Assembly (NCBI GenBank): GCA_028356125.1
Contig: JAOMTZ010000003.1
Coordinates: 25,557 to 89,556 of the forward strand
Length of the DNA stretch: 64,000 nucleotides
Source of the DNA: Candidatus Poseidoniaceae archaeon
GTDB taxonomy: Archaea > Thermoplasmatota > Poseidoniia > Poseidoniales > Poseidoniaceae
Reading direction: 5' to 3'
Part shown: piece after piece, positions 1 through 64,000 of the stretch
Layout of the letters: every line of letters begins with the position of its first letter
Numbering within the stretch: position 1 is the first letter of the stretch
Translations under genes and position numbers: made by a program
Notes under the pieces: generated by a model
Databases searched by the model: none
Seen by the model: the letters and a program-made list of their open reading frames with translations, nothing else
Told to the model about the DNA's origin: nothing

Positions 1-583
1 TAATAATCTAAAACAATGCGTGGCAGAGGGGCAGTATGAATATCCTAAGGCCATCCAGTATGGTGGAAATAAATTACAACCTGGTCCAGATTTACTGCTT
101 AACTGGCTCGATAAAACGTTAGAAGGCGTGGATAAAATATGGGCTATCGATTTGCATACCGGTCTTGGTCCCAGCGGCCATGATACTCTGCTGGTATCTG
201 CAGGAATGGCTAGTGATAGATACTCTCATTTGGAGAAAATTTTCCCGGGCCATGTAGAGAGCCTTGACCCTAATTCTGGAGTTGGTTACGAAATTGTTGG
301 AGACCTGCACCAAGGTCTTGAAGACAGGTATGATAAAATTGAGTGGACATCAATTACGCAAGAGTTTGGAACTTTCAAACCGGTAAAGGTTCTGAAAGCC
401 TCTCGTGCAGAAAACCGGTGGACTCAGTGGGGCCAATATCTAGATCAGGTTGATGCCAGAAGGCATTGGAGTAGGGAACAGATGTTGCGTACATTCAATC
501 CAAAGGATGAGTTGTGGCAAGCAAAAACTACTCATCGCGGAAGGGTTGTATTTACCACAGCAAGGACTGATTTACTTTCATGA
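1..583 (+). CDS. DUF2817 / M14-like metallopeptidase family protein, 5' partial
   Basis: Frame is open from position 2; contains the IDLHTGLG motif and ITQEFGT, typical of DUF2817. Confidence 0.65.
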   Translation, partial: NNLKQCVAEGQYEYPKAIQYGGNKLQPGPDLLLNWLDKTLEGVDKIWAIDLHTGLGPSGHDTLLVSAGMASDRYSHLEKIFPGHVESLDPNSGVGYEIVGDLHQGLEDRYDKIEWTSITQEFGTFKPVKVLKASRAENRWTQWGQYLDQVDARRHWSREQMLRTFNPKDELWQAKTTHRGRVVFTTARTDLLS

Positions 584-594
584 AGTGTTTAGCT

Positions 595-822
595 TCAATT
601 AAAAATATTATATTTCTCTCTTAAAGCGATTTCAACTAATCTTTCTTTTTCTGATTCTGCGAGTTCTGATTCGCCACTACCTATTGTTTCAAAGAATGCA
701 ATCCATTTACCAACATTCTGTTCAGAAGTATTGGTTAGGGTTAGAAGTTGATCTCTCTTTTCAAAATCTTCACCTAAATGTGCCCTATATGCTTCAATAA
801 ATAAATCAATTATATCTTTCAT
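595..822 (-). CDS. small hypothetical protein (75 aa)
   Basis: ATG-started ORF converging on the previous gene in AT-rich DNA; no recognised motif. Confidence 0.5.
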   Translation of the reverse strand: MKDIIDLFIEAYRAHLGEDFEKRDQLLTLTNTSEQNVGKWIAFFETIGSGESELAESEKERLVEIALREKYNIFN

Positions 823-965
823 AACTCGATATCAAGATAGGGATATTTGAACCTAATGAATATAATTTGGATTTTATATTGAGATATCTGAGGGAGAATA
901 CTTGTTAGGATTCAAAACGCTGGTTTAAGTGTAAGAGTTGTAATCTGCTGCTAAGTGATTAAGAT

Positions 966-1148
966 ATGAGCGGAAAAATAGCAAGAGTAGGATTAGTAGC
1001 AAGCATGTTATCTGTAGCGTTGTCGTTGTACATTTACTTCATTACACCCGATGAAATGTTAGGTGTATTTGTAGGTCTTTGGGCTCCGACCCTCATCCTC
1101 GCAGCCAAAGAGTTTGATGAGTTGTTAGAAGGTTCCCCTAACGAGTGA
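966..1148 (+). CDS. small two-helix membrane protein (60 aa)
   Basis: Two hydrophobic segments and a GVFVGLWAPT motif that resembles a widespread small membrane protein family. Confidence 0.6.
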   Translation: MSGKIARVGLVASMLSVALSLYIYFITPDEMLGVFVGLWAPTLILAAKEFDELLEGSPNE

Positions 1149-1199
1149 ATCAATGTCTCCTCTCCCGGTAAGTAAGGGATGCCTTGGATAATTTGTGAA

Positions 1200-1286
1200 T
1201 GGTGCAGAGGGCAGGATTTGAACCTGCGAACCATTACGGACTGGGACCTCATCCCAGCGCCTTTGACCAAGCTGGGCGACCCCTGC
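1200..1286 (-). tRNA. tRNA-Leu(GAG), CCA encoded
   Basis: Minus strand reads GCAGGGGTCGCCCAGCTTGGTCAAAGGCG-CTGGG-AT-GAG-GT-CCCAG, then a long variable arm and GGTTCAAATCC...CTCTGCACCA. Acceptor, anticodon and T stems all pair. Confidence 0.95.
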
Positions 1287-1330
1287 AGCAAGTTTGCGAC
1301 CTAACCCGTCTATATCAACAGCGCGCAGGC

Positions 1331-2164
1331 TCAATAGAAGACTGAGCAGCAGGTTAGAGAACCATCTGCCGCTCTAATTTGGCTCATATCGAGTAGAATG
1401 CACTCGAACCCACGACTTTCTAATTCGGTCTGAACTGCCGGATATCCTTCTGCCATCAGTACTTTGTTTCCAGGAAGTCCGATTGTATTACAGCCGTAGA
1501 CTTCTTCCTTTGGCATCACAATTACCTCGCACCCTTCAGGCATCTCGCCGAATGATTCGGGGGTTAGGTATCCCTCTGGTATCAAAATTAAATTGTCAGA
1601 AGGTGTTGATGAAATACTTGTCAAATGCAATGCCTGTGAGGGAATGTCGATTACTCTCAATTCGTGACCTAGGTGATCTAATAGGTCTTTTAATTCTGAA
1701 ATTCCAGCATCGTTTGTCCTTGTAGATCTACCTACAAAGAACAAGTCTCCCATTCTTAGTATGTCGCCGCCATCCATCATTGCCGGCGGCTCCATCTTGC
1801 AGATTTGGTGCCCTTGGAGTTGGCCGGATAGGAAATCTGCAATTGGAGGTTGTTCGCCTCTACGAGATTCGTGCCCAGGTACTGGAAGTAGAACGTGCCC
1901 ATCGATTACAACCGCTTGGTCTTCTACGAATACGCAATCGGGGTAATCTTGGTCTGCTTCAAGGGTTGTAACATCTACTCCGTTGGCCGATAAAGCGTCG
2001 GCGTAGGCTTTGTGTTGGCTTTTTGCAGCAGCAATGTCTGTTGGCCCACTGCCAAAGTAATTTGCTATTGCATTGATGTAAGATTCTGAAATAGACCGTA
2101 CGATTGCCCGTGATTTTTGGTCGAGGCGTACGGTTGCCATCGTTAATTCGGGCTGATGGTCCAT
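1331..2164 (-). CDS. dimethylarginine dimethylaminohydrolase / amidinotransferase family
   Basis: Motifs DCVFVED, DGGD, ALHL and C-terminal GSLTCCS (catalytic Cys). Confidence 0.85.
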   Translation of the reverse strand: MDHQPELTMATVRLDQKSRAIVRSISESYINAIANYFGSGPTDIAAAKSQHKAYADALSANGVDVTTLEADQDYPDCVFVEDQAVVIDGHVLLPVPGHESRRGEQPPIADFLSGQLQGHQICKMEPPAMMDGGDILRMGDLFFVGRSTRTNDAGISELKDLLDHLGHELRVIDIPSQALHLTSISSTPSDNLILIPEGYLTPESFGEMPEGCEVIVMPKEEVYGCNTIGLPGNKVLMAEGYPAVQTELESRGFECILLDMSQIRAADGSLTCCSVFY

Positions 2165-2259
2165 GTATAATGCTTATCCTCTATCCGGAAAATCAATTCC
2201 GTACAACGGTATGAGATTCTGACCATATGTTTCAACAATACGATAGTTGTCGGGGGCAC

Positions 2260-3852
2260 ATGGATGCTGCACGCGCTATACTGATGGTCGCGGTGATGTC
2301 CCTTGCCCCACTATCGGGTTGCATCGGTGAAGAGGGAGATTCTGGATCCATTTCCGCTGATAGTCTGAATGTGTGGCCAGACATTATTCCAGGAGGAGAT
2401 TGGACCGTCATCAAATTGGATGCCGATAGTGACATGAGTGTTTTTGTGCCTTACTTTGTTCAAGACCCGGGTTCTATGAGGGCTCAAAATGGCACAGTGT
2501 TTGATCTTAAGCAGGGCGAGTCGGTTTCGGTGAGCATCCTATTCCCTCCAAGAAACGCTGAGGTGTTTTTGCTAATTGGAGACTATGGCCGGGAGAACTG
2601 GCCAATTCGTGCCGCTGGTATTTCATGGACAACATGGGATAGTGGAGTTATTGAAGGGGAATCTTCAGTAATGGCTGTTGAAAATCAAGATGATGGTGGC
2701 GAGTGGCCATGGATTGTTCCCGGTAATGAGAATGGAGGAGAAGTAATCACCAAATCTCTGAAAACGGTACGATTCCAGAGAGCTGACCTAACTGATGCAG
2801 ACGGTGTTGGAGCCAGTGGAGGCTGGGTCAACGGGCGAGATGTGTATGACTGGGTTGATTTCATCACAGACGATACGCCTTGTGCAACCTGTGGAGCGGA
2901 TGGCGCCGTTGGTTATCTCGACCGATGGATTGGGAATTCAAACCCCTCTTACGAACACGCTATCACCTATTTCGAAGGTGTAATGCAAGGCTACGGCTTA
3001 GACTCTGTCGAAGTACATAGATTCCAATCGAATACGGCTTGGGCTGTGAACATTTGTGGCTACAAGGTTGGTTCGGTTTATCCCGATGAGTGGTTAATTT
3101 TTGGCGCTCATTTCGATATCGCTCCCCCCGTGGCTTACACGCCAGGTGCCCAAGATGGTATTCCAGGATACGGCACCAGGCACGGCGCCTATGACAATGC
3201 TGCTGGATCTAGTATGGTACTAACCACTGCAAGTGTTTTGGCAGAATTTGATGCTCGTAGAACAATGGTATTCTGCCTCTGGTCTTCCGAAGAAGAAGGT
3301 TTGTGGGGCTCTAGGTCATTTGCAAACGACTTACCAGACGGCGTTACTGTAAGCAACTACCTCAATCTTGACATGGCGGGAGTGAACTATCCGGGAGATT
3401 ACGCACTCTCTGTCTACCTAGGCCCTGACGGCACAGAAGAAGAAATTGACCAAGCGGGCATGTTCCATTTAGCCGAATGGATTGGTGGTGATGCACTCGA
3501 CCTTGGTAACGAAATGGAACGTGGCAGAGAAGCATGGCTTGAAGGCGGAGAAAGCCCACTTTGGGGTGACATTTACGAAGATACTGTGGCGATTTACGAA
3601 TCTCCAACCGCTCGAAGTGACCACGACTCGTTCCAAAACATCGGAGTCGCTACACTAGGTTGGAATGGTTTGGTAGATGGTTATCCGTGTTACCACCGAG
3701 AGTGTGATACTATGGAAACCATGATTGAATATATGGATACAGCAGATTCGACAGGGATTAACAATCTAGTTCACTCGTGGGATATTGTAACATGGTGGGC
3801 CGTCTATGCTTTCTTGCATATGGACCAAACACCAGTCCCAAATGAACTGTAA
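2260..3852 (+). CDS. M28 family metallopeptidase with lipobox-like signal (start refined to ATG 2260)
   Basis: Motifs GAHFD, GAYDNAAG, SEEEGLWGS, NLDMAG, RSDH; N-terminal LAPLSGC. Confidence 0.85.
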   Translation: MDAARAILMVAVMSLAPLSGCIGEEGDSGSISADSLNVWPDIIPGGDWTVIKLDADSDMSVFVPYFVQDPGSMRAQNGTVFDLKQGESVSVSILFPPRNAEVFLLIGDYGRENWPIRAAGISWTTWDSGVIEGESSVMAVENQDDGGEWPWIVPGNENGGEVITKSLKTVRFQRADLTDADGVGASGGWVNGRDVYDWVDFITDDTPCATCGADGAVGYLDRWIGNSNPSYEHAITYFEGVMQGYGLDSVEVHRFQSNTAWAVNICGYKVGSVYPDEWLIFGAHFDIAPPVAYTPGAQDGIPGYGTRHGAYDNAAGSSMVLTTASVLAEFDARRTMVFCLWSSEEEGLWGSRSFANDLPDGVTVSNYLNLDMAGVNYPGDYALSVYLGPDGTEEEIDQAGMFHLAEWIGGDALDLGNEMERGREAWLEGGESPLWGDIYEDTVAIYESPTARSDHDSFQNIGVATLGWNGLVDGYPCYHRECDTMETMIEYMDTADSTGINNLVHSWDIVTWWAVYAFLHMDQTPVPNEL

Positions 3853-4198
3853 TCTCGCGTAATTTTATCCCAATACTGTTACTTAGTGTATTGATTAGAC
3901 GGGTTTACTTGATACATGAAGAAGGTTTAATCTAGGAATAATAGACTGATTATCCTTCGATTAGAGGCGTTGTATCCTCATCTTCGGATCTAACCATCTT
4001 AGCCCAGAGATATTTTGTTCGCCGTGGTCTACAAACTCCTTTTGAACATCTCTTCTTCCTAAGCAACTCATGAATTAGCGGCGCTACTGTTACCATATTC
4101 TCATGTAATAATTGGACTTGGAAGATTATCAAACCTTCGGATTAATGATTCATCAAATAATCGCAGCATTGAGAAGGGATTGCGTGCACGGGGAAGAT

Positions 4199-5956
4199 AT
4201 GCAGCGTTCAATAACAGCGGGATTTCTCGTCCTGTTGTTCTGCCTAGCGCCACTCAGTGGATGCTTTGGAGAAGATAATGATGCTTCAATCAATTCGGAT
4301 GACGTAACCATCACTCCTGGTATTTTACGAGGTGGTGAATTTCAGGGCCTAACTATTGCTGCAGATTCGGATATGTCTGCTTTCGTACCATATCTTATCA
4401 TGAATCCTGAAAATGGGTTTGTACAAAATTCAACTGTCGTTGACTTAGAGGCAGGAGAGTCCGTACTACTAACAATATTAGCACCGCCAAGGACGGACAC
4501 TGCAGTGATAATGCTCGGCGATATTGGGCGAGAAAACTGGCCGATTAGAGACTTAGATGAATCTTGGAGAACCTGGTTCGCTCGCGATGGTCATGAGAGA
4601 GATGACAATCAAGGAATTGTTAGATTATCAGGTGATACAATTGATACTGTTGAGTCTAGCACTAGTAACGGGGGCCCCGCGATAGCGGTTACAATTCCTA
4701 TTGAACGACCTATGGCTGCCGCTTTCTCTGACGCTGACGGAGGTCGGCATTCCACTGGTGTTGTAAATGGAAGAACGACATATGATTATTTGTCGATGTT
4801 ATCTGATGAATCAACAGATCCTACCGATCTAGCAGACGGGGCCATAGGTTATCTCGATAGATGGGCAGGACAAGGTAATGCTGCTTACGAAGATGCTGCT
4901 CAATACTTGATACAGACCCTAGATAGTTTTGGGCTAGAAGTTATCACGCAGCGCTTCGTTTACGATTCGACTGAGACTGGTGCACAAAATCCAGAAGCAT
5001 ACAATGTATGTGGATATCGATTTGGTGAAGTAGACCCTGACAAATGGATGGTTTTTGGAGCACACTTTGACATTGCACCTCCTGTCAATGGAGGAATGCT
5101 TGACCCACACATCTTTGGTAGAACATATGGAACTAGGGTTGGAGCGTATGACAATACTGCAGGTACTAGTATGGTACTAACTGTAGCAGAAGCAATGGCG
5201 GGTTACAAGACTCGAAACACGATGGTGTTCTGTCTATGGTCCGGCGAAGAAGGTGGAAAGAGGGGTAGTGATTACTGGACTGATGAATGGGTCAAAGAAG
5301 ATAATCCAAACGTTGAGGTTACCAATTACGTTAACTTGGACATGGCTGGAGTAAACTGGCCGGGCGGCGGAGGAGCTCCTTGTGGTAATGGCCATGGGGG
5401 CGGTGAAGGAAATTGTGATCCTAACCCTGCTATCGACCCCGATGGTTATCCAAAAGATGAGGAAGTTTGGCCGATGAGAGTATACATTGGACCAAGTGTA
5501 GATCACGATGTAATGAATCAGCCAGGAATGGTAAATCTAGCTATGTGGATTGGTTCGGACGCTATAGGAGTTGAGGACCAAATGGCCCCATTGATTGGAG
5601 AAGGCCATTCTGCTGAAACCTGGAAAGTAGATGATTGGTTGGTTAAAGATAGGCCTGAAATTATTGTTTATGAGGACACTACTGCCCGTTCAGATCATGC
5701 TACATTCCAAGATAATTTAGGAACAGTAACCATGGGGTTCGGAGGTTTAGTTGATGGGTATTGGTGCTACCACCAAACTTGTGATACTCTTGATGAGATG
5801 GAAGATTGGATGGATACAACTGGGAAAGATTACGGCGAAGAGCATAGTGGTACAAGCAACCTCGTAGATGCACTCGACACTATCACTTGGTGGGCAACTT
5901 ACTCTTTCTTCCACTTGGATGAAAATCCAGTACGTAATTCGTACTTGGAAGAATAA
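4199..5956 (+). CDS. M28 family metallopeptidase, tandem paralog (start refined to ATG 4199)
   Basis: Motifs GAHFD, GAYDNTAG, SGEEGG, NLDMAG, RSDH; N-terminal LAPLSGC; colinear with the upstream paralog. Confidence 0.85.
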   Translation: MQRSITAGFLVLLFCLAPLSGCFGEDNDASINSDDVTITPGILRGGEFQGLTIAADSDMSAFVPYLIMNPENGFVQNSTVVDLEAGESVLLTILAPPRTDTAVIMLGDIGRENWPIRDLDESWRTWFARDGHERDDNQGIVRLSGDTIDTVESSTSNGGPAIAVTIPIERPMAAAFSDADGGRHSTGVVNGRTTYDYLSMLSDESTDPTDLADGAIGYLDRWAGQGNAAYEDAAQYLIQTLDSFGLEVITQRFVYDSTETGAQNPEAYNVCGYRFGEVDPDKWMVFGAHFDIAPPVNGGMLDPHIFGRTYGTRVGAYDNTAGTSMVLTVAEAMAGYKTRNTMVFCLWSGEEGGKRGSDYWTDEWVKEDNPNVEVTNYVNLDMAGVNWPGGGGAPCGNGHGGGEGNCDPNPAIDPDGYPKDEEVWPMRVYIGPSVDHDVMNQPGMVNLAMWIGSDAIGVEDQMAPLIGEGHSAETWKVDDWLVKDRPEIIVYEDTTARSDHATFQDNLGTVTMGFGGLVDGYWCYHQTCDTLDEMEDWMDTTGKDYGEEHSGTSNLVDALDTITWWATYSFFHLDENPVRNSYLEE

Positions 5957-6862
5957 TCAGAATTGTTCTGCGATTAAAGTTGCTAAGTCGATTGGACTAA
6001 GTGTTCCTGTCCACCATGATATGATTATTGCAATGAATGTAGCGAATGTTGCAAACCAAACTGTTTCATTCCAATCTTTGATTTTAGCACCATCAAGTGG
6101 TCCGAATGGAATCATATTGAAGAAGCCTAATCCAAGGTTTGCTGCTATCCACCAGAATACTATTCCTCCAATCATTGCTTTTAGATTAATAGCTCCCCCG
6201 GAAAGATATGTTCCATCTACCATAGCATAAGATTCCGCATTCGCTAATCCAAGAAGTATTCCTCCGATTGGTATACCGATTAGGAATAATCCAAAATTAA
6301 CCGCAGGGCCTGCTATAGCGATATGCCCGTTTTGTCTTCGAGTAACTAAACCGGCCACCATTACAGCGCCGGGAGCCATGAATACAACTCCAAGGAACGC
6401 TGCAAGCCCAACTCCAATTTTCAAACCCCCTGGATCTGCTCTAAATTCAGCCCAACAGCCATATTTTTTTGCAATTATTTTGTGCCCGATCTCGTGAAGA
6501 ATAAATGCCGGGCCGACCGCCAGAAGCATTACTGGCATTGAAAGAAGAAGTAAAGCAAACCATTGGCCGGAGTTATCGAATTGGTTTACACCGAACAGGC
6601 CGCCAACCCTCATCAGCCCTAGAGCTAGGGTAAAGGCTCCTGTGGCGAGTAGTAGGTGGTGTTTCTCTTCCTTACTGAAGTGCCAAATATTTCCCTTGTG
6701 TAATTGGACTGGTTGGCGATTATTGATTCCAAACATTCCGCCTTTCATATCAAAATGAATAGTACCGTCGTCACTTCTTTGGGCATGAACGCGGTGTATT
6801 TTCTGTGATGGCCTTGGGAACAAATCATCCTCTAGGATGTCAGCCCTCGGGTCCCTCGCCAT
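5957..6862 (-). CDS. site-2 protease (M50) intramembrane metalloprotease
   Basis: HEIGH and NMIPFGPLDG motifs, multiple TM segments; start refined to MARDP. Confidence 0.88.
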   Translation of the reverse strand: MARDPRADILEDDLFPRPSQKIHRVHAQRSDDGTIHFDMKGGMFGINNRQPVQLHKGNIWHFSKEEKHHLLLATGAFTLALGLMRVGGLFGVNQFDNSGQWFALLLLSMPVMLLAVGPAFILHEIGHKIIAKKYGCWAEFRADPGGLKIGVGLAAFLGVVFMAPGAVMVAGLVTRRQNGHIAIAGPAVNFGLFLIGIPIGGILLGLANAESYAMVDGTYLSGGAINLKAMIGGIVFWWIAANLGLGFFNMIPFGPLDGAKIKDWNETVWFATFATFIAIIISWWTGTLSPIDLATLIAEQF

Positions 6863-6948
6863 ATTGTGTTCTCCGCGCAGAAGGATTTGAAGCCTCGCTT
6901 GAAGCCTCATGAGAAAGGATTCATTGCTACTTGGGGCTAGGAGGGGGT

Positions 6949-7641
6949 ATGGCGATGCCTCGTAGAGCGATGAAAGACTTGGGTTTCCAAGCTTGTTGTC
7001 TACGGTGTGATGCAAAAGATATTGCTGGAACTGAGAGGTGTAGATCGTGCATATCTCACCATAAAAAAGTCAGAGATCAGATTGCAAAGGCCCCGCCTTC
7101 AGATGAATTATTTCAATTTGCTAGAGACTTACTAGCCATGGCGGCATCACCTAACCGATATGATCATGATGAAGTTCACGGGCCCACCCTAAGAGAACAA
7201 CAGATGTTGGCAAATTCTCTTACTGAATCTAAACCACTACCAACAAGTGAAGATATTGAGTCGGTGTTTGCTGAACAGGCAAAAAGAGACAAGTCTAGTG
7301 TCATTCAAACTGTTGGTAATCAAAACCCTTGGAAAGATCAATTGCCGCCTGAAGAGGTTTTGGAATACATGGCAAGTACACTGGAAGTAGAAGAAATAGA
7401 CCATGGATCAAGAACGGTTCCAAGCCGCCCCATTGCCGCAGTAGACCGTTCAGATAGGTTAGGTGAAGACAGAAAAATGGTTGATAAGATTGAGGCGGGA
7501 AAGGCCTCTTCTGAAGCCCCAGAATCCCTGAAAGAGGTTATAGAATCTGAAACAATTGCACAGAGAGAGTTGGCGAGAAAAGAATGGGAAAGTGCCCAAT
7601 CTGGAGTTTCAGAATTGTTAGATGATGATTTAGACTTATAG
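6949..7641 (+). CDS. hypothetical protein with N-terminal Cys-rich (Zn-binding-like) segment
   Basis: CLRC...CRSC pairs, then a charged helical region; divergent from the S2P gene. Confidence 0.65.
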   Translation: MAMPRRAMKDLGFQACCLRCDAKDIAGTERCRSCISHHKKVRDQIAKAPPSDELFQFARDLLAMAASPNRYDHDEVHGPTLREQQMLANSLTESKPLPTSEDIESVFAEQAKRDKSSVIQTVGNQNPWKDQLPPEEVLEYMASTLEVEEIDHGSRTVPSRPIAAVDRSDRLGEDRKMVDKIEAGKASSEAPESLKEVIESETIAQRELARKEWESAQSGVSELLDDDLDL

Positions 7642-7704
7642 TCTTATAGAAAGGTGTTTACTATAATCCCCTACTAGTAGGCAGAAGGCGTTATTGCTGT
7701 TGAT

Positions 7705-8442
7705 TCAACTCTCACAGCCCTCAAGAGTGTAACTCACTCGAGTCGTTCCCTTGCCCTTGTTTTTCTTACCTAAGAATTTCATTTCACCAATCTCTGCTAG
7801 TGCCCTGACATGAGTGCCTGCGCAGGGGCACAGATCGGCATTATTACCAATTTTTACAACACGTAATTGCTTCACTGAAATTGGTAGTAGGTCCATATTA
7901 GTTCTATCAGGGGGCATTATTGCATTGATTTCATCTCGAGTCATTATAGAGTCTGTAACTTCTAGATTTGATTCGATTACTTCGTTGGCTTTATGGAATA
8001 AATCATCGATTATTTCCTCTGTAAACTTAATTGGATTGAAGTCTATTCTCGAACGATTGGTGTGTATTTGGTTACCAACGGTTCTAGCTCCATTATACAT
8101 CTCATACACCAATCCACTGACTAAATGCTGTGCTGTGTGCATGCGCATGTGGGCATGCCTTCTATCCCAGTCTATTTTCCCCTCAATAGATTCGCCAATA
8201 GTTAATCCGTGGTCTTCTCCTACGAAATGTTGGATGTCTCCACGACCCCTAACTTCGGTTACGTCGAGTTTTCCGCCGTCCCAATTTATGACACCAGTAT
8301 CCCAGTTTTGGCCTCCACCTAGTGGATAAAATAGGGTTCTATCTAGTGTTACTGAGTTTTCATCAATAGCGATTACTTTGGCTTTGAAATCCCTTAGATA
8401 ACAAGCATCGATGCTTTTCATGTACAGTTTTTCACTCGCCAT
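7705..8442 (-). CDS. alaX: alanyl-tRNA editing protein AlaX
   Basis: HTAQH and CPCAGTH Zn-editing motifs; start refined to MASEKLY so that it does not overlap purQ. Confidence 0.9.
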   Translation of the reverse strand: MASEKLYMKSIDACYLRDFKAKVIAIDENSVTLDRTLFYPLGGGQNWDTGVINWDGGKLDVTEVRGRGDIQHFVGEDHGLTIGESIEGKIDWDRRHAHMRMHTAQHLVSGLVYEMYNGARTVGNQIHTNRSRIDFNPIKFTEEIIDDLFHKANEVIESNLEVTDSIMTRDEINAIMPPDRTNMDLLPISVKQLRVVKIGNNADLCPCAGTHVRALAEIGEMKFLGKKNKGKGTTRVSYTLEGCES

Positions 8443-8467
8443 GTAGTAAGGATGTGGCGCTTCTTTC

Positions 8468-9292
8468 TCAAAGGTTTGCTTGAGCGTATTCAACTGCGTT
8501 GCGGAAAATCTGCATTCCCTCAGCAAGTATCTCTTCGCTAACTTCGTTTCTAGTGTGGTGAGGATGTAGGAAGGTCGCATAAGCCGCCTCTGGGTGCGGC
8601 ATTAGGCCAAATACAAGGCCTGTTGGATCACAAATCCCTGCGATGTTTCTGATGCTACCGTTCGGGCAAATTGGGAATGGTAGTGTTTCATCAGTGATTC
8701 CGTTTCCTGGCTCTGTTGAGGGATCTACATATCTTGTAACAATCTGATTATTACTGTCTAGTGAATCTAAATCAACAGTTGAAGGCATGACAAATCTGCC
8801 CTCTCCGTGCCTAACTGGACATTCTATTCTTGTAATTCCCTTGGTCCAGATACACGGGCTTTCAGGGTCAAACTCTAGAGTGACCCATCTGTCTTCATAT
8901 CGGCCACTATTGTTCAGAGTAAGACTGGCTCTTTGTTCAAAGTCGGGTACTTCCTTACCAGGTAGTAGCCCTGTTTTAACTAGGACTTGGAATCCATTAC
9001 ATATACCAATAATCGGCTTACCTGCTGCTACAAATGCCGATAGTTGTTCCCTCATAGCGAAGCGCATTCGATTACCTAGAAGTCTGCCTGAACCGAGGTG
9101 GTCTCCAAAAGAAAACCCACCCGGGACTGCCAATATATGGAACTCTGAAAGGTCTCTATCGCCGTTGACGAAGTGATTGACATGAACTCGTTCGCTGGTT
9201 GCTCCTGCTAATTCGAAAACAGCAGCAGTTTCTCTATCACAATTGATACCGAAACCGAACAAAACAGCAACCTTTGGTGTTTCAACCATCAC
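8468..9292 (-). CDS. purQ: FGAM synthase glutaminase subunit PurQ
   Basis: Motifs GINCDRET, GGFSFGD, GICNGFQ, MPHPE. Confidence 0.93.
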   Translation of the reverse strand: MMVETPKVAVLFGFGINCDRETAAVFELAGATSERVHVNHFVNGDRDLSEFHILAVPGGFSFGDHLGSGRLLGNRMRFAMREQLSAFVAAGKPIIGICNGFQVLVKTGLLPGKEVPDFEQRASLTLNNSGRYEDRWVTLEFDPESPCIWTKGITRIECPVRHGEGRFVMPSTVDLDSLDSNNQIVTRYVDPSTEPGNGITDETLPFPICPNGSIRNIAGICDPTGLVFGLMPHPEAAYATFLHPHHTRNEVSEEILAEGMQIFRNAVEYAQANL

Positions 9293-12200
9293 TGTTCACC
9301 CCCGGTCATATCGAGGCTTCCTTTCCAAGCAGAAACCATTTGCTCGACTGGCGCTTCGATTACTAGGTCGTCGCCATCCCAAATGCTGAGAGAGTCGCTG
9401 TCGATTGTCTCGCCCATGTATGTAAGTGAGTGTCCCTTCATCATCGAAAGGAATTCAGCACGGTTGTTTTGTTTAACTCCAACCATGATTCTTCCTAAGG
9501 ATTCTCCCCAGAGTCTGCCCCACAGGTCTGCATCTCCTGGGCCATCAACATCTATTGCTGCTCCACATCTTCCACCAATGCACATCTCGGCGATTGCAAC
9601 GGCTACTCCACCTTCACTACAGTCGTGGGCGGTTCTTACGATTCCTGATTGGATGGCTTTTGTCAATGCTTTGTAAGCGCCAAGGTTCTTTTCGGGGTTG
9701 GGTAATTGTGGTACTTCGCCACCAATTCCATCTGCTTCTCCAGATTCTTTCAGCATGAATGAAATTTCACTAGCGCCTAATTCTTGCTTTGATTCGCCAA
9801 CAAGGTACAGGCTCTCTCCGGGCTTTAGGTCGGATGTTGTAGTGTAGCGTACGTCTGGGTGATCTCCAAATAATGAGAATAGTAGTGTGGGCGGGATTGA
9901 AATCTTGTTTTCTCCGCTGCCATAATCGTTCTTCATTGAGTCTTTTCCAGAAATACATGGTACGAAATAAGCCCTGCAAATTCGTTCTAGTTCGCGGTTT
10001 GCCCTGACTAACTGAGCCAATTTAAAACGGCCATCGGGGGTTTTCTTACTTTCGATTGGATCGGGCCAGCAGAAATTATCCAATCCTGCAACTTTAGACA
10101 AGTCTACGCCTGTGCATACTGCATTTCTAACGGCTTCATCTACCGCAGCAGCAGCCATTGCTCCAGCGTCAATGTCGCTATATCTCGGGGATATCCCATT
10201 TGAAACTACGAGTCCCTTTGTTGAACCATGGATAGGAGCTAGTAATCCTGCATCGCCTGGTCCATCTCTCTCAACGCCAACGAAAGGCTTCAATGCGGTT
10301 TGTGCAATAACTTCGTGGTCATATTGTCTGACCCAGGTTTCCTTGGATGCGATATTTGGCCTAGATAGCATTCTCATTAGTAGTGGTGTATGAGATGATA
10401 CTGAAGGCGGTGTGAATAGTGTGTTCACCGGCTTAACCCATTCGCTCTCTAGCCTCAATTGAGGAACTCCGTCATGAAGGAATTCTATTGGTAATGACGC
10501 TACTGTATCATCATCATGAACTACGTGAAATTGTCCTGTATTTGTGAAATCTGCAACCCATGTTGCCTCTACTTCATGCAGATCTGCAAGTTTTTCAAAT
10601 GCTGGGACATCAGATTCTCTCACGGCTACAGTCATCCTTTCTTGGGACTCAGAAACTAGAATCTCCCAAGATGATAATCCAGATTGCTTCAGTGGGACTT
10701 TACCTAGATCTATTTTACACCCATTCGTGTATTCTGCCATTTCTCCAATGCTAGATGAAAGACCGCCTGCTCCATTATCGGTAATACAGGTTATCAATCC
10801 AGCATCTCTGGCTTCGAGTATCATATCAACCATTTTCTTCTGAGTGATTGGGTCTCCAATTTGAACAGCACTTGATGGTGATTCCTCGGTCAGCTCGAGG
10901 GATGAAAATGTTGCCCCGTGTATTCCGTCATAACCAACTCTTCCTCCAACCATGTAGACTCTGTCTCCTGGTTGTGGATTTTTTTCATGTGATTCTCTAC
11001 CGTCTGCTAATCTTCTTGGCATCATACCAATTGTGCCACAGTAAACTAGTGGCTTTCCGATATATCGGTCGTCGAAAACAATGGCTCCATTGACAGTAGG
11101 AATGCCGCTCTCATTACCCCCAACTCTGACCCCTGCATGAACACCCCTCAATACTCTTGAAGGGTGGAATAAATTGTCTGGAAGGTCTCCTTCCCAATCA
11201 GGAGGTCCGAAACAGAATACATCTGTGTTAGCGATTGGTCTTGCACCTAGCCCAGTCCCCAATATATCCCTATTAACACCAACAATTCCAGTCATTGCGC
11301 CACCGTATGGATCTAATGCGCTTGGAGAATTGTGCGTCTCTGCCTTCATACATATTGACCATTCATCGTCCCACGCTATTACTCCTGAATTGTCATGGAA
11401 AACAGAGAGAAGCCAATCGACTTCGTCCTTCATTTCTAGTGTTGGGTTCATGATGTGAGTCTTGAATAATGAATCGATTTCGGTGTCTTCTCCCGTCTCG
11501 GTATCAACATGGTGAATATGTGCTGCGAATATCTTGTGTTTGCAGTGTTCAGACCATGTTTGGGCTAAGCATTCTAGCTCCACGTCTGTGGGAGCGTTTT
11601 CAGGAAGGCCAACTGCTGCTCTAGATGATCTGACTTCTGAGTCTCTGTAATGTGCTTGAATTGTTTGCATTTCTTCGAGGTTTAGTGCTAACAAGCCTTC
11701 TTCTGATAATTTAATTAAGTCTTCATCAGAGATTTCCAAGTCGATTGTTGCAGGGGGTGTGTAGTCTATTGCCGCAACTGGTATGTATTCAATTTCTGGA
11801 CTTTTGTCGCCTTTGGTTGAGTATAATGCCCTCTCTATCAGACCGTTGTGAAGTTGTTTGGATAACCAGTCCGCATCTACCTCTTCTGGTACCCCTTGGA
11901 ACACATAGGTGATGTATGTTGATACTCTTGCATCTTCGCCTGCTTCTGGGAAAATTGTACGGAATCCATCTAGAGCTGCTTTGCCAGGATTATCTGTAAC
12001 TCCTGCTTTGAAACCAATTGTAATGGTGATGTCTGGGGACTCAGAGAACAGTGTTGGATTGTCTAAATGTAAGGAATCTGTCGCACTTTCTTCGATAATT
12101 GGATCTGCGAACACGTCATCTACTCTGGTAGAAACCTCTTCAGAGGTTATTTCGCTATCGATAAGGAATCCTACAATTGATCTCACGCTATCGATATTGA

Positions 12201-12315
12201 TTGAATGGTCGGCTGCCAGTTGCCTCTTTACAGAGTCCCCGCGGACGTCTCTCATTCCTTCTCCGGTCTTCGGAGTTGTCTCTACTCGAACTATGTTTGA
12301 GGGCACTTGAAACAC
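9289..12315 (-). CDS. purL: FGAM synthase PurL with N-terminal PurS-like extension
   Basis: Motifs WSEHCKHK, KAETHNSPS, SESQERM, SGKDSM; 4 bp overlap with purQ; 1008 aa. Confidence 0.93.
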   Translation of the reverse strand: MFQVPSNIVRVETTPKTGEGMRDVRGDSVKRQLAADHSINIDSVRSIVGFLIDSEITSEEVSTRVDDVFADPIIEESATDSLHLDNPTLFSESPDITITIGFKAGVTDNPGKAALDGFRTIFPEAGEDARVSTYITYVFQGVPEEVDADWLSKQLHNGLIERALYSTKGDKSPEIEYIPVAAIDYTPPATIDLEISDEDLIKLSEEGLLALNLEEMQTIQAHYRDSEVRSSRAAVGLPENAPTDVELECLAQTWSEHCKHKIFAAHIHHVDTETGEDTEIDSLFKTHIMNPTLEMKDEVDWLLSVFHDNSGVIAWDDEWSICMKAETHNSPSALDPYGGAMTGIVGVNRDILGTGLGARPIANTDVFCFGPPDWEGDLPDNLFHPSRVLRGVHAGVRVGGNESGIPTVNGAIVFDDRYIGKPLVYCGTIGMMPRRLADGRESHEKNPQPGDRVYMVGGRVGYDGIHGATFSSLELTEESPSSAVQIGDPITQKKMVDMILEARDAGLITCITDNGAGGLSSSIGEMAEYTNGCKIDLGKVPLKQSGLSSWEILVSESQERMTVAVRESDVPAFEKLADLHEVEATWVADFTNTGQFHVVHDDDTVASLPIEFLHDGVPQLRLESEWVKPVNTLFTPPSVSSHTPLLMRMLSRPNIASKETWVRQYDHEVIAQTALKPFVGVERDGPGDAGLLAPIHGSTKGLVVSNGISPRYSDIDAGAMAAAAVDEAVRNAVCTGVDLSKVAGLDNFCWPDPIESKKTPDGRFKLAQLVRANRELERICRAYFVPCISGKDSMKNDYGSGENKISIPPTLLFSLFGDHPDVRYTTTSDLKPGESLYLVGESKQELGASEISFMLKESGEADGIGGEVPQLPNPEKNLGAYKALTKAIQSGIVRTAHDCSEGGVAVAIAEMCIGGRCGAAIDVDGPGDADLWGRLWGESLGRIMVGVKQNNRAEFLSMMKGHSLTYMGETIDSDSLSIWDGDDLVIEAPVEQMVSAWKGSLDMTGGEQ

Positions 12316-12401
12316 CTGCCCCCTATGGGGGCAGCAGATGGGCAGAGACTACCGTCCATGAATACTACGCTCGAAAACGGTGATTTTGGGGTTTGGTTTC
12401 G

Positions 12402-15311
12402 TTACAAAGCGTCTTTCAAAAACTGCCCTGTGAAACTGCCCTTGACCTTAGCAACATCCTCCGGGGTTCCTATCGCAACTATCTTTCCACCACGGTCTCC
12501 ACCTTCTGGACCAAGGTCTACAACCCAGTCTGCAGATTTGATTACATCTAAGTGGTGCTCAATTACAATAATTGAGTGCCCTGTTGTTCTAAGCCTTAGA
12601 AGAACATCGATTAATTGTTGAACATCTGAGAACGAAAGTCCGGTTGTAGGTTCATCTAAGATGTACATTGTATGCTTGTGAGGAGGTCTTCTCAACTCAC
12701 TAGCTAATTTCACACGTTGTGCTTCCCCTCCTGAAAGGGTAGTTGCTGGTTGGCCAAGGCGGATGTATCCTAGTCCTACATCATTGATGGTCGATAGAGT
12801 ACGGTGAAGTTTTCTATGGTTTGCGAAAAATTCCACAGCCTCGCCCACTGGCATCTCTAGGATATCGTGGATGTTCTTTCCTTTCCAAGTTACTTCCAAG
12901 GTTTCTCTAGTGTATCTCTTTCCTTGGCATATATCACAGGTGATCCAAACATCTGGTAAGAAATTCATTTCCAGTTTAATTGAGCCTCCTCCTCGGCACG
13001 CTTCGCAGCGTCCGCCTTTGACATTGAATGAAAAATGGCCTGGTGTGTATCCCCTTTCTTTAGCCAGATTTGTTTCCGAGAATAGTTTTCTTACATCGTC
13101 AAACGCTTTAGTGTAAGTTGCTGGGTTTGAACGAGGAGTTCTTCCAATTGGTGATTGGTCGATTACGATGACTTTGTCGACATTTTCAATCCCTTCAATT
13201 TCATCATGGAGTCCGGGCTGTGCATCAGACCCGTTTATGTGACGTTGGAGTGAGGGGGCGAGAATGCTTGAAACAAGGGATGATTTTCCTGAACCAGAAA
13301 CTCCTGTCACAGCCGTCAAACAGCCTAGTGGGAAGCTGACATCAATATTGTCAAGGTTGTTTTGCCGGGCACCTACTACCTTTAGATGGCCTTTCTTAGC
13401 AGGGGCTCTTTCTTTAGGAACTGGTATACTGCGCTTACCTGAAAGATACGCTCCAGTTACTGATTCTTTTGACTTCATTGCTACTTTAGGTGGCCCATTT
13501 GCGACAATTCTTCCGCCTTCTAAACCTGCTCCTGGGCCCAAATCACAAAGCCAGTCTGCTTGGCGAAGGGTTTCTTCGTCGTGTTCTACGACGAGTAGGG
13601 TGTTTCCTAAATCAGATAGTTCTCTGAGTGTTGTTAGAAGGCGTTCGTTGTCTCTTTGATGAAGTCCAATGGATGGTTCGTCTAAGACATACATTACTCC
13701 GGTCAATCTACTTCCGATTTGAGTTGCCAATCTTATTCGTTGACTCTCTCCGCCTGACAGTGTACTTGCGCGCCTGTCGAGAGTTAGATAATCCAGCCCG
13801 ACGTCATTTAGGAATCTTAGTCTACCTTCTATTTCTTTGAGAATCTCCCGGCCGATGAAGAAGCTTCTCTCGTCGAGTTTTTCTGCAGATTTGCCTTCTC
13901 CGCCCATTGATTGAATGATTTGTAATGCTTCGAATACACTTGCAGCACCAATTTCTGGAAGGCGCTTACCGGCAACGGTTACTCCTCTAGCTGCGGCATT
14001 CAATTTTTCACCATTACATTCGGAACAATCTTCGTCGTTCATGCATGCAATCAAACGACTTCTGGTTCGATCTGAGGTTGTTTCTGTGTATGTTTTTTGC
14101 AGGCGCCCATATACTCCTTCCCATGGCTTGCTGTAGTTGTATTGTGAGCCTGTTTCTGAACGGAATTCAAAGTGTATAATCGTTGAACCCGAACCGTTCA
14201 TCATGATATCTTTGGAGTCTTCATCTAAATCTGCAAAGGGAATATCTGTAGGAATTCCATAATGATGTGCGGTTTGCTCCATCAGTTTACGATACCAGTG
14301 TGGAGACATTGATTGTCTCCAGGGTATAATGCACCCCTCAGAAATTGTTGCTCTGGGATTTACCAAAAGGTCTGCACTAAATCTTCGCTGAACGCCTAAC
14401 CCTTGACATGAAGGGCACGCTCCGAGTGGTGAATTGAATGAGAATACTCTTGGGCTCATTTCAGGCATGAATGCTCCGTGTTGAGCACATGCAAATTCTT
14501 CAGACCAAACCATTGTTTCTCCTGTATTGGTTTCTTTAGACTTTGAACCTTCAGAATATTCGAATTTGCTCTCTGGGGGCTTGATGCTTTCAATCGCGAC
14601 CGTTCCGCCACCTATTTTCAGTGCAGATTCAACGGCTTCGGTAAGTCGTTGCCTTCTATCTTTAGTGCAGCGAAATCTATCAATCCTAACGTCAACATCG
14701 TGTCGGAGGTTTTTATCGAGATTATGGTTTTCTTCGAAGGACTCTTCTCTCCCATTAATCCTGCCTTCTGTCCATCCTTGCTCTACCAGGTGCCGGAATA
14801 AATCGGCATGTGTTCCTTTGCGATTACGGATAGCTGGACTCCAAACCGCAACCGCGTGGCCCTCCATATTCCATGTGATGTCGTCAACTATCTCTTGAAC
14901 GGTTCTTCTAGCAACCTCTATGCCACAGGTTGGACAGTGTGGAAGTCCGATTCTGGCCCACATTAACCGTAAATAATCCATTATTTCGGTAACAGTAGCA
15001 ACTGTTGAACGGGGGTTGTGGCTTCCCTGTTTCTGATCGATTGAAATTGCCGGAGATAGACCTTCTATGTTATCACAGTCGGCTTTTTTCATTTGACCGA
15101 TGAATTGTCTAGCGTATGAAGATAAACTTTCGACGTATCTTCGCTGTCCTTCTGCGTAAAGTGTATCAAATGCTAAGGATGATTTTCCAGATCCTGAAAC
15201 TCCAGAAATTACAACAAATTGGCCTCTTGGTAGTTTGACATCGACGTCTTGTAGATTGTGTGTTCGCGCACCGCGAACTTCAATCCAACCATCATCGCCA
15301 GGCTTTGCCAT
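12402..15311 (-). CDS. uvrA: excinuclease ABC subunit A
   Basis: Two GVSGSGKSS Walker A motifs, LSGGESQR and LSGGEAQR signatures, Zn fingers. Confidence 0.97.
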   Translation of the reverse strand: MAKPGDDGWIEVRGARTHNLQDVDVKLPRGQFVVISGVSGSGKSSLAFDTLYAEGQRRYVESLSSYARQFIGQMKKADCDNIEGLSPAISIDQKQGSHNPRSTVATVTEIMDYLRLMWARIGLPHCPTCGIEVARRTVQEIVDDITWNMEGHAVAVWSPAIRNRKGTHADLFRHLVEQGWTEGRINGREESFEENHNLDKNLRHDVDVRIDRFRCTKDRRQRLTEAVESALKIGGGTVAIESIKPPESKFEYSEGSKSKETNTGETMVWSEEFACAQHGAFMPEMSPRVFSFNSPLGACPSCQGLGVQRRFSADLLVNPRATISEGCIIPWRQSMSPHWYRKLMEQTAHHYGIPTDIPFADLDEDSKDIMMNGSGSTIIHFEFRSETGSQYNYSKPWEGVYGRLQKTYTETTSDRTRSRLIACMNDEDCSECNGEKLNAAARGVTVAGKRLPEIGAASVFEALQIIQSMGGEGKSAEKLDERSFFIGREILKEIEGRLRFLNDVGLDYLTLDRRASTLSGGESQRIRLATQIGSRLTGVMYVLDEPSIGLHQRDNERLLTTLRELSDLGNTLLVVEHDEETLRQADWLCDLGPGAGLEGGRIVANGPPKVAMKSKESVTGAYLSGKRSIPVPKERAPAKKGHLKVVGARQNNLDNIDVSFPLGCLTAVTGVSGSGKSSLVSSILAPSLQRHINGSDAQPGLHDEIEGIENVDKVIVIDQSPIGRTPRSNPATYTKAFDDVRKLFSETNLAKERGYTPGHFSFNVKGGRCEACRGGGSIKLEMNFLPDVWITCDICQGKRYTRETLEVTWKGKNIHDILEMPVGEAVEFFANHRKLHRTLSTINDVGLGYIRLGQPATTLSGGEAQRVKLASELRRPPHKHTMYILDEPTTGLSFSDVQQLIDVLLRLRTTGHSIIVIEHHLDVIKSADWVVDLGPEGGDRGGKIVAIGTPEDVAKVKGSFTGQFLKDAL

Positions 15312-15351
15312 GATTAGTTCGGTTGGTCAAGGGTTCTTGAGTCCTTGCTTA

Positions 15352-16221
15352 TCACTCAGGGCCGAATGGAATTGTAGCATCAAATCTAACAGGTTCGTCT
15401 GTTTCAGGGTGAAGGAGTTCTAACCCCGATGCATGTAGTGCGATTCTACCTATTGGGTTGCCTTCTGCGCCGTGTTGTTCATCGCCAACAACCGGATAGC
15501 CCATATTTGCTAAACCTACACGGATTTGGTGTCTCCTTCCAGTCTCGATAGTTAGCATTAGTAGAGTAGCTATATCGTCACTGTCCTCGATGCTCCAGTG
15601 AGTAATTGCCTCCTTAGCCATAGGGTTTCTCTTGTTAACCGCTCTAACTCGTAGAAATTTATCTTCCAAAAGCCATTCGTGAATTGTTCCGCTTTTTATT
15701 TCCGGCTTTCCTTGCACTAATGCATGGTAGACGCGGTGAACTGATCTGCCTGCAAATTGTTCCTGAAGGTATTCTTTGTGTCTTTTATGTTTGGCGAATA
15801 TCATAACCCCTGATGTTTCACGATCTAGTCTGTGAACGATGAATACCCAATTTCTTTCATCTTCGCCTTTAACGTAGTCAACCGCTCTTGAATGCAGTGT
15901 ATCTGGTTCCATCTTATCTGTTGCAACTGATAGAAGGCCTGCTTGTTTATTCAATACAAGAATGTGTTCGTCTTCAAATAAAATCTTGATTCTTGCATGT
16001 TGTTTTTTAGGAGCTGGTGGAGGGGATGATACTGCGGCTGATTCTCTGTCTGCCACTGTTAGAATGCTGCCTTTGTTTACTATGTGTTTTGCTTTATGTA
16101 CAACTTTTCCATCAACTAATGCCCTGCCTTCTGTCAGCATTTTTCGTAATTTATTACGTTTTGAATTTGGAAAATATTGAGCAAGGGCTTCTAATAATTC
16201 AATGTCTTCTTTAATCTCCAT
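15352..16221 (-). CDS. RluA-family RNA pseudouridine synthase with S4-like N-terminus
   Basis: Motifs HRLDRETSG and TGRRHQIR. Confidence 0.92.
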   Translation of the reverse strand: MEIKEDIELLEALAQYFPNSKRNKLRKMLTEGRALVDGKVVHKAKHIVNKGSILTVADRESAAVSSPPPAPKKQHARIKILFEDEHILVLNKQAGLLSVATDKMEPDTLHSRAVDYVKGEDERNWVFIVHRLDRETSGVMIFAKHKRHKEYLQEQFAGRSVHRVYHALVQGKPEIKSGTIHEWLLEDKFLRVRAVNKRNPMAKEAITHWSIEDSDDIATLLMLTIETGRRHQIRVGLANMGYPVVGDEQHGAEGNPIGRIALHASGLELLHPETDEPVRFDATIPFGPE

Positions 16222-16229
16222 AATATCAC

Positions 16230-17435
16230 CTAAACAAACATTACCTCAACAGTATCGCCAATAGAATACTGTTTACCTGGTTGTAAAATCAAAAATGCAT
16301 CGCTATGAGCAATACTAGCTAAGTTTCCAGAACCCTGGTGGATTTTCTGGTGTGCGATTAATTCTGAACCATTATTCTCAATCGATACCCTTCGAAGTGT
16401 TAGACTATCTTTTGTTGGTTTAACTTCGGTTGCTAGTTTAGCAAATGCTTTGGCTTCAGTTGGCCCATCTGCAGAAGTCGCATTTCTAATCCATGGAGCG
16501 ACTAACATCCTGAATACGACATGAGAACTTACTGGATTACCGGGTAGTCCGAAAATAGGGGTCCCATTCCATATTCCAAACAATGGTGGTGAGCCTGGTC
16601 TGAGTTTAATTCTCCAGAAATGAAGATCGCCTTCCTCTTCCATAATTTTTCGAACAAAATCCCATTCTCCCATAGAAACACCCCCACTGGTAAGAATTAA
16701 ATCGTGATTTTTCGATACTTCGTTCAGAGTATTTCTGATGTCCTCTAACGTGTCTCCGATGCATTGTAATCTAGTTGGTTCGTGGCCCAACCACCTTACT
16801 AAGCCAGATAAACCAAATGAGTTAGATTCGTAAATTTCCCCCCTGTTAAGTTCATCTCCGGGCTGTTTTAATTCATCTCCTGTTGAGATTATTGCAACTT
16901 TTAATTTCTTAACTACAGGTAATGATGAATATCCCATTGTTGCACAAAGCCCTACTATCGAAGGAGTGAGGTGGGTTCCTGCCTGGAGTGCGATTTCACC
17001 TTGTTTGAGATTTTCTCCGGTTCTCCTGATAAAATGCTTCATTCCTTCTTGTTGTAGTGTTACTACATTTCCTTCCATAGAAGTTAATTCGATTTGGAGA
17101 ATTGCATCTGCGCCATTTGGCATTGGAGCTCCTGTCATGATTCTAACCGCTTCGCCGGCCTTCAATGAGATATTGTCTTCTTGTCCTGCAGCCCGTATAG
17201 TCCCTATAACATTCAGATTTGTTGGGGGGTTTGTTGTATCTTCATACCGCATAGCAAAGCCATCCATTGCTGAGTTGTCAAATGGCGGGTCGTTGACCAA
17301 AGACGGGAGATCTGTAGCTAGAATTCTCCCGTGACATTCATCGAGACTAACCCTTTCAACCATGGTTTGTATTCCTGTTTTGTTACAGATATCAATTGCT
17401 TGTTGAAGATTAACAAAATAAGGTATTTCGCTCAT
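16230..17435 (-). CDS. moeA: molybdopterin molybdotransferase MoeA
   Basis: Motifs PPFDNSAMDGFA, STGDEL, SGGVSMG, LPGNPVS; start refined to MSEIP. Confidence 0.93.
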   Translation of the reverse strand: MSEIPYFVNLQQAIDICNKTGIQTMVERVSLDECHGRILATDLPSLVNDPPFDNSAMDGFAMRYEDTTNPPTNLNVIGTIRAAGQEDNISLKAGEAVRIMTGAPMPNGADAILQIELTSMEGNVVTLQQEGMKHFIRRTGENLKQGEIALQAGTHLTPSIVGLCATMGYSSLPVVKKLKVAIISTGDELKQPGDELNRGEIYESNSFGLSGLVRWLGHEPTRLQCIGDTLEDIRNTLNEVSKNHDLILTSGGVSMGEWDFVRKIMEEEGDLHFWRIKLRPGSPPLFGIWNGTPIFGLPGNPVSSHVVFRMLVAPWIRNATSADGPTEAKAFAKLATEVKPTKDSLTLRRVSIENNGSELIAHQKIHQGSGNLASIAHSDAFLILQPGKQYSIGDTVEVMFV

Positions 17436-17466
17436 TAAATCACCTTTTTTTAATTTACAATTCGTT

Positions 17467-18276
17467 TTAATAAAGTAATACAAAGTCGATTAAATATCTA
17501 ATCAAACTAAGTGAAATGGCAACTAAAAATACAATAATGATTGTGTTTTTTGGAATATTTTTAATCGCATACTTTGCTCCTAAAAAAGATGATGAAAGAA
17601 CCAATAGGGGAAAAATTATGATTGCTAATAATCCAATATTATCGATCATATTACCTACAACGCCATCTAGTATAATGTGGCTCAATAAAGCGACGGGGAC
17701 AATCGTGGCGGCAACTAAAAAGCTCGTTCCTGCTGCTTTATTTGTGTCCATCTGAAGAATTGATCGATTAGCTGTAACAAGTATCGCTCCCCCTCCAATA
17801 CCAAGCATCCCCGATGACAATCCAGCAAATGCTGTTCCTATCATATACTCTCTCTTTTTATCAGATAATTGAATTTCTTTGTATGATTCCTTTACTGAAA
17901 CTCGCATTTGTTTTATTGTTCTCTCTATTACAAAAATCAGAATTATTGTTGCGAGAATTTTTATTATTATATCTCCTAAAATATCGATTAAATATCCTGA
18001 CAAGATGGTTCCTATTATAGCGGCCGGTATAGCTGAAATCCTTCCTACATTGGCTGTATTATTGTCAGAATGTCCTGCCTTTGAATGAGCCAGACTGCTG
18101 CCTATGGAAACCATAAGAACTAGAGTGAGAGATCCTATTACGGCTTCTTTCATCTCCCAATCTAACATGTAGTAAAAAATAGGAACATATAGAACTCCGC
18201 CTCCAATCCCTAGTGGACTAAAGGCTATGGCAACAACCAGTAAAGAAATCATTGCCATAATAGTAATGATTTCCAA
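17467..18276 (-). CDS. TauE/SafE (TSUP) family transporter
   Basis: Multi-TM protein with two GIGGG repeats. Confidence 0.8.
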   Translation of the reverse strand: MEIITIMAMISLLVVAIAFSPLGIGGGVLYVPIFYYMLDWEMKEAVIGSLTLVLMVSIGSSLAHSKAGHSDNNTANVGRISAIPAAIIGTILSGYLIDILGDIIIKILATIILIFVIERTIKQMRVSVKESYKEIQLSDKKREYMIGTAFAGLSSGMLGIGGGAILVTANRSILQMDTNKAAGTSFLVAATIVPVALLSHIILDGVVGNMIDNIGLLAIIIFPLLVLSSSFLGAKYAIKNIPKNTIIIVFLVAISLSLIRYLIDFVLLY

Positions 18277-18450
18277 ATTAATACCCCTCCTATACAGACC
18301 TGTTTACGGCAAATTTTTTTGAAATTACCTACGTGGGTGGCCATGGGGCCATTCCGATAAATTTCTATTCTAATCTATGATGTAAAGCATCTTTGTAAGT
18401 TATGATTTGTTTTGGGTGAACCTATTATCCTACAGTTACTGGCGGGAAGT

Positions 18451-19230
18451 ATGGAGATGGTGGTGTCGAGTTTCATCATTCTCTTTGCGTTGTTTGTTAT
18501 TGCCGCACTGTATTCTAGTGTAGGACACGGAGGGGCTTCTGGATACTTGGCTGTATTATCACTAACGGTTTATGCATCTCAGGACCCTTCGTGGTTAAAG
18601 CAACACGCCTGGAGTTTAAATCTGTTAGTTGCTGGTTTGGCTTTTTGGGCATATGGCAGGGCTGGGTTTTTCGATTCAAAGTTAGCACTTTCTTTCATGG
18701 TTGCCAGCGTTCCAGCTGCAATATTTGGTGGGTTACTAAGGGTGGATCATGGAGTTTATGATACTCTTCTTTCGATTACACTAATACTTGCAGCATGGCG
18801 GTTATTAGTTGTTAAAAATAATAATTCTGATGAAATATTTGTCAATAGTCCACCAATTTATATTACTGTAATAGTAGGGTTTGTGATTGGGTTTTTGAGT
18901 GGAATAGTTGGGGTTGGAGGAGGGATATTCCTATCACCAATAATTCTCTTATTTGGTTGGGCTGATGCAAAAACGACAGCCGGAATTGCGGCTGCTTTTA
19001 TTTGGGTTAATTCCGCTGCAGGATTGGTTGGAAACTCTATTTCTGGGCAACTAGAAATTGAGTTTGGAGTTCTGCTACCATTCACAATTGCCGTATTACT
19101 CGGCGGTTTAATTGGTTCAAGGGTTGGTTCGAAGGTATTCTCACAAATAGTGGTAAGGAGAATGTTAGTCTCTGTACTATTTTTAGCTGCGATAAAAAGA
19201 ATTCTAGATCTTGCTATTTCTGTATTCTAA
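18451..19230 (+). CDS. TauE/SafE (TSUP) family transporter
   Basis: Motifs VGHGGASGY and GVGGGIFLSP, multi-TM; start refined to ATG 18451. Confidence 0.85.
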   Translation: MEMVVSSFIILFALFVIAALYSSVGHGGASGYLAVLSLTVYASQDPSWLKQHAWSLNLLVAGLAFWAYGRAGFFDSKLALSFMVASVPAAIFGGLLRVDHGVYDTLLSITLILAAWRLLVVKNNNSDEIFVNSPPIYITVIVGFVIGFLSGIVGVGGGIFLSPIILLFGWADAKTTAGIAAAFIWVNSAAGLVGNSISGQLEIEFGVLLPFTIAVLLGGLIGSRVGSKVFSQIVVRRMLVSVLFLAAIKRILDLAISVF

Positions 19231-19512
19231 TCAATTAAATGACTCTTGGTGGTCGCAGTGTGGGCAAGTTATTGTGTAACGTGCTTTCTTAGGTTTTGGA
19301 ACTTTCATAATTGTTCCACACATCTCACATTGGTGTTTGATGGTATCAGGACCTTTTGGTTTGGCCGCTTCTTCGAGTGTTCTTCCAACATCTGTGGACC
19401 AACCTACTTGGTCAGTGTAAGAATCTGATTTTTTAAGTTTGGAACTCTTTAGAGATAGACGAATCTTTCTCTTTTTCTTACGGCGCTTTCCGGGCGGTGC
19501 CTTGGTTGCCAT
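19231..19512 (-). CDS. small basic protein with C-terminal Zn ribbon
   Basis: Lys/Arg-rich N-terminus; CEMC...CPHC. Confidence 0.7.
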   Translation of the reverse strand: MATKAPPGKRRKKKRKIRLSLKSSKLKKSDSYTDQVGWSTDVGRTLEEAAKPKGPDTIKHQCEMCGTIMKVPKPKKARYTITCPHCDHQESFN

Positions 19513-19558
19513 GAGTCACGGTATGTGTCGCTCTATACAATCACTTCGGCTAAATCAT

Positions 19559-20872
19559 TCATGGAATAATTGTTGATTGACCGTTTATTGGAGTGTGTAC
19601 TGTGTGGCCATTAGATTCGAGTTCTTCAACCAGTGGAGGTCTTGCGTGGTTAGGATCTGTGTGGTATACTACTACTGTTTCAGCTTCGCATTGTTTAGCG
19701 AAATCAACAATTTCTGAATGTCCAGCATGTGTAGAAAAAGAGTACTGACTAACTTCTAAATCAATAGGTGTCCTTTTACCCCATATCGGGACCTGTTTTT
19801 CATCAAGAAGCATTCTACCCCCTGACCCCTTTGCCTGATATCCAGTTAGTAATATTGCATTTCTAGTATTCTCTCTTAAACGGTTTAGATACCAAATTGA
19901 AGGTCCACCGTCCATCATCCCTGATGTAGAAACTATACAGTCGGCGTTCAATGCTTTTTTCTTATCTGATTTTGATGAAACTCTCTTGCACCATTTCCAG
20001 GCATCTTCTAATGCTGATGGATCTCTAAGTGCTTCTGGGTGTTCCATTTGTAACTTAGCAACGTATTTCCCCATTCCATCAACATGAACATCTAATTCTG
20101 GTAGATGTTTGTGTAGTGTCATCACAATATCTTGAGTTCTACCATTAGCAAAAGAAGGTATTAGAACAGTTCCTCCTCTATCCTTTACTTCTACCACTCT
20201 TTCTATGAATGATTGTATCGTTTCTTCTTTTGGTGGATGATCTCTACCCCCATAGGTTCCTTCAACGAATAGTACGTCGCATTTTTCAGGTTTAGCGCCA
20301 GAAGTTAGTGGTGAATCTCTTGTATCAAAATCACCCGTGAAGAGAAGTTTGTGAGTGTCAGTTTCTACATTTAACATTGCAGCACCCGGGATGTGGCCGG
20401 CTTTTGTTAATTTTAATTTCCAAGAATCCTTTTCCCATGTTTCTCCGAATTTATGTGTATACCATGACGAAGTTGCTTCATCGATATCTCTCTTATCCCA
20501 AGCTAGCGGATACCCTTCAATTCGACTTACTTTGTAACAATCATTCCACATCATATGGCTTATTTTAGCAGTTAGTGCTGTTCCGTGAAGTCTCGTTCGA
20601 TGGTTTGAACATAACCAAGGAGCCATTCCCAAATGATCGATGTGAGAATGAGTTATTACAGCATCTTTCACACTTGGGGCTTCCCTTGGATATTTTGGTG
20701 GATCTGTTGGAGCTAATCCATAATCAAGAAGCATTCTAGTGCCATTTTTATCTTCAAATACGCATCCTACATTTCCTACTTCATTACCACCTCCAAGATA
20801 GTGATATCTTATTCCTGAATCAGGCGGGATTTCAGGATATGAAGTAGTTCTACCTGGGGAATAGAAGACCAT
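19559..20872 (-). CDS. MBL-fold beta-CASP ribonuclease (aCPSF2-like); start uncertain
   Basis: Motifs THSHIDH, AGHIPG, EGTYG, FSTHAG. Confidence 0.88.
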   Translation of the reverse strand: MVFYSPGRTTSYPEIPPDSGIRYHYLGGGNEVGNVGCVFEDKNGTRMLLDYGLAPTDPPKYPREAPSVKDAVITHSHIDHLGMAPWLCSNHRTRLHGTALTAKISHMMWNDCYKVSRIEGYPLAWDKRDIDEATSSWYTHKFGETWEKDSWKLKLTKAGHIPGAAMLNVETDTHKLLFTGDFDTRDSPLTSGAKPEKCDVLFVEGTYGGRDHPPKEETIQSFIERVVEVKDRGGTVLIPSFANGRTQDIVMTLHKHLPELDVHVDGMGKYVAKLQMEHPEALRDPSALEDAWKWCKRVSSKSDKKKALNADCIVSTSGMMDGGPSIWYLNRLRENTRNAILLTGYQAKGSGGRMLLDEKQVPIWGKRTPIDLEVSQYSFSTHAGHSEIVDFAKQCEAETVVVYHTDPNHARPPLVEELESNGHTVHTPINGQSTIIP

Positions 20873-21240
20873 AGTTAGTGGTATATTCCAATCTGCAATG
20901 AATATGTCGGACCCCTGTATTTCCATTGGAATCAATTTTAGAGATTGAGATAACAATGAAATTGTAAATATGGTTAAGTGCTATACGCGTCAAACATCAA
21001 TGGGTCTTACTACATTCAGTTGATGTATACATCATTTCTTACTACATCAAAGTACCAATATTTTTGCTCCAGTGGAAACACAGGGGTGGTATAACGTAAC
21101 CCATTTGACATCTTAATATCAAAATTTATACTTCCTTTGGAAAATATAATCTAATTTGAATTGATTAAAAAATCCAATTTTTATTATTTCCATAGGTCAT
21201 CTCGCCGAAGCAGCAATGAGTGTGTGTCCACTGCAACTAA

Positions 21241-21442
21241 TATGGCCGAGTTAGTTCTACCAACTTTTGTTGTAGACGAAGACTTGTGTTATGGGTGTGG
21301 TGCTTGTATTGCATTATGCCCAACGAATGCTTTAGAATTAGTTGATCGTCTTGCCATTGTAGAAATGGAAAGTTGTACACTATGCGAACACTGCATACCA
21401 TCTTGTCCTGTTTTTGCTCTCAGCATCGAAGGTGTTGAATGA
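21241..21442 (+). CDS. 2[4Fe-4S] ferredoxin
   Basis: Motifs CYGCGACIALCP and CTLCEHCIPSCP; start refined to ATG 21241. Confidence 0.9.
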
Positions 21443-22068
21443 TGATAGAAGTTTCTGGTGCTGGAGTTAGGGGACTATCCTGTGGCATTAAATTGTTAGA
21501 ATCTGGATTAGATGTAACAATATTCGAAGCTAGACAAGAAATTGGAAACCCAGTAAGATCACCAGGTTTAATATTAAAATTAGATTCAGAATTCATCGAA
21601 AAAACCGCAGCAAAGAAAAATAATTTCGGTTGGGCTTTTCGAAGAGAATGGTTTGAAAAGTTATTAGCCAAAAAGTTCGTCGACATGGGTGGAATAATCA
21701 AACTAAAAACCACTGGTCCAATAGGCTCAGTAAATTGTACTGGGGGTAAAAAAACAGCCCCGGGGTGGCCCAGTCAAGGTACTCAATATGATTTAGTGAC
21801 ATGGAATGGTGGAATAGTCATTAGTTCAGATATCCCTTCAGAATTTGAATTAAACAGTATCACTGATGATAGGTTCTGTTTTGAACGCGGAGACGGTCTT
21901 ATTGAATGTTGGATAAGAGGAGATTTACCTCGCCCTAAGCAAGGATGGCTAGAGATCATGCAGGGCGAGCACCCAATATCTTCATTAGAAATTTCAGCCG
22001 ATAAAGCGATGTCAGAAGGACATGAAGTAGCCAAAAACCTCATTCATTCCCTACAGGAGGTTTCCTAA
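21439..22068 (+). CDS. short FAD/NAD-binding protein resembling the N-terminus of geranylgeranyl reductase
   Basis: GAGVRG Rossmann motif and EARQEIGNPVRS; only 209 aa; 4 bp overlap with the ferredoxin gene. Confidence 0.6.
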   Translation: MMIEVSGAGVRGLSCGIKLLESGLDVTIFEARQEIGNPVRSPGLILKLDSEFIEKTAAKKNNFGWAFRREWFEKLLAKKFVDMGGIIKLKTTGPIGSVNCTGGKKTAPGWPSQGTQYDLVTWNGGIVISSDIPSEFELNSITDDRFCFERGDGLIECWIRGDLPRPKQGWLEIMQGEHPISSLEISADKAMSEGHEVAKNLIHSLQEVS

Positions 22069-22069
22069 T

Positions 22070-22888
22070 ATGCTACCAGACGAAGGCCTCCTCAACTACG
22101 TCCTCGACCGGAGTTATGGATGTAGACACATCACACTAATAGATCCAGGAAAACAATCTTCTGAGATTGCTACAAGAAGAGCCATTGCAGCGGTTAATTC
22201 AGGTTCAAGAATGATATTCGTTGGCGGTTCTACAGATACACCTGATGAAGTTGTACATGAAACATGCAAATCCATCCAAGAAGCCCTTGAATTACAAATA
22301 TTCGCAGCAAGTCAAGACCCAACTTCTGATGAGGATAAATGGAGAGTACCTGTTGTATTATTTCCGGGTGGCGCACACGCCCTTTCCCCTGCAGCAGACG
22401 GAATTACTTTCATGATGTTAATGAATTCACAAACCAGAAGATTCCTAGTTGGAGAACAACTTAGAGGAGCGCCACATCTTGAAAAATTTGGTGTTGAAGC
22501 TTTACCTACTGGCTACCTAGTCTTTTCACCAGGCGGTAAAGTAGGAGAAGTAGGAGAGGCTGAATTAGTAAAACCCGGTGAAACCGAATTGGTAAATTCG
22601 TATGCATTAACAGCGAAAATGTTTGGTTTCAAAATCCTATACCTTGAAGCTGGTAGCGGAGCATCAACTCAAGTAGACCCTTCATGTATTGAAGCAGCTA
22701 GAATTGTAAATGAGTTATGTTTAATCGTTGGAGGTGGGATTAGGAATGCAGAACAAGCCCGAATTGCAGCTAATGCTGGAGCAAATTGGATTGTTACTGG
22801 AACACTTACTGAAGACGCGTCTTCAATGGAAGAACTTAGTCAGAGAATCTCTGATGTAGTTTTAGGGGCTCAATCCTCGTCTTCGTAA
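22070..22888 (+). CDS. geranylgeranylglyceryl phosphate synthase (GGGPS/PcrB family)
   Basis: Motifs TLIDP, FVGGS, LFPG, YLEAGSG, VGGGIR. Confidence 0.9.
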   Translation: MLPDEGLLNYVLDRSYGCRHITLIDPGKQSSEIATRRAIAAVNSGSRMIFVGGSTDTPDEVVHETCKSIQEALELQIFAASQDPTSDEDKWRVPVVLFPGGAHALSPAADGITFMMLMNSQTRRFLVGEQLRGAPHLEKFGVEALPTGYLVFSPGGKVGEVGEAELVKPGETELVNSYALTAKMFGFKILYLEAGSGASTQVDPSCIEAARIVNELCLIVGGGIRNAEQARIAANAGANWIVTGTLTEDASSMEELSQRISDVVLGAQSSSS

Positions 22889-24138
22889 AGAACAGGGTCG
22901 CCTGTGCCACCTGGTGATTCAGGTCTTGGTGTTCTATCAACATCCATTCCCTTCTCTATTACTTCCAAAGCAGTATCAAGATCTACAGTGCCACCATCTG
23001 CGAGAGTATGCATATCTTCCATTTCAGGAGTAGAAATTGTTCTTTCATAGTCAGGAGAATTAGCATAAACTTCTTTCTTCAACTCCCTTTCGTCATGACT
23101 TCTAACCAACGAAAGTGAATCTGCAAATACCCTTCCAACTACCTCTCGGGTCCTTTCAGTTCTCTTTACTCCATCTAATTCATGAACGGCAGTATCTCTT
23201 TGTGATTCTAATTCTCTAACCTCAGAGGTTCTATCAGTTAGTGCAGCCTCTAAATCTCCAATGGTAAGAGCCATTTGTTGAACCCTTTCGTCTCTCTCGA
23301 AAACATCATTGTGTAATCTTCTCTCTCTTCTTCTCAGAGATTCATATTCTCTATTTCTTTCAAGGAGTCTACGTTTTAATTCTTCAATTTGCTCGACCAG
23401 GTAATCGTGTTCTGCAGAAACAGAACGAGGGCCTTGCATAACACGCTCAATCTGTTCTTCTAATTCTCCAAGGCGCTTGTCTCTAGCATCGAGGAGTCCT
23501 CGTAATCGATCTGCGATATCTCTGAGCCTCTGTCTCTCTTCTTCCAAAGCATCGTTAGCCGCTTTCTCAGCATCTAAATCTGCAGATAGAGAATCTGCTT
23601 GTGATTTCAAAGACCTTACTTCATCAGCAGTCACACTTGTCAATCCAGCGTCAGCAGCCCTTTCCAAAGCCTCAACCATCTGAGACATACGCCCTTCCAT
23701 TTCACCAATAACATCATCTTGTTGAGTGGTTAATTCTCTTAGTTGCATAGCTTCCTTCTCAAGAGAAGCACGCTCTTCTACAGATAAGCCAGATTTGCTT
23801 TCTGCCAACTCCTTTCTTGTATCCTCAAGTAACCTTTCAATATGAACGACTCTTGCACTAGATTCTTCCAAATCATTCTCAGCAGCACGTAATTGAGCGA
23901 GTTCAGGAGCAACAGAATCTTTCCTCTCTGCAAGATCTAATTCTAAAACACGAAGTCTCTGTTTTGAAGTAACTAAATCTTCATTCCTGTCTGCGAGCTC
24001 TTGCCATGCGACCAAGACCTCCTCAACCAGTTGATCAACAGGGTAAGCGCGTAGCATTCCCTCGAGTGCTGCACGCTCATCACCAGTCGTTTCAGTCATG
24101 CGACGAATGCCACCAGATGTCGAACCGCCGAGCGTCAT
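22870..24138 (-). CDS. long coiled-coil protein with acidic tail
   Basis: About 300 residues rich in E/R/L with heptad character; no Walker motifs; start uncertain. Confidence 0.75.
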   Translation of the reverse strand: MTLGGSTSGGIRRMTETTGDERAALEGMLRAYPVDQLVEEVLVAWQELADRNEDLVTSKQRLRVLELDLAERKDSVAPELAQLRAAENDLEESSARVVHIERLLEDTRKELAESKSGLSVEERASLEKEAMQLRELTTQQDDVIGEMEGRMSQMVEALERAADAGLTSVTADEVRSLKSQADSLSADLDAEKAANDALEEERQRLRDIADRLRGLLDARDKRLGELEEQIERVMQGPRSVSAEHDYLVEQIEELKRRLLERNREYESLRRRERRLHNDVFERDERVQQMALTIGDLEAALTDRTSEVRELESQRDTAVHELDGVKRTERTREVVGRVFADSLSLVRSHDERELKKEVYANSPDYERTISTPEMEDMHTLADGGTVDLDTALEVIEKGMDVDRTPRPESPGGTGDPVLYEDED

Positions 24139-24212
24139 TGCGCACAATCGTGCAACAACCATTCTTCAACCTTTCATTGGTCAAGGGGCTCTACGCCCCA
24201 TTTCTAAGACCC

Positions 24213-25217
24213 TTAGTTGATAGCGGTGTATTGCTCATCAGGCATGTCTTGAGCGAGTGCCATAGCGCCTGTAGCAACCTTTTCGATAGGGTCTTCAACA
24301 CAGGTTACAGTAACATCACCAATATCAGCGATGTCATTTGCAATTGCATCAGCGATTCCACCAATGAGTGATCCTCCGCCAGAGAGTATGATGTTGTTTC
24401 TGAGAATTGGTTGGTATTCAGGGTCTGCGGTAGCAACGATTGACTTGATTGCGGCTCCGACCTTTCCAACAACCATTGTACATGCAGCCTTGATTAGGTC
24501 TCCAATGTCAACAACTTGCTTCTTACCTTCAACAGATAATTCAACCATCTGTTCTTTGTCCTCTCCATCCACGTAAGAATATTCTTCTTTCCACTTGCGA
24601 ACCATGTCTTTTGTTACTTGCGCACCAGTGTACTTCTTCTGAACTAGTCCCATTAGTTGCATGTCGATCCAATCTCCAGCTTCCTGGATTGTAAGTTGGT
24701 CTTCTTCTGTTGGGAAGATTCCGTAAAGACGTGCGATGTCAGTTGTTCCTGCACCAATATCGACACAGATAGAACCAGATATTTCACCAATTCCGTATGC
24801 GGTAGCGAATGGTTCAGTAACTACCATGATGGCGTTTACCTGACCACGTAGTGTAGCCACAAGGTTGCTCTTATCTGTGAATGAAACGTGTGAAGGAGAG
24901 CAAATTACTCCAAACACTTCGTCGTATTCTTCAGGGCCAGCGGTTTCGATAAGGTGAGTTACGAAAGCCTTAGCAGCAGCCAGGTTTGCTTCATCATCTT
25001 GAGCAACACCAGCGGCCATTGGACGGTATAGGTTACATGCCAACTTGTTCTTTAGAGCATCATTACCGAATAAAACATCTCGGCCTAGGAAATTACGAGC
25101 AACAGGGTCCTTTGGTCTTCCAACAACCGTCTCGATTGTTTCAATCGAACCTGCGCTACTTGCGATAGTTGATTGGTATGTTCCCAAATCAATTCCAACA
25201 TAGAGTCTTTTTCCCAT
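24213..25217 (-). CDS. MamK/MreB-family actin-like ATPase
   Basis: Phosphate-1 IDLGTYQS, connect EPF, phosphate-2 VDIGAGTTD, adenosine SGGGS; GGTGA RBS upstream. Confidence 0.9.
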   Translation of the reverse strand: MGKRLYVGIDLGTYQSTIASSAGSIETIETVVGRPKDPVARNFLGRDVLFGNDALKNKLACNLYRPMAAGVAQDDEANLAAAKAFVTHLIETAGPEEYDEVFGVICSPSHVSFTDKSNLVATLRGQVNAIMVVTEPFATAYGIGEISGSICVDIGAGTTDIARLYGIFPTEEDQLTIQEAGDWIDMQLMGLVQKKYTGAQVTKDMVRKWKEEYSYVDGEDKEQMVELSVEGKKQVVDIGDLIKAACTMVVGKVGAAIKSIVATADPEYQPILRNNIILSGGGSLIGGIADAIANDIADIGDVTVTCVEDPIEKVATGAMALAQDMPDEQYTAIN

Positions 25218-25292
25218 AATCTCTCACCATTGTCCTTCGGACATTTCGCCCATAGAGTCACTTGACTTAATACTCACTCGCGCTTTTAGGCT

Positions 25293-27407
25293 CTATTCTT
25301 CCTCTCTGAAAGGCGATTTGACATCTTCTTGCCAATTAGCCCCACTTCCTCTAAACATTACACTGGCCGCTACTAAGGCCCCAATAATAACGCCCAGTAT
25401 TCCCCACAACAACGTATCATTTTGTTTATTTTCCATAATCTCCTCACCAGGCACCCGGACATCTGGCTCTACGAAGGCTGGATTTTCCCACCAAATAGTA
25501 AAATTTTCAGTCTGAAATTGGCTCATACTGTACCGAGTCCAGACAGATGAATTATCATCAACAGCCACGACTTCAAACCGCCAATCATGCCGATTCACCT
25601 TTCTTGGAATCAACTCTTTCGAAATATCTACAGAACAACTCGAATTGAAACTATAATTCATAGCAAGGGCACAATCTCCCAAATCGACAGAATAATTTTC
25701 GTTTGCTAAACGAATTGCAAGTACAACATTATCTTTTTCCAGATCCATTATTGACAACTCCAGGGTAATATTTTCGGTGTAATTCCCACCACCAACCGGC
25801 CCCGATAGCATAGTCAAAACAGGGCCGTTATTTGGTAACAATTCATGAACACCAATCACAGTCAAACCAAAGCCAACACTATCTCCTTCAATGCCTAACA
25901 TTCCTTCGGAACCACCATCAAATACAGATTTGGCAACAATTTCAATTTCTACCCAATCCACATCTTCTAATTGGGAAGATGAAAGCCTAACCATCACCGT
26001 TGTTTCGTTAGAAGATTCATGCTCTAAGGGAGAGAAGGCCGATTGGTAATACAATTGGCTATACCCGGAACTACTGAACTGATCGTCAACAGCAACCCTT
26101 CCGTCTGACGTTTTAACAAACAGTCGCAGATCATCAATATCGTATCCCATCGGCCTTGCATTGTAGGATAATGTTACTTCTAAATCTTCACCATTTACTG
26201 GCTTAACATACCGACTCCAGGAATCATTTTGTGATAAAAATGGACCCTTTGCCCCACTTCCATTCCACGGGTTATTTTTCATAGAATCTAAATCACCACC
26301 GCGGCCTTGAATAATTGAAACCCAATCATCTACTTCATATGAGTCATGAACAAAAAACGACGTATTGAACGATTCTAAGGAAGGACGACCGTATCCCTGA
26401 ATTGGATCGGGAGACATTCCAGTTACCGGTTCAGCAGAAGCAGCCAACATGGATTTTAACAATGGACCCGAAGGAGTAAAGCCGTATTTATTCTCAATCA
26501 TTTCTTGCAAAAGAGCAGTAAACGATGCAGCCATTGGAGTGGCCATCGAAGTTCCAGTCATCGAATATGTACCATTATTCATGCTAGTAGTAATTCCATC
26601 TGCTTTTGCAGAAAGAATATTCACTCCTGGGGAAGCAACGAATGTACCCCTCCTTCCATTAACATCAGGCCCGTGCGAACTACTTGGCCATATAGTTGCA
26701 TTTTGCTCTGAATTACTAGCTGCAACAGAGACCGCATTGTAAGCGTTCGACGGCTCTAACATCCCCCCTCCATTATTTCCGGGCGCGATAAAAATCAACG
26801 ACCAGGGATTTTCAACAGTCCATTCATCAATTAACCCACTTCTATTAGTGTAATTGATTGTATTATCTCCCCAAGACCATGAATTGATTACAGCACCATG
26901 TAGCGCTGCCTCAGCCAGTAAATTATCTACTTCCGGGGGGGACCACCCAGTCGAATCTACAATATCTTGAACTACAAGTCTAGAACCATATGACATCGAT
27001 TTGATATCTGAATTATTATCCAAAGGGTCGCAAGCAAGAATGCCTGCAACATGCGTTCCATGCCTGAACTGTTGGTGACCCTGAGTATCCCAATTATCAA
27101 TTGAATCATTCAAAGCAACAATTTTCCTATGATTTATGCCCGGTTCACCAACATCTGTTTCAGAATCTCTAAAGCAAGAATGATCCATGTCAATACCTGT
27201 GTCAGCAACAGCAATTATCACCCCAGTTCCGTTTAGATTATCCAAATCCATTTCTGACAACTCTTCGCCCCATTGCGGCTCTACTGACAAACTATCTGTA
27301 CCGGGGTCAGCGATGGATAAAGGGGTGATTATGATGAGTAATATCACCAAAGTTACCACTCGCATAGTCCTTCTAAAACCACATCCCGATTTAAGTTTCA
27401 TACACAT
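25293..27407 (-). CDS. S8 subtilisin-like serine peptidase, secreted and C-terminally anchored
   Basis: Catalytic triad motifs VADTGID, HGTHVAG, GTSMATP; signal peptide and C-terminal TM. Confidence 0.92.
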   Translation of the reverse strand: MCMKLKSGCGFRRTMRVVTLVILLIIITPLSIADPGTDSLSVEPQWGEELSEMDLDNLNGTGVIIAVADTGIDMDHSCFRDSETDVGEPGINHRKIVALNDSIDNWDTQGHQQFRHGTHVAGILACDPLDNNSDIKSMSYGSRLVVQDIVDSTGWSPPEVDNLLAEAALHGAVINSWSWGDNTINYTNRSGLIDEWTVENPWSLIFIAPGNNGGGMLEPSNAYNAVSVAASNSEQNATIWPSSSHGPDVNGRRGTFVASPGVNILSAKADGITTSMNNGTYSMTGTSMATPMAASFTALLQEMIENKYGFTPSGPLLKSMLAASAEPVTGMSPDPIQGYGRPSLESFNTSFFVHDSYEVDDWVSIIQGRGGDLDSMKNNPWNGSGAKGPFLSQNDSWSRYVKPVNGEDLEVTLSYNARPMGYDIDDLRLFVKTSDGRVAVDDQFSSSGYSQLYYQSAFSPLEHESSNETTVMVRLSSSQLEDVDWVEIEIVAKSVFDGGSEGMLGIEGDSVGFGLTVIGVHELLPNNGPVLTMLSGPVGGGNYTENITLELSIMDLEKDNVVLAIRLANENYSVDLGDCALAMNYSFNSSCSVDISKELIPRKVNRHDWRFEVVAVDDNSSVWTRYSMSQFQTENFTIWWENPAFVEPDVRVPGEEIMENKQNDTLLWGILGVIIGALVAASVMFRGSGANWQEDVKSPFREEE

Positions 27408-27454
27408 GGCTTCGCGCCAGCGCGTTTAAGACAGATTTACAGGTCGGCCGAAAT

Positions 27455-27727
27455 ATGCAAGCCTTCCGCGTATCCGGCACAGCACCTTTTGGTAGCCAAC
27501 GACAGAAGTTCAATCTAGACCTTGTAGCATCATCTGCTGCAGACGCAGAGCATCGCTGTTACTCGATTATAGGCTCACGCCACAAGGCAAACCGCCGCGC
27601 AATCACCATCGAGTCTATTTCTGAAATCGATCCTAGGACCTCTTCAGAACCACGAATTCTAGACGCTTTCCGCGATCAAATCGCAGCATCAGGTGGCAAA
27701 ATAGCCCCAGTTGCAGAGGAAGAATGA
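27455..27727 (+). CDS. rpl18a: 50S ribosomal protein L18Ae/LX (eL20)
   Basis: Motif YSIIGSRHKANRRAITIESI; conserved position upstream of pfdA-ftsY. Confidence 0.88.
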   Translation: MQAFRVSGTAPFGSQRQKFNLDLVASSAADAEHRCYSIIGSRHKANRRAITIESISEIDPRTSSEPRILDAFRDQIAASGGKIAPVAEEE

Positions 27728-27781
27728 ACGCCGACAATCGTCGGGTTCTTGACGGAGAGCCTTCTCCCACTAGGTGAGAGC

Positions 27782-28294
27782 ATGGTTGATTCAAACGAAC
27801 TTCAGAGAATGGCTCGACTTGTAGATATGAACAGGCAGCGCCTAGAAGAGATACAATCTCAGATTGATCGTATCGAAGCAGTTCAACTAGAACATGACGA
27901 TACCAGGCATGCCCTGAAAGCGCTATCTAACGGTTCCAGTGGTCACATTCCACTTGGGGCAGGAGTCATGGTGCCTATTCCCAAAAACGCAACAACAGTA
28001 GTTGATTTAGGTAGCGGCATCTTTGGAGAAAGGTCGCCAGATGACGCCGAAGAATTGGTTACTAAAAGGCTGAATGATTTGTCTGAACTCAAATCCCAAT
28101 TCGAAGCGGACGCAGCAGTACTGACGCAAAGAATTGAAGAACTGTCAACTACTTTTGAAAGAGCTGCTAAGGAAATGACAGAGCAAAACACACCAGTTCC
28201 TGAAGAGCCACTAGGCACCCCTGATACCACACCCGAGGCCACACCAAGGCGTAGGAGAAGAGGGATGGGCGGCGAATTAACTCTTGATGATTAG
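27782..28294 (+). CDS. pfdA: prefoldin alpha subunit
   Basis: Coiled coil, IPLGAGVMV, VVDLGSGIFGE, coiled coil; start refined to MVDSNEL. Confidence 0.88.
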   Translation: MVDSNELQRMARLVDMNRQRLEEIQSQIDRIEAVQLEHDDTRHALKALSNGSSGHIPLGAGVMVPIPKNATTVVDLGSGIFGERSPDDAEELVTKRLNDLSELKSQFEADAAVLTQRIEELSTTFERAAKEMTEQNTPVPEEPLGTPDTTPEATPRRRRRGMGGELTLDD

Positions 28295-28303
28295 GTGTTA
28301 GAA

Positions 28304-29716
28304 ATGGGACTCTTTGATAAATTTAGAAAAAAGGTACAGGTCGCAGCATCTGAGGCAGACACAGAATCTCTATCAGCTGAAGCGGGTTCTGACGAAGCAA
28401 TAGAAGCGATAAGCCAACACCAAGAAATTCCAAACCTTAGCAACATTCAACCGTCATCAAATACAGACGAGTTATCTGTAACTGAGGAAGATGAATGGGA
28501 AGAATTTGACGATGAAGAGGAACTAGAACTTCCTTCAGCGAATGATGACGAATGGGAAGATTTCGATGAAGAAGAAGACTACTCACTCCCAACCAAATTA
28601 ACCCGAAAAGAAAAGAAAATTCTCGCCAAGAACACCAAGCGCGAAAAAGCCAAGAAAAAAACCGATGCCAAGCAGCGGAAAAAAAGAGGCGGAAAAGAAG
28701 TAGAGAGGCTTGCAGGCTCAAAGGTAGACCTTCACATGATGAGAACCACCACCGGGCGGCAATTAGTTGAAGTTAAATCAGCACCTACTGGCGGCATAGG
28801 ATCTACTGATGAAGACGGCATAACCATCGATTTAGGAGGTGGCGTTGTAGAGGCGGGCGGCCGTGTAATCAAGGATAGCGAGGCTCTAAGCAATTTAATG
28901 GAAGAGCTAGAATGGATCATGCTCGAATCCGATATCTCATCAGATGCAGTATCTGCAGTAATGAATGCTCTTCGTAAGAATCTCATAGGACAGAGATTAC
29001 GTAAAGGTGCAGATGTAGCTAAAGTTCTTGAAGCAAGTCTGAAAAGGGCACTAAGAGGAATTCTAAAATCAGGTTACTGGGATTTCTACGAGAGTATCCA
29101 GAGTTTTATCGACAAGAAAGACACCCCTGTAGTAATCATGTTTGTTGGCGTAAACGGCACAGGAAAAACAACTACTGTGGCGAAGATAGCACATCTCCTA
29201 AAACAGCGAGGACATTCTGTAATCGCTGCAGCAGGGGACACTTTCAGAGCCGGAGCAATCGAACAACTAGAAACACACTGTGAGAGGTTAGACATCCGGT
29301 GTATCTCTTCTCAACGCGGAGGAGATTCTGCAGCAATAGCAAGAGATGCAGTTGATTCAGCCAAAGCAAAAGGAATTGATGTAGTATTAGTTGATACGGC
29401 AGGAAGAATGCAAAACAAATCTAATTTAATGGCGGAATTAGAAAAAGTCAGAAGAGTTGCAAACCCCCACCTAACATTATTCGTTGGAGATGCATTGGCT
29501 GGTAACGATGCAGTCGACCAGGCCAAAAACTTCCAAGAAATGCTCAAATTCGACGGAGCAGTTCTCACAAAACTGGATACTGATGCAAAGGGCGGAGCCG
29601 GACTTTCTATTGCTCATGCAACGGGCCGACCAATCGTTTTATGCGGCGTTGGACAAGAATACGATGACCTAATACAGTTTGATCCAGACTGGCTTTTACA
29701 ACAACTATTCGAGTGA
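28304..29716 (+). CDS. ftsY: SRP receptor FtsY with acidic N-terminal region
   Basis: Motifs GVNGTGKTTT, DTFRAGA, DTAGR, TKLD, GVGQ. Confidence 0.95.
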   Translation: MGLFDKFRKKVQVAASEADTESLSAEAGSDEAIEAISQHQEIPNLSNIQPSSNTDELSVTEEDEWEEFDDEEELELPSANDDEWEDFDEEEDYSLPTKLTRKEKKILAKNTKREKAKKKTDAKQRKKRGGKEVERLAGSKVDLHMMRTTTGRQLVEVKSAPTGGIGSTDEDGITIDLGGGVVEAGGRVIKDSEALSNLMEELEWIMLESDISSDAVSAVMNALRKNLIGQRLRKGADVAKVLEASLKRALRGILKSGYWDFYESIQSFIDKKDTPVVIMFVGVNGTGKTTTVAKIAHLLKQRGHSVIAAAGDTFRAGAIEQLETHCERLDIRCISSQRGGDSAAIARDAVDSAKAKGIDVVLVDTAGRMQNKSNLMAELEKVRRVANPHLTLFVGDALAGNDAVDQAKNFQEMLKFDGAVLTKLDTDAKGGAGLSIAHATGRPIVLCGVGQEYDDLIQFDPDWLLQQLFE

Positions 29717-29726
29717 GGTGAACTAA

Positions 29727-30098
29727 TTGGCAGCGGAATTTTTTGATAACGAAGATAGCGCCCACTTATTCCAATTAGTACATATGCTCCAAAGAAGCGC
29801 TATGATGCACATGGGCATGTTGCAAGACAGTGAAGGCAAGATTCACTATAATCTAGGCGAAACCAAGGCAGCAATTGACACACTCAACATGCTCAAAATC
29901 AAAATGAAAGGCAATCTAACCAACAAAGAGAATACTATGCTAAACGGAATAGTATCCGAACTACAACTTCAGTTCGTTAAGGCACCAGCTAGGCAAAGAG
30001 AGTTAGAAAACCAAGTTGCAGAATCAGAAGCAGTTCGTGAAACATTCACAAATCCTAAAGACGGACCGTCGGAAATTATCTCAGATGAAGAAGAATGA
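29727..30098 (+). CDS. DUF1844-like protein
   Basis: Pattern AMMHMG...AKAAID-like (TKAAIDTL)...KMKGNL...ELQLQFV. Confidence 0.7.
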   Translation: MAAEFFDNEDSAHLFQLVHMLQRSAMMHMGMLQDSEGKIHYNLGETKAAIDTLNMLKIKMKGNLTNKENTMLNGIVSELQLQFVKAPARQRELENQVAESEAVRETFTNPKDGPSEIISDEEE

Positions 30099-30152
30099 CT
30101 TCTAAATCCGATTTTAAGCGGTTGTTTCATCAGTAGGTAGTTTCTCACAGAC

Positions 30153-30809
30153 ATGTTAGCCATGGTTCGAGTTACTGATGTGGAAGACGAGGAAGCACCT
30201 ACAGTGCTGATTGTCGACAACAACCAAATGTCCCTTCATCGGCTTTCCAATATATTCCGCCAGAGAGAGTTCAATGTCGTTACTTGTGAAGACGGAGACA
30301 TGGCTGTCGACGAGTACATTCGATTAGATCCCGAACTCGTAGTTCTTTCACTAGATATTCCTTCAATGGACGGCCACTTGGCAGCATTAGAAATGAGGGA
30401 GCATGGAGATGAATGCAGAATTTTATTCTCCGCCCCCAAACGCCAAGCCCAACTTGCTCAGGATGCAACACATTCAGCAGGGGCGATCGGCTGGGTCGAG
30501 AAGCCGATTACTGCAAGTGCAATTGATTCAATCTGGGATTTAGTACTAGGTCCAATACCGGAAGCGCCGGGTTTAGAGGATTTAGATACTATACATCCTG
30601 TTGAAGATGTGGTAGAAGTTGAGCCAGATGAAGTAGCAACACCAACACCACCGCCACTTCAAGCAATCGCAATCAGCGTATCACCAGCAACAGAACCAAT
30701 TCTGAAAAGAAAGAAATCAAGCAAGGGAAAGAGACTCTTTGTCGTCCTAATACTGTTTACTGCCCTGGGGGCTGCTGGTTATTATGCATGGTCGAATAAT
30801 CTGTTGTGA
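30153..30809 (+). CDS. atypical receiver-domain protein with C-terminal TM anchor
   Basis: Motifs VLIVDNN, LVVLSLDIPSMDG, ILFS, EKP; Pro/acidic linker; basic stretch followed by a TM helix. Confidence 0.8.
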   Translation: MLAMVRVTDVEDEEAPTVLIVDNNQMSLHRLSNIFRQREFNVVTCEDGDMAVDEYIRLDPELVVLSLDIPSMDGHLAALEMREHGDECRILFSAPKRQAQLAQDATHSAGAIGWVEKPITASAIDSIWDLVLGPIPEAPGLEDLDTIHPVEDVVEVEPDEVATPTPPPLQAIAISVSPATEPILKRKKSSKGKRLFVVLILFTALGAAGYYAWSNNLL

Positions 30810-31101
30810 CTTGTTGATTACTAGTCACCGGAACTAATGCAATCCTTCCATCAGGTAACACCTGTCTGAGATATTGAGACGAATCGATAGGTAGTTGTTG
30901 AATTGCAACCTTCTCAACCCTACTTCCTTCCGGGGCATGAATAACCTCTGAAATTTTGTAATTAGGGGATGTAAGTAAAGCCATATCACCAGCTGCAATT
31001 CTAGAATCTAATTTTCGATTACTATTCCAAACATACCAAACAAAAACTCCAATACCAATAGCAAAGGGAATGGAAATTATGATCGTAGCAACAGAACTCA
31101 T
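30757..31101 (-). CDS. hypothetical single-pass membrane protein
   Basis: N-terminal hydrophobic helix; 4 bp overlap with pyrF. Confidence 0.6.
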   Translation of the reverse strand: MSSVATIIISIPFAIGIGVFVWYVWNSNRKLDSRIAAGDMALLTSPNYKISEVIHAPEGSRVEKVAIQQLPIDSSQYLRQVLPDGRIALVPVTSNQQVTTDYSTMHNNQQPPGQ

Positions 31102-31925
31102 GATTCTCTCTCAAGTAGTGCATTCCAAGAAGATTGAGCGTACTGCTTTGCAGATTCTGTTGGATTATCAGAACGATGTATGCCACTTCCGACTATTATA
31201 CAATCAGAACCTGCTAACACAGCATCATGAGGGTGGCCATATCTCTGACCCATTTCTCCATCCCCAACAGCAAGATTCACACCAGGGGTCCAAATCAACT
31301 TCTCAGAACCAACCTTTAATCTCAGTTCAATGAGTTCTTCTGGGCTAGAACCATTTCCAATAAATCCGAAAACTCCAGGATGGCTTTTTCCTTTTGCAAC
31401 AACTTCGTCAGTGTAATTGGGATTTAGTAAATTTCCACGACTCGACATCTGTGCTAGAAGCAACACGCCGCCACTTCTACCCACATCATCCCATCCAGCC
31501 TGTAACCCATCAACAATGTCGGGGCCGCTGATCAAATGCGCCGTTACCAAATCACTCCAACTACGTATATCGTATACTCCAGCCATTTGATCTCTGCTTA
31601 TTTTACCAATATCTGCAAATTTTCGGTCTTCAAATATCAATAAATCAGCATCTCTTGCCTTTTCACAAAAATCGGACCAAGATTCAGGTGTCCAATCATC
31701 GACCAAATCAACATGGGTCTTCAATGCGGCCAAGTAGGGGCCGACAGAATCGATTAATTCGAATAAACCAGACATGGTTCTTCTATCTGCAGCAAGACAA
31801 ACCAAACTCTGTTTGCGGGCAGCAACTTCCATGTATCTACGAGCAATATTTGATGTCGAACTAGCCCAACGCTCTCCCCATATTTCACTCGCCATCGTAA
31901 GGGGCAATGTGAGGGGCTGTGTCAA
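31098..31925 (-). CDS. pyrF: orotidine 5'-phosphate decarboxylase, URA3/UMPS-type
   Basis: Motifs LKTHVD, FEDRKFADIG, TPGV, GQRY, IIVGSGI. Confidence 0.93.
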   Translation of the reverse strand: MTQPLTLPLTMASEIWGERWASSTSNIARRYMEVAARKQSLVCLAADRRTMSGLFELIDSVGPYLAALKTHVDLVDDWTPESWSDFCEKARDADLLIFEDRKFADIGKISRDQMAGVYDIRSWSDLVTAHLISGPDIVDGLQAGWDDVGRSGGVLLLAQMSSRGNLLNPNYTDEVVAKGKSHPGVFGFIGNGSSPEELIELRLKVGSEKLIWTPGVNLAVGDGEMGQRYGHPHDAVLAGSDCIIVGSGIHRSDNPTESAKQYAQSSWNALLERES

Positions 31926-32887
31926 TCTTGCGCCTGAATAGAGTTAACAGAGTCTACCAACGTATCCGCAACACTATAATTTGTTAGCGACAGCACTTCA
32001 AAAGCATCTCCAACCTCATAGTCGACATGCGTACCAAGAGTCCCCTTCAATTGTTTAACTGAAAGTTTGGGATGGAATAGGGCTAGAATATATGCGAACA
32101 TCCTAGGTAATCTACGGGTAGCAAATTTTCGTGGTAATTTCGAACTCAACTCTTTACCTATTTCGTTCATCCACATACCTTTTTTGTGAATAATATAACG
32201 GGCGCGATCTTCCCCTTCATCCAGGGCATTTACGTGCGCTTTAGCAACATCTCTAACATCTACAAAATTTATGTGTATGTCTAGAACAAAAGGAGGCCCT
32301 TTTACGAAATGCTTCAGATATGACATAGAACCATTCATATGTCTACTGTGGAGAATCGGTCCGAATACAATAGATGGGTGTATAGTTACTAACCTCAAAT
32401 CCTTTCCTTCAGCCCACTTTCTTATTTTCTTCTCCCCTTCAGCCTTTGCAAACCCATACGCATTGTAACTAGGAGTGGCATCTTCGCACCAATCCGAATT
32501 CGTGAAAACCTTACCATTTTCGAATTTAGATGAACGAATAGCAGCAACCGAAGAAGTATGTACAATTCGTTTTACTTTATTCATTACTGAACATAAACTT
32601 TCAACCCCAATCACCGAAGGATCTACAACCTCTGCTTTTACATCTTTAACTCCGATATTTAGTGAAGCGGCACAGTGAATGACATCATCACACCCCTCAA
32701 CAGCTTTTTTTAGAGAAGCAACATCAAACAAGTCAGCTTTCACAACCTCTAAGAGTTCACTTTTCGGAAACATCTCAGAAAGCGAAACATCTCTCATCAT
32801 TGCTCGAACATGAACGCCCCGGTCCAATAACTCTAGAACAACATGTGCTCCTATGAATCCACTAGCACCAGTAACCAACACAGGCAT
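31922..32887 (-). CDS. extended SDR / NAD-dependent epimerase-dehydratase (DFR/Gre2-like)
   Basis: Motifs VTGASGFIG, TSSVAAI, YGFAK, FVDVRDVA. Confidence 0.88.
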   Translation of the reverse strand: MPVLVTGASGFIGAHVVLELLDRGVHVRAMMRDVSLSEMFPKSELLEVVKADLFDVASLKKAVEGCDDVIHCAASLNIGVKDVKAEVVDPSVIGVESLCSVMNKVKRIVHTSSVAAIRSSKFENGKVFTNSDWCEDATPSYNAYGFAKAEGEKKIRKWAEGKDLRLVTIHPSIVFGPILHSRHMNGSMSYLKHFVKGPPFVLDIHINFVDVRDVAKAHVNALDEGEDRARYIIHKKGMWMNEIGKELSSKLPRKFATRRLPRMFAYILALFHPKLSVKQLKGTLGTHVDYEVGDAFEVLSLTNYSVADTLVDSVNSIQAQD

Positions 32888-32945
32888 AATAACGCCCAAA
32901 CACAACAGGGTCATCTTCTTGCCGCATGGGCGTTACGCACAAATA

Positions 32946-34737
32946 ATGCGCAGCGCTCTTCTACTGGCCTCACTCTTCATCATCCTCCCTATGTCTGGAT
33001 GTTTTGGTGAAAGCGAGAGCGCAGAAATAGAACAAGAAATGTCATATTACCCCGATATTACTGAACGCCAATACTTGGATTGGGAATGGAACGGAACATA
33101 TTCAATGGTTCTTGAAAAGGGCCCCTATACGGCATTAGATGTCCAAGAAGCGACCTTCGAAGTGGACACTTCTGATATCTGGGAGACCGGACCACCAACA
33201 TCTAACGTACACCTATCATACTGGTTACCCTCCAACACAGAATTAGGCGAAAAGGTCCCGGTTATCGCAATAGTTAGTCCGTACTTTTCCTTCGGCCAAC
33301 CAGGTGATGAATCTGGCGCAACCAATGTAGTTGGGGCAGGAAGGGGCGAATTCATATTCGACAATTATATTCCTCATGGCTATGCTTTCGCACAAGTTTC
33401 AGTATTTGGAACAGAAGAGTCTAGCGGATGTTTTGATTACAGAGGAGCTGGAGAAGGCTTAGGAATCCACCATGCTGTTGAATGGCTTGGACAACAAAAC
33501 TGGTCCAATGGTAACGTGGGGCTGTATGGTAAGTCATACGAAGGTGCAACACAATGGGAAGCTGCAGCATTAGGTAGCGAACATCTCAAAACAATAGTTC
33601 CAATTTCAGGTACAACCGCACTACATCCACTGCTGTACAAAAACGGTAGCGCAGAAGCAAGAAGCCAAGTTATGCACATGAATTATTTTGGCAGCACAGT
33701 CGATTACAACGGAGACGACCTTGACAATATCTGCCCAGATATAGTCGAGGGAATATTTGCCGGCCCAGTAACATATGGCTTGGGAGAATTAGATCCATAC
33801 ATGGAGAATTACTACGATGAGCGCAGCCATATCGACAAAGCATTCCAGAACTGGAACGGCTCGATATATTGGGTGCAAGGAATGCAAGACTGGAACGTTG
33901 ATCCACACCAAGTGTTCGGCGGCCCTTCAGGCACAAATTGGTACCTTGATTATTCAGCAGCAGGCTACGATGTGCGTGGTATGCTTGGGCAATGGGAACA
34001 TAATTATCCTGACCAATGGACAAAGCACAACGCACAAGATTCGGGTTACGGGGGAGAAGCAATCCACAATATGACCCGTTGGGACTGGGGCCAAGATCTA
34101 TTCGAGTGGTTCGAGTACTATCTCAAAGGAGTCGGTCCAAAGCCCGACAACCATGCACAGATTCAGAGAAACGATGGAGAGTGGCGAATCGAAGAATTAT
34201 GGCCTCCACAAGACGCAACTTGGGAGATGATGGACTTAGCTAACTGCGACCAAGATGGAGGCAGCGTAGGGGGAACTTCAGTTGTTGGGGGGGGGCCAAC
34301 AAACCGTCATTTTCACATGCGAAGGTTTCACCCAAGATATGCACATAGCAGGGCTACCAACACTCCATCTCGACGTATCGGCATCCATGGACGGTGGACA
34401 GATTTTTGCTGAATTACAAGACGCAGAAACCGGACTAAGACTCGGTCACGCTACAATGGATATCCGATACCATGCCGGTGGATACGATCCACAAACCGTA
34501 TCTCCAGGCCAAAGTCTTGTGATGCTAATGGAATTCCAAGGTATAGACGCAATACTTCCTGCAGGGCATGGAATCAAACTAGTTCTTACCGAAACAGGCG
34601 AAGATTATCTCGCACCGGCATGTGGGAACACTTGCCCAGTTACTGTCAATGGAGGGACATTCTCATTCCCACAAATTAGCAGAGATGGGTCGAATATTTT
34701 AGCCACCCCGCAGAATTCTGAAGCAGCAAATAACTGA
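32946..34737 (+). pseudogene. CocE/NonD family hydrolase, frameshifted at a G9 run (34287-34295); may be a sequencing error rather than a true pseudogene
   Basis: Motifs GKSYEG, QGMQDWNV, GQWEH in the first frame. The C-terminal domain (AGLPTLHL...RLGH) continues in another frame exactly at the homopolymer. Confidence 0.8.
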
Positions 34738-34924
34738 AAACAAAATATTGGGCAAATGCGCAATTTACAGCAATTCTACGACCATTGCTAGTAAAAATAT
34801 AATCAATAAGAGAAGACTATATTGAGCAAACGAGCAGTAAAAAAGAATTATAGTGATTTTTATTACCTACTTTATACAAGAAAAATGTGCGATTTGATAA
34901 TATACTGCCTCGTCAACCCAAACG

Positions 34925-35950
34925 ATGAAACCCATGCTGATTGATAAAGCGAAACTGGAGTATATTTGGCTTGACGGATATACACCTACACAGAACATGA
35001 GAAGCAAGACACTGGTGAGAGACAACTTCTCCGGCGAATTAGAAGACTGCCCAATGTGGTGCTTTGATGGTTCATCTACACGTCAAGCCGAAGGCGGAGA
35101 TTCAGATTGTTTACTAAAGCCGATTGCAATATATCCCGACCCGCAAAGAGTGAATGGTTACCTTGTAATGTGCGAAGTTATGAATTCAGACGGAACCCCT
35201 CACGCTAGTAATGGACGTGCTACCATTGATGATGACGACGAAGACTTTTGGTTTGGCTTTGAGCAGGAATATTTCATCATGGATTCTGAAACCCAACAAC
35301 CCCTAGGCTTCCCAGTCGGGGGATATCCTGGCCCACAAGGACTGTACTATTGTTCAGTTGGTGGAAGAAACACCCATGGTAGGACATTTGTAGAAGAACA
35401 CGCAGACCTCTGTCTAGACGCAGGGATAAATTTCGAAGGAATCAACCAAGAAGTTGCATGTGGACAATGGGAATTCCAAGTCTTTGCTAAGGGAGCGAAG
35501 AAAGCTGGCGACGAACTTTGGGTAGCAAGGTACCTTCTTGATCGCCTAACAGAAGATTACGGATATTACATTGAATATCACCCTAAGCCAGTACAGGGAG
35601 ACTGGAACGGGTCTGGAATGCATGCTAATTTCAGTGATGGAAAAATGAGAGACGCAGGCGGAGAGAAGTTATTCTCAATGATTTGTGAAGAGTTTGGAAA
35701 GAATGTCAAGAAACACATGGATGTTTACGGAGCACATAACGAACTTCGTCTAACTGGACTACACGAAACCCAATCTATTGACCAATTCTCGTATGGAGTA
35801 TCCGACAGAGGAGCATCAATCCGCATACCAATTGGAACTGTGGAAGATGGCTGGAAAGGAAGGTTAGAAGACCGCAGACCTGCATCTAATGGAGACCCAT
35901 ACAAGATTGGCGCTGTAATCATCTCAACTACTAAGGCAGCCTACAACTGA
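34925..35950 (+). CDS. glnII: glutamine synthetase type II (GSII)
   Basis: 341 aa; motifs EYIWLDG, WCFDGSST, WFGFEQEY, GDWNGSGMH, EDRRPASNGDPY. Confidence 0.92.
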   Translation: MKPMLIDKAKLEYIWLDGYTPTQNMRSKTLVRDNFSGELEDCPMWCFDGSSTRQAEGGDSDCLLKPIAIYPDPQRVNGYLVMCEVMNSDGTPHASNGRATIDDDDEDFWFGFEQEYFIMDSETQQPLGFPVGGYPGPQGLYYCSVGGRNTHGRTFVEEHADLCLDAGINFEGINQEVACGQWEFQVFAKGAKKAGDELWVARYLLDRLTEDYGYYIEYHPKPVQGDWNGSGMHANFSDGKMRDAGGEKLFSMICEEFGKNVKKHMDVYGAHNELRLTGLHETQSIDQFSYGVSDRGASIRIPIGTVEDGWKGRLEDRRPASNGDPYKIGAVIISTTKAAYN

Positions 35951-36216
35951 TTATTTTCTCTTCTGAGTTTCAAAACCCCAGTGAAGACTGAAAGTATCAT
36001 TATCAGAGCGGCAGCATTGCTGTAGATAATAGAAGGAGAACCGTCGATGATTCCGTATGTCATCCACAATGCCAATGCTAGGGCGACCACTGCGAAAGTT
36101 GGCAGGGAAACCCCTTCGTGCTTTTTCTCAAACCAAACGGTTTTGACCTGAGGTATCCAAGCAAGAATTCCTAGAACACCAGCAGTGAAGCCAATGACCT
36201 CTAACATCATCCCCAC
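35941..36216 (-). CDS. SemiSWEET / PQ-loop family transporter
   Basis: 91 aa, three TM helices, IPQ motif, W..YG and conserved Asn. Confidence 0.82.
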   Translation of the reverse strand: MGMMLEVIGFTAGVLGILAWIPQVKTVWFEKKHEGVSLPTFAVVALALALWMTYGIIDGSPSIIYSNAAALIMILSVFTGVLKLRRENNQL

Positions 36217-37028
36217 TCCTCGCGGGGGTTACTGAACTCAATCTTGGAAATTTGCGCAAACGGAATAATTCTCGAACCATCCTCGCCCACTACAGAGATA
36301 TGTGGGCCGGATTGATCTCGTACAACCTGGCCCGTTGATAATTCGCTTTTCGGACCAACGATTAATCCCAGTAGGCCAGAATTTTTTACGGTACAATCTT
36401 TCTTTTCATATGGATATTCAAGAATATCTCCATGTACAGTCTTGCCACCATTTAGGTGAATAGTATCCCATGTACCAAAGCCCAACAAAGTCTCTCGTAG
36501 TTCATCGGAAGGTGGTGTTTTATCCATTTTATCAATCATATCGATAAACCCTAATTCATCATATGCTTCAGCAGGAACTTCATCTGGCAAAGGCTCCCAT
36601 TCCAGGTTTTTGTTAGAGAATACCAAAACCGTTCTACTTGGGGGGACTTCTTTATCGGTTCTATTCTCATGAAGGTCGCACAGAATGTCACCCTTTCTCG
36701 CAGTCCAAGCAACGATATCCTTGTGCATCAAAGTACCACCATTTTTCCTTTTTTGGAAAAACCGCCCCTCACTAGTAATTGTAAAAGAACCAGACCAATG
36801 TTTCTGCTCAACAAAGAGAATTTCATCTCCTGTTGCTACTACCATGTCAATTTCTCTTCGACCCCCTTCTTCAGGATCGGGTATTCTAATGCCTTCCAGA
36901 ACCAATGCTTCCCCAGCTACCGCCCTAGTGAGTTTCATCAATCTAAACTCAGCAAGTCTGCCAGAAACCACATGCCCTTCTGGCTCGAATCGTTTTCTCC
37001 TGGAGAGAAATTCTTCTAATCTTCCCAA
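36207..37028 (-). CDS. NERD-domain protein
   Basis: Motif RIPD...REIDMVV...LFVEQKHWSG. Confidence 0.78.
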   Translation of the reverse strand: MGRLEEFLSRRKRFEPEGHVVSGRLAEFRLMKLTRAVAGEALVLEGIRIPDPEEGGRREIDMVVATGDEILFVEQKHWSGSFTITSEGRFFQKRKNGGTLMHKDIVAWTARKGDILCDLHENRTDKEVPPSRTVLVFSNKNLEWEPLPDEVPAEAYDELGFIDMIDKMDKTPPSDELRETLLGFGTWDTIHLNGGKTVHGDILEYPYEKKDCTVKNSGLLGLIVGPKSELSTGQVVRDQSGPHISVVGEDGSRIIPFAQISKIEFSNPREEWG

Positions 37029-37032
37029 TTAA

Positions 37033-37848
37033 TCACCTCAGTAACTCATCGACAGACTCGACAACCACACTAACATCCATTCCCGATTCGCTCAAATCAC
37101 TACGTGTTGCTTCTCCAGATAGAACCAGTACAGAAACACAGCCCGCTTGAACAGCCATTTCCATATCGGTGTACAAACGGTCTCCAACCATTGCACATTC
37201 TGCAGGATTAAGCCCCAATTCTACGATCTTATGCATAATCATTCCAGGATTAGGCTTTCCAGTAATGTGGACAGGGTCTTGCCCCGTTGTCACCTTCAAC
37301 ATCGCTAGATAGGCACCAACATCCGGAAGCCCACCATCTGGCGAAGGGCACACCATGTCGGGGTGGCTTGCAACTAGAGGAACTCCTCTGTGCATGTGAA
37401 TCGAAGCAGTAGAAATTTTTTCGTAATCGATTTCAGTATCATATCCTAGAACAACATATTGGGGGTCATTATCCTTGGTAGTAATACCAACGTCTTCCAT
37501 CATACTCCGCATCCCTGCGGTAGCGATTGCCCATGTTCGAGTTATTTCATTTTTAGAAAGCCACGAAAGCAGATCATGGGTTGATAGTAAAACATCTTCA
37601 GGAATACACGGGATTCCCATTTTGTTTAATTTAGCCACATATTGTTCAACAGAACGAGATGAATTATTGGATAGGAAATATCGTTTAACGCCCCTTTCTT
37701 CACATCTCTTAAGGAAATCTAAGGCGCCATCAATCAAGTTACCACCGAGGTATATCGTTCCATCGAGGTCGAGAAAAACTGCCTTGACTCCTGATAATTG
37801 AGAATTCATAAAATCACCTAGAATAACAAGGTCTTCACTAAGAACCAT
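37033..37848 (-). CDS. HAD-IIA (NagD-like) phosphatase
   Basis: Motifs DLDGT, SNNS, GKP, VGDRLYTD. Confidence 0.9.
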   Translation of the reverse strand: MVLSEDLVILGDFMNSQLSGVKAVFLDLDGTIYLGGNLIDGALDFLKRCEERGVKRYFLSNNSSRSVEQYVAKLNKMGIPCIPEDVLLSTHDLLSWLSKNEITRTWAIATAGMRSMMEDVGITTKDNDPQYVVLGYDTEIDYEKISTASIHMHRGVPLVASHPDMVCPSPDGGLPDVGAYLAMLKVTTGQDPVHITGKPNPGMIMHKIVELGLNPAECAMVGDRLYTDMEMAVQAGCVSVLVLSGEATRSDLSESGMDVSVVVESVDELLR

Positions 37849-39167
37849 TTCGAATGCAAGTTTTCTTGAGCTTCTTTACTAGCAATCATTTCAGTCATCA
37901 TTTCCTGAATGACCGGTTTACGACCCGCCTTACTAACGAACCAGTTTAGGAGCCATTTACGCCTACTCATTTTTTGCATTTTGAATGAATTTGATAACTC
38001 TGGACCCAAAGCAGCCCACAACTCCTCTTGGTATGCTTCCCCGCCTTTATTTTCAATGACGTGTCGGGCTGCCATTTCTCCGCTAACCAATGCGTTACCA
38101 ACACCTTCTCCGGAGAAGGGGTCGACTAAACTAGCAGCGTCTCCAATCAACAGTGCGCCGGGTGCAAATGCCTTTCGCGGTTGATTTTTCTCACCTTTTC
38201 TTGGACTTCCAAAGGGTAATTGCCACCCCTTGCCAGTTCCATCCACCATCTTAGCATCTGCAAATCTATCTTTGAATAATGGATGGTTTGCAATTACTTC
38301 GGCTTGTAGAGGTTTGAGTTTTTTCTTCTGCTTATCCATCAACCCTAGAACCATACCGATTCCAACATTGACTCTTCCATTTCCAAGCGGGAATAACCAG
38401 AAATATCCAGGGATAATACTGTCAACAAAATGGATTTCGATATTTCCTGCATTTCCTTCACAGCCTTTGACACCATCCCAATATTCACGGTATCCACCAC
38501 AGTAATGCATTCTATCGACTAACTCCTGTTTATCCATTTCCTTGATTATTTTTCTCGCTACAGGGCATTGATATCCACCGGCACCAATTGTCCAAGGTGC
38601 CGAATATACTCTTTTCTCGCCCCTTTTACCGCCGATTCCAATTTCTACACCTGTGATCTTACCACCAGTGTCGAAAACTTGTGTCACGGTTGCACCTTGG
38701 ATTACAGAACCACCGTTTTCTAAAACGAGTTCTGTCGCCCTTTCGAAAACTAACCAGTCAAATTGCTGCCTAGGGAGCGAGTACCCAGCTTCCATTTTTT
38801 CAACATCTTTTTCCGGTAAAGGAACAGTTACTTCACTACCATTTGGTGATGAGAATACAATGCCAGTGACTCTGAAGTGAGGGGTCGACTCGAGCTTTGC
38901 TTTTACACCCAAGGCATTGACGTGACCTAGTGATTTACCGCCAACAGCATCCCCACATACTTTGTCGCGAGGCCAAACCCCCTTCTCAATCAAAAGAACT
39001 CTTTTCCCCTCCATTGCAAGATATGATGCAGCAGCAGAACCGCCTGGGCCCCCCCCTACAACAATGCAATCAAATTCGGTTTCTGATGGTGGCACGAGGC
39101 CGGTCTCGATGGGCATGTCCCAAAATTGACCACTCGCCATATTGGTCACACACAGCATCAAGCACAA
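37818..39167 (-). CDS. geranylgeranyl reductase family flavoprotein
   Basis: Motifs GGGPGG, RDKVCGDA, GYFWLFP, GDAASLVDPFSGEG. Confidence 0.9.
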   Translation of the reverse strand: MCLMLCVTNMASGQFWDMPIETGLVPPSETEFDCIVVGGGPGGSAAASYLAMEGKRVLLIEKGVWPRDKVCGDAVGGKSLGHVNALGVKAKLESTPHFRVTGIVFSSPNGSEVTVPLPEKDVEKMEAGYSLPRQQFDWLVFERATELVLENGGSVIQGATVTQVFDTGGKITGVEIGIGGKRGEKRVYSAPWTIGAGGYQCPVARKIIKEMDKQELVDRMHYCGGYREYWDGVKGCEGNAGNIEIHFVDSIIPGYFWLFPLGNGRVNVGIGMVLGLMDKQKKKLKPLQAEVIANHPLFKDRFADAKMVDGTGKGWQLPFGSPRKGEKNQPRKAFAPGALLIGDAASLVDPFSGEGVGNALVSGEMAARHVIENKGGEAYQEELWAALGPELSNSFKMQKMSRRKWLLNWFVSKAGRKPVIQEMMTEMIASKEAQENLHSKWFLVKTLLF

Positions 39168-39245
39168 TAGGGTTAGTGCTGTTAGTGATAGAAAATCAAA
39201 TTTCTATCGACATTTCTACCTATTCAAGACAACCGCCATCATCAA

Positions 39246-40205
39246 ATGCTAGAAAATAGGGCAAGCCATATGGCCACTAGAAGACAAGCAGTAGTCGGCT
39301 TGTTCTTTGTCACATTATTGTGGGGTGGAACCTTCGTTTGGATGAAACAGGCCATGAATTCACTTGATGATGAATTAGACCAATACACTACAGCAGGCGT
39401 AGTTGGAGTAATTGTTGCATCAAGGTTCCTTATAGCGTTTGTAGCCCTACTCCCCTTTTCTAGCAAAGCAAGAAGAGCCCTTACTTCGAAAGAAGACTGG
39501 AAAGGGGGATTAATTCTTGGGAGTCTAATGTTAGCAGGATTCATCCTACAGATGATCGGAATTGATTCAGTTAGCCCTTCAGTTTCCGCATTTCTAACCT
39601 CCCTCTATGTAGTATTTACAGCAATACTTTCGGTTAAAATCAGTGATAGGAAACCGACACGTATGATGATTGTCGGGGTTGGATTAGCGACACTCGGGGC
39701 CGGTTTCATAGACGGGCCACCACATATTGTATGGGGCACGGGAGAAATATTGACTGTAATGTGCGCATTTTTCTTCGCCCTACACATCATTTACACAGAT
39801 AGTATCACAAAAAAACTGAACCCAATAGCAGTTACATCTACCTCTTTTGCAGTTTTAGTAGTGGGCGCTGCACTAATCGCCATAATCGCCTCTGGTGACT
39901 TTATGGTCATAGAAGTGGCCTGGCAATCAGGAGTCGTAATTCCATTAATATGCCTCGGATTATTTGGCTCACTGGCTTGTATTTTAATGCTGAATGCTTT
40001 CCAAAAATATCTGAATCCAACCCATGCTGCAATCATATATTCCTTCGAACCAGTTTGGGCCACTATTTACGGGTGGTCGGTTGGCCTAGTCGAAGTTTCC
40101 ATTTGGTTAGCAATGGGGCTTTTATTACTAATCGGTAACATTGTAGTTGAGTTGGATGAATCAGACGACATTGATCATCTAAGTGAAGAAGCAGGGCCAG
40201 AATAG
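39246..40205 (+). CDS. DMT/EamA family transporter
   Basis: About 10 TM helices; motifs LWGGTF and EPVWA. Confidence 0.88.
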   Translation: MLENRASHMATRRQAVVGLFFVTLLWGGTFVWMKQAMNSLDDELDQYTTAGVVGVIVASRFLIAFVALLPFSSKARRALTSKEDWKGGLILGSLMLAGFILQMIGIDSVSPSVSAFLTSLYVVFTAILSVKISDRKPTRMMIVGVGLATLGAGFIDGPPHIVWGTGEILTVMCAFFFALHIIYTDSITKKLNPIAVTSTSFAVLVVGAALIAIIASGDFMVIEVAWQSGVVIPLICLGLFGSLACILMLNAFQKYLNPTHAAIIYSFEPVWATIYGWSVGLVEVSIWLAMGLLLLIGNIVVELDESDDIDHLSEEAGPE

Positions 40206-40630
40206 TCGTAGAACGAGACCATCGTTTGCGTACTAGAGATCCCCCCTACTTTGGAGAGGCCATCCAAAATTGCATCACCCAGCGAATCCATAGATGGGCT
40301 TACGACTTCGATGATTAAATCCCAATCACCTGCAATTACATTACACCTAACCACATATGACAATTCGCATATTTTCTTTGCCACATCTCTTCGATCGACA
40401 TTACCTCTATCACATCGAGCAAAAATAAACGCACGTAATTCATGTCCCCAAGCCTTTGCATCGATATCGACAGTATACCTGCGAATTACCCCTTCTCGCT
40501 GCAAACGCATCATCCTGTCATGCGTAGTAACCCTTGCAATACCCATCTCCTCGGCCAGTGAGGTTACCGACGCTCGAGAATCACGTTTTAGTAGCTCAAT
40601 CAGTTTCAAATCGGTATCATCTAGTTTCAT
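40175..40630 (-). CDS. Lrp/AsnC family transcriptional regulator
   Basis: N-terminal LDDTD...R HTH plus RAM domain (VIAGDWD). Confidence 0.92.
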   Translation of the reverse strand: MKLDDTDLKLIELLKRDSRASVTSLAEEMGIARVTTHDRMMRLQREGVIRRYTVDIDAKAWGHELRAFIFARCDRGNVDRRDVAKKICELSYVVRCNVIAGDWDLIIEVVSPSMDSLGDAILDGLSKVGGISSTQTMVSFYDYSGPASSLR

Positions 40631-40664
40631 AATTAAACGAAAAGGCGGCTTATTTTCAAAGATT

Positions 40665-40713
40665 CCGTCAAATTGTCGGTAAATACGGTGTATTTGGAAG
40701 TTTTAGCCGACAA
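40665..40713. promoter_or_regulatory. candidate Lrp operator in the divergent promoter
   Basis: 15 bp imperfect palindrome CCGTCAAATTGTCGG (40665-40679) and a half-site CCGACAA (40707-40713) between lrp and the PLP enzyme gene. Confidence 0.35.
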
Positions 40714-40744
40714 GCCGGTCAAATTCAAAGCGAATTGTTCATGA

Positions 40745-41947
40745 GTGGCCGGCCCAAAACACCATTTGGAGACGCCTATGTCCGACAAAAGGAAATTTTC
40801 CACAAACGCTGTTCAGGCTGGAACAAAACACATCGAAGGAGCAGTTAACACTCCAATTTTCCAATCATCAACCTATCAGTTGACCGATGACAGGTATGCT
40901 GGGTGGGCAGCGGGAGCACAACACACTCTACTTTACGCCAGACTTTCGAGCGTTAACTCCGAAGCAGTAGTTGAGAAAATATGCGCTTTAGAAGACGCTG
41001 AAGACGGAGAACTATTTGCAAGTGGAATGGCCGCAATATCTACTACTCTGATGGGATTATTATCTCAGGGCGATCACATAGTTGCGAGCTCAGACGTATA
41101 CGGGGGAACATACGGTCTAATGACTGAAGAACTTCCAAGGTTTGGGATTTCAACTACTATGGCCGATATGCAAGACCCTGCTTCGTATGAAGCAGCCATT
41201 ACGGAAAGGACAAAAATGCTCTATATTGAAACAATTACAAATCCCGTAATCAAAATTTGCGATATCGAAGCAATGTCTGAAATTGCAAAGAGGCACGATT
41301 TACTCTTAGTAATCGATAACACATTTGCTTCTCCGTGGGCATGCCAACCAATTGCCATGGGCGCAGATTTAGTGATTCACTCAACTACGAAATATCTTGG
41401 TGGCCACTCTGACATTATAGGTGGAGCAGTAGTTGGAAGGGCAGACTTAATTGCTGCAATGTTCATGAAAAAGGTCCACTTCGGGGGCTCACCAGATCCT
41501 CATAATTGCTATCTTTTAGAGAGGGGAATTAGAACACTAGCAGCTAGAATGCCTATACATTGCTCGAACGCTGCAGAAATAGCAATCCGTTTAGAGGCCC
41601 ACAACAAAGTAGACTTGGTCCACCACCCTAGTCTCGAGTCCCATCAAGATTATTCGGTTGCAAAGCGAATAATTCCTAAGGGAACTGGAATGATAGCATT
41701 TACTGTAAAAGGAGGAGATGCAGCTGCTTTGAAATTCATGCGTGGCCTAGATATGATATTCGAAGCAACTAGTTTAGGTGGCGTTGAGAGCCTTGTTGAA
41801 TGCCCATTCAATTCCAGTCACATGGGCATCCCTGAGGATGTAAGAATTGCAGCAGGCTTAGGGCCTGGCTTTGTTAGAATGTCAATAGGAATCGAGGATG
41901 TGGAAGATATTTGGAACGACATTTCTACCGCACTTTCTACAGTTTGA
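40745..41947 (+). CDS. Cys/Met metabolism PLP enzyme (methionine gamma-lyase / cystathionine gamma-synthase family)
   Basis: Motifs FASGMAAI, DNTF, STTKYLGGHSD, SLGGVESL. Confidence 0.92.
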   Translation: MAGPKHHLETPMSDKRKFSTNAVQAGTKHIEGAVNTPIFQSSTYQLTDDRYAGWAAGAQHTLLYARLSSVNSEAVVEKICALEDAEDGELFASGMAAISTTLMGLLSQGDHIVASSDVYGGTYGLMTEELPRFGISTTMADMQDPASYEAAITERTKMLYIETITNPVIKICDIEAMSEIAKRHDLLLVIDNTFASPWACQPIAMGADLVIHSTTKYLGGHSDIIGGAVVGRADLIAAMFMKKVHFGGSPDPHNCYLLERGIRTLAARMPIHCSNAAEIAIRLEAHNKVDLVHHPSLESHQDYSVAKRIIPKGTGMIAFTVKGGDAAALKFMRGLDMIFEATSLGGVESLVECPFNSSHMGIPEDVRIAAGLGPGFVRMSIGIEDVEDIWNDISTALSTV

Positions 41948-43666
41948 TTACGGCAACTCTTCGATTTGGCCGCAGGCTTTGCGAAGCAACTCAAGGGCTT
42001 CCTTGTAATCCACTTCTTCGCCTTTAACCAGTTCTTCACCTGCTTTCCATACATTGATTGCAGCGTGACTCCAAGCGCCACCCCTGTCTCTAGCATCTGA
42101 TGAAAACTGCCATTCTTGGCCATTTGATTTACCTGCAGCTACTAGCCAAGCCCAAGAAGCAGCCTGCCCATCAATTCCGTCTTTCTTAGATAGAGCAGAT
42201 TTCTCGGCTTTACCCATACCTTCGACCAACCCCATCATAGTAAGGTCGTGAATCATTCCAACAGGGCCCGAAACCTTTCCTCTCCTATACGGGAATTTTT
42301 GAATAATATCCGCCTTTGCTCTTTGAGACTCAATATCTTTGAGGAATTTTCCGAAAGCACGTTTTTTGTTACATTGAGCAGACCACAAATCATGAGCCTC
42401 CTCTTCTCCAATCCCCATTTCTATCAATCCAGAAAGCCCATGATCTTGCCATAAAGCGGAAAGAACATCGTTACAAGAGGTAGCGGAGATTTCCAACGCA
42501 GTGCCCTCTCTTTCGTGAACCTCCCCCCGTTGAGATATCCTGATTCCAGAACCCGTTGCTGATTGCATTAGACTCAGAGCAAGCCCCTTCTCTGCCGCGG
42601 AGCCATTTAATTCTGTAACAGCCTCATCTGCCGTTGAAAACCATCTCTCTCCAACAACAAATCCTTCATCAATATGGTGTAGGACTGCAACCTTTACTCT
42701 CTTTGAAAGCGAACCTTCGTTCAACGTCAAACCCATCCACGCATCTAGTATTCTATCCAATGCATCTCTTGCACCATCTCTGTTTCCACCTTCTGGATAC
42801 CAAATAGCGTCCGGCTCCATTACAGTGGATAGATTCGGAGGCAGCATTGAAAGAGCAAGGTCATGGATAAACGAGGTCTTACCCTTCGCCTTTTCCAATT
42901 TATCAAAGCCAATAGCAACTTTGCTACCATTGATAAAATTGAGTAACAAATATCCACTCCCAGACATTTCGTTAGCCGATATTTTTTCGACATCTAGACC
43001 TTCAGTTGCCCAAACAGAGCCGATGTTGTTGAAACTAAACCGGGAGCGATCTAACACATCATCTAGCCAACCATCTGGAATATTTGGTTCCGGGCCACTA
43101 CATACGAAACCATTTCTCCAGGAGAAAAAGAAGTATCCTTTGCGAGCGTGATCTTCCCAAGGAAGCATGCGCAATGTAGTCATGTGGTAGTTTTGTAAGC
43201 CCGCTTGGTAAGCAACTTTACCGTCCCCCCTTCTGACATACGATGCCTTTCCGAATGACTGGTGGCTATAATTTCCAACAATCGAAATTTCTTGGTCATG
43301 GGCTGCCATAAGAGAGCCTGCTAGTGCTTTACCAACGTCATCTCCTCGCTTTGCCATCATTCTTTTGGCTAGCCATTTTTTGTCATGCCTTTTACCCAAT
43401 ATTTTCCTTAGGTCAACTAAAGTTTTGGTTACGGGGTCAGTTCGGCCCCATTTGAGTTTTCCAGTCCAAGACATTGCAGGTAGAAGAGTTTCACCTTCTG
43501 CTAGCAAACGATCGAGGTTTTTCCTCAACTTCTTTTGCGTTTCAAGATTGGCCTGTTTCGTACCACGCATACGCATACGCTGGCGCTTTTGCCCAGGAAA
43601 TTCAACCTTAGAAGGTCCTGCCATAGACAGGCCGAGAAGTTGCCCCCTGTTCACTTCTTCGACCAT
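41948..43666 (-). CDS. conserved hypothetical protein (572 aa)
   Basis: Long ORF overlapping the dph5 stop region; no recognised motif. Confidence 0.7.
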   Translation of the reverse strand: MVEEVNRGQLLGLSMAGPSKVEFPGQKRQRMRMRGTKQANLETQKKLRKNLDRLLAEGETLLPAMSWTGKLKWGRTDPVTKTLVDLRKILGKRHDKKWLAKRMMAKRGDDVGKALAGSLMAAHDQEISIVGNYSHQSFGKASYVRRGDGKVAYQAGLQNYHMTTLRMLPWEDHARKGYFFFSWRNGFVCSGPEPNIPDGWLDDVLDRSRFSFNNIGSVWATEGLDVEKISANEMSGSGYLLLNFINGSKVAIGFDKLEKAKGKTSFIHDLALSMLPPNLSTVMEPDAIWYPEGGNRDGARDALDRILDAWMGLTLNEGSLSKRVKVAVLHHIDEGFVVGERWFSTADEAVTELNGSAAEKGLALSLMQSATGSGIRISQRGEVHEREGTALEISATSCNDVLSALWQDHGLSGLIEMGIGEEEAHDLWSAQCNKKRAFGKFLKDIESQRAKADIIQKFPYRRGKVSGPVGMIHDLTMMGLVEGMGKAEKSALSKKDGIDGQAASWAWLVAAGKSNGQEWQFSSDARDRGGAWSHAAINVWKAGEELVKGEEVDYKEALELLRKACGQIEELP

Positions 43667-44562
43667 CGGCTTAGAGCATTTGCTTCAACATCACTCGGCT
43701 CAGCAGGTATAACCAAACAGTGTAATCTACCCGTTTTTGCTTCTTCCAATTCCCCTACTGAAAGGTATGATATCGATTGCGCATCAGTTCCCATGTCACT
43801 ACAGAGTACGACCATTAACGAAGAAATATCATTGCAAATTTCAGAACCCGCCTCGAATTTCAAATCATCAAAGCTAGTATCACGAGGGAAGTGAACTAAA
43901 CTTTCTGATAACTTAATGGCCATTCTGATAATCGCTTGACCAGCATCTAGTGGCTGCATAGGCCTTTGTCCACCGGTTCCTTCACCCGTTGGGTCTAGGT
44001 CGAGAAGTGCGAGTGTGTGTAATCCTTGTTTTCGGTTTAGAGCAATTACTTCCAATGGCGATGTTGCTACCCACCCGCCGTATGGATAAGTAAGGGTAGT
44101 TTGTCTACCAAAGCGATAATTTAAGAGACCAATCGCCCCTGTTACTAAGCCGGTAATTGAAACTCCGTGAATCACAGAGCATTCGATTCCCGCCTCAATC
44201 GCTTGCAATTGTAAGTCAACATGAGTGGTGGCTTGTAATGGATCACCCACTACCAATAAAGCAACGACTTCCTTCTTTGCCAGTTGTAATAATTCCAAGG
44301 GCTCTTCAACCTCGGGTCGCATTACACGTTGGATTTGGCCAATTTCATTTTCAAGAACTTCTAGGTCATCTGCACTCCACAACGCAGTATATGCTTCGTA
44401 ACGCCTATGATCTGCATTTGTCGCAGCATGGATTGCAGCACGAGTCATACCAGCAATTCCCCCGGGACCCATCCCGATTAGAACTAATCCAGCCGCCATG
44501 CTCAAACCACTTGCTCCTGTGGGCATGGCGAGGACCATGCGCCATTTGAGCGTGCCGAGCAA
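43651..44562 (-). CDS. dph5: diphthine synthase; true start probably downstream (MAAGL)
   Basis: Motifs LIGMG, VVGDPLQATTH, GVSI, GRQTT, HTLALLDL. Confidence 0.9.
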   Translation of the reverse strand: MLGTLKWRMVLAMPTGASGLSMAAGLVLIGMGPGGIAGMTRAAIHAATNADHRRYEAYTALWSADDLEVLENEIGQIQRVMRPEVEEPLELLQLAKKEVVALLVVGDPLQATTHVDLQLQAIEAGIECSVIHGVSITGLVTGAIGLLNYRFGRQTTLTYPYGGWVATSPLEVIALNRKQGLHTLALLDLDPTGEGTGGQRPMQPLDAGQAIIRMAIKLSESLVHFPRDTSFDDLKFEAGSEICNDISSLMVVLCSDMGTDAQSISYLSVGELEEAKTGRLHCLVIPAEPSDVEANALSRWSKK

Positions 44563-45565
44563 AGAAACATCCCTTTGGAGGGATAGATTAGACAGCCAAG
44601 GGTGGTTAGTCGAAGGGCTCGGAATTCATAATTTAGGGAAATTTCGCGGCATTCCCATAAACGACACCGCACCTCAAAGCATAGAAAACTTGGAAATTGT
44701 AAATCTACAACCACTTACGCCAGGCCCAAAACATTGGACAGAAAGATTGGATCCCGAATTATTCTCTAAACACCAAAGCGAATGGCCAATGAGCCACGAC
44801 CAAATCGGCGATGTGATAATCATCAAGTTACCTGAAAGTGTTCAAAACCATTCTATTGCGATTGGAGAAGCGATGCTGAAACAGAATTCTAACGCTCGCG
44901 TCATATGCGCGGATAACGGGGTAAAAGGTCAATTCCGCGTTAGGGGCTTGTCGGTTATTGCAAGCAACGGGTCCGACGAAACACTGACCAAAGTCAAGGA
45001 AAATGGGCATGAGTTTTGGGTGGATCCGGGCGCAGCATATTATTCTCCAAGACTAGCCAACGAAAGGCTTGCGACTGTTAATTGCGCAAAAGAGTTGAGC
45101 GCTACACTTGGAAGGAAAATTTCAGTTTGTGACCCATATGCGGGGGTAGGTCCAGCATTAGTGCCCTTGGCTAACACAGAAATTATCGACAAAGTCTTCG
45201 CAAGCGATCTGAATCCAAACGCAGCAGATTTACTGGCCAAGAACCTACCTAGTAGTTGGTCTGAATGTAGAGATGCCAGAACGCTAGCCGATGAATTGCC
45301 AGAGTGCTGCGATCTATTACTAGTCAATCTGCCACACGACAGTATTGATCACCTCCCCGATTTACTAGGCCTTCTGCGTAAAGGCCATCAGGTAGTGATT
45401 AGGGGCTGGGCAATCACCCCACTCGACGCTCTTGCCGATATAAGAAAAAGAATCACCTCGATACTATCTGATTCGGAAATCGTATCTTTAGAAATTGAGG
45501 CAAACCGCTCCTATTCTCCAAACGACACATATGCTTGCTATGAAGCACATATAATTCGTAACTAA
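44498..45565 (+). CDS. Trm5/TYW2 (Met-10+) family tRNA methyltransferase
   Basis: Motifs DQIGDVII, KENG, YYSPRLANER, DPYAGVGP, VNLP. Confidence 0.82.
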   Translation: MLKPLAPVGMARTMRHLSVPSKETSLWRDRLDSQGWLVEGLGIHNLGKFRGIPINDTAPQSIENLEIVNLQPLTPGPKHWTERLDPELFSKHQSEWPMSHDQIGDVIIIKLPESVQNHSIAIGEAMLKQNSNARVICADNGVKGQFRVRGLSVIASNGSDETLTKVKENGHEFWVDPGAAYYSPRLANERLATVNCAKELSATLGRKISVCDPYAGVGPALVPLANTEIIDKVFASDLNPNAADLLAKNLPSSWSECRDARTLADELPECCDLLLVNLPHDSIDHLPDLLGLLRKGHQVVIRGWAITPLDALADIRKRITSILSDSEIVSLEIEANRSYSPNDTYACYEAHIIRN

Positions 45566-45606
45566 TTTCCGTTTATTTCATCAATGAGCCCCTCTTGCGT
45601 TGATAC

Positions 45607-45732
45607 ATGCAGACCAAAGTCAAGTGCCAATGTGGCGCAGAAACCGACGTTTCAGGCGTAACTCCTAGGATTAACGGTGTTGATGTATACTGCACCGTTT
45701 GTGGCACTGTGACAAATCACGACATAGTCTGA
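45607..45732 (+). CDS. 41-aa Zn-ribbon microprotein (absent from the ORF track)
   Basis: My translation: MQTKVKCQCGAETDVSGVTPRINGVDVYCTVCGTVTNHDIV*, with CxC...CxxC. Confidence 0.6.
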   Translation: MQTKVKCQCGAETDVSGVTPRINGVDVYCTVCGTVTNHDIV

Positions 45733-45826
45733 AACTCCTCCCTCTTCACCTTTTGAAGGTGCAACACTCTTATACTCGACGAAATGAAATCCATTCGAGA
45801 CAATAGTCTCTAGGAATGTGAAAATA

Positions 45827-46462
45827 ATGGATGGAAAAATGAAAGGAATGATTATGGCGGGTATGATGGCGCTTAGCCTGATTCTCGGTGCAATGGCAAT
45901 ATTCAGCAACGAATGGCTTACTGAGGAAGAAGATGATGTGACAGATAATTCTGGCCTAAGCAACAAGGTGATGGTTATGGACGCAGGGGATTCTGATACG
46001 TGCGATGCAATGGTGCCGCTGTACGAAGCAATGATGAAAGATGCCACAGTAGAATGTGACGGCGCAGAATTGACACTGACAATCGGAATCTCTGATTTGT
46101 GCGAATCTTTGAAAGACGGAGACGCGGAATCTGATGATATCGATGATTGTGAAGCAGCAGCATCTGCAGGGACAATGGGCCAAATTGGAATGTGGGGAGG
46201 CGTTGTTCTAGCGCTTGTTGCAACTTTGATGATGGTTCTACCAATGGCTGGAGTCGACGCAATGGATGCAATCCCAGAAATGGGCCAGAAGGTAATCTCT
46301 TGGGGAGCTGGAGGACTAATGCTACTAGGTATGGTTCTTTGGTACTTCATGCTACCAGACGGTGATTCATCAATGGGTTCAGGTTTGATTATGGCAGGAG
46401 CTGCTATGTCAATTGCACTTGGATCAACATTGATTGGCCAGTTCATACCAGCAGACGAGTGA
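45827..46462 (+). CDS. 4-TM claudin/PMP22-like membrane protein, copy 1
   Basis: TM1, then W...GL..., four Cys, TM2, TM3, short loop and G-initiated TM4. The gene is well supported; the family call is inferred. Confidence 0.7.
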   Translation: MDGKMKGMIMAGMMALSLILGAMAIFSNEWLTEEEDDVTDNSGLSNKVMVMDAGDSDTCDAMVPLYEAMMKDATVECDGAELTLTIGISDLCESLKDGDAESDDIDDCEAAASAGTMGQIGMWGGVVLALVATLMMVLPMAGVDAMDAIPEMGQKVISWGAGGLMLLGMVLWYFMLPDGDSSMGSGLIMAGAAMSIALGSTLIGQFIPADE

Positions 46463-46502
46463 AATTCACTTAATTGGAAATGAAACACCCTAACGGGATA
46501 TT

Positions 46503-46541
46503 GCCCTCATCAGGAGTTCGCTCCTGGTGAGGGCTTTTTTT
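46503..46541 (+). terminator. intrinsic-type hairpin terminator, copy 1
   Basis: GCCCTCATCAGGAG-TTCG-CTCCTGGTGAGGGC followed by T7. Confidence 0.85.
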
Positions 46542-46680
46542 ATTTGAAAACGTAAAATTGGTTCGACTGTGGACAAATTAGTTAGAAACAGCATTGTTTG
46601 AAGTGTTCATTGGTGTAACAATCATATACCGCTTAAATTAAATTCCAGCAGAGGCAATAGTCTCTAGGAATGTGAAAACA

Positions 46681-47406
46681 ATGGATACAAAGATGAAAGG
46701 AATGATTATGGCTGGCATGATGGCAGTAAGCCTGGTACTAGGAATATTTGGCGTACTTGGAAACGAATGGCTAGACGTTGAAGCAGACGAAGATGACGAC
46801 ATGGGTGGATTTTCAATGTCCTATGGTCTCAATAACTTGGCCGTAACCTATGATTTAACCGAATTTATGGGCGGCATGGCAGAAGGTGAATGTGACGCTA
46901 TGCTAGAAGAAATGGATGAAGATAAGGATGATGGCTTGGAATCAGAATGTAAAGACGATGACACACTATTTGCAACAATGTCTCTTTCAGATATGTGTAG
47001 TGAAGCAGAAGACGATTTAGCTGAAGCTAAGGACGATGATATGAGCGACGAATATATCGAGGAAACAGAAGAATCTAAAGACGATTTATGCGCCACAGCC
47101 ACAGCAGGAACAATGGGAACCGTTGGAATATGGGCAGGCATAGTATGTGCTTTAGTGGCCACTCTTATGTTCGTTCTACCAATGGTCGGAGTCGACGCAA
47201 TGGATGCAATCCCAGATATGGGTAAGATGATCGTAACATGGGGCGCAGGGGCATTAATGCTAATTGGTATGCTACTTTGGTATCTTATGCTACCAGATAC
47301 GGACAGTGAAACTGCTCTAGGGCTGAGTGGATACCTTGCAGGTGCAGCTATGACCATTGGTCTAGGCGCAGCAGCAACTGGACAGTTCATACCAGCAGAC
47401 GAGTGA
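46681..47406 (+). CDS. 4-TM claudin/PMP22-like membrane protein, copy 2
   Basis: Same architecture with a longer acidic loop; ends QFIPADE like the other copies. Confidence 0.7.
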   Translation: MDTKMKGMIMAGMMAVSLVLGIFGVLGNEWLDVEADEDDDMGGFSMSYGLNNLAVTYDLTEFMGGMAEGECDAMLEEMDEDKDDGLESECKDDDTLFATMSLSDMCSEAEDDLAEAKDDDMSDEYIEETEESKDDLCATATAGTMGTVGIWAGIVCALVATLMFVLPMVGVDAMDAIPDMGKMIVTWGAGALMLIGMLLWYLMLPDTDSETALGLSGYLAGAAMTIGLGAAATGQFIPADE

Positions 47407-47446
47407 AATTCACTTAATTGAAAATGAAACACCCTAACGGGATATT

Positions 47447-47485
47447 GCCCTCACCAGGAGTTCGCTCCTGGTGGGGGCTTTTTTT
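47447..47485 (+). terminator. intrinsic-type hairpin terminator, copy 2
   Basis: GCCCTCACCAGGAG-TTCG-CTCCTGGTGGGGC followed by T8. Confidence 0.85.
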
Positions 47486-47619
47486 ATTTGAAATATACAA
47501 TTTGGCCGTGGACAAATTAGTTAGAAAAAGCATTGTTTGAATTGCTCACCGGTGCAACACTGATATACTCGCTAATTTGAAATCCATTTGAGACAATAGT
47601 CTCTAGGAATGTGAAAACA

Positions 47620-48312
47620 ATGGATGGAAAGATGAAAGGAATGATTATGGCGGGCATGATGGCGCTTAGCCTGATTTTGGGAGTAATGGCTGTCTTAGGC
47701 GGCTCTTGGCTGACCTCAGACGAATTTATGGGCGAAGAAATGGATGACGATGACGAAGTAACATACGGCTTGAATGCTTTGAATTTAGTTGTCCCAGACG
47801 CCGACTGCAATGATGACGCGGTGGATGGAATAGAAGAACTCTACGACGGAATGGAAGTAGAATGTGATGGCGATACTATAATCGCCACATGGGCCATGTC
47901 TGACCAGTGTGATTTCTACGGTGATTTGGTTGAAACATACGAAGATATGGGAATGGAAGGCGACGATATAAAAGAAATCACAGATGCTGAAGACGATGCT
48001 TGTGCAGCAGTTACCGCAGGAACCATGGGAACTATCGGAATGTGGGGAGGCGTTGTTCTAGCGCTTGTTGCAACTTTGATGATGGTTCTACCAATGGCTG
48101 GAGTCGACGCAATGGATGCAATCCCAGAAATGGGCCAGAAGGTAATCTCTTGGGGAGCTGGAGGACTAATGCTACTAGGTATGGTTCTTTGGTACTTCAT
48201 GCTACCAGACGGCGACTCGAGCGCAGGAACGACTCTATGGATAGCAGGAGCTGCTATGTCAATTGCACTTGGATCAACATTGATTGGCCAGTTCATACCA
48301 GCAGACGAGTGA
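47620..48312 (+). CDS. 4-TM claudin/PMP22-like membrane protein, copy 3
   Basis: Same architecture; TM2-TM3 and most of TM4 are DNA-identical to copy 1. Confidence 0.7.
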   Translation: MDGKMKGMIMAGMMALSLILGVMAVLGGSWLTSDEFMGEEMDDDDEVTYGLNALNLVVPDADCNDDAVDGIEELYDGMEVECDGDTIIATWAMSDQCDFYGDLVETYEDMGMEGDDIKEITDAEDDACAAVTAGTMGTIGMWGGVVLALVATLMMVLPMAGVDAMDAIPEMGQKVISWGAGGLMLLGMVLWYFMLPDGDSSAGTTLWIAGAAMSIALGSTLIGQFIPADE

Positions 48313-48352
48313 AACTTACTTAATTGGAAATGAAACACCCTAACGGGATATT

Positions 48353-48393
48353 GCCCTCATCAGGAGTTCGCTCTTGGTGGGGGCTTTTTTTTT
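48353..48393 (+). terminator. intrinsic-type hairpin terminator, copy 3
   Basis: GCCCTCATCAGGAG-TTCG-CTCTTGGTGGGGGC followed by T9; changes relative to copy 1 give G-U pairs. Confidence 0.85.
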
Positions 48394-48560
48394 ATTCCAG
48401 AAAGGCCTTCAGCATCTCTTTTAACCCAATTTACAGTAACTGTTATCGTACTCAATAGTATGATTATGAATGAATAAGAAATAATTGCACGAATTATGTT
48501 AATCTTGATTTTGAAAAACAAATCCAAACTCTGAGATAACCTCTCAGTACATCATTCAAG

Positions 48561-48632
48561 CGCCCGTGCCGGGAATCGAACCCGGGTCGAGGCATCGACA
48601 ACGCCTCATGATAACCGCTACACCACACGGGC
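48561..48632 (-). tRNA. tRNA-Asp(GTC), CCA not encoded
   Basis: Minus strand reads GCCCGTGTGGTGTAGCGGTTATCATG-AGGCG-TT-GTC-GA-TGCCT-CGACCCGGGTTCGATTCCCGGCACGGGC-G, with G73 discriminator. Confidence 0.95.
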
Positions 48633-48695
48633 AGCAAGTCGCCGAGTAACAACCGCTATTTAAGCCGCGCTCTGTGGCCCAGACGGGGAGAGAAC

Positions 48696-50129
48696 GTGGC
48701 CGGCAGAAAAACATCAGCAGAGAAGTCTCGAGAGGATGCAGAAAACGCGGCTGCAGATGATATGTTTGGGGGCGCTTTCGACAGCCTCGAGGGTTTCACA
48801 CCCCCTGTGTTGGAAGAACCGGAGTCTCCCGAATCTCTAGCCGAAATACCAGGCGAGGAATCAATGGACGAGGCAGGTTCAGAAGAATCAGAAACCGATG
48901 ATTCCAAGGTAGATTCAACCGAAGACTCTTTGCAAACCAAAACCCCCTCTGGTCCACCAGGCCCTCCCGGTCCACCTTCAGGGCCACCAAGTGGCCCACC
49001 AACGGGTCCACCAACGGGTCCACCAAGCGGCCCACCTTCAGGCCCTCCCCAGGGGCCACCATCTGGTCCCCCGAGTGGCCCGCCCTCAGGTCCTCCAAGC
49101 GGCCCACCCGGCGCTCCTCCTGCGGATTCAACAACCGAAGGAGAATCCACCACAGAATCGAGTGATGAAGAACCAGAATCCGAGTCAGAAGCAGTTGTTG
49201 GAGACGAAGAACCAGCGGTAATCGAAACTGTAGAAGAGATCGAAAGCCCTGTTGAAGAAACCCCCGAAGTCTCTGCCGAAGAGGCCGATGAAACTCCGGT
49301 AGATCAACCCGAGCCAGAGGCAATTGTCGAACAAGAAGAGGCGGCACCTACGCCCCAGCCAATCCTTCCGAAACCGAGCATTTCCAATCGCGCAGAGGCT
49401 GCAGAAAAAGAAGCAATCATGCTTTCAGGCGAAGTAAACAGTTTGCGAAGCTCCCTGGTAGGAGCAGTAGCGATAATCGAAGAGTTGGAAACACAGCCTA
49501 TGCCGCCAGCAGTATTGGCGGCAGACATCGTTGTTCCCGACCACTTAGTTGCAGACGTTGCTAGATTAGCAAGGCAGTTGGATAGAGAACAATTAGTTAG
49601 AGCCAACATGGGAGCAATTGCAATGCTGCATCCAGGAATGCACGGAGTAATGATTACAACCCGTTCTGGAGTGACGCTTTCCAGACTAAACGAGCGCGGG
49701 CTTGTTGGTGGAAGGCTGGGCCAAGGGGCCCCCGAAGGAGCAACTGCAGACTGGCGAACCCTCGAAGTATTGTTGGCTACGAAATCTCTTGATACCGGGG
49801 GACCTGCTGCATGTATTCACATGATGGGCGCTTACACTACAGCGGTTAGTTGTGAAAAAGACCTAATCCTTTGTACCCCGATAGATGAAGTTGGGAAGAA
49901 AATGTTAGGAAAAATCGTAATCGTAGATCCCGATGAAGCAAACCCAGACGCGTTCCTTAGGCAAACGAATGAAGCCCTAAAACAGGGAGGCATGAAGTGC
50001 GTAGTTATTCGTGGCCATGGAGCCTATTGTGTCGGTTACGACTTGGATGATGCTTGGGCAAATGCGGCAATGCTAGAACATAGTATGCAGATTTCTTTGC
50101 TAGCAAGACAAGCGAATCTCAAGGTTTGA
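48696..50129 (+). CDS. class II aldolase/adducin-like domain fused to a long acidic, Pro-rich N-terminal region
   Basis: (S/T)GPP tetrapeptide repeats and E-rich linker; C-terminal domain has ADWRTL, CIHMMG, IRGHGAYCVG. Confidence 0.75.
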   Translation: MAGRKTSAEKSREDAENAAADDMFGGAFDSLEGFTPPVLEEPESPESLAEIPGEESMDEAGSEESETDDSKVDSTEDSLQTKTPSGPPGPPGPPSGPPSGPPTGPPTGPPSGPPSGPPQGPPSGPPSGPPSGPPSGPPGAPPADSTTEGESTTESSDEEPESESEAVVGDEEPAVIETVEEIESPVEETPEVSAEEADETPVDQPEPEAIVEQEEAAPTPQPILPKPSISNRAEAAEKEAIMLSGEVNSLRSSLVGAVAIIEELETQPMPPAVLAADIVVPDHLVADVARLARQLDREQLVRANMGAIAMLHPGMHGVMITTRSGVTLSRLNERGLVGGRLGQGAPEGATADWRTLEVLLATKSLDTGGPAACIHMMGAYTTAVSCEKDLILCTPIDEVGKKMLGKIVIVDPDEANPDAFLRQTNEALKQGGMKCVVIRGHGAYCVGYDLDDAWANAAMLEHSMQISLLARQANLKV

Positions 50130-50130
50130 A

Positions 50131-50586
50131 TCACAGTAAATCTTCTGGCTCGTCTCTAGATGAAAAGCGAATCACACTTCCATCACTGTCAATTACGAAC
50201 TTAGCAAAGTTCCAGCGAATATCTCCTTCGTATCCGCCGGCGTCTTGTGCCTTTGATAGATTTTCGAATAGAGGCGTTGCCCCCGCTCCTTTGACTTCGA
50301 CCTTTGCCATCAAAGGGAAATCAACTCCGAATTTGGACTCGGTGAATTCACATATTTCTTCATGAGATCCAGGTTCTTGCGCACCAAACTGGTTGCAAGG
50401 GAATCCTACAACAGTTACCCCTTCCTTCACAGACAACTCTTGGAGCCCAGCATATTGCCTAGTAAATCCACAAGCGCTAGCAACGTTGACTACGACCCAA
50501 GTGTCGGTACTATCCTCTCCGATTTCGCGGAGCGTGGTTTTCTTGCCATCCATGTCCTCAATTTCAATATCTAATGGATTATCCAT
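50131..50586 (-). CDS. glutathione peroxidase family (Cys-type)
   Basis: Motifs VNVASACG, GFPCNQFGAQEPG, WNFAKF. Confidence 0.92.
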   Translation of the reverse strand: MDNPLDIEIEDMDGKKTTLREIGEDSTDTWVVVNVASACGFTRQYAGLQELSVKEGVTVVGFPCNQFGAQEPGSHEEICEFTESKFGVDFPLMAKVEVKGAGATPLFENLSKAQDAGGYEGDIRWNFAKFVIDSDGSVIRFSSRDEPEDLL

Positions 50587-50718
50587 GCCATTGGCAGGGG
50601 GCCGATATCTTCAATGTTGCTGGATTCTCGTTTAATTTTATATAAAAATAAATCAATTAATATCTTTTTAGATTTTACAATACATGGGATTAAAACCTCT
50701 TACATTTCCGGAGAGAAT

Positions 50719-52476
50719 ATGCATCTTACACCTACTGAGTATGATTTTGGAGATATGTCGAATTATTTCTTTGCCACAACGATAACCTGCGCTAATGAAG
50801 AAGCAAGGAAAATGTATGTCCTAGGATTTGGACACATGTTGAATTACAACCACGAAGAAGCAATTGCTTGTTTCAGTAAGTGTGCAGAACTCGACCCTAC
50901 TTGCGCAATGGCATGGTGGGGTATTGCTTACTGTGTATCTTCTAGCTACAATTGGCCTCCAGGGCTAGGCTCAGGACACGACCCAATTCAACAAGCGGTT
51001 TCTCTCAAAGACGGATGTACTGAATTAGAGAAGGATTTGATAGATGCTCTAGCACAACGCCACTCTGCAGAAGCACGCGATGCGGCAGATCCAACAGTCC
51101 TCAACATGGGCAACAGCCCAGAATTAAATGTTGCATTCGCAGAAGCAATGGCTCCACTGTATGAAAAATACAGAGGTAATTTGGATGTTACTGCGGTTTA
51201 TGTTGAAGCCCTAATGAATCTGAAAGCTTGGCAATTATGGGATAAGAACACAACAACCGGAGAAATCACTCCTGCAGATGATAATACACTGTTGCTTGTC
51301 AAGGTCATGGAAGATGCTTTCGAAACAGTGGAAGGCGCCAAAGAGCACATTGCCCTATGCCACTTGTATTGCCACGCTTTGGAATTATCACCATTCCCGG
51401 AGCGTGCTTTACCAGCAGCCGATGTTTTGCGAACAGCAATGCCGGGATTAGGGCACTTGGTCCACATGCCATCTCACATAGATGCCTGGGTAGGACAGTG
51501 GAAAGAGGCTGTAGATTGTAATATTGCTGCAGTTAAAGCCGACGATAAGTATGTCGAACTTACCGGTAACGAATCACAGTTTTACAAATTCTATCGAATG
51601 CACAACCACCACTTCGTAGTTTGGTGTGCAATGTTCGAAGGCCAATACGAAGTTGCAATGAAGTACGCTCGTAAGGCAGTTGCAACACTCCCTGCAGGAG
51701 ACAAAGATTCCGGAGTTCAATTCATGCTCGCCGGGATTATTCCAATGGGAGCAATTTTCCTAGAGTCCTATGTTACAATGCCATGGCACGTAATGATTAG
51801 ATTCGGTAAGTGGGATGAAATAATTGCAGAACCGATGCATTCCGACAAGGATGTATTCCCGGCTGCAATTGCAACACAGCACTACGCAAGAGGCGTCGCT
51901 TATGCATCCAAGGGAATGGTCCCTGAGGCAGAAGCAGAACAGGTTCTATTCAATCAAGCACTTGAGAACCCAGCGCTTGCAGGAAGAGTACTGCATAACA
52001 ACTTGATGTATCAAGATCCATCTGATGGACCTTGTATCTTATTGGTTAACGAAGCAGTCCTTTCTGGAGAAATCGAATACCGCAGACAATTCTTAGCCAA
52101 AGAAAGAGGCGATGCTTCAGACTTCACTGTAGCATTCGACCACCTGCGTCGAGGAGTAGACCTTTCACTAAACCTAGCATACAACGAACCATGGGGCCAG
52201 ATGCAACCAGTTCGCCACATTCTAGGTGCACTACTTCACGAACAAGGTCATTATGAAGAGGCAGAAGAAGTCTACCGTGCTGACATCAAGTTGTGGAAAG
52301 ACAACATGTGGGGACTACTCGGACTCAAACTCTGCCTAGAAGCAAGAGGAGATGCGCCCGAGGAACTCGCTGCAGTCACTGCACTATTCAACGAACGCAG
52401 TTCTAGAGCAGACATCGTTCCTGCAAAGACCTGCTTCTGTGCGCAAGACAGCATCGAAAAGAGCTGTTGCGACTAA
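50719..52476 (+). CDS. TPR-like repeat protein
   Basis: Motifs YNHEEA..CF, AMAWWGIAY, HLYCHALE, GHLVHMPSH, YNEPW; start refined to ATG 50719. Confidence 0.75.
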   Translation: MHLTPTEYDFGDMSNYFFATTITCANEEARKMYVLGFGHMLNYNHEEAIACFSKCAELDPTCAMAWWGIAYCVSSSYNWPPGLGSGHDPIQQAVSLKDGCTELEKDLIDALAQRHSAEARDAADPTVLNMGNSPELNVAFAEAMAPLYEKYRGNLDVTAVYVEALMNLKAWQLWDKNTTTGEITPADDNTLLLVKVMEDAFETVEGAKEHIALCHLYCHALELSPFPERALPAADVLRTAMPGLGHLVHMPSHIDAWVGQWKEAVDCNIAAVKADDKYVELTGNESQFYKFYRMHNHHFVVWCAMFEGQYEVAMKYARKAVATLPAGDKDSGVQFMLAGIIPMGAIFLESYVTMPWHVMIRFGKWDEIIAEPMHSDKDVFPAAIATQHYARGVAYASKGMVPEAEAEQVLFNQALENPALAGRVLHNNLMYQDPSDGPCILLVNEAVLSGEIEYRRQFLAKERGDASDFTVAFDHLRRGVDLSLNLAYNEPWGQMQPVRHILGALLHEQGHYEEAEEVYRADIKLWKDNMWGLLGLKLCLEARGDAPEELAAVTALFNERSSRADIVPAKTCFCAQDSIEKSCCD

Positions 52477-52590
52477 TCGTAGGTTAGTTTACGCCGACAC
52501 ATAGCAATACCTTTGATTAATCAAAACCCGAGCAATGGGCCCCCCTCTGACTAGCCTCTAATTTATACCACGATTCACCATGGCCATTTC

Positions 52591-52863
52591 ATGACGAATT
52601 GGGAACATAAATCGAACTCATGGGCAACACACATAGAAGCCCCAAGGAAAAAATGGGCTTGTTGCAAGCCTAGGATTACATTTACTGGAGGTACCCATTG
52701 TTCCTATTGCGGTAAATTGAATCCTAATCTAACAGAGGAACCGTTAGAATTTGATGATTGGTTGAATGAACAGTGTGTTGGTGGCTGGGAAGTCATAAAA
52801 ATCTCAAGGAATTACAAATCACAGATTTCAAAAACATGGTGTGTGTTCCGTCGAGAAATCTAA
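52591..52863 (+). CDS. DUF4177-like small protein with Zn-ribbon insertion
   Basis: WEHK...LNE...GWEV...FRR frame with CC...CSYCG inserted. Confidence 0.6.
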   Translation: MTNWEHKSNSWATHIEAPRKKWACCKPRITFTGGTHCSYCGKLNPNLTEEPLEFDDWLNEQCVGGWEVIKISRNYKSQISKTWCVFRREI

Positions 52864-52988
52864 TTTTCATTGGGTCTATCCGGATACCCTTTGCTCAGGT
52901 ATTAGCAAATCAAAGGGCTTGCAGTGGGTCTTGTCAGACGCTAGCGACTGTATCGACCCACTGAATCCCCTTGTATCGTAAAATCAAA

Positions 52989-53017
52989 TGCAAAGGGGTT
53001 TCGGATAACCCCTTGCA
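52989..53017. terminator. hairpin between convergent genes
   Basis: TGCAAAGGGGTT-TCGGAT-AACCCCTTGCA. Confidence 0.5.
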
Positions 53018-53028
53018 ACTCATCCGAA

Positions 53029-53283
53029 TCAATTTGTCGCTGCTTTGGATTTCTTTCGGTTACGATTCCACTTCTTGATACGAGGCAGTTGCCACTTGAT
53101 GATTCCAGTCCAGAAAACAATCGCTACCACAGCTTGTCCAACAAACATCGTGACCCAAGGATCGTTGTCCCAGGCGTCAGTGTTTCCAGTGAAAGTAATT
53201 CGAGCGAAATAAACAGAAATCATCATCCCAAAGGTCAGATGAACCCAACGAAGAATTGTATTCCAATTTCTTGCCAAATTCAT
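53029..53283 (-). CDS. small 2-TM membrane protein
   Basis: LRWVHL...TM...TM with a basic tail; ATGA overlap with the upstream microprotein gene. Confidence 0.7.
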   Translation of the reverse strand: MNLARNWNTILRWVHLTFGMMISVYFARITFTGNTDAWDNDPWVTMFVGQAVVAIVFWTGIIKWQLPRIKKWNRNRKKSKAATN

Positions 53284-53399
53284 TCCTCTTTTGAGCTCTC
53301 TTGGTGTTCTTTCAATTTCGCTTCATATTCTTCTTTGGAAAGACCATGCCATCCTATACACATTCCAGTTGGTGATCTTCCACATCCGCATTTACTCAT
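53280..53399 (-). CDS. 39-aa CDGSH-like (3Cys-1His) microprotein (absent from the ORF track)
   Basis: My translation: MSKCGCGRSPTGMCIGWHGLSKEEYEAKLKEHQESSKEE*; AGGAG RBS upstream. Confidence 0.72.
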   Translation of the reverse strand: MSKCGCGRSPTGMCIGWHGLSKEEYEAKLKEHQESSKEE

Positions 53400-53523
53400 A
53401 ATATCATTTCTCCTTGTCACTGGGAGATACCCTTCCTATTAAGGTGAAAAAGTCCCAAAGCAGAAACTATGGTATCTGGTTTGAAACTGGGTGGTTGATA
53501 TAATCAAGCAACTTGGTATCGGT

Positions 53524-53856
53524 ATGCAACCACCAGTTTATGCGCAGCCCCTTTGCTTGCAATCACAAGGACGAGAATTCATCGAACTGTTAGGGAAGTC
53601 ACATGTTCTCAACATGTTGTTTTTCATGTCCCGTACGAAAAAACCAATGAGATTTAATCAACTTAAGCGAGATATAGGCATTACTGCGACCACGCTCGGC
53701 CGTCGCTTGGATGAGATGATTAGGCAGGGGCTGGTTGATCGAGAAGTTTTTGCTGAAGTTCCTGCAAGGGTTGAGTATGAATTGTCAGAAAAAGGCAGAA
53801 CGCTGGGGCCAATCCTCAAATCTGTTTTTGAATGGGTTGGAAGCAATAATTCCTAG
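53524..53856 (+). CDS. HxlR-family winged-helix transcriptional regulator
   Basis: Motifs MRFNQL, TLGRRLDEM...GLVDR.V..EVPARVEYELSEKG. Confidence 0.92.
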   Translation: MQPPVYAQPLCLQSQGREFIELLGKSHVLNMLFFMSRTKKPMRFNQLKRDIGITATTLGRRLDEMIRQGLVDREVFAEVPARVEYELSEKGRTLGPILKSVFEWVGSNNS

Positions 53857-53868
53857 GGTGGTTCAGAA

Positions 53869-54132
53869 ATGAAAGTAATATCAAAATTCAAAGTGACCAA
53901 AGGTTACGGTGTATGGAAGAAAGAATTCGAGTCAAACGAGGCCATGAGGCTAAAACATAACGTCAGAGTCTTAGCTTACGGTCATGAAAACGACAACGAA
54001 AGTAACGTATACACGGTTGTCGAAATGGATTCGATTGAGGATAAGCGATTAAAGGACCCCAATATGATCAAATTTAGAAATAAGGCCGGAGTTGACCACG
54101 CATCGTTGGAAATCATAGCATTGGTTGAATAA
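53869..54132 (+). CDS. small hypothetical protein (possible DUF3764/ABM-like fold)
   Basis: 87 aa; pattern KV..Y..WK..F; directly downstream of the HxlR gene. Confidence 0.55.
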   Translation: MKVISKFKVTKGYGVWKKEFESNEAMRLKHNVRVLAYGHENDNESNVYTVVEMDSIEDKRLKDPNMIKFRNKAGVDHASLEIIALVE

Positions 54133-54452
54133 TGTCACTGAACATACCCTTGCTTCATCAGTCGAGATGTATAGAGGGTATACTCCGTAGGAGAAGATAA
54201 CACGAGAAATCGCAAGGGCCCCCTTCTGTATCGACGGGTGTCGTAAGGGGATACAGAGGGGGTAGCGTCTTACATGACCCACTGCAAACTGGAATTAAAC
54301 CTACAGGAGGCTAGTCCGAACAGGCCACTAAGGAGCAGCGGGCGTTAGCAACCGGGGGCGTGTTTGTAATTTATGCAAAACGCATCAGCACCCATGCATA
54401 CCGTATTATAAGGCAGAAGACAGGCTCCTAAAAGCCCCACAGCAAGCCAACC

Positions 54453-55043
54453 TCAGGGTTTTTTGGCGACGTTACAGACTTCAACGAAGTTCTCGAACAT
54501 CTCTTTACCAAACTCTGAATCGTTTACCTCGGGGTGAAATTGCAGACCAAACCGGTCCCCTGCGTTGTTTTCCATCCCTTGGATATTACAAGACTCACTC
54601 GAAGCGGTTATAAAAAACGAATCAGGCAATACGTGAACCTCGTCGTTGTGACTTTCCCAAACAGTTTGTGTTTCTGGCGTATTTGCAAAGATAGCACCAC
54701 CTCCGCCGACTAGATCTATACTCATTGCGCCGAATTCAGGCTTGGGCGACTCCCTAGCATCTCCCCCGTAGTGCCTTGCCATGAATTGATGGCCAGCACA
54801 TATTCCCAAAATTGGAATATCTAATTCTAGGAATGCTGCACAATTACCTAATTCTCCGGACAATCCTATCCGGGCGGCTCCTCCTGAAAGTACCAGCCCG
54901 TCAAGTTCTCTGAGTTCTTCTACAGGAGTATTATTCTCAATGATCTGTGTATCTACACCCAAATAACGTAGCATGCGCCATTCTCGGTGAGTCCATTGTC
55001 CACCATTGTCAACTACATCGATGACGAGTTTGTCTCCGGGCAT
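54453..55043 (-). CDS. guaA: GMP synthase glutaminase subunit A
   Basis: Motifs VVDNGGQWTH, LSGG, GICAGHQ, QFHPE; stand-alone archaeal subunit; start refined to MPGDK. Confidence 0.93.
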   Translation of the reverse strand: MPGDKLVIDVVDNGGQWTHREWRMLRYLGVDTQIIENNTPVEELRELDGLVLSGGAARIGLSGELGNCAAFLELDIPILGICAGHQFMARHYGGDARESPKPEFGAMSIDLVGGGGAIFANTPETQTVWESHNDEVHVLPDSFFITASSESCNIQGMENNAGDRFGLQFHPEVNDSEFGKEMFENFVEVCNVAKKP

Positions 55044-55138
55044 GCCAATATGGGGCCGCGCGCCACCCATGAACCTTGCTTGTCGCAAAGGACACCTTCA
55101 AAGAGGGGAGGCCGGTCGCGCAGATGAGAGTGAACGAT

Positions 55139-55306
55139 ATGGCTGACCTCACTGTTGATTACAAGTGCGCAAATTGTGGTACCATCCAAAGCTTCACACG
55201 TGACCGTGAAGGAAAGTGGCAACCAGCAATGACTTGCAAAGTCTGTGGAACACGTATTTTCCTTAAATTAAGAAGGACAGGACACAAGATCCTCGACGCA
55301 GAGTGA
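55139..55306 (+). CDS. rpoP: DNA-directed RNA polymerase subunit P (Rpo12)
   Basis: Motif YKCANCG...CKVCGTRIFLKLR; start refined. Confidence 0.85.
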   Translation: MADLTVDYKCANCGTIQSFTRDREGKWQPAMTCKVCGTRIFLKLRRTGHKILDAE

Positions 55307-55358
55307 GCACATTCACTCACCGAGGGGTTGAAAGACCCACTCGCCACCATTCTTACTA

Positions 55359-56495
55359 ATGGCATCTTGGCTTGAGTCTCATGCACCTCGCCGATTCGAC
55401 GAATTGGCGATGTCTGAATCCATCCAAAGCAACTTACAGAAAGTTGCAGTTCAGGCCAACCCGCCTCATCTAATCCTAGCCGGACCAACCGGCGTTGGTA
55501 AAACTGCGGCCTGGAGATTGATCGCCAGACAGATATTGGGCCCTTCTTGGCATTCTACTACACACGTTCTCCAAGCAAGGGATTTGGCTAAGAGTGCAGG
55601 CGCAATGAAAAAATTCGAAGAGTTTCTCAAACCGGGCGGAACATCGTCAAAAGATACACTAGCAGGTAGGTCTTCATTAGATTCGTTTGATTCTAATCTC
55701 ACAGTTGCAGATGAAGGAGACACTCCACCTGCAGGCATTGAGAACCATTCACGAATAGACGCCTCTGGTGCAAAAGTTTCCCGCTTAATTATCATCGAAG
55801 ATGCTGATCATCTCGGTCCAACAAGGCAACCCTACCTCAGAAGAATGATGGAATCGACTTCATCCACATCGAGATTCATTTTCACAGCCAGGTCCCCATC
55901 CAGAATAATTGATGCATTACGATCACGTTCAAAACAAATCAGAATACCATCTACTCCTAAACAGATAGTCACTAAGCGCCTCGAGGAGATAGTAAACAAA
56001 GAGGAGTTATCGCCAATTAGGGGGATATTGGGTGATATTTCGCACGTGGCGAATGGCAATTTGCGACGCGCTGTATTCCTGTTGGAACTTTTATCCAGGC
56101 AAAATAAAATCAACGATAGAAGTAATTTACAAAAAGTCGTTGCTGCAACAACCCTTCTTGGTATTCAGCATGTTTTGGAGGAAGCCCTCCGGGGCAGAGT
56201 CCATGATTGGAAATGGGAGAAACAAAGCGGTCGTAATAAACGGGTTTTGAAAGGCGCCCTAGGCGCTTTAGATCAATTGATGAACGAGCATGCATTAGAG
56301 GCAGAAGATGTCGTGTACCATATCCACAGGCTACTTACCACCGGAAGGTTACTACTCGAAGAAACGATGCTCTGTGAATTATTAGAGGCATTGGCAGATT
56401 GCGATGTTAAACTACAGAAATCTATGCATGGCAGAGTTCAACTTGAGGAATTTCTTCATCGCGTTAAAGAGATATCTCAAAATCAAAACTCTTGA
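55359..56495 (+). CDS. replication factor C small subunit-like AAA+ protein (divergent)
   Basis: Motifs APRRFDEL, PPHLILAGPTGVGKT, IIEDAD, LRSRS, GNLRRA. Confidence 0.8.
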   Translation: MASWLESHAPRRFDELAMSESIQSNLQKVAVQANPPHLILAGPTGVGKTAAWRLIARQILGPSWHSTTHVLQARDLAKSAGAMKKFEEFLKPGGTSSKDTLAGRSSLDSFDSNLTVADEGDTPPAGIENHSRIDASGAKVSRLIIIEDADHLGPTRQPYLRRMMESTSSTSRFIFTARSPSRIIDALRSRSKQIRIPSTPKQIVTKRLEEIVNKEELSPIRGILGDISHVANGNLRRAVFLLELLSRQNKINDRSNLQKVVAATTLLGIQHVLEEALRGRVHDWKWEKQSGRNKRVLKGALGALDQLMNEHALEAEDVVYHIHRLLTTGRLLLEETMLCELLEALADCDVKLQKSMHGRVQLEEFLHRVKEISQNQNS

Positions 56496-56503
56496 TTCTT
56501 ACT

Positions 56504-56580
56504 TGGCGGACACGGCAGGATTTGAACCCGCGATCTGCGGCTTAGGAGGCCGCCGCCTTATCCAGCTGGGCCACGTGTCC
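56504..56580 (-). tRNA. tRNA-Arg(CCT), CCA encoded
   Basis: Minus strand reads GGACACGTGGCCCAGCTGGATAAGGCG-GCGGC-CT-CCT-AA-GCCGC-AGATCGCGGGTTCAAATCCTGCCGTGTCCGCCA. Confidence 0.96.
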
Positions 56581-56602
56581 AAATGGTCGGTGAGGCCAAC
56601 CT

Positions 56603-58210
56603 TTGAACAACCTATCGCTACCATTCCACCCAAAGTCAGATACCAGCGCGTGCAATGCCACCATCATGGGTGAGCCCTCATCGAAGAAGGTATTTCCCGG
56701 CATGGGGTCGGGATTGCCGAACCCATATAGCGAGGATTTCGATAGAGCTGAAGACTCAATATCTAGTGCCTTTATCGACTACCAATCCGCAGAGAGTCAT
56801 AGGATTAAATATGGCAGGCTAGCCTGCAACCCAATCGTTCTAATGATGAGAAGAATAGCTGGACTTCTGATGGCCCTTACTGCCTTGGCAGGAGTGGTTG
56901 CCCCCAATCATCCTCTAACTAGTCCAACACTGATGATTTTGCTTTGGATACCAATGTTAATCGTCTCCATCACACCCGCATTTATCGCTGCTAAAAGGGC
57001 GATGACCGCCCTAGTTCTGCGCTCTTCTCTTTGGAAAGAAGAAGCGATTGTCAAAGGGGTTCGGAGAGACATGATGTCAGAGCCAGGAATGGACCGGATT
57101 AAGGCTGGGCTTAACGATGTAAGACTCCATAATGCCACAGCTTCAATTTTGGCCGCAACATCCCTTTTCTTGCTAATTTTAGCAGCCGGGTTAGAACCAA
57201 ACGGGCTTGCCTATAACCTCGTATTACTAATCACTCTTACCTCTAGTTTGGCACTAGCATATCATGCTATTTTTACAACCGATGACATCCGTAAACTTGG
57301 GGATGAATTACCATACTTGGTTTTACATTCTCCAACGCACCACCCTATGAAGTTAGACACAATTCTTGGAGATCTTGTTTATGCACACCTCGACCCCGAT
57401 CACTCATTATTGTGGAATCTATGGGAAGACAAATTATCTAATTCAATATTGCCCGGGGTAGATAAAAAACAAGCCCGAGAGAGAATATTGTATCTTATGC
57501 ATCTGAATAGTCGCGGCGACCTTAACGATGATGAAACGATGAATGAACTAGAGGAGTTCATCAAACCAATGGCGATAAAGGACTTACTCCTCAACGATGA
57601 TGAACAATTTAATTGGGTAAGATTGCAGAGGTTGATAGCTCATGCTAGAGCATGGCAAGTAGAAGTCTTTGACCTGTTAGATCGTTTGCAAAACGACTTA
57701 TTATCTGGCTCAGCAGCAATTACCAAAGACGATTGGAGAATGGATTTGGCACTAGCATCTCAATGCGATAATCAAACCGGGCACTTGTTCATAGCCCTCA
57801 ATAATCAAACCAACAAAGACAGACACCTACGGGTCGAAGTAATCGCTCCAGGGGGAATGCCTGAGAGCCAAGTGCATCGATTCGAACTGAGGTCATGCCC
57901 GGGCCCGAATAACGCTGTTAAAATTACAGACAGGCTAGTAGAAGATGCATTAGATTGGATGCCAAAATATCTCGAGAAGGGGGTTATTCTTTGGATCGGA
58001 GTTGCGTGGGGCTCCAAGGTACGTGGCAAAAGAAACGTGCAAGTAATTCTTCGTGATGACGATGACACTATTATCGGCTCAAGAATTATCCGCACCGAGG
58101 TACTTTTAGGAGACAGTAATCTATCAAAACAACGCCTTAAGCGTATGCTGAAAGCACGTCAGAAAGGCGAAACCACACTACCAAATTTAGAAATCTCAAC
58201 AGCGGCATGA
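56603..58210 (+). CDS. hypothetical membrane protein (4 TM plus soluble C-terminal domain)
   Basis: Long ORF with four hydrophobic helices; the start is probably the ATG near 56666. Confidence 0.7.
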   Translation: MNNLSLPFHPKSDTSACNATIMGEPSSKKVFPGMGSGLPNPYSEDFDRAEDSISSAFIDYQSAESHRIKYGRLACNPIVLMMRRIAGLLMALTALAGVVAPNHPLTSPTLMILLWIPMLIVSITPAFIAAKRAMTALVLRSSLWKEEAIVKGVRRDMMSEPGMDRIKAGLNDVRLHNATASILAATSLFLLILAAGLEPNGLAYNLVLLITLTSSLALAYHAIFTTDDIRKLGDELPYLVLHSPTHHPMKLDTILGDLVYAHLDPDHSLLWNLWEDKLSNSILPGVDKKQARERILYLMHLNSRGDLNDDETMNELEEFIKPMAIKDLLLNDDEQFNWVRLQRLIAHARAWQVEVFDLLDRLQNDLLSGSAAITKDDWRMDLALASQCDNQTGHLFIALNNQTNKDRHLRVEVIAPGGMPESQVHRFELRSCPGPNNAVKITDRLVEDALDWMPKYLEKGVILWIGVAWGSKVRGKRNVQVILRDDDDTIIGSRIIRTEVLLGDSNLSKQRLKRMLKARQKGETTLPNLEISTAA

Positions 58211-58265
58211 TGAGAGTTTAAGCGCGTTGCTTATGACATGCCCACTCTTCGCATGACTTACTGAG

Positions 58266-59903
58266 GTGGAGTACTTGGAAGCATGGGACATCATCGTAAT
58301 TGGAGACGGACCGGCAGCACTACACGCGTCGGCAAGTGCAGCAAAGGCCGGAGCATCAATTTTGATGATGTCTGCCGATAGTTTAGGGGCGGGCAATTCT
58401 GCCGCCATCGACGGCATTGCAGCGCCATTAAAAGAAAGCACAACTAAGTCTCATCGCGACGATACGATTAGGGCAGGGGGATTCCTTTGCGACCAAGATA
58501 TCGTTTCAGAACGCATTTCACAAGCAACCCGGCAAGTCGATTTACTCGAAAGGTGGGGAGTTATTTTCCGTCGCGACGCAGATGGAATACCGTTAGTTCG
58601 ACGCGCAGCAGGACACACTCTACCCCGTTTAGCAGGTGCAGGAGATGCACTTTCTCGCGAAACACAACAAGTTCTGGAAGAACAATGCATGCGCCACGGC
58701 GTCGTTAGAAGGGGCGACCAAATACCTCTTCAGATCGTGCACACCGATGAACAGATTCACGGAATAATCGCTCTTGACATGTCAACCGGAACTGTGAATT
58801 CCATTCAGGCAAAGTGCGTTATTATTGCCGACGGAGGGTATGAGGGGGCCTGGACGGGAACCTCAATCGGACTAGGTTTAGACATGGCTATGAGAACAGG
58901 AATGTCTGCTAGAAATCTTGAATTCGTATCGTGGACACCTATGGCAGTTCCTGGAACAAACGTCGTACTACCCGTTGGAATGTTATCAGATGGAGCATCC
59001 CTTCACCACCCAAATGGTAACCCCTTGGAAGTGGAAGAATTCGCCGACACCACCAGTATTTCAATTGCAATGGGGGCGCAGAACATAGCGCTCGATGCTA
59101 GAAACATGGGCGAATCTGAGAAATGGTGGTCACAAACTTCTGAATTAGTTTCTACACGATTGGGGATTAACATGGCCCGCCAAACAATACCAGTTAGCGC
59201 ACAAGCTTCTACAACTCTAGGTGGGATTGTGACCGACGAGCAAGGAAGGGCGATATCTGGAAAATGGTCGCGATGGTTCACTGGGCTTTATGCAGCAGGA
59301 GATGCAGCATGTTCAGGAATCCATGGCGCAGGAATGGTTGCAGGAAACCGTCTTCTCGACGCACTGACAGGAGGCCACATCTCCGGACTTCACGCCGCAG
59401 AGCATGCGTCCAAGACGACTTTCTCTGGAAGAGCCGCACTCGAAACACAATTAGGAGTTTCAGAAGCAGATCTAGATTTCGAAATGGCTGGCGCCGAAGA
59501 AGGCCCAGTTCAACGAGCAGGGGCTTTGTTTGCTAAACTTACAGAAATCATGACTTCACACGTTGGAATGAATAGAGATGCTGAAGGTTTGAATGCGGCA
59601 TTGGAAGCACTCAATTCCCTAGAATCATCCGCTGCTAATCTCCATATTGACGATAGCAGTAGGTTGTTTAACTCTAATCTTCTTGAGGCATTACGAATCA
59701 AGGCCGGAATTAGGTTAGCCAAAGCGACGGTACACAGTGCACTATCTCGAACAGAAAGCAGAGGCGTCCATCAGAGAGCGGACTTCACAGAAACCGATTC
59801 TGAACAGATGTACCACACTTTAGTCGATATCGAAGGCAACATTTCAACTCTAGCAATTAGAAAAGGTAGCGCTGGCTCTTGGGTACTAACTCCTGAAGAG
59901 TGA
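58266..59903 (+). CDS. SdhA/FrdA/NadB-fold flavoprotein with degenerate active site
   Basis: Motifs IVIGDGPAAL, LERWGVIFRR, GLYAAGDAAC, RTESRGVH.RADF; catalytic residues are replaced. Confidence 0.85.
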   Translation: MEYLEAWDIIVIGDGPAALHASASAAKAGASILMMSADSLGAGNSAAIDGIAAPLKESTTKSHRDDTIRAGGFLCDQDIVSERISQATRQVDLLERWGVIFRRDADGIPLVRRAAGHTLPRLAGAGDALSRETQQVLEEQCMRHGVVRRGDQIPLQIVHTDEQIHGIIALDMSTGTVNSIQAKCVIIADGGYEGAWTGTSIGLGLDMAMRTGMSARNLEFVSWTPMAVPGTNVVLPVGMLSDGASLHHPNGNPLEVEEFADTTSISIAMGAQNIALDARNMGESEKWWSQTSELVSTRLGINMARQTIPVSAQASTTLGGIVTDEQGRAISGKWSRWFTGLYAAGDAACSGIHGAGMVAGNRLLDALTGGHISGLHAAEHASKTTFSGRAALETQLGVSEADLDFEMAGAEEGPVQRAGALFAKLTEIMTSHVGMNRDAEGLNAALEALNSLESSAANLHIDDSSRLFNSNLLEALRIKAGIRLAKATVHSALSRTESRGVHQRADFTETDSEQMYHTLVDIEGNISTLAIRKGSAGSWVLTPEE

Positions 59904-59925
59904 TGGCAAAAACACCCTCAATACT

Positions 59926-60390
59926 TTGAGGTGTATGCGGTCAGCAACCGATATGGCAGAGCCAACCCTGTTTCAAAAAATCCTATCGGGAGATGTTCCT
60001 GGTAACTTTGTTGCAAGAGGAGACAAGTGGGGCGCCTTTCTAGATGTGTTCCCTCGCTCCGAAGGGCACACGCTTGTGGTTCCTTCGAACCCAGTGCAGA
60101 GGATTTCTGACTTATCGGTGCATGAGTTGGGGGAACTTTTCGAAGGAGTGAAAAGAACTCAAGCGATATTAGGAGCTTATTTTCAATCCACCGATTTCAC
60201 AGTAGTTGTCCATGATGGCCCACTTGCTGGACAAGAGATACCACACGTCCATGTCCACATAATTCCGAGATTAGAAGGAGATGGCGGGAAATCATTACCT
60301 GCAATGTTCCCCAAATCAAACCCCCAAGACCCGCCTGATTTTACTAGACTCTCAGAACTTTGTAACAGAATAAAGGAGGCCTCGATATGA
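59926..60390 (+). CDS. HIT family nucleotide hydrolase
   Basis: Motifs GHTLVVP and HVHVHIIPR. Confidence 0.93.
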   Translation: MRCMRSATDMAEPTLFQKILSGDVPGNFVARGDKWGAFLDVFPRSEGHTLVVPSNPVQRISDLSVHELGELFEGVKRTQAILGAYFQSTDFTVVVHDGPLAGQEIPHVHVHIIPRLEGDGGKSLPAMFPKSNPQDPPDFTRLSELCNRIKEASI

Positions 60391-61937
60391 AAAGCGGTTC
60401 AGATGGAGCACGAGATCGTCACGGAGAATTACTTCCCGAACTATCAGCGTCGGCAACAAAAATGAATTACCAAAAATTGGTAAATACGCCTCTACCAAAG
60501 TTCAACCAAAAATACCCCGGCTCACCATTCTTTATGGAGATAGGATATTTTTGCCTGCGCAGAACATTTAATTCCGTATTCCGTACATTCGAAGTAACCG
60601 GTACCGAAAACATCCCGGATGATAGAGGTACTATGTGCTCAGCCTGGCACACAAACGGTCTACTCGACCCTATATCGATATTTTTGACACACCCAAAGAT
60701 GTTCGTAGTCGGGGGTCGCCATGACCTTGTCACTCGCCCAATTCTTGGGTTTTGGGCAAGAAAGTTTGCAGTTCAACCAGTCGTAAGGAAAGCAGAACTA
60801 CTACGTGGCGGATGCTCGGAAGAAGAGGCCAACTATCTCAATGGCCGCTCACTTTTGAATCTCGCAACCGGAATTTCTCATGGTTTCGCTTGTGCATTAT
60901 TCCCTGAAGGAACCAGTCATTCAGAAAGCCACCTTATCAGGGTCAAAACCGGTCCCTTTAGAACAGTATTAGCCGCCGCCGCACATGCTAAGGCTATTGG
61001 AGCAAAAATACCTGTGCTGATACCAATTGGCTTACATTTCAGAACAAGGCACCTCTTCAGAACTGATTGTTGGGTAGAATACGGTGAACCAATCGAATTA
61101 CCACATTCAAGTTTGCCAGACGATTTAATACAAGCTGTAAAAGACGGAGACTGGAAAGAACCTCCTTCTGATTTAGTTGTGAAACTAAGAGATGAAGTCG
61201 AAGCGAAACTATCGCCAATGACTCCAGATAGAGATACATTCAGCGAGGTGCACAGAGACGGTGTAATCGCCCATGTAGAAAATAGAATCAAGGGGGAGAA
61301 AATCCTCTCTTGGCGCCAAGAAGTCCTAGAGGTAAGAAGGCTGAAGGCCGAACCAGCCCCTCTGGAGGTTCAAGAGGTTGCAACTAGGATAGGAGACACT
61401 CTGAACTCTTCAATTTTAGACGGAACAGACATTAACGCTCAAGGTAATGGGTTGAGGGGAATATCTCCTTCCGGAGCAATTGTGAATTTATTGAAATTTA
61501 TTCCAATGTTGATATTATTGCCATCGATAATCGTTGGAATGGGACCACAAATTGCCCTTGGAAGATTACTCGGAGACGATACAGATGAAGGCTTGGACGC
61601 TAGAACATCATACCATTTTTTGTTTGGAATGTTTGGATCTTTAGGATGGTGGCCTATACTGGCAACAGCCATAACCACAATTTCAATTATTTTTAGTTCA
61701 GATATTACTTCTCAAATTGATATCAACTGGGAATTCTTAGTCGGCGGCGGAATGGCGCAACATATTCTAGTAACAATTTTGTTATGGGTTAGCTTAATCC
61801 TGATGTTTTGGATGTCGGGGATATTTTTCTCAATCGGCTGGGATTCAGTTTCAGACACGAAAAAGTGGTTCAGAAGGGCTAGTGCGAGCAAGAAAGTCCA
61901 ACCTGACCTAATTAAATTACATGAATTACTAAAGTGA
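60387..61937 (+). CDS. PlsC-like glycerolipid acyltransferase with C-terminal TM helices
   Basis: HxxxxD motif (HTNGLLD) and FPEGTS. Confidence 0.82.
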   Translation: MKSGSDGARDRHGELLPELSASATKMNYQKLVNTPLPKFNQKYPGSPFFMEIGYFCLRRTFNSVFRTFEVTGTENIPDDRGTMCSAWHTNGLLDPISIFLTHPKMFVVGGRHDLVTRPILGFWARKFAVQPVVRKAELLRGGCSEEEANYLNGRSLLNLATGISHGFACALFPEGTSHSESHLIRVKTGPFRTVLAAAAHAKAIGAKIPVLIPIGLHFRTRHLFRTDCWVEYGEPIELPHSSLPDDLIQAVKDGDWKEPPSDLVVKLRDEVEAKLSPMTPDRDTFSEVHRDGVIAHVENRIKGEKILSWRQEVLEVRRLKAEPAPLEVQEVATRIGDTLNSSILDGTDINAQGNGLRGISPSGAIVNLLKFIPMLILLPSIIVGMGPQIALGRLLGDDTDEGLDARTSYHFLFGMFGSLGWWPILATAITTISIIFSSDITSQIDINWEFLVGGGMAQHILVTILLWVSLILMFWMSGIFFSIGWDSVSDTKKWFRRASASKKVQPDLIKLHELLK

Positions 61938-61950
61938 ACGGTTCAAGTTA

Positions 61951-62604
61951 GTGGACCGTCTCGGATGCATTATGTCGCCTGACGAAGCAGAGAAACTAGT
62001 CCGCACATGGTTGGCTAGTGAGAGGATAGAAGTCCGAGAACAAGAGGACCCTAGGGCCCAGCTACATTTACTCGTAAAGTACCCTCAAGGTAAAAACGGG
62101 CACATGTTCGCTATCGTCATCCCAAAGGGCAGGGATTTATTGGCCGTGTCTTCGATGACTAGGGTCGACGAAGGGCAACAGAAATCAATGCGCGATCTTA
62201 TGAAAAGTGATGATGAAGAGTGGCGATCTTGGATGCACGAATGCCGGATGCAACTAATCGCTTCAGGGGTTGATTGGGGCATCCACCTTGGCCATTCAGG
62301 GAAAGAAAGGCCTGGTCCATTACAAGCATTCAATGTTAGCGAGCCAGTTTGGTTTGACGGTTTAACCAAGAATGAAATGATGCAAAATTTACGTAGGCTT
62401 TGGCTAGCCAAACTCGGAATCATCCACGAAATAAAATTCACATTCGGAACCGGTACTGGTAAACCAGGCCCAGTTGATGATTGGCAAGACAAGAAGACTT
62501 CAAGCACCCGTACAGGGCGCCCTTCCGCCCCTATGCCGAAAGAAATTCACACAGATGACTCGATGTCATTTGGTGAAGGATTCGACCCGTCTGACTGGAT
62601 TTGA
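61951..62604 (+). CDS. DUF2299-like protein
   Basis: Archaeal-type pattern VRTWL.SE.IEV...FAIVIPK... Confidence 0.55.
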   Translation: MDRLGCIMSPDEAEKLVRTWLASERIEVREQEDPRAQLHLLVKYPQGKNGHMFAIVIPKGRDLLAVSSMTRVDEGQQKSMRDLMKSDDEEWRSWMHECRMQLIASGVDWGIHLGHSGKERPGPLQAFNVSEPVWFDGLTKNEMMQNLRRLWLAKLGIIHEIKFTFGTGTGKPGPVDDWQDKKTSSTRTGRPSAPMPKEIHTDDSMSFGEGFDPSDWI

Positions 62605-62700
62605 AAAACCCAAACACTACCTTCTCCTATAATGACGAGAGGGGGACGCGGTTAAGTAGGAGTATTGTAGCGTTAGGGATGTCGTTAGGAAGGTATACGC

Positions 62701-64000
62701 ATGGGTCAAAAAGCAAAGTCAGTCAGCCTCGCAGCAATAATGCTGCTATCAACACTATCAGCAATTTTGGTTGCAGCTCCAGCAGCAGCAACACAGGTTG
62801 TCATAACAGAAGCCATTCAAGTCGTAGACGGTGGTAGTTCTTCGGATCGAATGTCAGCAGTATCTTCTGACTCTCAAGGAAACGTTCACGTTGTCTGGAG
62901 CCGTTCTAACCAGCACCTGTATTACTCGATGGTTTCTCCTCGTGGAGACACTTTGATCGATGCTACACAGGTGACTAATTCTGGCCTTCACAAGATTTAC
63001 CACCCAGATATGGTTATCGATGACAACGACATCGTTCACGTGACATGGGCTGACCATTCCGGCCAGCACAAAATCATGTATACGGCACTTCACCCTTTCA
63101 ATACAGCCATGGATGGTACCGTTTCTGACGACGGGTCCCTCACAGCAATCGACGATTTCATCGTTGCACAACATATCAATAATCGTGACTGGCCAGCAAT
63201 CGATGTAGACAGCAAAGGAAATGTCCACATTGTATGGCAAGACAATTATGATTCACTGGACATGTTCTTCCAACAGCCACAAATTTACTACAAAATGTTG
63301 CAACCTGATTACAGCGTTCAGAACGTAATCGTTCTGTTTGATGACACACTCTTGACTCCAATCATTGGACACAAAGGCCACCCTGATATCGTAGTCGATG
63401 CTAATGATCTAGTTCAGATTGCATGGGACGATACTCGCGGAGGCAAGGTAGAACTTGTATTCGTAGTTGATACATCAGGTTCGATGTACTCTGAGTGGGC
63501 AGATGTCTGCACAGTAATTTATGGTGGAAACTTCCAATCTGGAGGAAACTTCAGAGGAATTAAACCAATGCTAGAAGAAGGAAACATGACTGTTTATGAG
63601 ACTATATACGGCCTTGGTGGAACTCTTCCTGGTGCTGCAAGCCAAGGAAACTGTGCTGCATACAACAAGAACTCCGGTCCAAGAAACACCCCTCTTGGAC
63701 TTGTCAACAATGACGACTCTGGTGGACTAAGAACTCTACCGGGAACCGTATACAACGGGGCAACATACTCTGGATACTCTGGTGAAGACTGGGGACCGGG
63801 ATCTAACTGGGCCTGCCTTTCTTGGAAAGATTCGGTAGGAAACGTTCCAGGAAACCCACCAACATCCTCTGACCACAAGTGGAACCCTAACGCTACAAAG
63901 ATCGTTCTTCCAATTTCAGACGAGGGGCCGAAGGACGGAGACCCGTCCCAACAAGCAGATGATACAAGTTCAATCAACGAAGCTCACGATAACTGTTTGA
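62701..64000 (+). CDS. large secreted protein with propeller-like repeats and a vWA domain, 3' partial (absent from the ORF track)
   Basis: Open frame from ATG 62701 to the window end: signal peptide MGQKAKSVSLAAIMLLSTLSAILVAAPAAA, repeated G(N)VH(V/I)(V/T)W units, MIDAS-like FVVDTSGS. Confidence 0.85.
   Translation, partial: MGQKAKSVSLAAIMLLSTLSAILVAAPAAATQVVITEAIQVVDGGSSSDRMSAVSSDSQGNVHVVWSRSNQHLYYSMVSPRGDTLIDATQVTNSGLHKIYHPDMVIDDNDIVHVTWADHSGQHKIMYTALHPFNTAMDGTVSDDGSLTAIDDFIVAQHINNRDWPAIDVDSKGNVHIVWQDNYDSLDMFFQQPQIYYKMLQPDYSVQNVIVLFDDTLLTPIIGHKGHPDIVVDANDLVQIAWDDTRGGKVELVFVVDTSGSMYSEWADVCTVIYGGNFQSGGNFRGIKPMLEEGNMTVYETIYGLGGTLPGAASQGNCAAYNKNSGPRNTPLGLVNNDDSGGLRTLPGTVYNGATYSGYSGEDWGPGSNWACLSWKDSVGNVPGNPPTSSDHKWNPNATKIVLPISDEGPKDGDPSQQADDTSSINEAHDNCL

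Follow-up and report, generated by a model that had tools for sequence, protein, structure and literature searches.

The stretch of DNA analyzed here (the window, 64,000 nt from a Candidatus Poseidoniaceae archaeon) rather probably carries the genes of a cytoskeletal module of two parts that is peculiar to the Poseidoniales, in which an actin-fold ATPase (actin A) is paired with a segmented α-helical protein (CC) as its adaptor or scaffold. The preliminary description had proposed a filament and adaptor pair at this locus, for shape, segregation or vesicle positioning. The pair is supported: of the outcomes named there as refuting it, neither of the two open to computation, a grouping of the actin with MreB or a pairing that is not conserved, was observed, with additional support coming from the loss of the C-terminal module of CC in one clade and from a sequence box shared by the two genes. 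The finding suggests that the Poseidoniales have an internal skeleton so far unstudied. Known also as Marine Group II, they rank with the most abundant archaea in surface ocean waters; to our knowledge they have never been cultured, and we know of nothing on their internal cell organization. We found no published description of this Poseidoniales actin–CC system in the literature searched. Actin A with CC offers a concrete, testable protein pair. Both ORFs lie where originally placed, on the minus strand. They are in different reading frames. The features of the locus, listed in the direction of transcription, are as follows:

25293 to 27407, minus strand: S8 subtilase, upstream of actin A and co-oriented with it (Pfam Peptidase_S8, E 1.7e-32)
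25257 to 25273, minus strand: related box upstream of actin A, here degenerate GTATTAAGTCAAGTGAC, in other genera GTGAACCTT(G/C)AA
24213 to 25217, minus strand: actin A, a 334-aa MamK-family actin-like ATPase, Poseidoniales paralog A (profiles, PDB, AF2)
24185 to 24199, minus strand: G+C-rich hairpin GGGGC-GTAGA-GCCCC, 13 nt past the actin stop codon (folding)
24159 to 24175, minus strand: box upstream of CC, here GAAAGGTTGAAGAATGG, consensus GTGAAGGTTCAAGARTGG, conserved in all loci
22870 to 24138, minus strand: CC, a 422-aa segmented α-helical (coiled-coil) protein (conserved ATG, AF2)
23650 to 24081, minus strand: CC N-module, residues 28–171 (numbered from the ATG at 24162), the sole part kept in the actin-less MGIIb clade
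22870 to 23649, minus strand: CC C-module, residues 172–430, with hinges 1 and 2, the invariant block, RTREVV..F.D.L and the acidic tail
23284 to 23433, minus strand: near-invariant Arg-rich block of CC, GPRSVSAEHDYLVEQIEELKRRLLERNREYESLRRRERRLHNDVFERDER, residues 244–293 (alignment of 17–21 orthologs from both Poseidoniales families)
22873 to 22914, minus strand: disordered C-terminal tail of CC with conserved PGG..P and an acidic end, PGGTGDPVLYEDED (alignment, AF2)

Actin A gave a full-length match (residues 5–331) to the NCBIfam MamK model (NF040964) at 328.2 bits (E 5e-98; cut-off 400), compared to just 56–75 bits with MreB models (NF010539, 75.5, cut-off 293; TIGR00904, 62.6, cut-off 366), and the only MreB model that it passed is the broad Pfam MreB_Mbl (PF06723; 76.6, cut-off 27). 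A search of the PDB likewise returned MamK at E 3e-59 and MreB at 1e-12, bearing out the earlier claim that the protein is closer to MamK than to MreB; the pairwise identity with MamK is 33%. Lower scores were obtained with BeeR (NF053558; 205 bits, cut-off 530), Pfam Actin (40 bits), salactin (NF053533, 34.3, cut-off 400; PF25229, 27.0, cut-off 27.1) and ParM (16 bits, cut-off 417). The database label of the gene, 'MreB', is misleading. A third MreB-family match in the genome of the window (contig C21) was rejected as an actin, as it is DnaK.

All the MamK-style segments quoted in the preliminary description are present in the 334-aa protein: LYVGIDLGT (5–13), VVGRPKD (31–37), EPFATAYG (135–142), VDIGAGTTD (152–160), PEYQPILRNNIILSGGGS (266–283) and VTCVEDP (304–310). 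E135 and D153 align with the catalytic E143 and D161 of MamK. MamK polymerizes in an ATP-dependent manner into double-stranded filaments that are not staggered, and this is blocked by the change A278D; the counterpart of this position in actin A, P270, is uncharged. The AF2 model (pLDDT 92) has as its top Foldseek match the MamK filament protomer 5ljv_A (TM 0.93/0.96, rmsd 1.6 Å), with BeeR (8r2n; TM 0.88) the second-best fold match. With the phosphate-1, phosphate-2 and adenosine motifs and the catalytic Glu/Asp intact, and a fold matching that of a polymerized MamK protomer, actin A most likely polymerizes with ATP into MamK-like filaments. Its orthologs are found throughout the Poseidoniales at 68–96% identity.

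In the phylogenetic tree, actin A falls outside MreB. It forms a clade with full support (100/100), as does a second MamK-like paralog of the Poseidoniales, actin B (100/100), and the two are united at 97/99; this group joins a clade of bacterial fused proteins (97/96) and then the versions from other Thermoplasmatota (93/84). The single MamK reference in the tree (AMB-1) lies outside the 45-row clade holding A and B, and BeeR forms a clade separate from actin A. Thus, actin A is a MamK-type actin-fold ATPase of the MamK/BeeR superfamily that occupies its own clade. It does not qualify as a MamK proper, because its score lies under the curated cut-off, its clade is separate and no magnetosome genes adjoin it: as the preliminary description had noted, none is present among the locus neighbors. 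Nor was an MreC found in the genome of the window, which is 65% complete.

The nearest bacterial relatives combine an N-terminal extension with a MamK-like C-terminal domain, and their gene context (UvrC, D-Ala-D-Ala ligase and M23 peptidase) indicates that this fused clade is indeed bacterial. A scan of genome contigs for the fused clade gave a single weak Parabeggiatoa match. Homology of CC to the N-terminal extensions was rejected (hhalign probability 1%, no BLAST match). The MamK-like genes of other Thermoplasmatota are likewise followed by a co-oriented gene for a charged partner. Homology of CC to these partners too was rejected (BLAST E >0.01); they form a separate family whose N-domain, ~250 aa long, is globular. 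In another family, MamK-like genes were found inside che operons.

Downstream of the actin, the preliminary description had placed, at about 75 bp, a coiled-coil protein of about 420 aa with an acidic tail and no ATPase motif, and this account stands in full. The start codon of CC that the genera have in common is the ATG at 24138 (M9), which gives a protein of 422 aa and a spacer of 74 nt from actin A (the first in-frame ATG, at 24162, gives 430 aa); no Walker A motif was detected, and the protein ends in DPVLYEDED. About 90% of CC is helical, with five helices in the AF2 model (26–38, 42–125, 128–171, 179–242 and 249–368) and two invariant hinges, AGLTSVT (hinge 1) and QGPRSV (hinge 2). The alignment has 105 invariant columns, including those of the 50-residue near-invariant block, and P417, G418, G419 and P423 are invariant in a tail with pLDDT <50. 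Judged by this pattern of conservation, CC is not a generic coiled coil.

Profile searches with CC recovered no Pfam family and no PDB relative, Foldseek with its model returned no meaningful match, and no DNA-binding domain was detected. The database label of CC, 'chromosome segregation ATPase', is misleading: an SMC assignment was rejected as Walker A is absent and SMC profiles match the coiled-coil segments only, at 31–34 bits (cut-offs 567 and 729). Similarly rejected was PF24161, the precomputed Pfam label on CC homologs, which denotes the generic coiled-coil family CCDC39 and was not reproduced in our scans.

Turning to conservation of the pair, which the preliminary description had offered as a check, we found the order S8 protease, actin A, CC, with all three adjacent and co-oriented, in each of the 20 loci inspected from both Poseidoniales families. 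The gap between actin A and CC is 42–104 nt in 19 of these, the exception (L051) having overlapping first-start ORF calls. The neighbors at the locus are the S8 protease, ribosomal protein L18Ae, prefoldin, FtsY, GGGP synthase, ferredoxin and a β-CASP nuclease, and the whole ~10-kb neighborhood (L18Ae, prefoldin, FtsY, PcrB, β-CASP) is syntenic across the order in both families. Since the entire neighborhood is syntenic, adjacency alone is weak evidence of coupling. It would equally be expected if actin A and CC were mere neighbors, with CC an independent coiled-coil protein (e.g., a scaffold akin to intermediate filaments, or a factor for division or segregation), their adjacency a product of housekeeping synteny and the truncation of CC described below a product of genome reduction. 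We consider this explanation unlikely, in the first place on account of co-occurrence: all 49 Poseidoniales genomes having actin A also have full-length CC (in two of them, G270 and G297, the C-module is cut by contig ends). Conversely, full-length CC was found in none of the sampled Poseidoniales without actin A and in 0 of 237–252 other Thermoplasmatota genomes. The CC family was found only in the Poseidoniales.

The actin-less MGIIb genomes are informative on the same question. In these, the syntenic site has lost both S8 and actin A, and CC is reduced to the N-module, stopping precisely at hinge 1, with residues from ~172 to the end gone. The retained N-module is an intact ORF of 143–164 aa with 44–62% identity between genera. 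As the missing part of CC is not contiguous with the missing actin gene, no fewer than two deletions took place, and loss that is both specific to a module and removed from the actin deletion argues against the genes being mere neighbors. That explanation in turn draws on the actin-less genomes being monophyletic (100 SH-aLRT) and small (1.3–1.6 Mb versus 1.8–2.2 Mb elsewhere), and on the N-module being kept without any actin. Because these genomes form one clade, the co-loss counts as a single lineage-level episode rather than as repeated independent events, and many unrelated genes were probably lost in this streamlined clade too. With only the N-module of CC left, the clade serves as a deletion series made by nature, with which the putative adaptor can be dissected.

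The intergenic elements bear on the question from both sides. The hairpin past the actin stop codon has counterparts of different sequence, identically placed, in most of the 17 loci subjected to folding, and may be a partial terminator or a 3' stabilizer. The box ahead of CC begins 30–40 nt before the conserved ATG, with exact GTGAAGGTTCAA upstream of CC in G005, G017 and G258, and shares with the box ahead of actin A a 12-nt core, GTGAA-SS-TT-SAA. A hairpin between the genes and a box before each suggest separate transcripts, and the hairpin and the CC box lying between the genes speak for their being only neighbors. On the other hand, it is the same rare box that precedes both: in G005 and G017 only 4–6 matches occur across the genome, two of them being these copies, and of the rest sampled most are intragenic. 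In the window's own genome, matches to the box are near chance in number, the box being degenerate in this genus.

Taking the filament and adaptor pair as the preferred reading, the C-module of CC (~172–430) would bind, bundle or regulate the filaments of actin A. The N-module (~28–171) would have a role independent of actin, for instance in self-assembly or in attachment to a cell structure, as lineages devoid of actin retain it by itself. MamJ and McaAB, the Mad coiled-coil proteins, arcadins and ParR are adaptors or scaffolds of their respective actins; by analogy, CC may bridge the filament and another structure. Actin A and CC appear to be co-regulated via the shared upstream box, and the hairpin 3' of the actin gene probably lowers the expression of CC relative to the actin. 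The system does not organize magnetosomes, MreB-type wall synthesis or the archaellum. As regards the last, a link to an archaellum or polar cap, suggested by the MamK-like genes in che operons, was rejected because three genera (g7, g8 and g16) have the actins without archaellin and one (g14) has archaellin without the actin.

Paralog B has a zinc-ribbon partner of its own as neighbor, and the two are always jointly present or jointly absent. Tentatively, then, the cytoskeleton of the Poseidoniales may comprise two paralogous MamK-like filaments, with the two-module rod CC as the dedicated partner of A and a double zinc-ribbon protein as that of B. In this wider scheme, the CC C-module would grip the filament, the N-module would dock to a structure that persists, along with the N-module alone, in lineages that have lost both actins, and the S8 protease might be a cargo.

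The S8 protease may be a third component or only a neighbor. It is made with a signal peptide, is anchored by a C-terminal TM helix and ends in a short acidic tail in the cytoplasm, through which the filament and adaptor could position or cluster this membrane-anchored extracellular enzyme, or its envelope zone. The invariant Arg-rich block of CC could bind such acidic tails, and the three genes keep their order and orientation in all 20 loci, with S8 and actin A deleted together. However, contiguous deletion of adjoining genes requires no functional link, and the protease is poorly conserved: outside the genus its identity is 33–59%, and its length by first-start calls is 408–1140 aa, some of these being broken or over-extended. 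The tail has an acidic ending in most genera and lacks it in several lineages. We therefore regard a three-part system as improbable, more so than the two genes being independent.

In bacteria, DNA can be segregated by actin-like filaments with adaptors. A ParMRC-like system, in which CC would bind DNA as the adaptor via its Arg-rich block and the filaments of actin A would push or pull chromosomes or an extrachromosomal element, could appeal to this strongly basic invariant stretch and to salactin, a MamK relative implicated in DNA partitioning in Halobacterium (PMC10746226), but is the least probable of the explanations considered, given that centromere-like tandem or direct repeat arrays are absent around the locus (19–29 kb of the window), the context is one of chromosomal housekeeping genes with no mobile element, the ParM score is negligible and CC has no detected DNA-binding domain.

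If actin A and CC work as the proposed filament and adaptor, then MamK-type filaments with adaptors are not a magnetotactic specialty but a general positioning device that reaches into the archaea. Among known systems, MamK of Magnetospirillum (PDB 5jyg, 5ljv, 5ljw) is the best family, PDB and fold match of actin A, with agreement in length and nucleotide motifs, and actin A is, like MamK, encoded beside a non-enzymatic partner with an acidic element. It differs in its archaeal host, its limited sequence identity, its separate clade and the lack of magnetosome genes at the locus. The comparison of CC to the acidic adaptor MamJ drawn in the preliminary description holds for the role only: CC, a helical rod, does not resemble MamJ, McaA or McaB, and its acidic part is just a short tail. 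The nearest known coiled-coil proteins working with a MamK-type actin are Mad20, Mad23, Mad25 and Mad26 of Desulfovibrio magneticus RS-1, which form a network with MamK and Mad28 (PMC12748827) and are likewise co-encoded. Their network belongs to a bacterium and acts on magnetosome chains; for CC, profile searches of Pfam and PDB turned up no relative.

Relatives of MamK are also known outside magnetotactic organisms. BeeR of the Verrucomicrobiota (8r2n) is one such (PMC11929497); its hallmark is a disordered N-terminal extension of 30–50 aa, whereas actin A starts 4 residues before LYVGIDLGT. Salactin, whose nearest family is MamK (PMC10746226), and volactin, both of Haloarchaea, are like actin A archaeal actins outside the MreB and crenactin groups, though from different lineages and without a CC partner. 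Crenactin of Pyrobaculum is of the eukaryotic-actin type rather than MamK-like, and searches of solved structures with CC gave no relative. Yet, crenactin and arcadins 1–4 resemble the Poseidoniales pair in that an archaeal actin is adjoined by lineage-specific partner genes, including one for a coiled-coil protein. Moreover, arcadin-2 uses a peptide at its C-terminus to bind crenactin (PMC5173319), providing a precedent for the docking of a partner's C-terminal tail on an actin.

Three co-oriented ORFs lie on the minus strand of the window, each of the last two with a conserved box upstream of it:

25293-27407, minus strand: S8, a subtilase of 704 aa (Peptidase_S8 domain, E 1.7e-32) that has a signal peptide and is anchored by a C-terminal TM helix
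25257-25273: box upstream of actin A, degenerate in the window's genus
24213-25217, minus strand: actin A, a MamK-like protein of 334 aa with an actin fold
24159-24175: box upstream of CC, degenerate in the window's genus
22870-24162, minus strand: CC, a coiled-coil protein of 430 aa from its first ATG, rich in Glu, Leu, Arg and Asp

Going by comparison of the reading frames, the ATG at 24138 is the most likely start of CC, since this codon (M-T-L/M) is kept across genera, whereas the ATG at 24162 is disfavored because it falls inside the conserved non-coding box and the same frame is closed by stops in other genera. This start gives a spacer of 74 nt and a protein of 422 aa, as the preliminary description had estimated (~75 bp and ~420 aa); CC residues below are numbered from 24162. 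Upstream of S8, and divergent from it, is a classic archaeal L18Ae, prefoldin alpha and FtsY cluster (27455-29716) with order-wide synteny.

The actin segments quoted in the preliminary description were all found in actin A, and alignment places its E135 and D153 as counterparts of the MamK catalytic residues E143 and D161. Its closest NCBIfam model is MamK (328 bits, E 5e-98, full length; curated cut-off 400), against 205 bits for BeeR (cut-off 530), 56-75 for MreB, 34 for salactin and 16 for ParM. Searches of solved structures gave MamK at E 3e-59, BeeR at 1e-36 and MreB at ~1e-12, so that the proposed greater proximity to MamK than to MreB holds by both measures; actin A shares 33% pairwise identity with MamK. 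Databases label the protein "MreB" because Pfam offers MreB_Mbl, the sole Pfam match (77 bits), and has no MamK model. An AlphaFold2 model built on an alignment of 30 sequences (pLDDT 92, pTM 0.88) has as its top structural match the MamK filament protomer 5ljv_A (TM 0.93/0.96, rmsd 1.6 A); the fits to BeeR and to the non-polymerising monomer 5ljw are poorer.

A maximum-likelihood phylogeny of 106 sequences, with MreB as the root, keeps the Poseidoniales (Marine Group II, MGII) proteins apart from canonical MreB and splits them into two sister paralog clades of their own (97/99), A and B, each supported at 100/100. Closest to this pair stand 14 long proteins encoded in bacterial gene contexts, which carry a MamK-like domain at the C-terminus (97/96), followed by MamK-like proteins of other Thermoplasmatota (93/84); Magnetospirillum MamK and BeeR fall outside this entire group. 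Thus, model scores, structure matches and the tree clearly place actin A in the MamK/BeeR superfamily and exclude canonical MreB; strictly speaking, it is not MamK either.

Among 301 sampled Thermoplasmatota genomes, actin A was found in 49 Poseidoniales genomes, its orthologs being 68-96% identical, and nearly all of these also code for paralog B, about 46-47% identical to A. Relatives elsewhere in the sample are confined to 7 other genomes (36-43% identity). Both paralogs are absent from a set of MGIIb genera with small genomes (g9-g12, g14) and from the sister family f3. A third "MreB-like" match in the window's genome proved to be DnaK. In one closed Poseidoniales genome (G037:C1:1175450-1176444), paralog B is split over two frames, which may reflect a pseudogene or a sequencing error.

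CC lacks a Walker A motif, in keeping with the earlier remark that it has no ATPase motif, so its annotation at the source as "chromosome segregation ATPase" has no foundation. Pfam, NCBIfam and PDB yielded no relatives of CC beyond weak generic coiled-coil matches; a precomputed PF24161 assignment (the eukaryotic coiled-coil family CCDC39) on its homologs was not reproduced on rescanning. The AlphaFold2 model (pLDDT 78) predicts helices at 26-38, 42-125, 128-171, 179-242 and 249-368, the last of 120 residues and followed by a small beta-alpha-beta element and a disordered tail. The helix breaks coincide with the invariant motifs AGLTSVT (172-178, hinge 1) and QGPRSV (243-248), the first separating an N-module (~28-171) from a C-module (172-430). 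Across 17 aligned orthologs, 105 columns are invariant; among them are those of a near-invariant block, GPRSVSAEHDYLVEQIEELKRRLLERNREYESLRRRERRLH..VFERDER, of RTREVV..F.D.L, and of a PGG..P at the terminus with acidic residues after it, the acidic tail of the preliminary description being conserved. Judged from this alignment, CC is a specific protein family, and a low-complexity coiled coil is ruled out. One genome (G279, C90:1486-2634) carries an in-frame TAA in the CC gene, which may mark a pseudogene or a sequencing error.

The order S8, actin A, CC, adjacent and co-oriented, was observed at 20/20 inspected loci from both families, with an actin-CC spacer of 42-104 nt in 19 of them; at the remaining locus (L051) the first-start ORF calls overlap. 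However, L18Ae, prefoldin, FtsY, GGGP synthase, ferredoxin and beta-CASP show synteny just as strong, and gene order alone is therefore weak proof of pairing. A CC profile search recovered a full-length CC in 49/49 genomes with actin A and in 0/237 non-Poseidoniales Thermoplasmatota. The proposed conservation of the gene pair across Poseidoniales thus stands in both adjacency and co-occurrence, and we consider a functional pairing of actin A and CC somewhat probable.

A box of consensus GTGAAGGTTCAAGARTGG starts 30-40 nt upstream of the CC start in all lineages, and in most genera a related box, GTGAACCTT[G/C]AA, precedes the actin start by 55-65 nt. In other Poseidoniales genomes, GTGAASSTTSAA was matched 4-8 times each (reversed control, 2-5); actin A always has one of these matches upstream, two genomes (G005 and G017) have a second upstream of CC, and most of 20 other matches fetched are intragenic. 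In the window's own genome, where the boxes are degenerate, match counts were close to chance. The element preceding both genes, GTGAA-SS-TT-SAA in other genera, is unlike a TATA box in appearance. Most genomes further have a G+C-rich hairpin after the actin stop codon, its sequence varying between them. On our reading of these elements, actin A and CC may belong to two commonly controlled transcription units, or to a single one with attenuation.

At the syntenic site of the actin-less MGIIb genera, S8 and actin A are missing, and L18Ae and GGGP synthase flank a short ORF of 143-164 aa (L072-L080, e.g., L072:5995-6462), collinear with CC residues ~30-170 and ending exactly before hinge 1. This N-module ORF is intact in five genera at an intergenus identity of 44-62%, and is therefore still under selection. 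The missing part of CC is its 3' end, beside the GGGP synthase gene, and the missing actin lay on its 5' side, which requires a minimum of two separate deletions. This clade also lacks both paralog B and its upstream partner. The actin-less genomes are monophyletic (100 SH-aLRT, beta-CASP + PcrB tree), which indicates one lineage-level episode rather than repeated independent losses.

Comparable arrangements occur with other MamK-like actins:

C5:25192-26229, window's own genome, outside the window: paralog B, 345 aa
C5:25192-27325, same contig, and L063-L068: paralog B with its zinc-ribbon partner
L054:4579-5868(-), L055:7206-9062(+), L056:161-1831(-), L058:7017-8042(+), L060:5019-5975(-): actin/partner loci of other Thermoplasmatota

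Paralog B always has a co-oriented 336-aa protein upstream with zinc ribbons at both ends, the two being jointly present or absent in 32 genomes. Downstream of the MamK-like gene, other Thermoplasmatota encode a charged partner of another kind, whose globular N-domain of ~250 aa matches nothing in Pfam and whose tail is coiled-coil or of low complexity (Pro/Gln-rich); one family carries the actin, together with a shorter partner relative, inside a che operon, whose genes we read as CheA, CheD-like and CheC-like. The 14 bacterial sister proteins (523-1232 aa; P0243-P0258, e.g., L069:8001-10364), found near UvrC, D-Ala-D-Ala ligase and M23 peptidase genes, run from a coiled coil at the N-terminus through a long, acidic, PE-rich linker and a basic patch to the MamK-like domain at the C-terminus, and appear to have an "adaptor" fused to the actin. 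None of the paralog B partner, the other-Thermoplasmatota partners and the bacterial N-terminal fusions showed homology to CC. A MamK-like actin with a dedicated non-enzymatic partner is thus a recurring arrangement, with partners non-homologous to CC.

Actin A would polymerize in an ATP-driven manner into MamK-type filaments, although this architecture is an expectation and not a result, because the MamK relative BeeR shows that such proteins beyond magnetotactic bacteria can build quite different filaments (PMC11929497). CC would act as a rod-shaped, probably dimeric adaptor or scaffold, engaging the filament through the Arg-rich invariant block and acidic tail of its C-module, with the N-module having an actin-independent role; we hold this specific mechanism less probable than the pairing itself. 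One idea is that the S8 protease is the cargo: it always adjoins actin A, is lost together with it, and ends in a TM helix and short cytoplasmic tail (25293-25400 and orthologs) that in most genera closes with an acidic motif (..PPF.EEE, ..ENE, ..DDDE). However, conservation of S8 is poor, and removing S8 and actin in one contiguous deletion does not require a functional link; its length by first-start ORF calls is 408-1140 aa, the shortest being broken or partial and some of the longest over-extended upstream. ParMRC-like segregation is very unlikely, as no centromere-like repeats were found around the locus, and an archaellum or polar cap role was rejected, as archaellin presence is uncorrelated with actin presence.

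The gene pair is confirmed as an observation, and its interpretation as an archaeal filament with a scaffold or adaptor is supported as a candidate. In sequence and structure, the closest relative of actin A is MamK, which is also the nearest relative of salactin, a separate family (PMC10746226). The closest functional analogies include MamK with MamJ and McaA/McaB, the coiled-coil Mad proteins with MamK and Mad28 of Desulfovibrio magneticus (PMC12748827), crenactin with arcadins (PMC5173319) and ParM with ParR. Our literature search on MamK-like proteins, actin and MreB in archaea, Poseidoniales/MGII and Thermoplasmatota found no description of this system. Dedicated adaptors for actin-like filaments are a known theme, which this locus would extend with an archaeal clade of the MamK superfamily and a new partner family.

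Follow-up and report, generated by a model that had tools for sequence, protein, structure and literature searches.

We herein describe a tandem array of three paralogous genes from a Candidatus Poseidoniaceae archaeon, whose products belong, at the level of the predicted fold, to the claudin/PMP22/TARP/DUOXA superfamily, and which lies in a 64,000-nucleotide stretch of DNA that was analyzed as a whole (the window). On balance, we favor the reading that these proteins represent a Poseidoniales-specific family of this fold, acting as surface-exposed membrane organizers and encoded in a variable chromosomal slot. Tetraspans of the claudin type have central roles in animal epithelia, myelin and synapses as well as in the membrane domains of fungi, and they are usually regarded as eukaryotic. 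The marine group II (MGII) archaea, in turn, live as uncultured planktonic single cells, rank with the most abundant archaea in the surface ocean, and have a cell envelope that is almost unknown. An archaeal claudin-fold family, if well supported, would mean that the history of the fold reaches beyond eukaryotes or that an old inter-domain transfer is documented, and it would offer a handle on the MGII cell envelope. Moreover, the combination of a constant core, a variable head and a recombining slot makes the array a tractable case of archaeal surface-protein diversification, and the small size of the proteins makes their expression for structure determination feasible. Our search of the literature, which covered sources other than subscription journals, yielded no publication about claudin-like proteins of archaea or prokaryotes.

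Gene array and its repeated non-coding elements

The three genes are arranged head-to-tail on the plus strand, within ORFs at positions 45818-46462, 46672-47406 and 47611-48312, and adjoin a convergent tRNA-Asp gene. Because orthologs begin MD(G/A)KMKGM, the true starts are likely the ATGs located 9 nt downstream of the ORF starts (45827, 46681 and 47620), from which the products count 211, 241 and 230 aa. Copy 1 (type A; 45827..46462, plus strand) encodes a four-TM protein of predicted claudin fold whose acidic loop is, at 82 aa, the shortest; copy 2 (type B; 46681..47406, plus strand) is the most divergent of the three and possesses the longest loop (110 aa, 37% Asp+Glu); and copy 3 (type C; 47620..48312, plus strand) is the one that was modeled with AlphaFold2 (AF2) and searched with Foldseek. 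The tRNA-Asp(GTC) gene (48560..48632, minus strand) faces the array and forms the downstream edge of the variable slot. The sequence-only reading of the window had described three paralogs at the 3' side of tRNA-Asp, and the array proved to be real, with all three ORFs present and every listed motif found, and to be placed as described; its word "system" was too strong for what are paralogs of one family with no conserved partner genes. Antisense ORFs over the array (e.g., 45652-46488, minus strand) are taken as by-products of the GA-rich coding strand. In an Rfam scan of the locus, the tRNA was the sole match.

Each copy is accompanied by its own set of repeated non-coding elements. A box of the form GGTG(C/T)AACA-N3-(A/T)TATAC is located ~50 nt upstream of each ATG, namely GGTGCAACACTCTTATAC for copy 1 (45758..45775), in which a TATA-like core follows the conserved GGTGYAACA, GGTGTAACAATCATATAC for copy 2 (46612..46629) and GGTGCAACACTGATATAC for copy 3 (47551..47568), all on the plus strand. 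This box may serve as a promoter. Its exact pattern occurs in the 65%-complete genome at the three copies only, and upstream of orthologous copies it recurs exactly in L034, L035 and L029, and with one mismatch in L038. The box is followed by a 24-nt leader on the plus strand (CAATAGTCTCTAGGAATGTGAAAA; 45801..45824 in copy 1), which is repeated with 100% identity in copy 2 (46655..46678) and copy 3 (47594..47617), is found nowhere else in the genome, and is 100% identical in L034, L035 and L038. Downstream of each coding region lies a 3' element (46479..46541, 47423..47485 and 48329..48393 for copies 1, 2 and 3, respectively; plus strand), which comprises a 28-nt 3'UTR segment identical in all three copies, a hairpin (46503-46534, 47447-47478 and 48353-48384) and a T-run, T9 in copy 3. 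The terminator hairpins (14 bp plus T7-9) reach z of -4.2 to -6.3, and the changes within their stems are compensatory; for example, a U-A pair of copy 1 is replaced by C-G in copy 2. Compared with Rfam, the 3' element gave a non-significant match to atoC (E=0.66). A regulon search of the 65%-complete genome found the box, the leader and the 3' element absent outside the array.

The leader and the 3'UTR element are 100% conserved across organisms with a Trm5 dS of 0.5-0.6, i.e., the flanking non-coding elements are under constraint. Each gene would form a self-contained expression cassette, in which the conserved promoter-like box and leader precede the coding region, and the 3'UTR element and terminator hairpin follow it. 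Given that each copy has its own box, leader, 3'UTR segment and hairpin with T-run, the earlier proposal of independently transcribed units is well supported. Additionally, codon adaptation, a weak proxy of expression, places the array genes at the 76th-87th percentile and the four neighboring genes tested at the 2nd-25th, relative to a motif-picked reference set that contained one false "thermosome" match, a 3,528-aa protein.

Predicted fold and probable kinship with claudins

Each protein possesses four hydrophobic segments, and these, together with the AF2 helices, define four TM helices with a large loop between TM1 and TM2. A Trp at residue 30 is present in all three copies (NEWL, NEWL and GSWL) and is followed by GL at residues 43, 49 and 50 in copies 1, 2 and 3, respectively, and by four Cys within the loop (59/77/92/108 in copy 1, 71/90/106/137 in copy 2 and 63/82/97/128 in copy 3), with a fifth Cys of copy 2 located within TM2. 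Loop 1 is 82-110 aa long and consists of 30-37% Asp+Glu, with only 1-4 Lys+Arg; G..(L/Y/W)..AGAA precedes TM4, and the proteins end in GQFIPADE. Across 46 homologs, W30, L51, the TM2-4 core and three of the Cys do not vary, and this motif pattern is therefore not due to chance. At the N-terminus, basic residues are limited to K4 and K6, both located ahead of TM1, and we infer that both termini are cytoplasmic and loop 1 lies outside. The four conserved Cys of the large loop probably staple the acidic head through two disulfides.

The AF2 model of copy 3 (pLDDT 75.5, pTM 0.60) shows, in order, TM1, strands, a helix, strands, a helix, a long TM2, TM3, a strand and TM4. When this model was compared with the PDB using Foldseek, 49 of the top 50 matches were claudin-superfamily chains at probability 1.00, including TARP gamma2/5/7/8, GARLH4/LHFPL4, DUOXA1, claudin-3 and GSG1L; the TM-scores on the target lay mostly at 0.5-0.71 for entries that consist of a claudin-type chain alone, and rank 45 was occupied by an unrelated ribosome recycling factor (probability 0.54). 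An independent AF2 model of the long-form relative P0158, built from distant sequences only, revealed the same architecture (module pLDDT mostly 84-96 per 10-residue block, with one block at 77), and its top 50 matches all belonged to the claudin superfamily, with DUOXA as the top match, 19 matches at E<=1e-3 and a TM-score of up to 0.74. The Foldseek E-values were modest (1e-4 to 1e-2), and the RMSD was mostly 5-10 Å because of the inserted helices in loop 1. The BFVD viral fold library, used as a control, gave no significant match. Both models contain a four-helix bundle and an extracellular beta-sheet, to which loop 1 and a single strand of loop 2 contribute; these are the features whose absence the sequence-only reading had named as grounds for abandoning a claudin-like assignment, and the Foldseek matches fall almost wholly within the superfamily. 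Allowing for a possible bias of AF2, which was trained on claudin-fold structures, in modeling four-TM proteins with a large first loop, and for an abundance of TARPs among the matches that partly mirrors the number of AMPA-receptor entries in the PDB, we regard it as very probable that the family truly has the claudin-superfamily fold.

At the level of sequence profiles, the three window proteins matched nothing over threshold in Pfam and NCBIfam, and their sole claudin-related match, to Claudin_3 (E=0.036), was confined to TM1 of copy 1. The link to claudins in Pfam is transitive, running through relatives recovered by the family profile with E-values of 1e-29 to 1e-48. P0179, encoded on a Poseidoniaceae contig, passes both PMP22_Claudin (27.7 bits, cut-off 26.7) and DuoxA (46.4 bits, cut-off 23.3). 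For the G038 tandem pair, whose E-values to the family profile are 1e-42 to 1e-48, the bit scores are 30.7-30.9 for DuoxA and 27.9 for Claudin_2, accompanied by sub-threshold matches to PMP22_Claudin, SUR7 and Clc-like, the core matches falling on TM2-TM4, and G038:C82 (family profile E 3e-29) scores 26.8 bits on PF00822. Moreover, when the family was compared in hhalign with an alignment of claudin/PMP22/TARP sequences, the score reached 39.4 (probability 74%, E 2.8e-5) against 22-25 for reversed controls, and TM2-TM4 were in register; the narrow family profile did no better than such controls. Against PDB sequences, the close-homolog profile returned one chance RNase match (E=0.96), and P0179 returned no match. 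The claudin-like reading of the array is supported at the level of the fold (AF2 and Foldseek) and by the relatives, which pass PMP22_Claudin and DuoxA; the window proteins themselves pass no claudin model and do not have the classical Cys spacing.

These results bear directly on whether the resemblance could be convergent, i.e., whether an unrelated archaeal four-TM family gained a beta-rich first loop independently, with the Pfam matches mirroring shared TM composition. Convergence would agree with the failure of the window proteins in all claudin models, with the hhalign probability of only 74% and the control-level narrow profile, with a Cys pattern and spacing unlike those of claudins, and with the weak matches seen also to Trp_oprn_chp, DUF4064 and DUF3611. 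However, the paralogs match six claudin-clan models, with core matches on TM2-TM4 and with DuoxA and PMP22_Claudin over their curated cut-offs; W30 and GL occupy the positions that they have in claudin-4; in hhalign, the family scores clearly better than the reversed controls, with TM2, TM3 and TM4 in register; and two independent AF2 models point to the same superfamily only. We consider convergence distinctly improbable, and homology of the family to the claudin superfamily probable.

Variability of the tRNA-Asp slot

The family is unannotated and essentially confined to Poseidoniales (MGII), and the proposal of an archaeal family expanded at the 3' side of tRNA-Asp was confirmed for this lineage. 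Matches occur in only about a third of Poseidoniales genomes, with a copy number of 1 to 3 and one copy in most species. In this genome the slot contains A-B-C; in syntenic close relatives it contains B-C, B-A, B or a single divergent copy, with or without an unrelated secreted protein. In L028, L029, L034-L036, L038 and L053-L055, the array or a lone gene is likewise followed by this tRNA-Asp, and short forms repeatedly adjoin tRNA genes, Asp or Leu-GAG. The GC content of the array (44%) is that of the rest of the window, and the neighbors are housekeeping genes. No conserved partner gene was found at the array or beside the long forms across genera, where the neighbors are unrelated housekeeping genes that differ by genus. 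A tRNA-targeted integrative element or genomic island was considered and rejected, as the locus has no integrase and no att repeat or partial tRNA copy, and the flanking synteny is conserved. A viral origin is not supported either, with no homologs among 2.9 million viral contigs or in BFVD.

Divergence is concentrated in the loop. The ortholog of copy 1 (L035_g2) shows 89% overall identity, with 74% in the loop and 98% in the core, and that of copy 2 (L034_g1) shows 91% identity; among orthologs, loop identity is 71-85% where the core reaches 96-98%. Copies 3 and 1 share 94% protein identity in the TM2-4 core and 34% in the loop; dS between them is 0.20 in the core and 0.59 in TM1 and is saturated in the loop, and the core of copy 2 has a dS of about 1 versus both. 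We see in the sequences evidence of gene conversion and mosaicism between the copies. In the five pairs tested, omega was 0.05-0.25 for the core and 0.27-0.68 for the loop; gene-wide positive selection on the loop was not found, with omega below 1 in all five pairs and paralog comparisons saturated at synonymous sites. The array probably changes its composition through gene conversion and recombination as well as duplication and deletion, all within a single conserved slot beside tRNA-Asp.

Possible functions and relation to known families

Regarding function, we tentatively propose a scaffold role, in which the array proteins would be non-catalytic, surface-exposed membrane organizers. The small extracellular beta-sheet, enlarged by two inserted helices, would form a very acidic, disulfide-stapled "head"; lateral association, with one another or with partners, may run through the near-invariant TM2-TM4 core together with the GQFIPADE tail and the cytoplasmic loop PMAGVDAMDAIPEMGQK, much as it runs through TM faces in claudins and TARPs; and exchangeable heads would provide a variable, strongly anionic cell surface layer. 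Roles in adhesion or as virus receptors or decoys, which had been suggested for the array, are speculative. In a farther-reaching version, which we find unlikely, the family would be a true, anciently diverged claudin/PMP22/DUOXA branch in MGII that forms lateral strands or patches organizing the envelope, with swappable acidic heads setting surface charge, cation binding and contact with viruses or particles. The heads would then be swapped by cassette recombination beside tRNA genes, the Pfam matches of the paralogs would reflect common descent or an old eukaryote-MGII transfer, and eukaryotes would not have invented the tetraspan claudin fold.

Alternatively, the proteins could be auxiliary or chaperone subunits (like TARPs, Cav-gamma, LHFPL4 or DUOXA), whose TM core binds a single conserved complex in the membrane (channel, transporter or enzyme) and tunes its assembly, trafficking or gating, with the heads differing in regulation. 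The best structural matches are themselves auxiliary subunits (TARPs, GARLH4, DUOXA1), DuoxA is the best Pfam model of the relatives, and the omega of the TM2-4 core and cytoplasmic loop (0.05-0.25) fits a fixed partner interface. However, neither the array nor the long forms have a conserved neighboring partner gene, the TARP-heavy match list is partly a matter of PDB content, as said above, and 1-3 copies with matches in about a third of the genomes would be odd for a subunit of a core complex; moreover, NOX/Ferric_reduct domains were absent from 21 Poseidoniales genomes in a search that gave matches in control genomes, which rules out a DUOXA-like function in this lineage. An auxiliary role of this kind seems to us unlikely. 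We give still less credence to a virus-host arms race, in which the acidic heads would be targets of, or decoys for, MGII viruses and would be swapped, duplicated and diversified at a recombination-prone tRNA slot, a scenario compatible with the scaffold reading. The differing slot content of very close relatives, the loop divergence of orthologs beside their conserved core, a loop omega of up to 0.68, the gene conversion and mosaicism between copies, and the recurrent placement of short forms beside tRNA genes would all suit it, but the loop omega stays below 1 in each of the five pairs, viral contigs and BFVD hold no homolog, most species have one copy only, and the locus has no integrase, att repeat or compositional anomaly.

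Among other four-TM proteins, tetraspanins (PF00335) were rejected as relatives: the large loop of the array proteins lies between TM1 and TM2, not TM3 and TM4, and they have no CCG and no Pfam match to this family. The prokaryotic Trp_oprn_chp (PF09534), DUF4064 (PF13273) and DUF3611 (PF12263) gave weak matches (E 1e-3 to 6e-2), none at curated cut-off, and do not share the acidic, Cys-rich loop. The proteins resemble the claudin/PMP22/EMP/MP20/TARP group (Cav-gamma; PF00822, PF13903) in having four TM helices, termini that would lie inside, a loop-1 beta-sheet completed by a loop-2 strand, a Trp just past TM1, GL about 20 residues further on, a loop-1 Cys pair and Gly-x-x-aromatic before TM4. 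They differ in a loop 1 that is two to three times longer, 30-37% acidic and equipped with two inserted helices and four Cys. Classical claudins build paracellular tight-junction strands, and TARP/Cav-gamma subunits bind ionotropic glutamate receptors or Cav channels. Claudins bear the loop-1 signature W-x(17-22)-[GN]-L-W-x(2)-C-x(8-10)-C, whereas in the array proteins no Trp follows GL, the first Cys lies 13-22 residues past GL and the C-C spacing is 18-19; unlike claudins, they are archaeal, lack GLW and a PDZ-binding tail, and end in the invariant GQFIPADE.

The claudin-like domain of DUOXA1 is made up of four beta strands together with two alpha helices (PMC7794343). Loop 1 of the array proteins resembles this four-strand/two-helix domain (DUOXA1/2; PF10204; PDB 7D3E_B, 6WXU_B), and divergent family members score higher with DuoxA than with any other Pfam model (30-46 bits, cut-off 23.3); unlike the four-TM array proteins, DUOXA has a fifth, N-terminal TM helix and a DUOX partner. 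One G038 paralog gave a sub-threshold match to SUR7 (E=0.012), with no significant sequence match to the fungal group, and we know of no eisosome partners in archaea. The fungal SUR7/PalI and Fig1/Dni1 proteins (PF06687 and relatives) are claudin-superfamily tetraspans of unicellular, non-junctional organisms, in which they organize plasma-membrane domains. By analogy, membrane organization of the SUR7/PalI type is a plausible model for what the array proteins may do in MGII cells.

The array and its variable slot beside tRNA-Asp

Three paralogous four-TM genes lie head-to-tail on the forward strand, in contig C23 of an MAG from Marine Group II (MGII), which measures 1.55 Mb and is ~65% complete: copy 1 (type A, 211 aa, 45827-46462), copy 2 (type B, 241 aa, 46681-47406) and copy 3 (type C, 230 aa, 47620-48312). 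The start of each was set at an ATG nine bases inside the listed ORF, since this fits the homologs. The motifs on which the sequence-only reading had based its proposal of a claudin/PMP22-like array were all recovered in the three copies, and most are invariant across 46 homologs; the copies share W30, the GL motif, four loop-1 Cys, four hydrophobic segments and a GQFIPADE tail. Loop 1, the large loop between TM1 and TM2, comprises 82-110 residues, 30-37% of them Asp or Glu and only 1-4 basic. Every gene is preceded by a promoter-like box, GGTG(C/T)AACA-N3-(A/T)TATAC, and followed by a GC-rich 14-bp hairpin with T7-9 (z -4.2 to -6.3), the stems of which show compensatory changes. A 24-nt leader and a 28-nt 3'UTR segment are each identical in all three genes and, despite a Trm5 dS of 0.5-0.6, 100% identical to those in the arrays of other organisms; hence, both elements are under functional constraint.

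The slot is bounded on one side by a Trm5/TYW2-type methyltransferase gene and a 42-aa Zn-ribbon-like ORF (45607-45735, forward strand; CxC...CxxC, MQTKVKCQCG...CTVCG), and on the far side by tRNA-Asp(GTC) (48560-48632), convergent with the array. The small ORF, at the slot's upstream edge, found no match in a Pfam search and occupies the same place in two congeners at 88-93% identity; it probably encodes a genuine micro-protein under conservation. The first syntenic flank comprises a Cys/Met PLP enzyme, a 572-aa protein (41948-43666, reverse strand; 76-78% identity in relatives) belonging to no Pfam family, TP_methylase, Trm5/TYW2 and the Zn-ribbon ORF, and the second tRNA-Asp, a Pro-rich class II aldolase protein and GSHPx. 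The aldolase/adducin-head protein (48696-50129, forward strand; domain at aa 287-467) has a fused acidic N-terminal region of ~280 aa with a long (P-S/T-G-P-P)n repeat, and is kept at the same locus in relatives (483-491 aa).

The survey of copy number proposed from the sequence alone revealed conserved flanks around a slot whose content differs among relatives: A-B-C in the window, B-C at locus L034, B'-A at L035-L037, B' alone at L038, and a single divergent copy in each of the congeners G066 and G100, joined in G100 by a secreted protein unrelated to the family. This secreted protein, of 337 aa and with a predicted signal/lipoprotein-type N-terminus, is encoded between the claudin-like gene and tRNA-Asp (L029 8942-9955, reverse strand); thus, the slot accepts other surface genes. 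In another Poseidoniaceae genus (L030, L031, L056, L057), a convergent tRNA-Leu(GAG) is found at a distance of 110-300 nt from the short form, which is a second, independent tRNA adjacency. Types A and C are 94-98% identical in the core (TM2-4) but only 32-34% identical in the loop. Copies 1 and 3 are separated by a dS of 0.20 across the core and of 0.59 across TM1, with saturation in the loop, a contrast that indicates gene conversion or recombination; the core of copy 2 stands at a dS of ~1 from either. Among ortholog pairs, omega is 0.05-0.25 in the core and 0.27-0.68 in loop 1. An origin as an integrated element was rejected, as neither an integrase nor an att repeat was found and the GC content is normal.

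Predicted fold and the sequence link to claudins

The suspected claudin-type fold was supported by AlphaFold and Foldseek, with two models matching claudin-superfamily PDB chains. The AlphaFold2 model of copy 3 (pLDDT 75.5, pTM 0.60) runs from TM1 through loop-1 beta-strands and two helices, a long helix leading into TM2, TM3 and a short loop-2 strand to TM4. Claudin-superfamily chains made up 49 of its 50 best PDB matches (TARP gamma-2/5/7/8, GARLH4/LHFPL4, DUOXA1, claudin-3 and GSG1L; probability 1.00, target TM-score at most 0.71), the sole exception, which ranked 45th with a probability of 0.54, being a ribosome recycling factor. A second model, of the long-form relative P0158 and built from only 18 distant sequences, has the same architecture, with a module pLDDT mostly of 84-96 per 10-residue block, above that of copy 3; it retrieved the same superfamily list with no exception (19 matches with E<=1e-3, the highest TM-score being 0.74). 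Given these models, the array family very probably adopts the claudin-superfamily fold.

At the sequence level, the three proteins fall below every Pfam and NCBIfam cut-off, and the strict claudin loop signature is absent from them. Their close homologs (~260-280 per search; 66 representatives at 50% clustering) come from marine metagenomes and Poseidoniaceae MAGs and are all unannotated. The link to claudin models is transitive, because it is carried by divergent paralogs in close relatives. One of these, the tandem double module P0179, is significant against both a window protein and the family profile, and exceeds the cut-offs of PMP22_Claudin (27.7 vs 26.7 bits) and DuoxA (46.4 vs 23.3); its contig is Poseidoniaceae, the neighbours being syntenic with the window's genome at 62-87% identity. 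A tandem pair in G038, a genome of the same genus, has E-values of 1e-42 to 1e-48 against the family profile, passes DuoxA (~30.8 bits), just misses Claudin_2 (27.9 vs 29.1) and weakly matches PMP22_Claudin, SUR7 and Clc-like, the core matches falling on the TM2-TM4 part of each profile. A third G038 gene (family match E 3e-29) attains the PF00822 cut-off. Both proteins of the tandem pair (G038:C108, L013/L032) also end in a tail rich in Gln/Tyr (...QQQYFQPQQPLYQDQTQYYQKPDPYQQW); a prion-like C-terminus of such low complexity is unusual for archaea.

Using hhalign, we compared a 36-sequence family profile with a seven-sequence claudin/PMP22/TARP alignment, in which claudin-4 was verified as identical to 7TDM_A, claudin-9 was taken from 6OV2_A and the other five were entered by hand. 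The comparison gave a score of 39.4 (E 2.8e-5, probability 74%) with TM2, TM3 and TM4 in register, against 22-25 for reversed-sequence controls; a narrow profile of close homologs did no better than such controls. These comparisons suggest that homology of the array family to the claudin superfamily is likely.

Distribution and long forms

A narrow profile matched 48 of 151 sampled Poseidoniales genomes. In a 401-genome sample of the phylum, a broad profile matched 50 genomes, ~41 of them Poseidoniales from both its families; outside this order, there was one solid match and a few weak partial ones. Most genomes with the family have one copy. In many cases this is a long form, in which a two-helix mini-domain at the N-terminus and a disordered linker of Pro/Ala/Met precede TM1, or else a form of ~600 aa with extra C-terminal parts. 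The mini-domain (SDAQSYYDGLIAQGYxPEQAxxYTQQ(H/Y)(F/Y)PxF) occurs in P0158, P0155, P0142, P0175, P0176, P0177 and P0183 (loci L040-L051), is predicted with a pLDDT of ~90 and has no Pfam match. The window's genome itself encodes a fourth, distant member of this ~600-aa type, with >600 aa, ~24 kb upstream of the window (G000:C23:1208-1738; L004 2-1822, reverse strand). This protein, conserved genus-wide, combines an N-terminal claudin-like four-TM module with a cytoplasmic domain, a further pair of TM helices, a coiled-coil segment and repeats of PPGMGGMPA.

Possible roles and relation to known claudin-fold proteins

The array proteins possess no catalytic motifs. An invariant core, cytoplasmic loop and tail are combined with exchangeable, acidic, probably Cys-stapled heads; in copy 3, the predicted disulfide pairs are C63-C82 and C97-C128. 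This combination fits best a putative role of the proteins as surface-exposed tetraspan organisers: the invariant parts would mediate lateral association of tetraspans, and the heads would form a variable anionic surface presented by the cell. The codon adaptation of the array genes (76th-87th percentile vs 2nd-25th for four neighbouring genes), a weak proxy, fits fairly high expression. A role as auxiliary subunits of a membrane complex seems unlikely; no conserved partner genes were found at the array or beside the long forms. Less likely still, and supported only indirectly, is a part for the proteins as surface determinants of virus interaction. A search of a viral structure library returned nothing significant.

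The openly accessible literature yielded no account of claudin-like proteins from archaea or from prokaryotes in general, and the array family is probably an unannotated branch of the claudin-fold superfamily, essentially confined to Poseidoniales. In the DUOX1-DUOXA1 structure, the last four DUOXA1 helices are described as claudin-like, and the extracellular domain comprises four beta strands together with two alpha helices (PMC7794343). NOX domains are missing from the lineage (none in 21 Poseidoniales genomes), which rules out a role of the DUOXA type. The DUOXA1 extracellular domain closely resembles loop 1 of the array proteins; what is distinctive in the MGII branch is the head, the cassette organisation and the variable slot.
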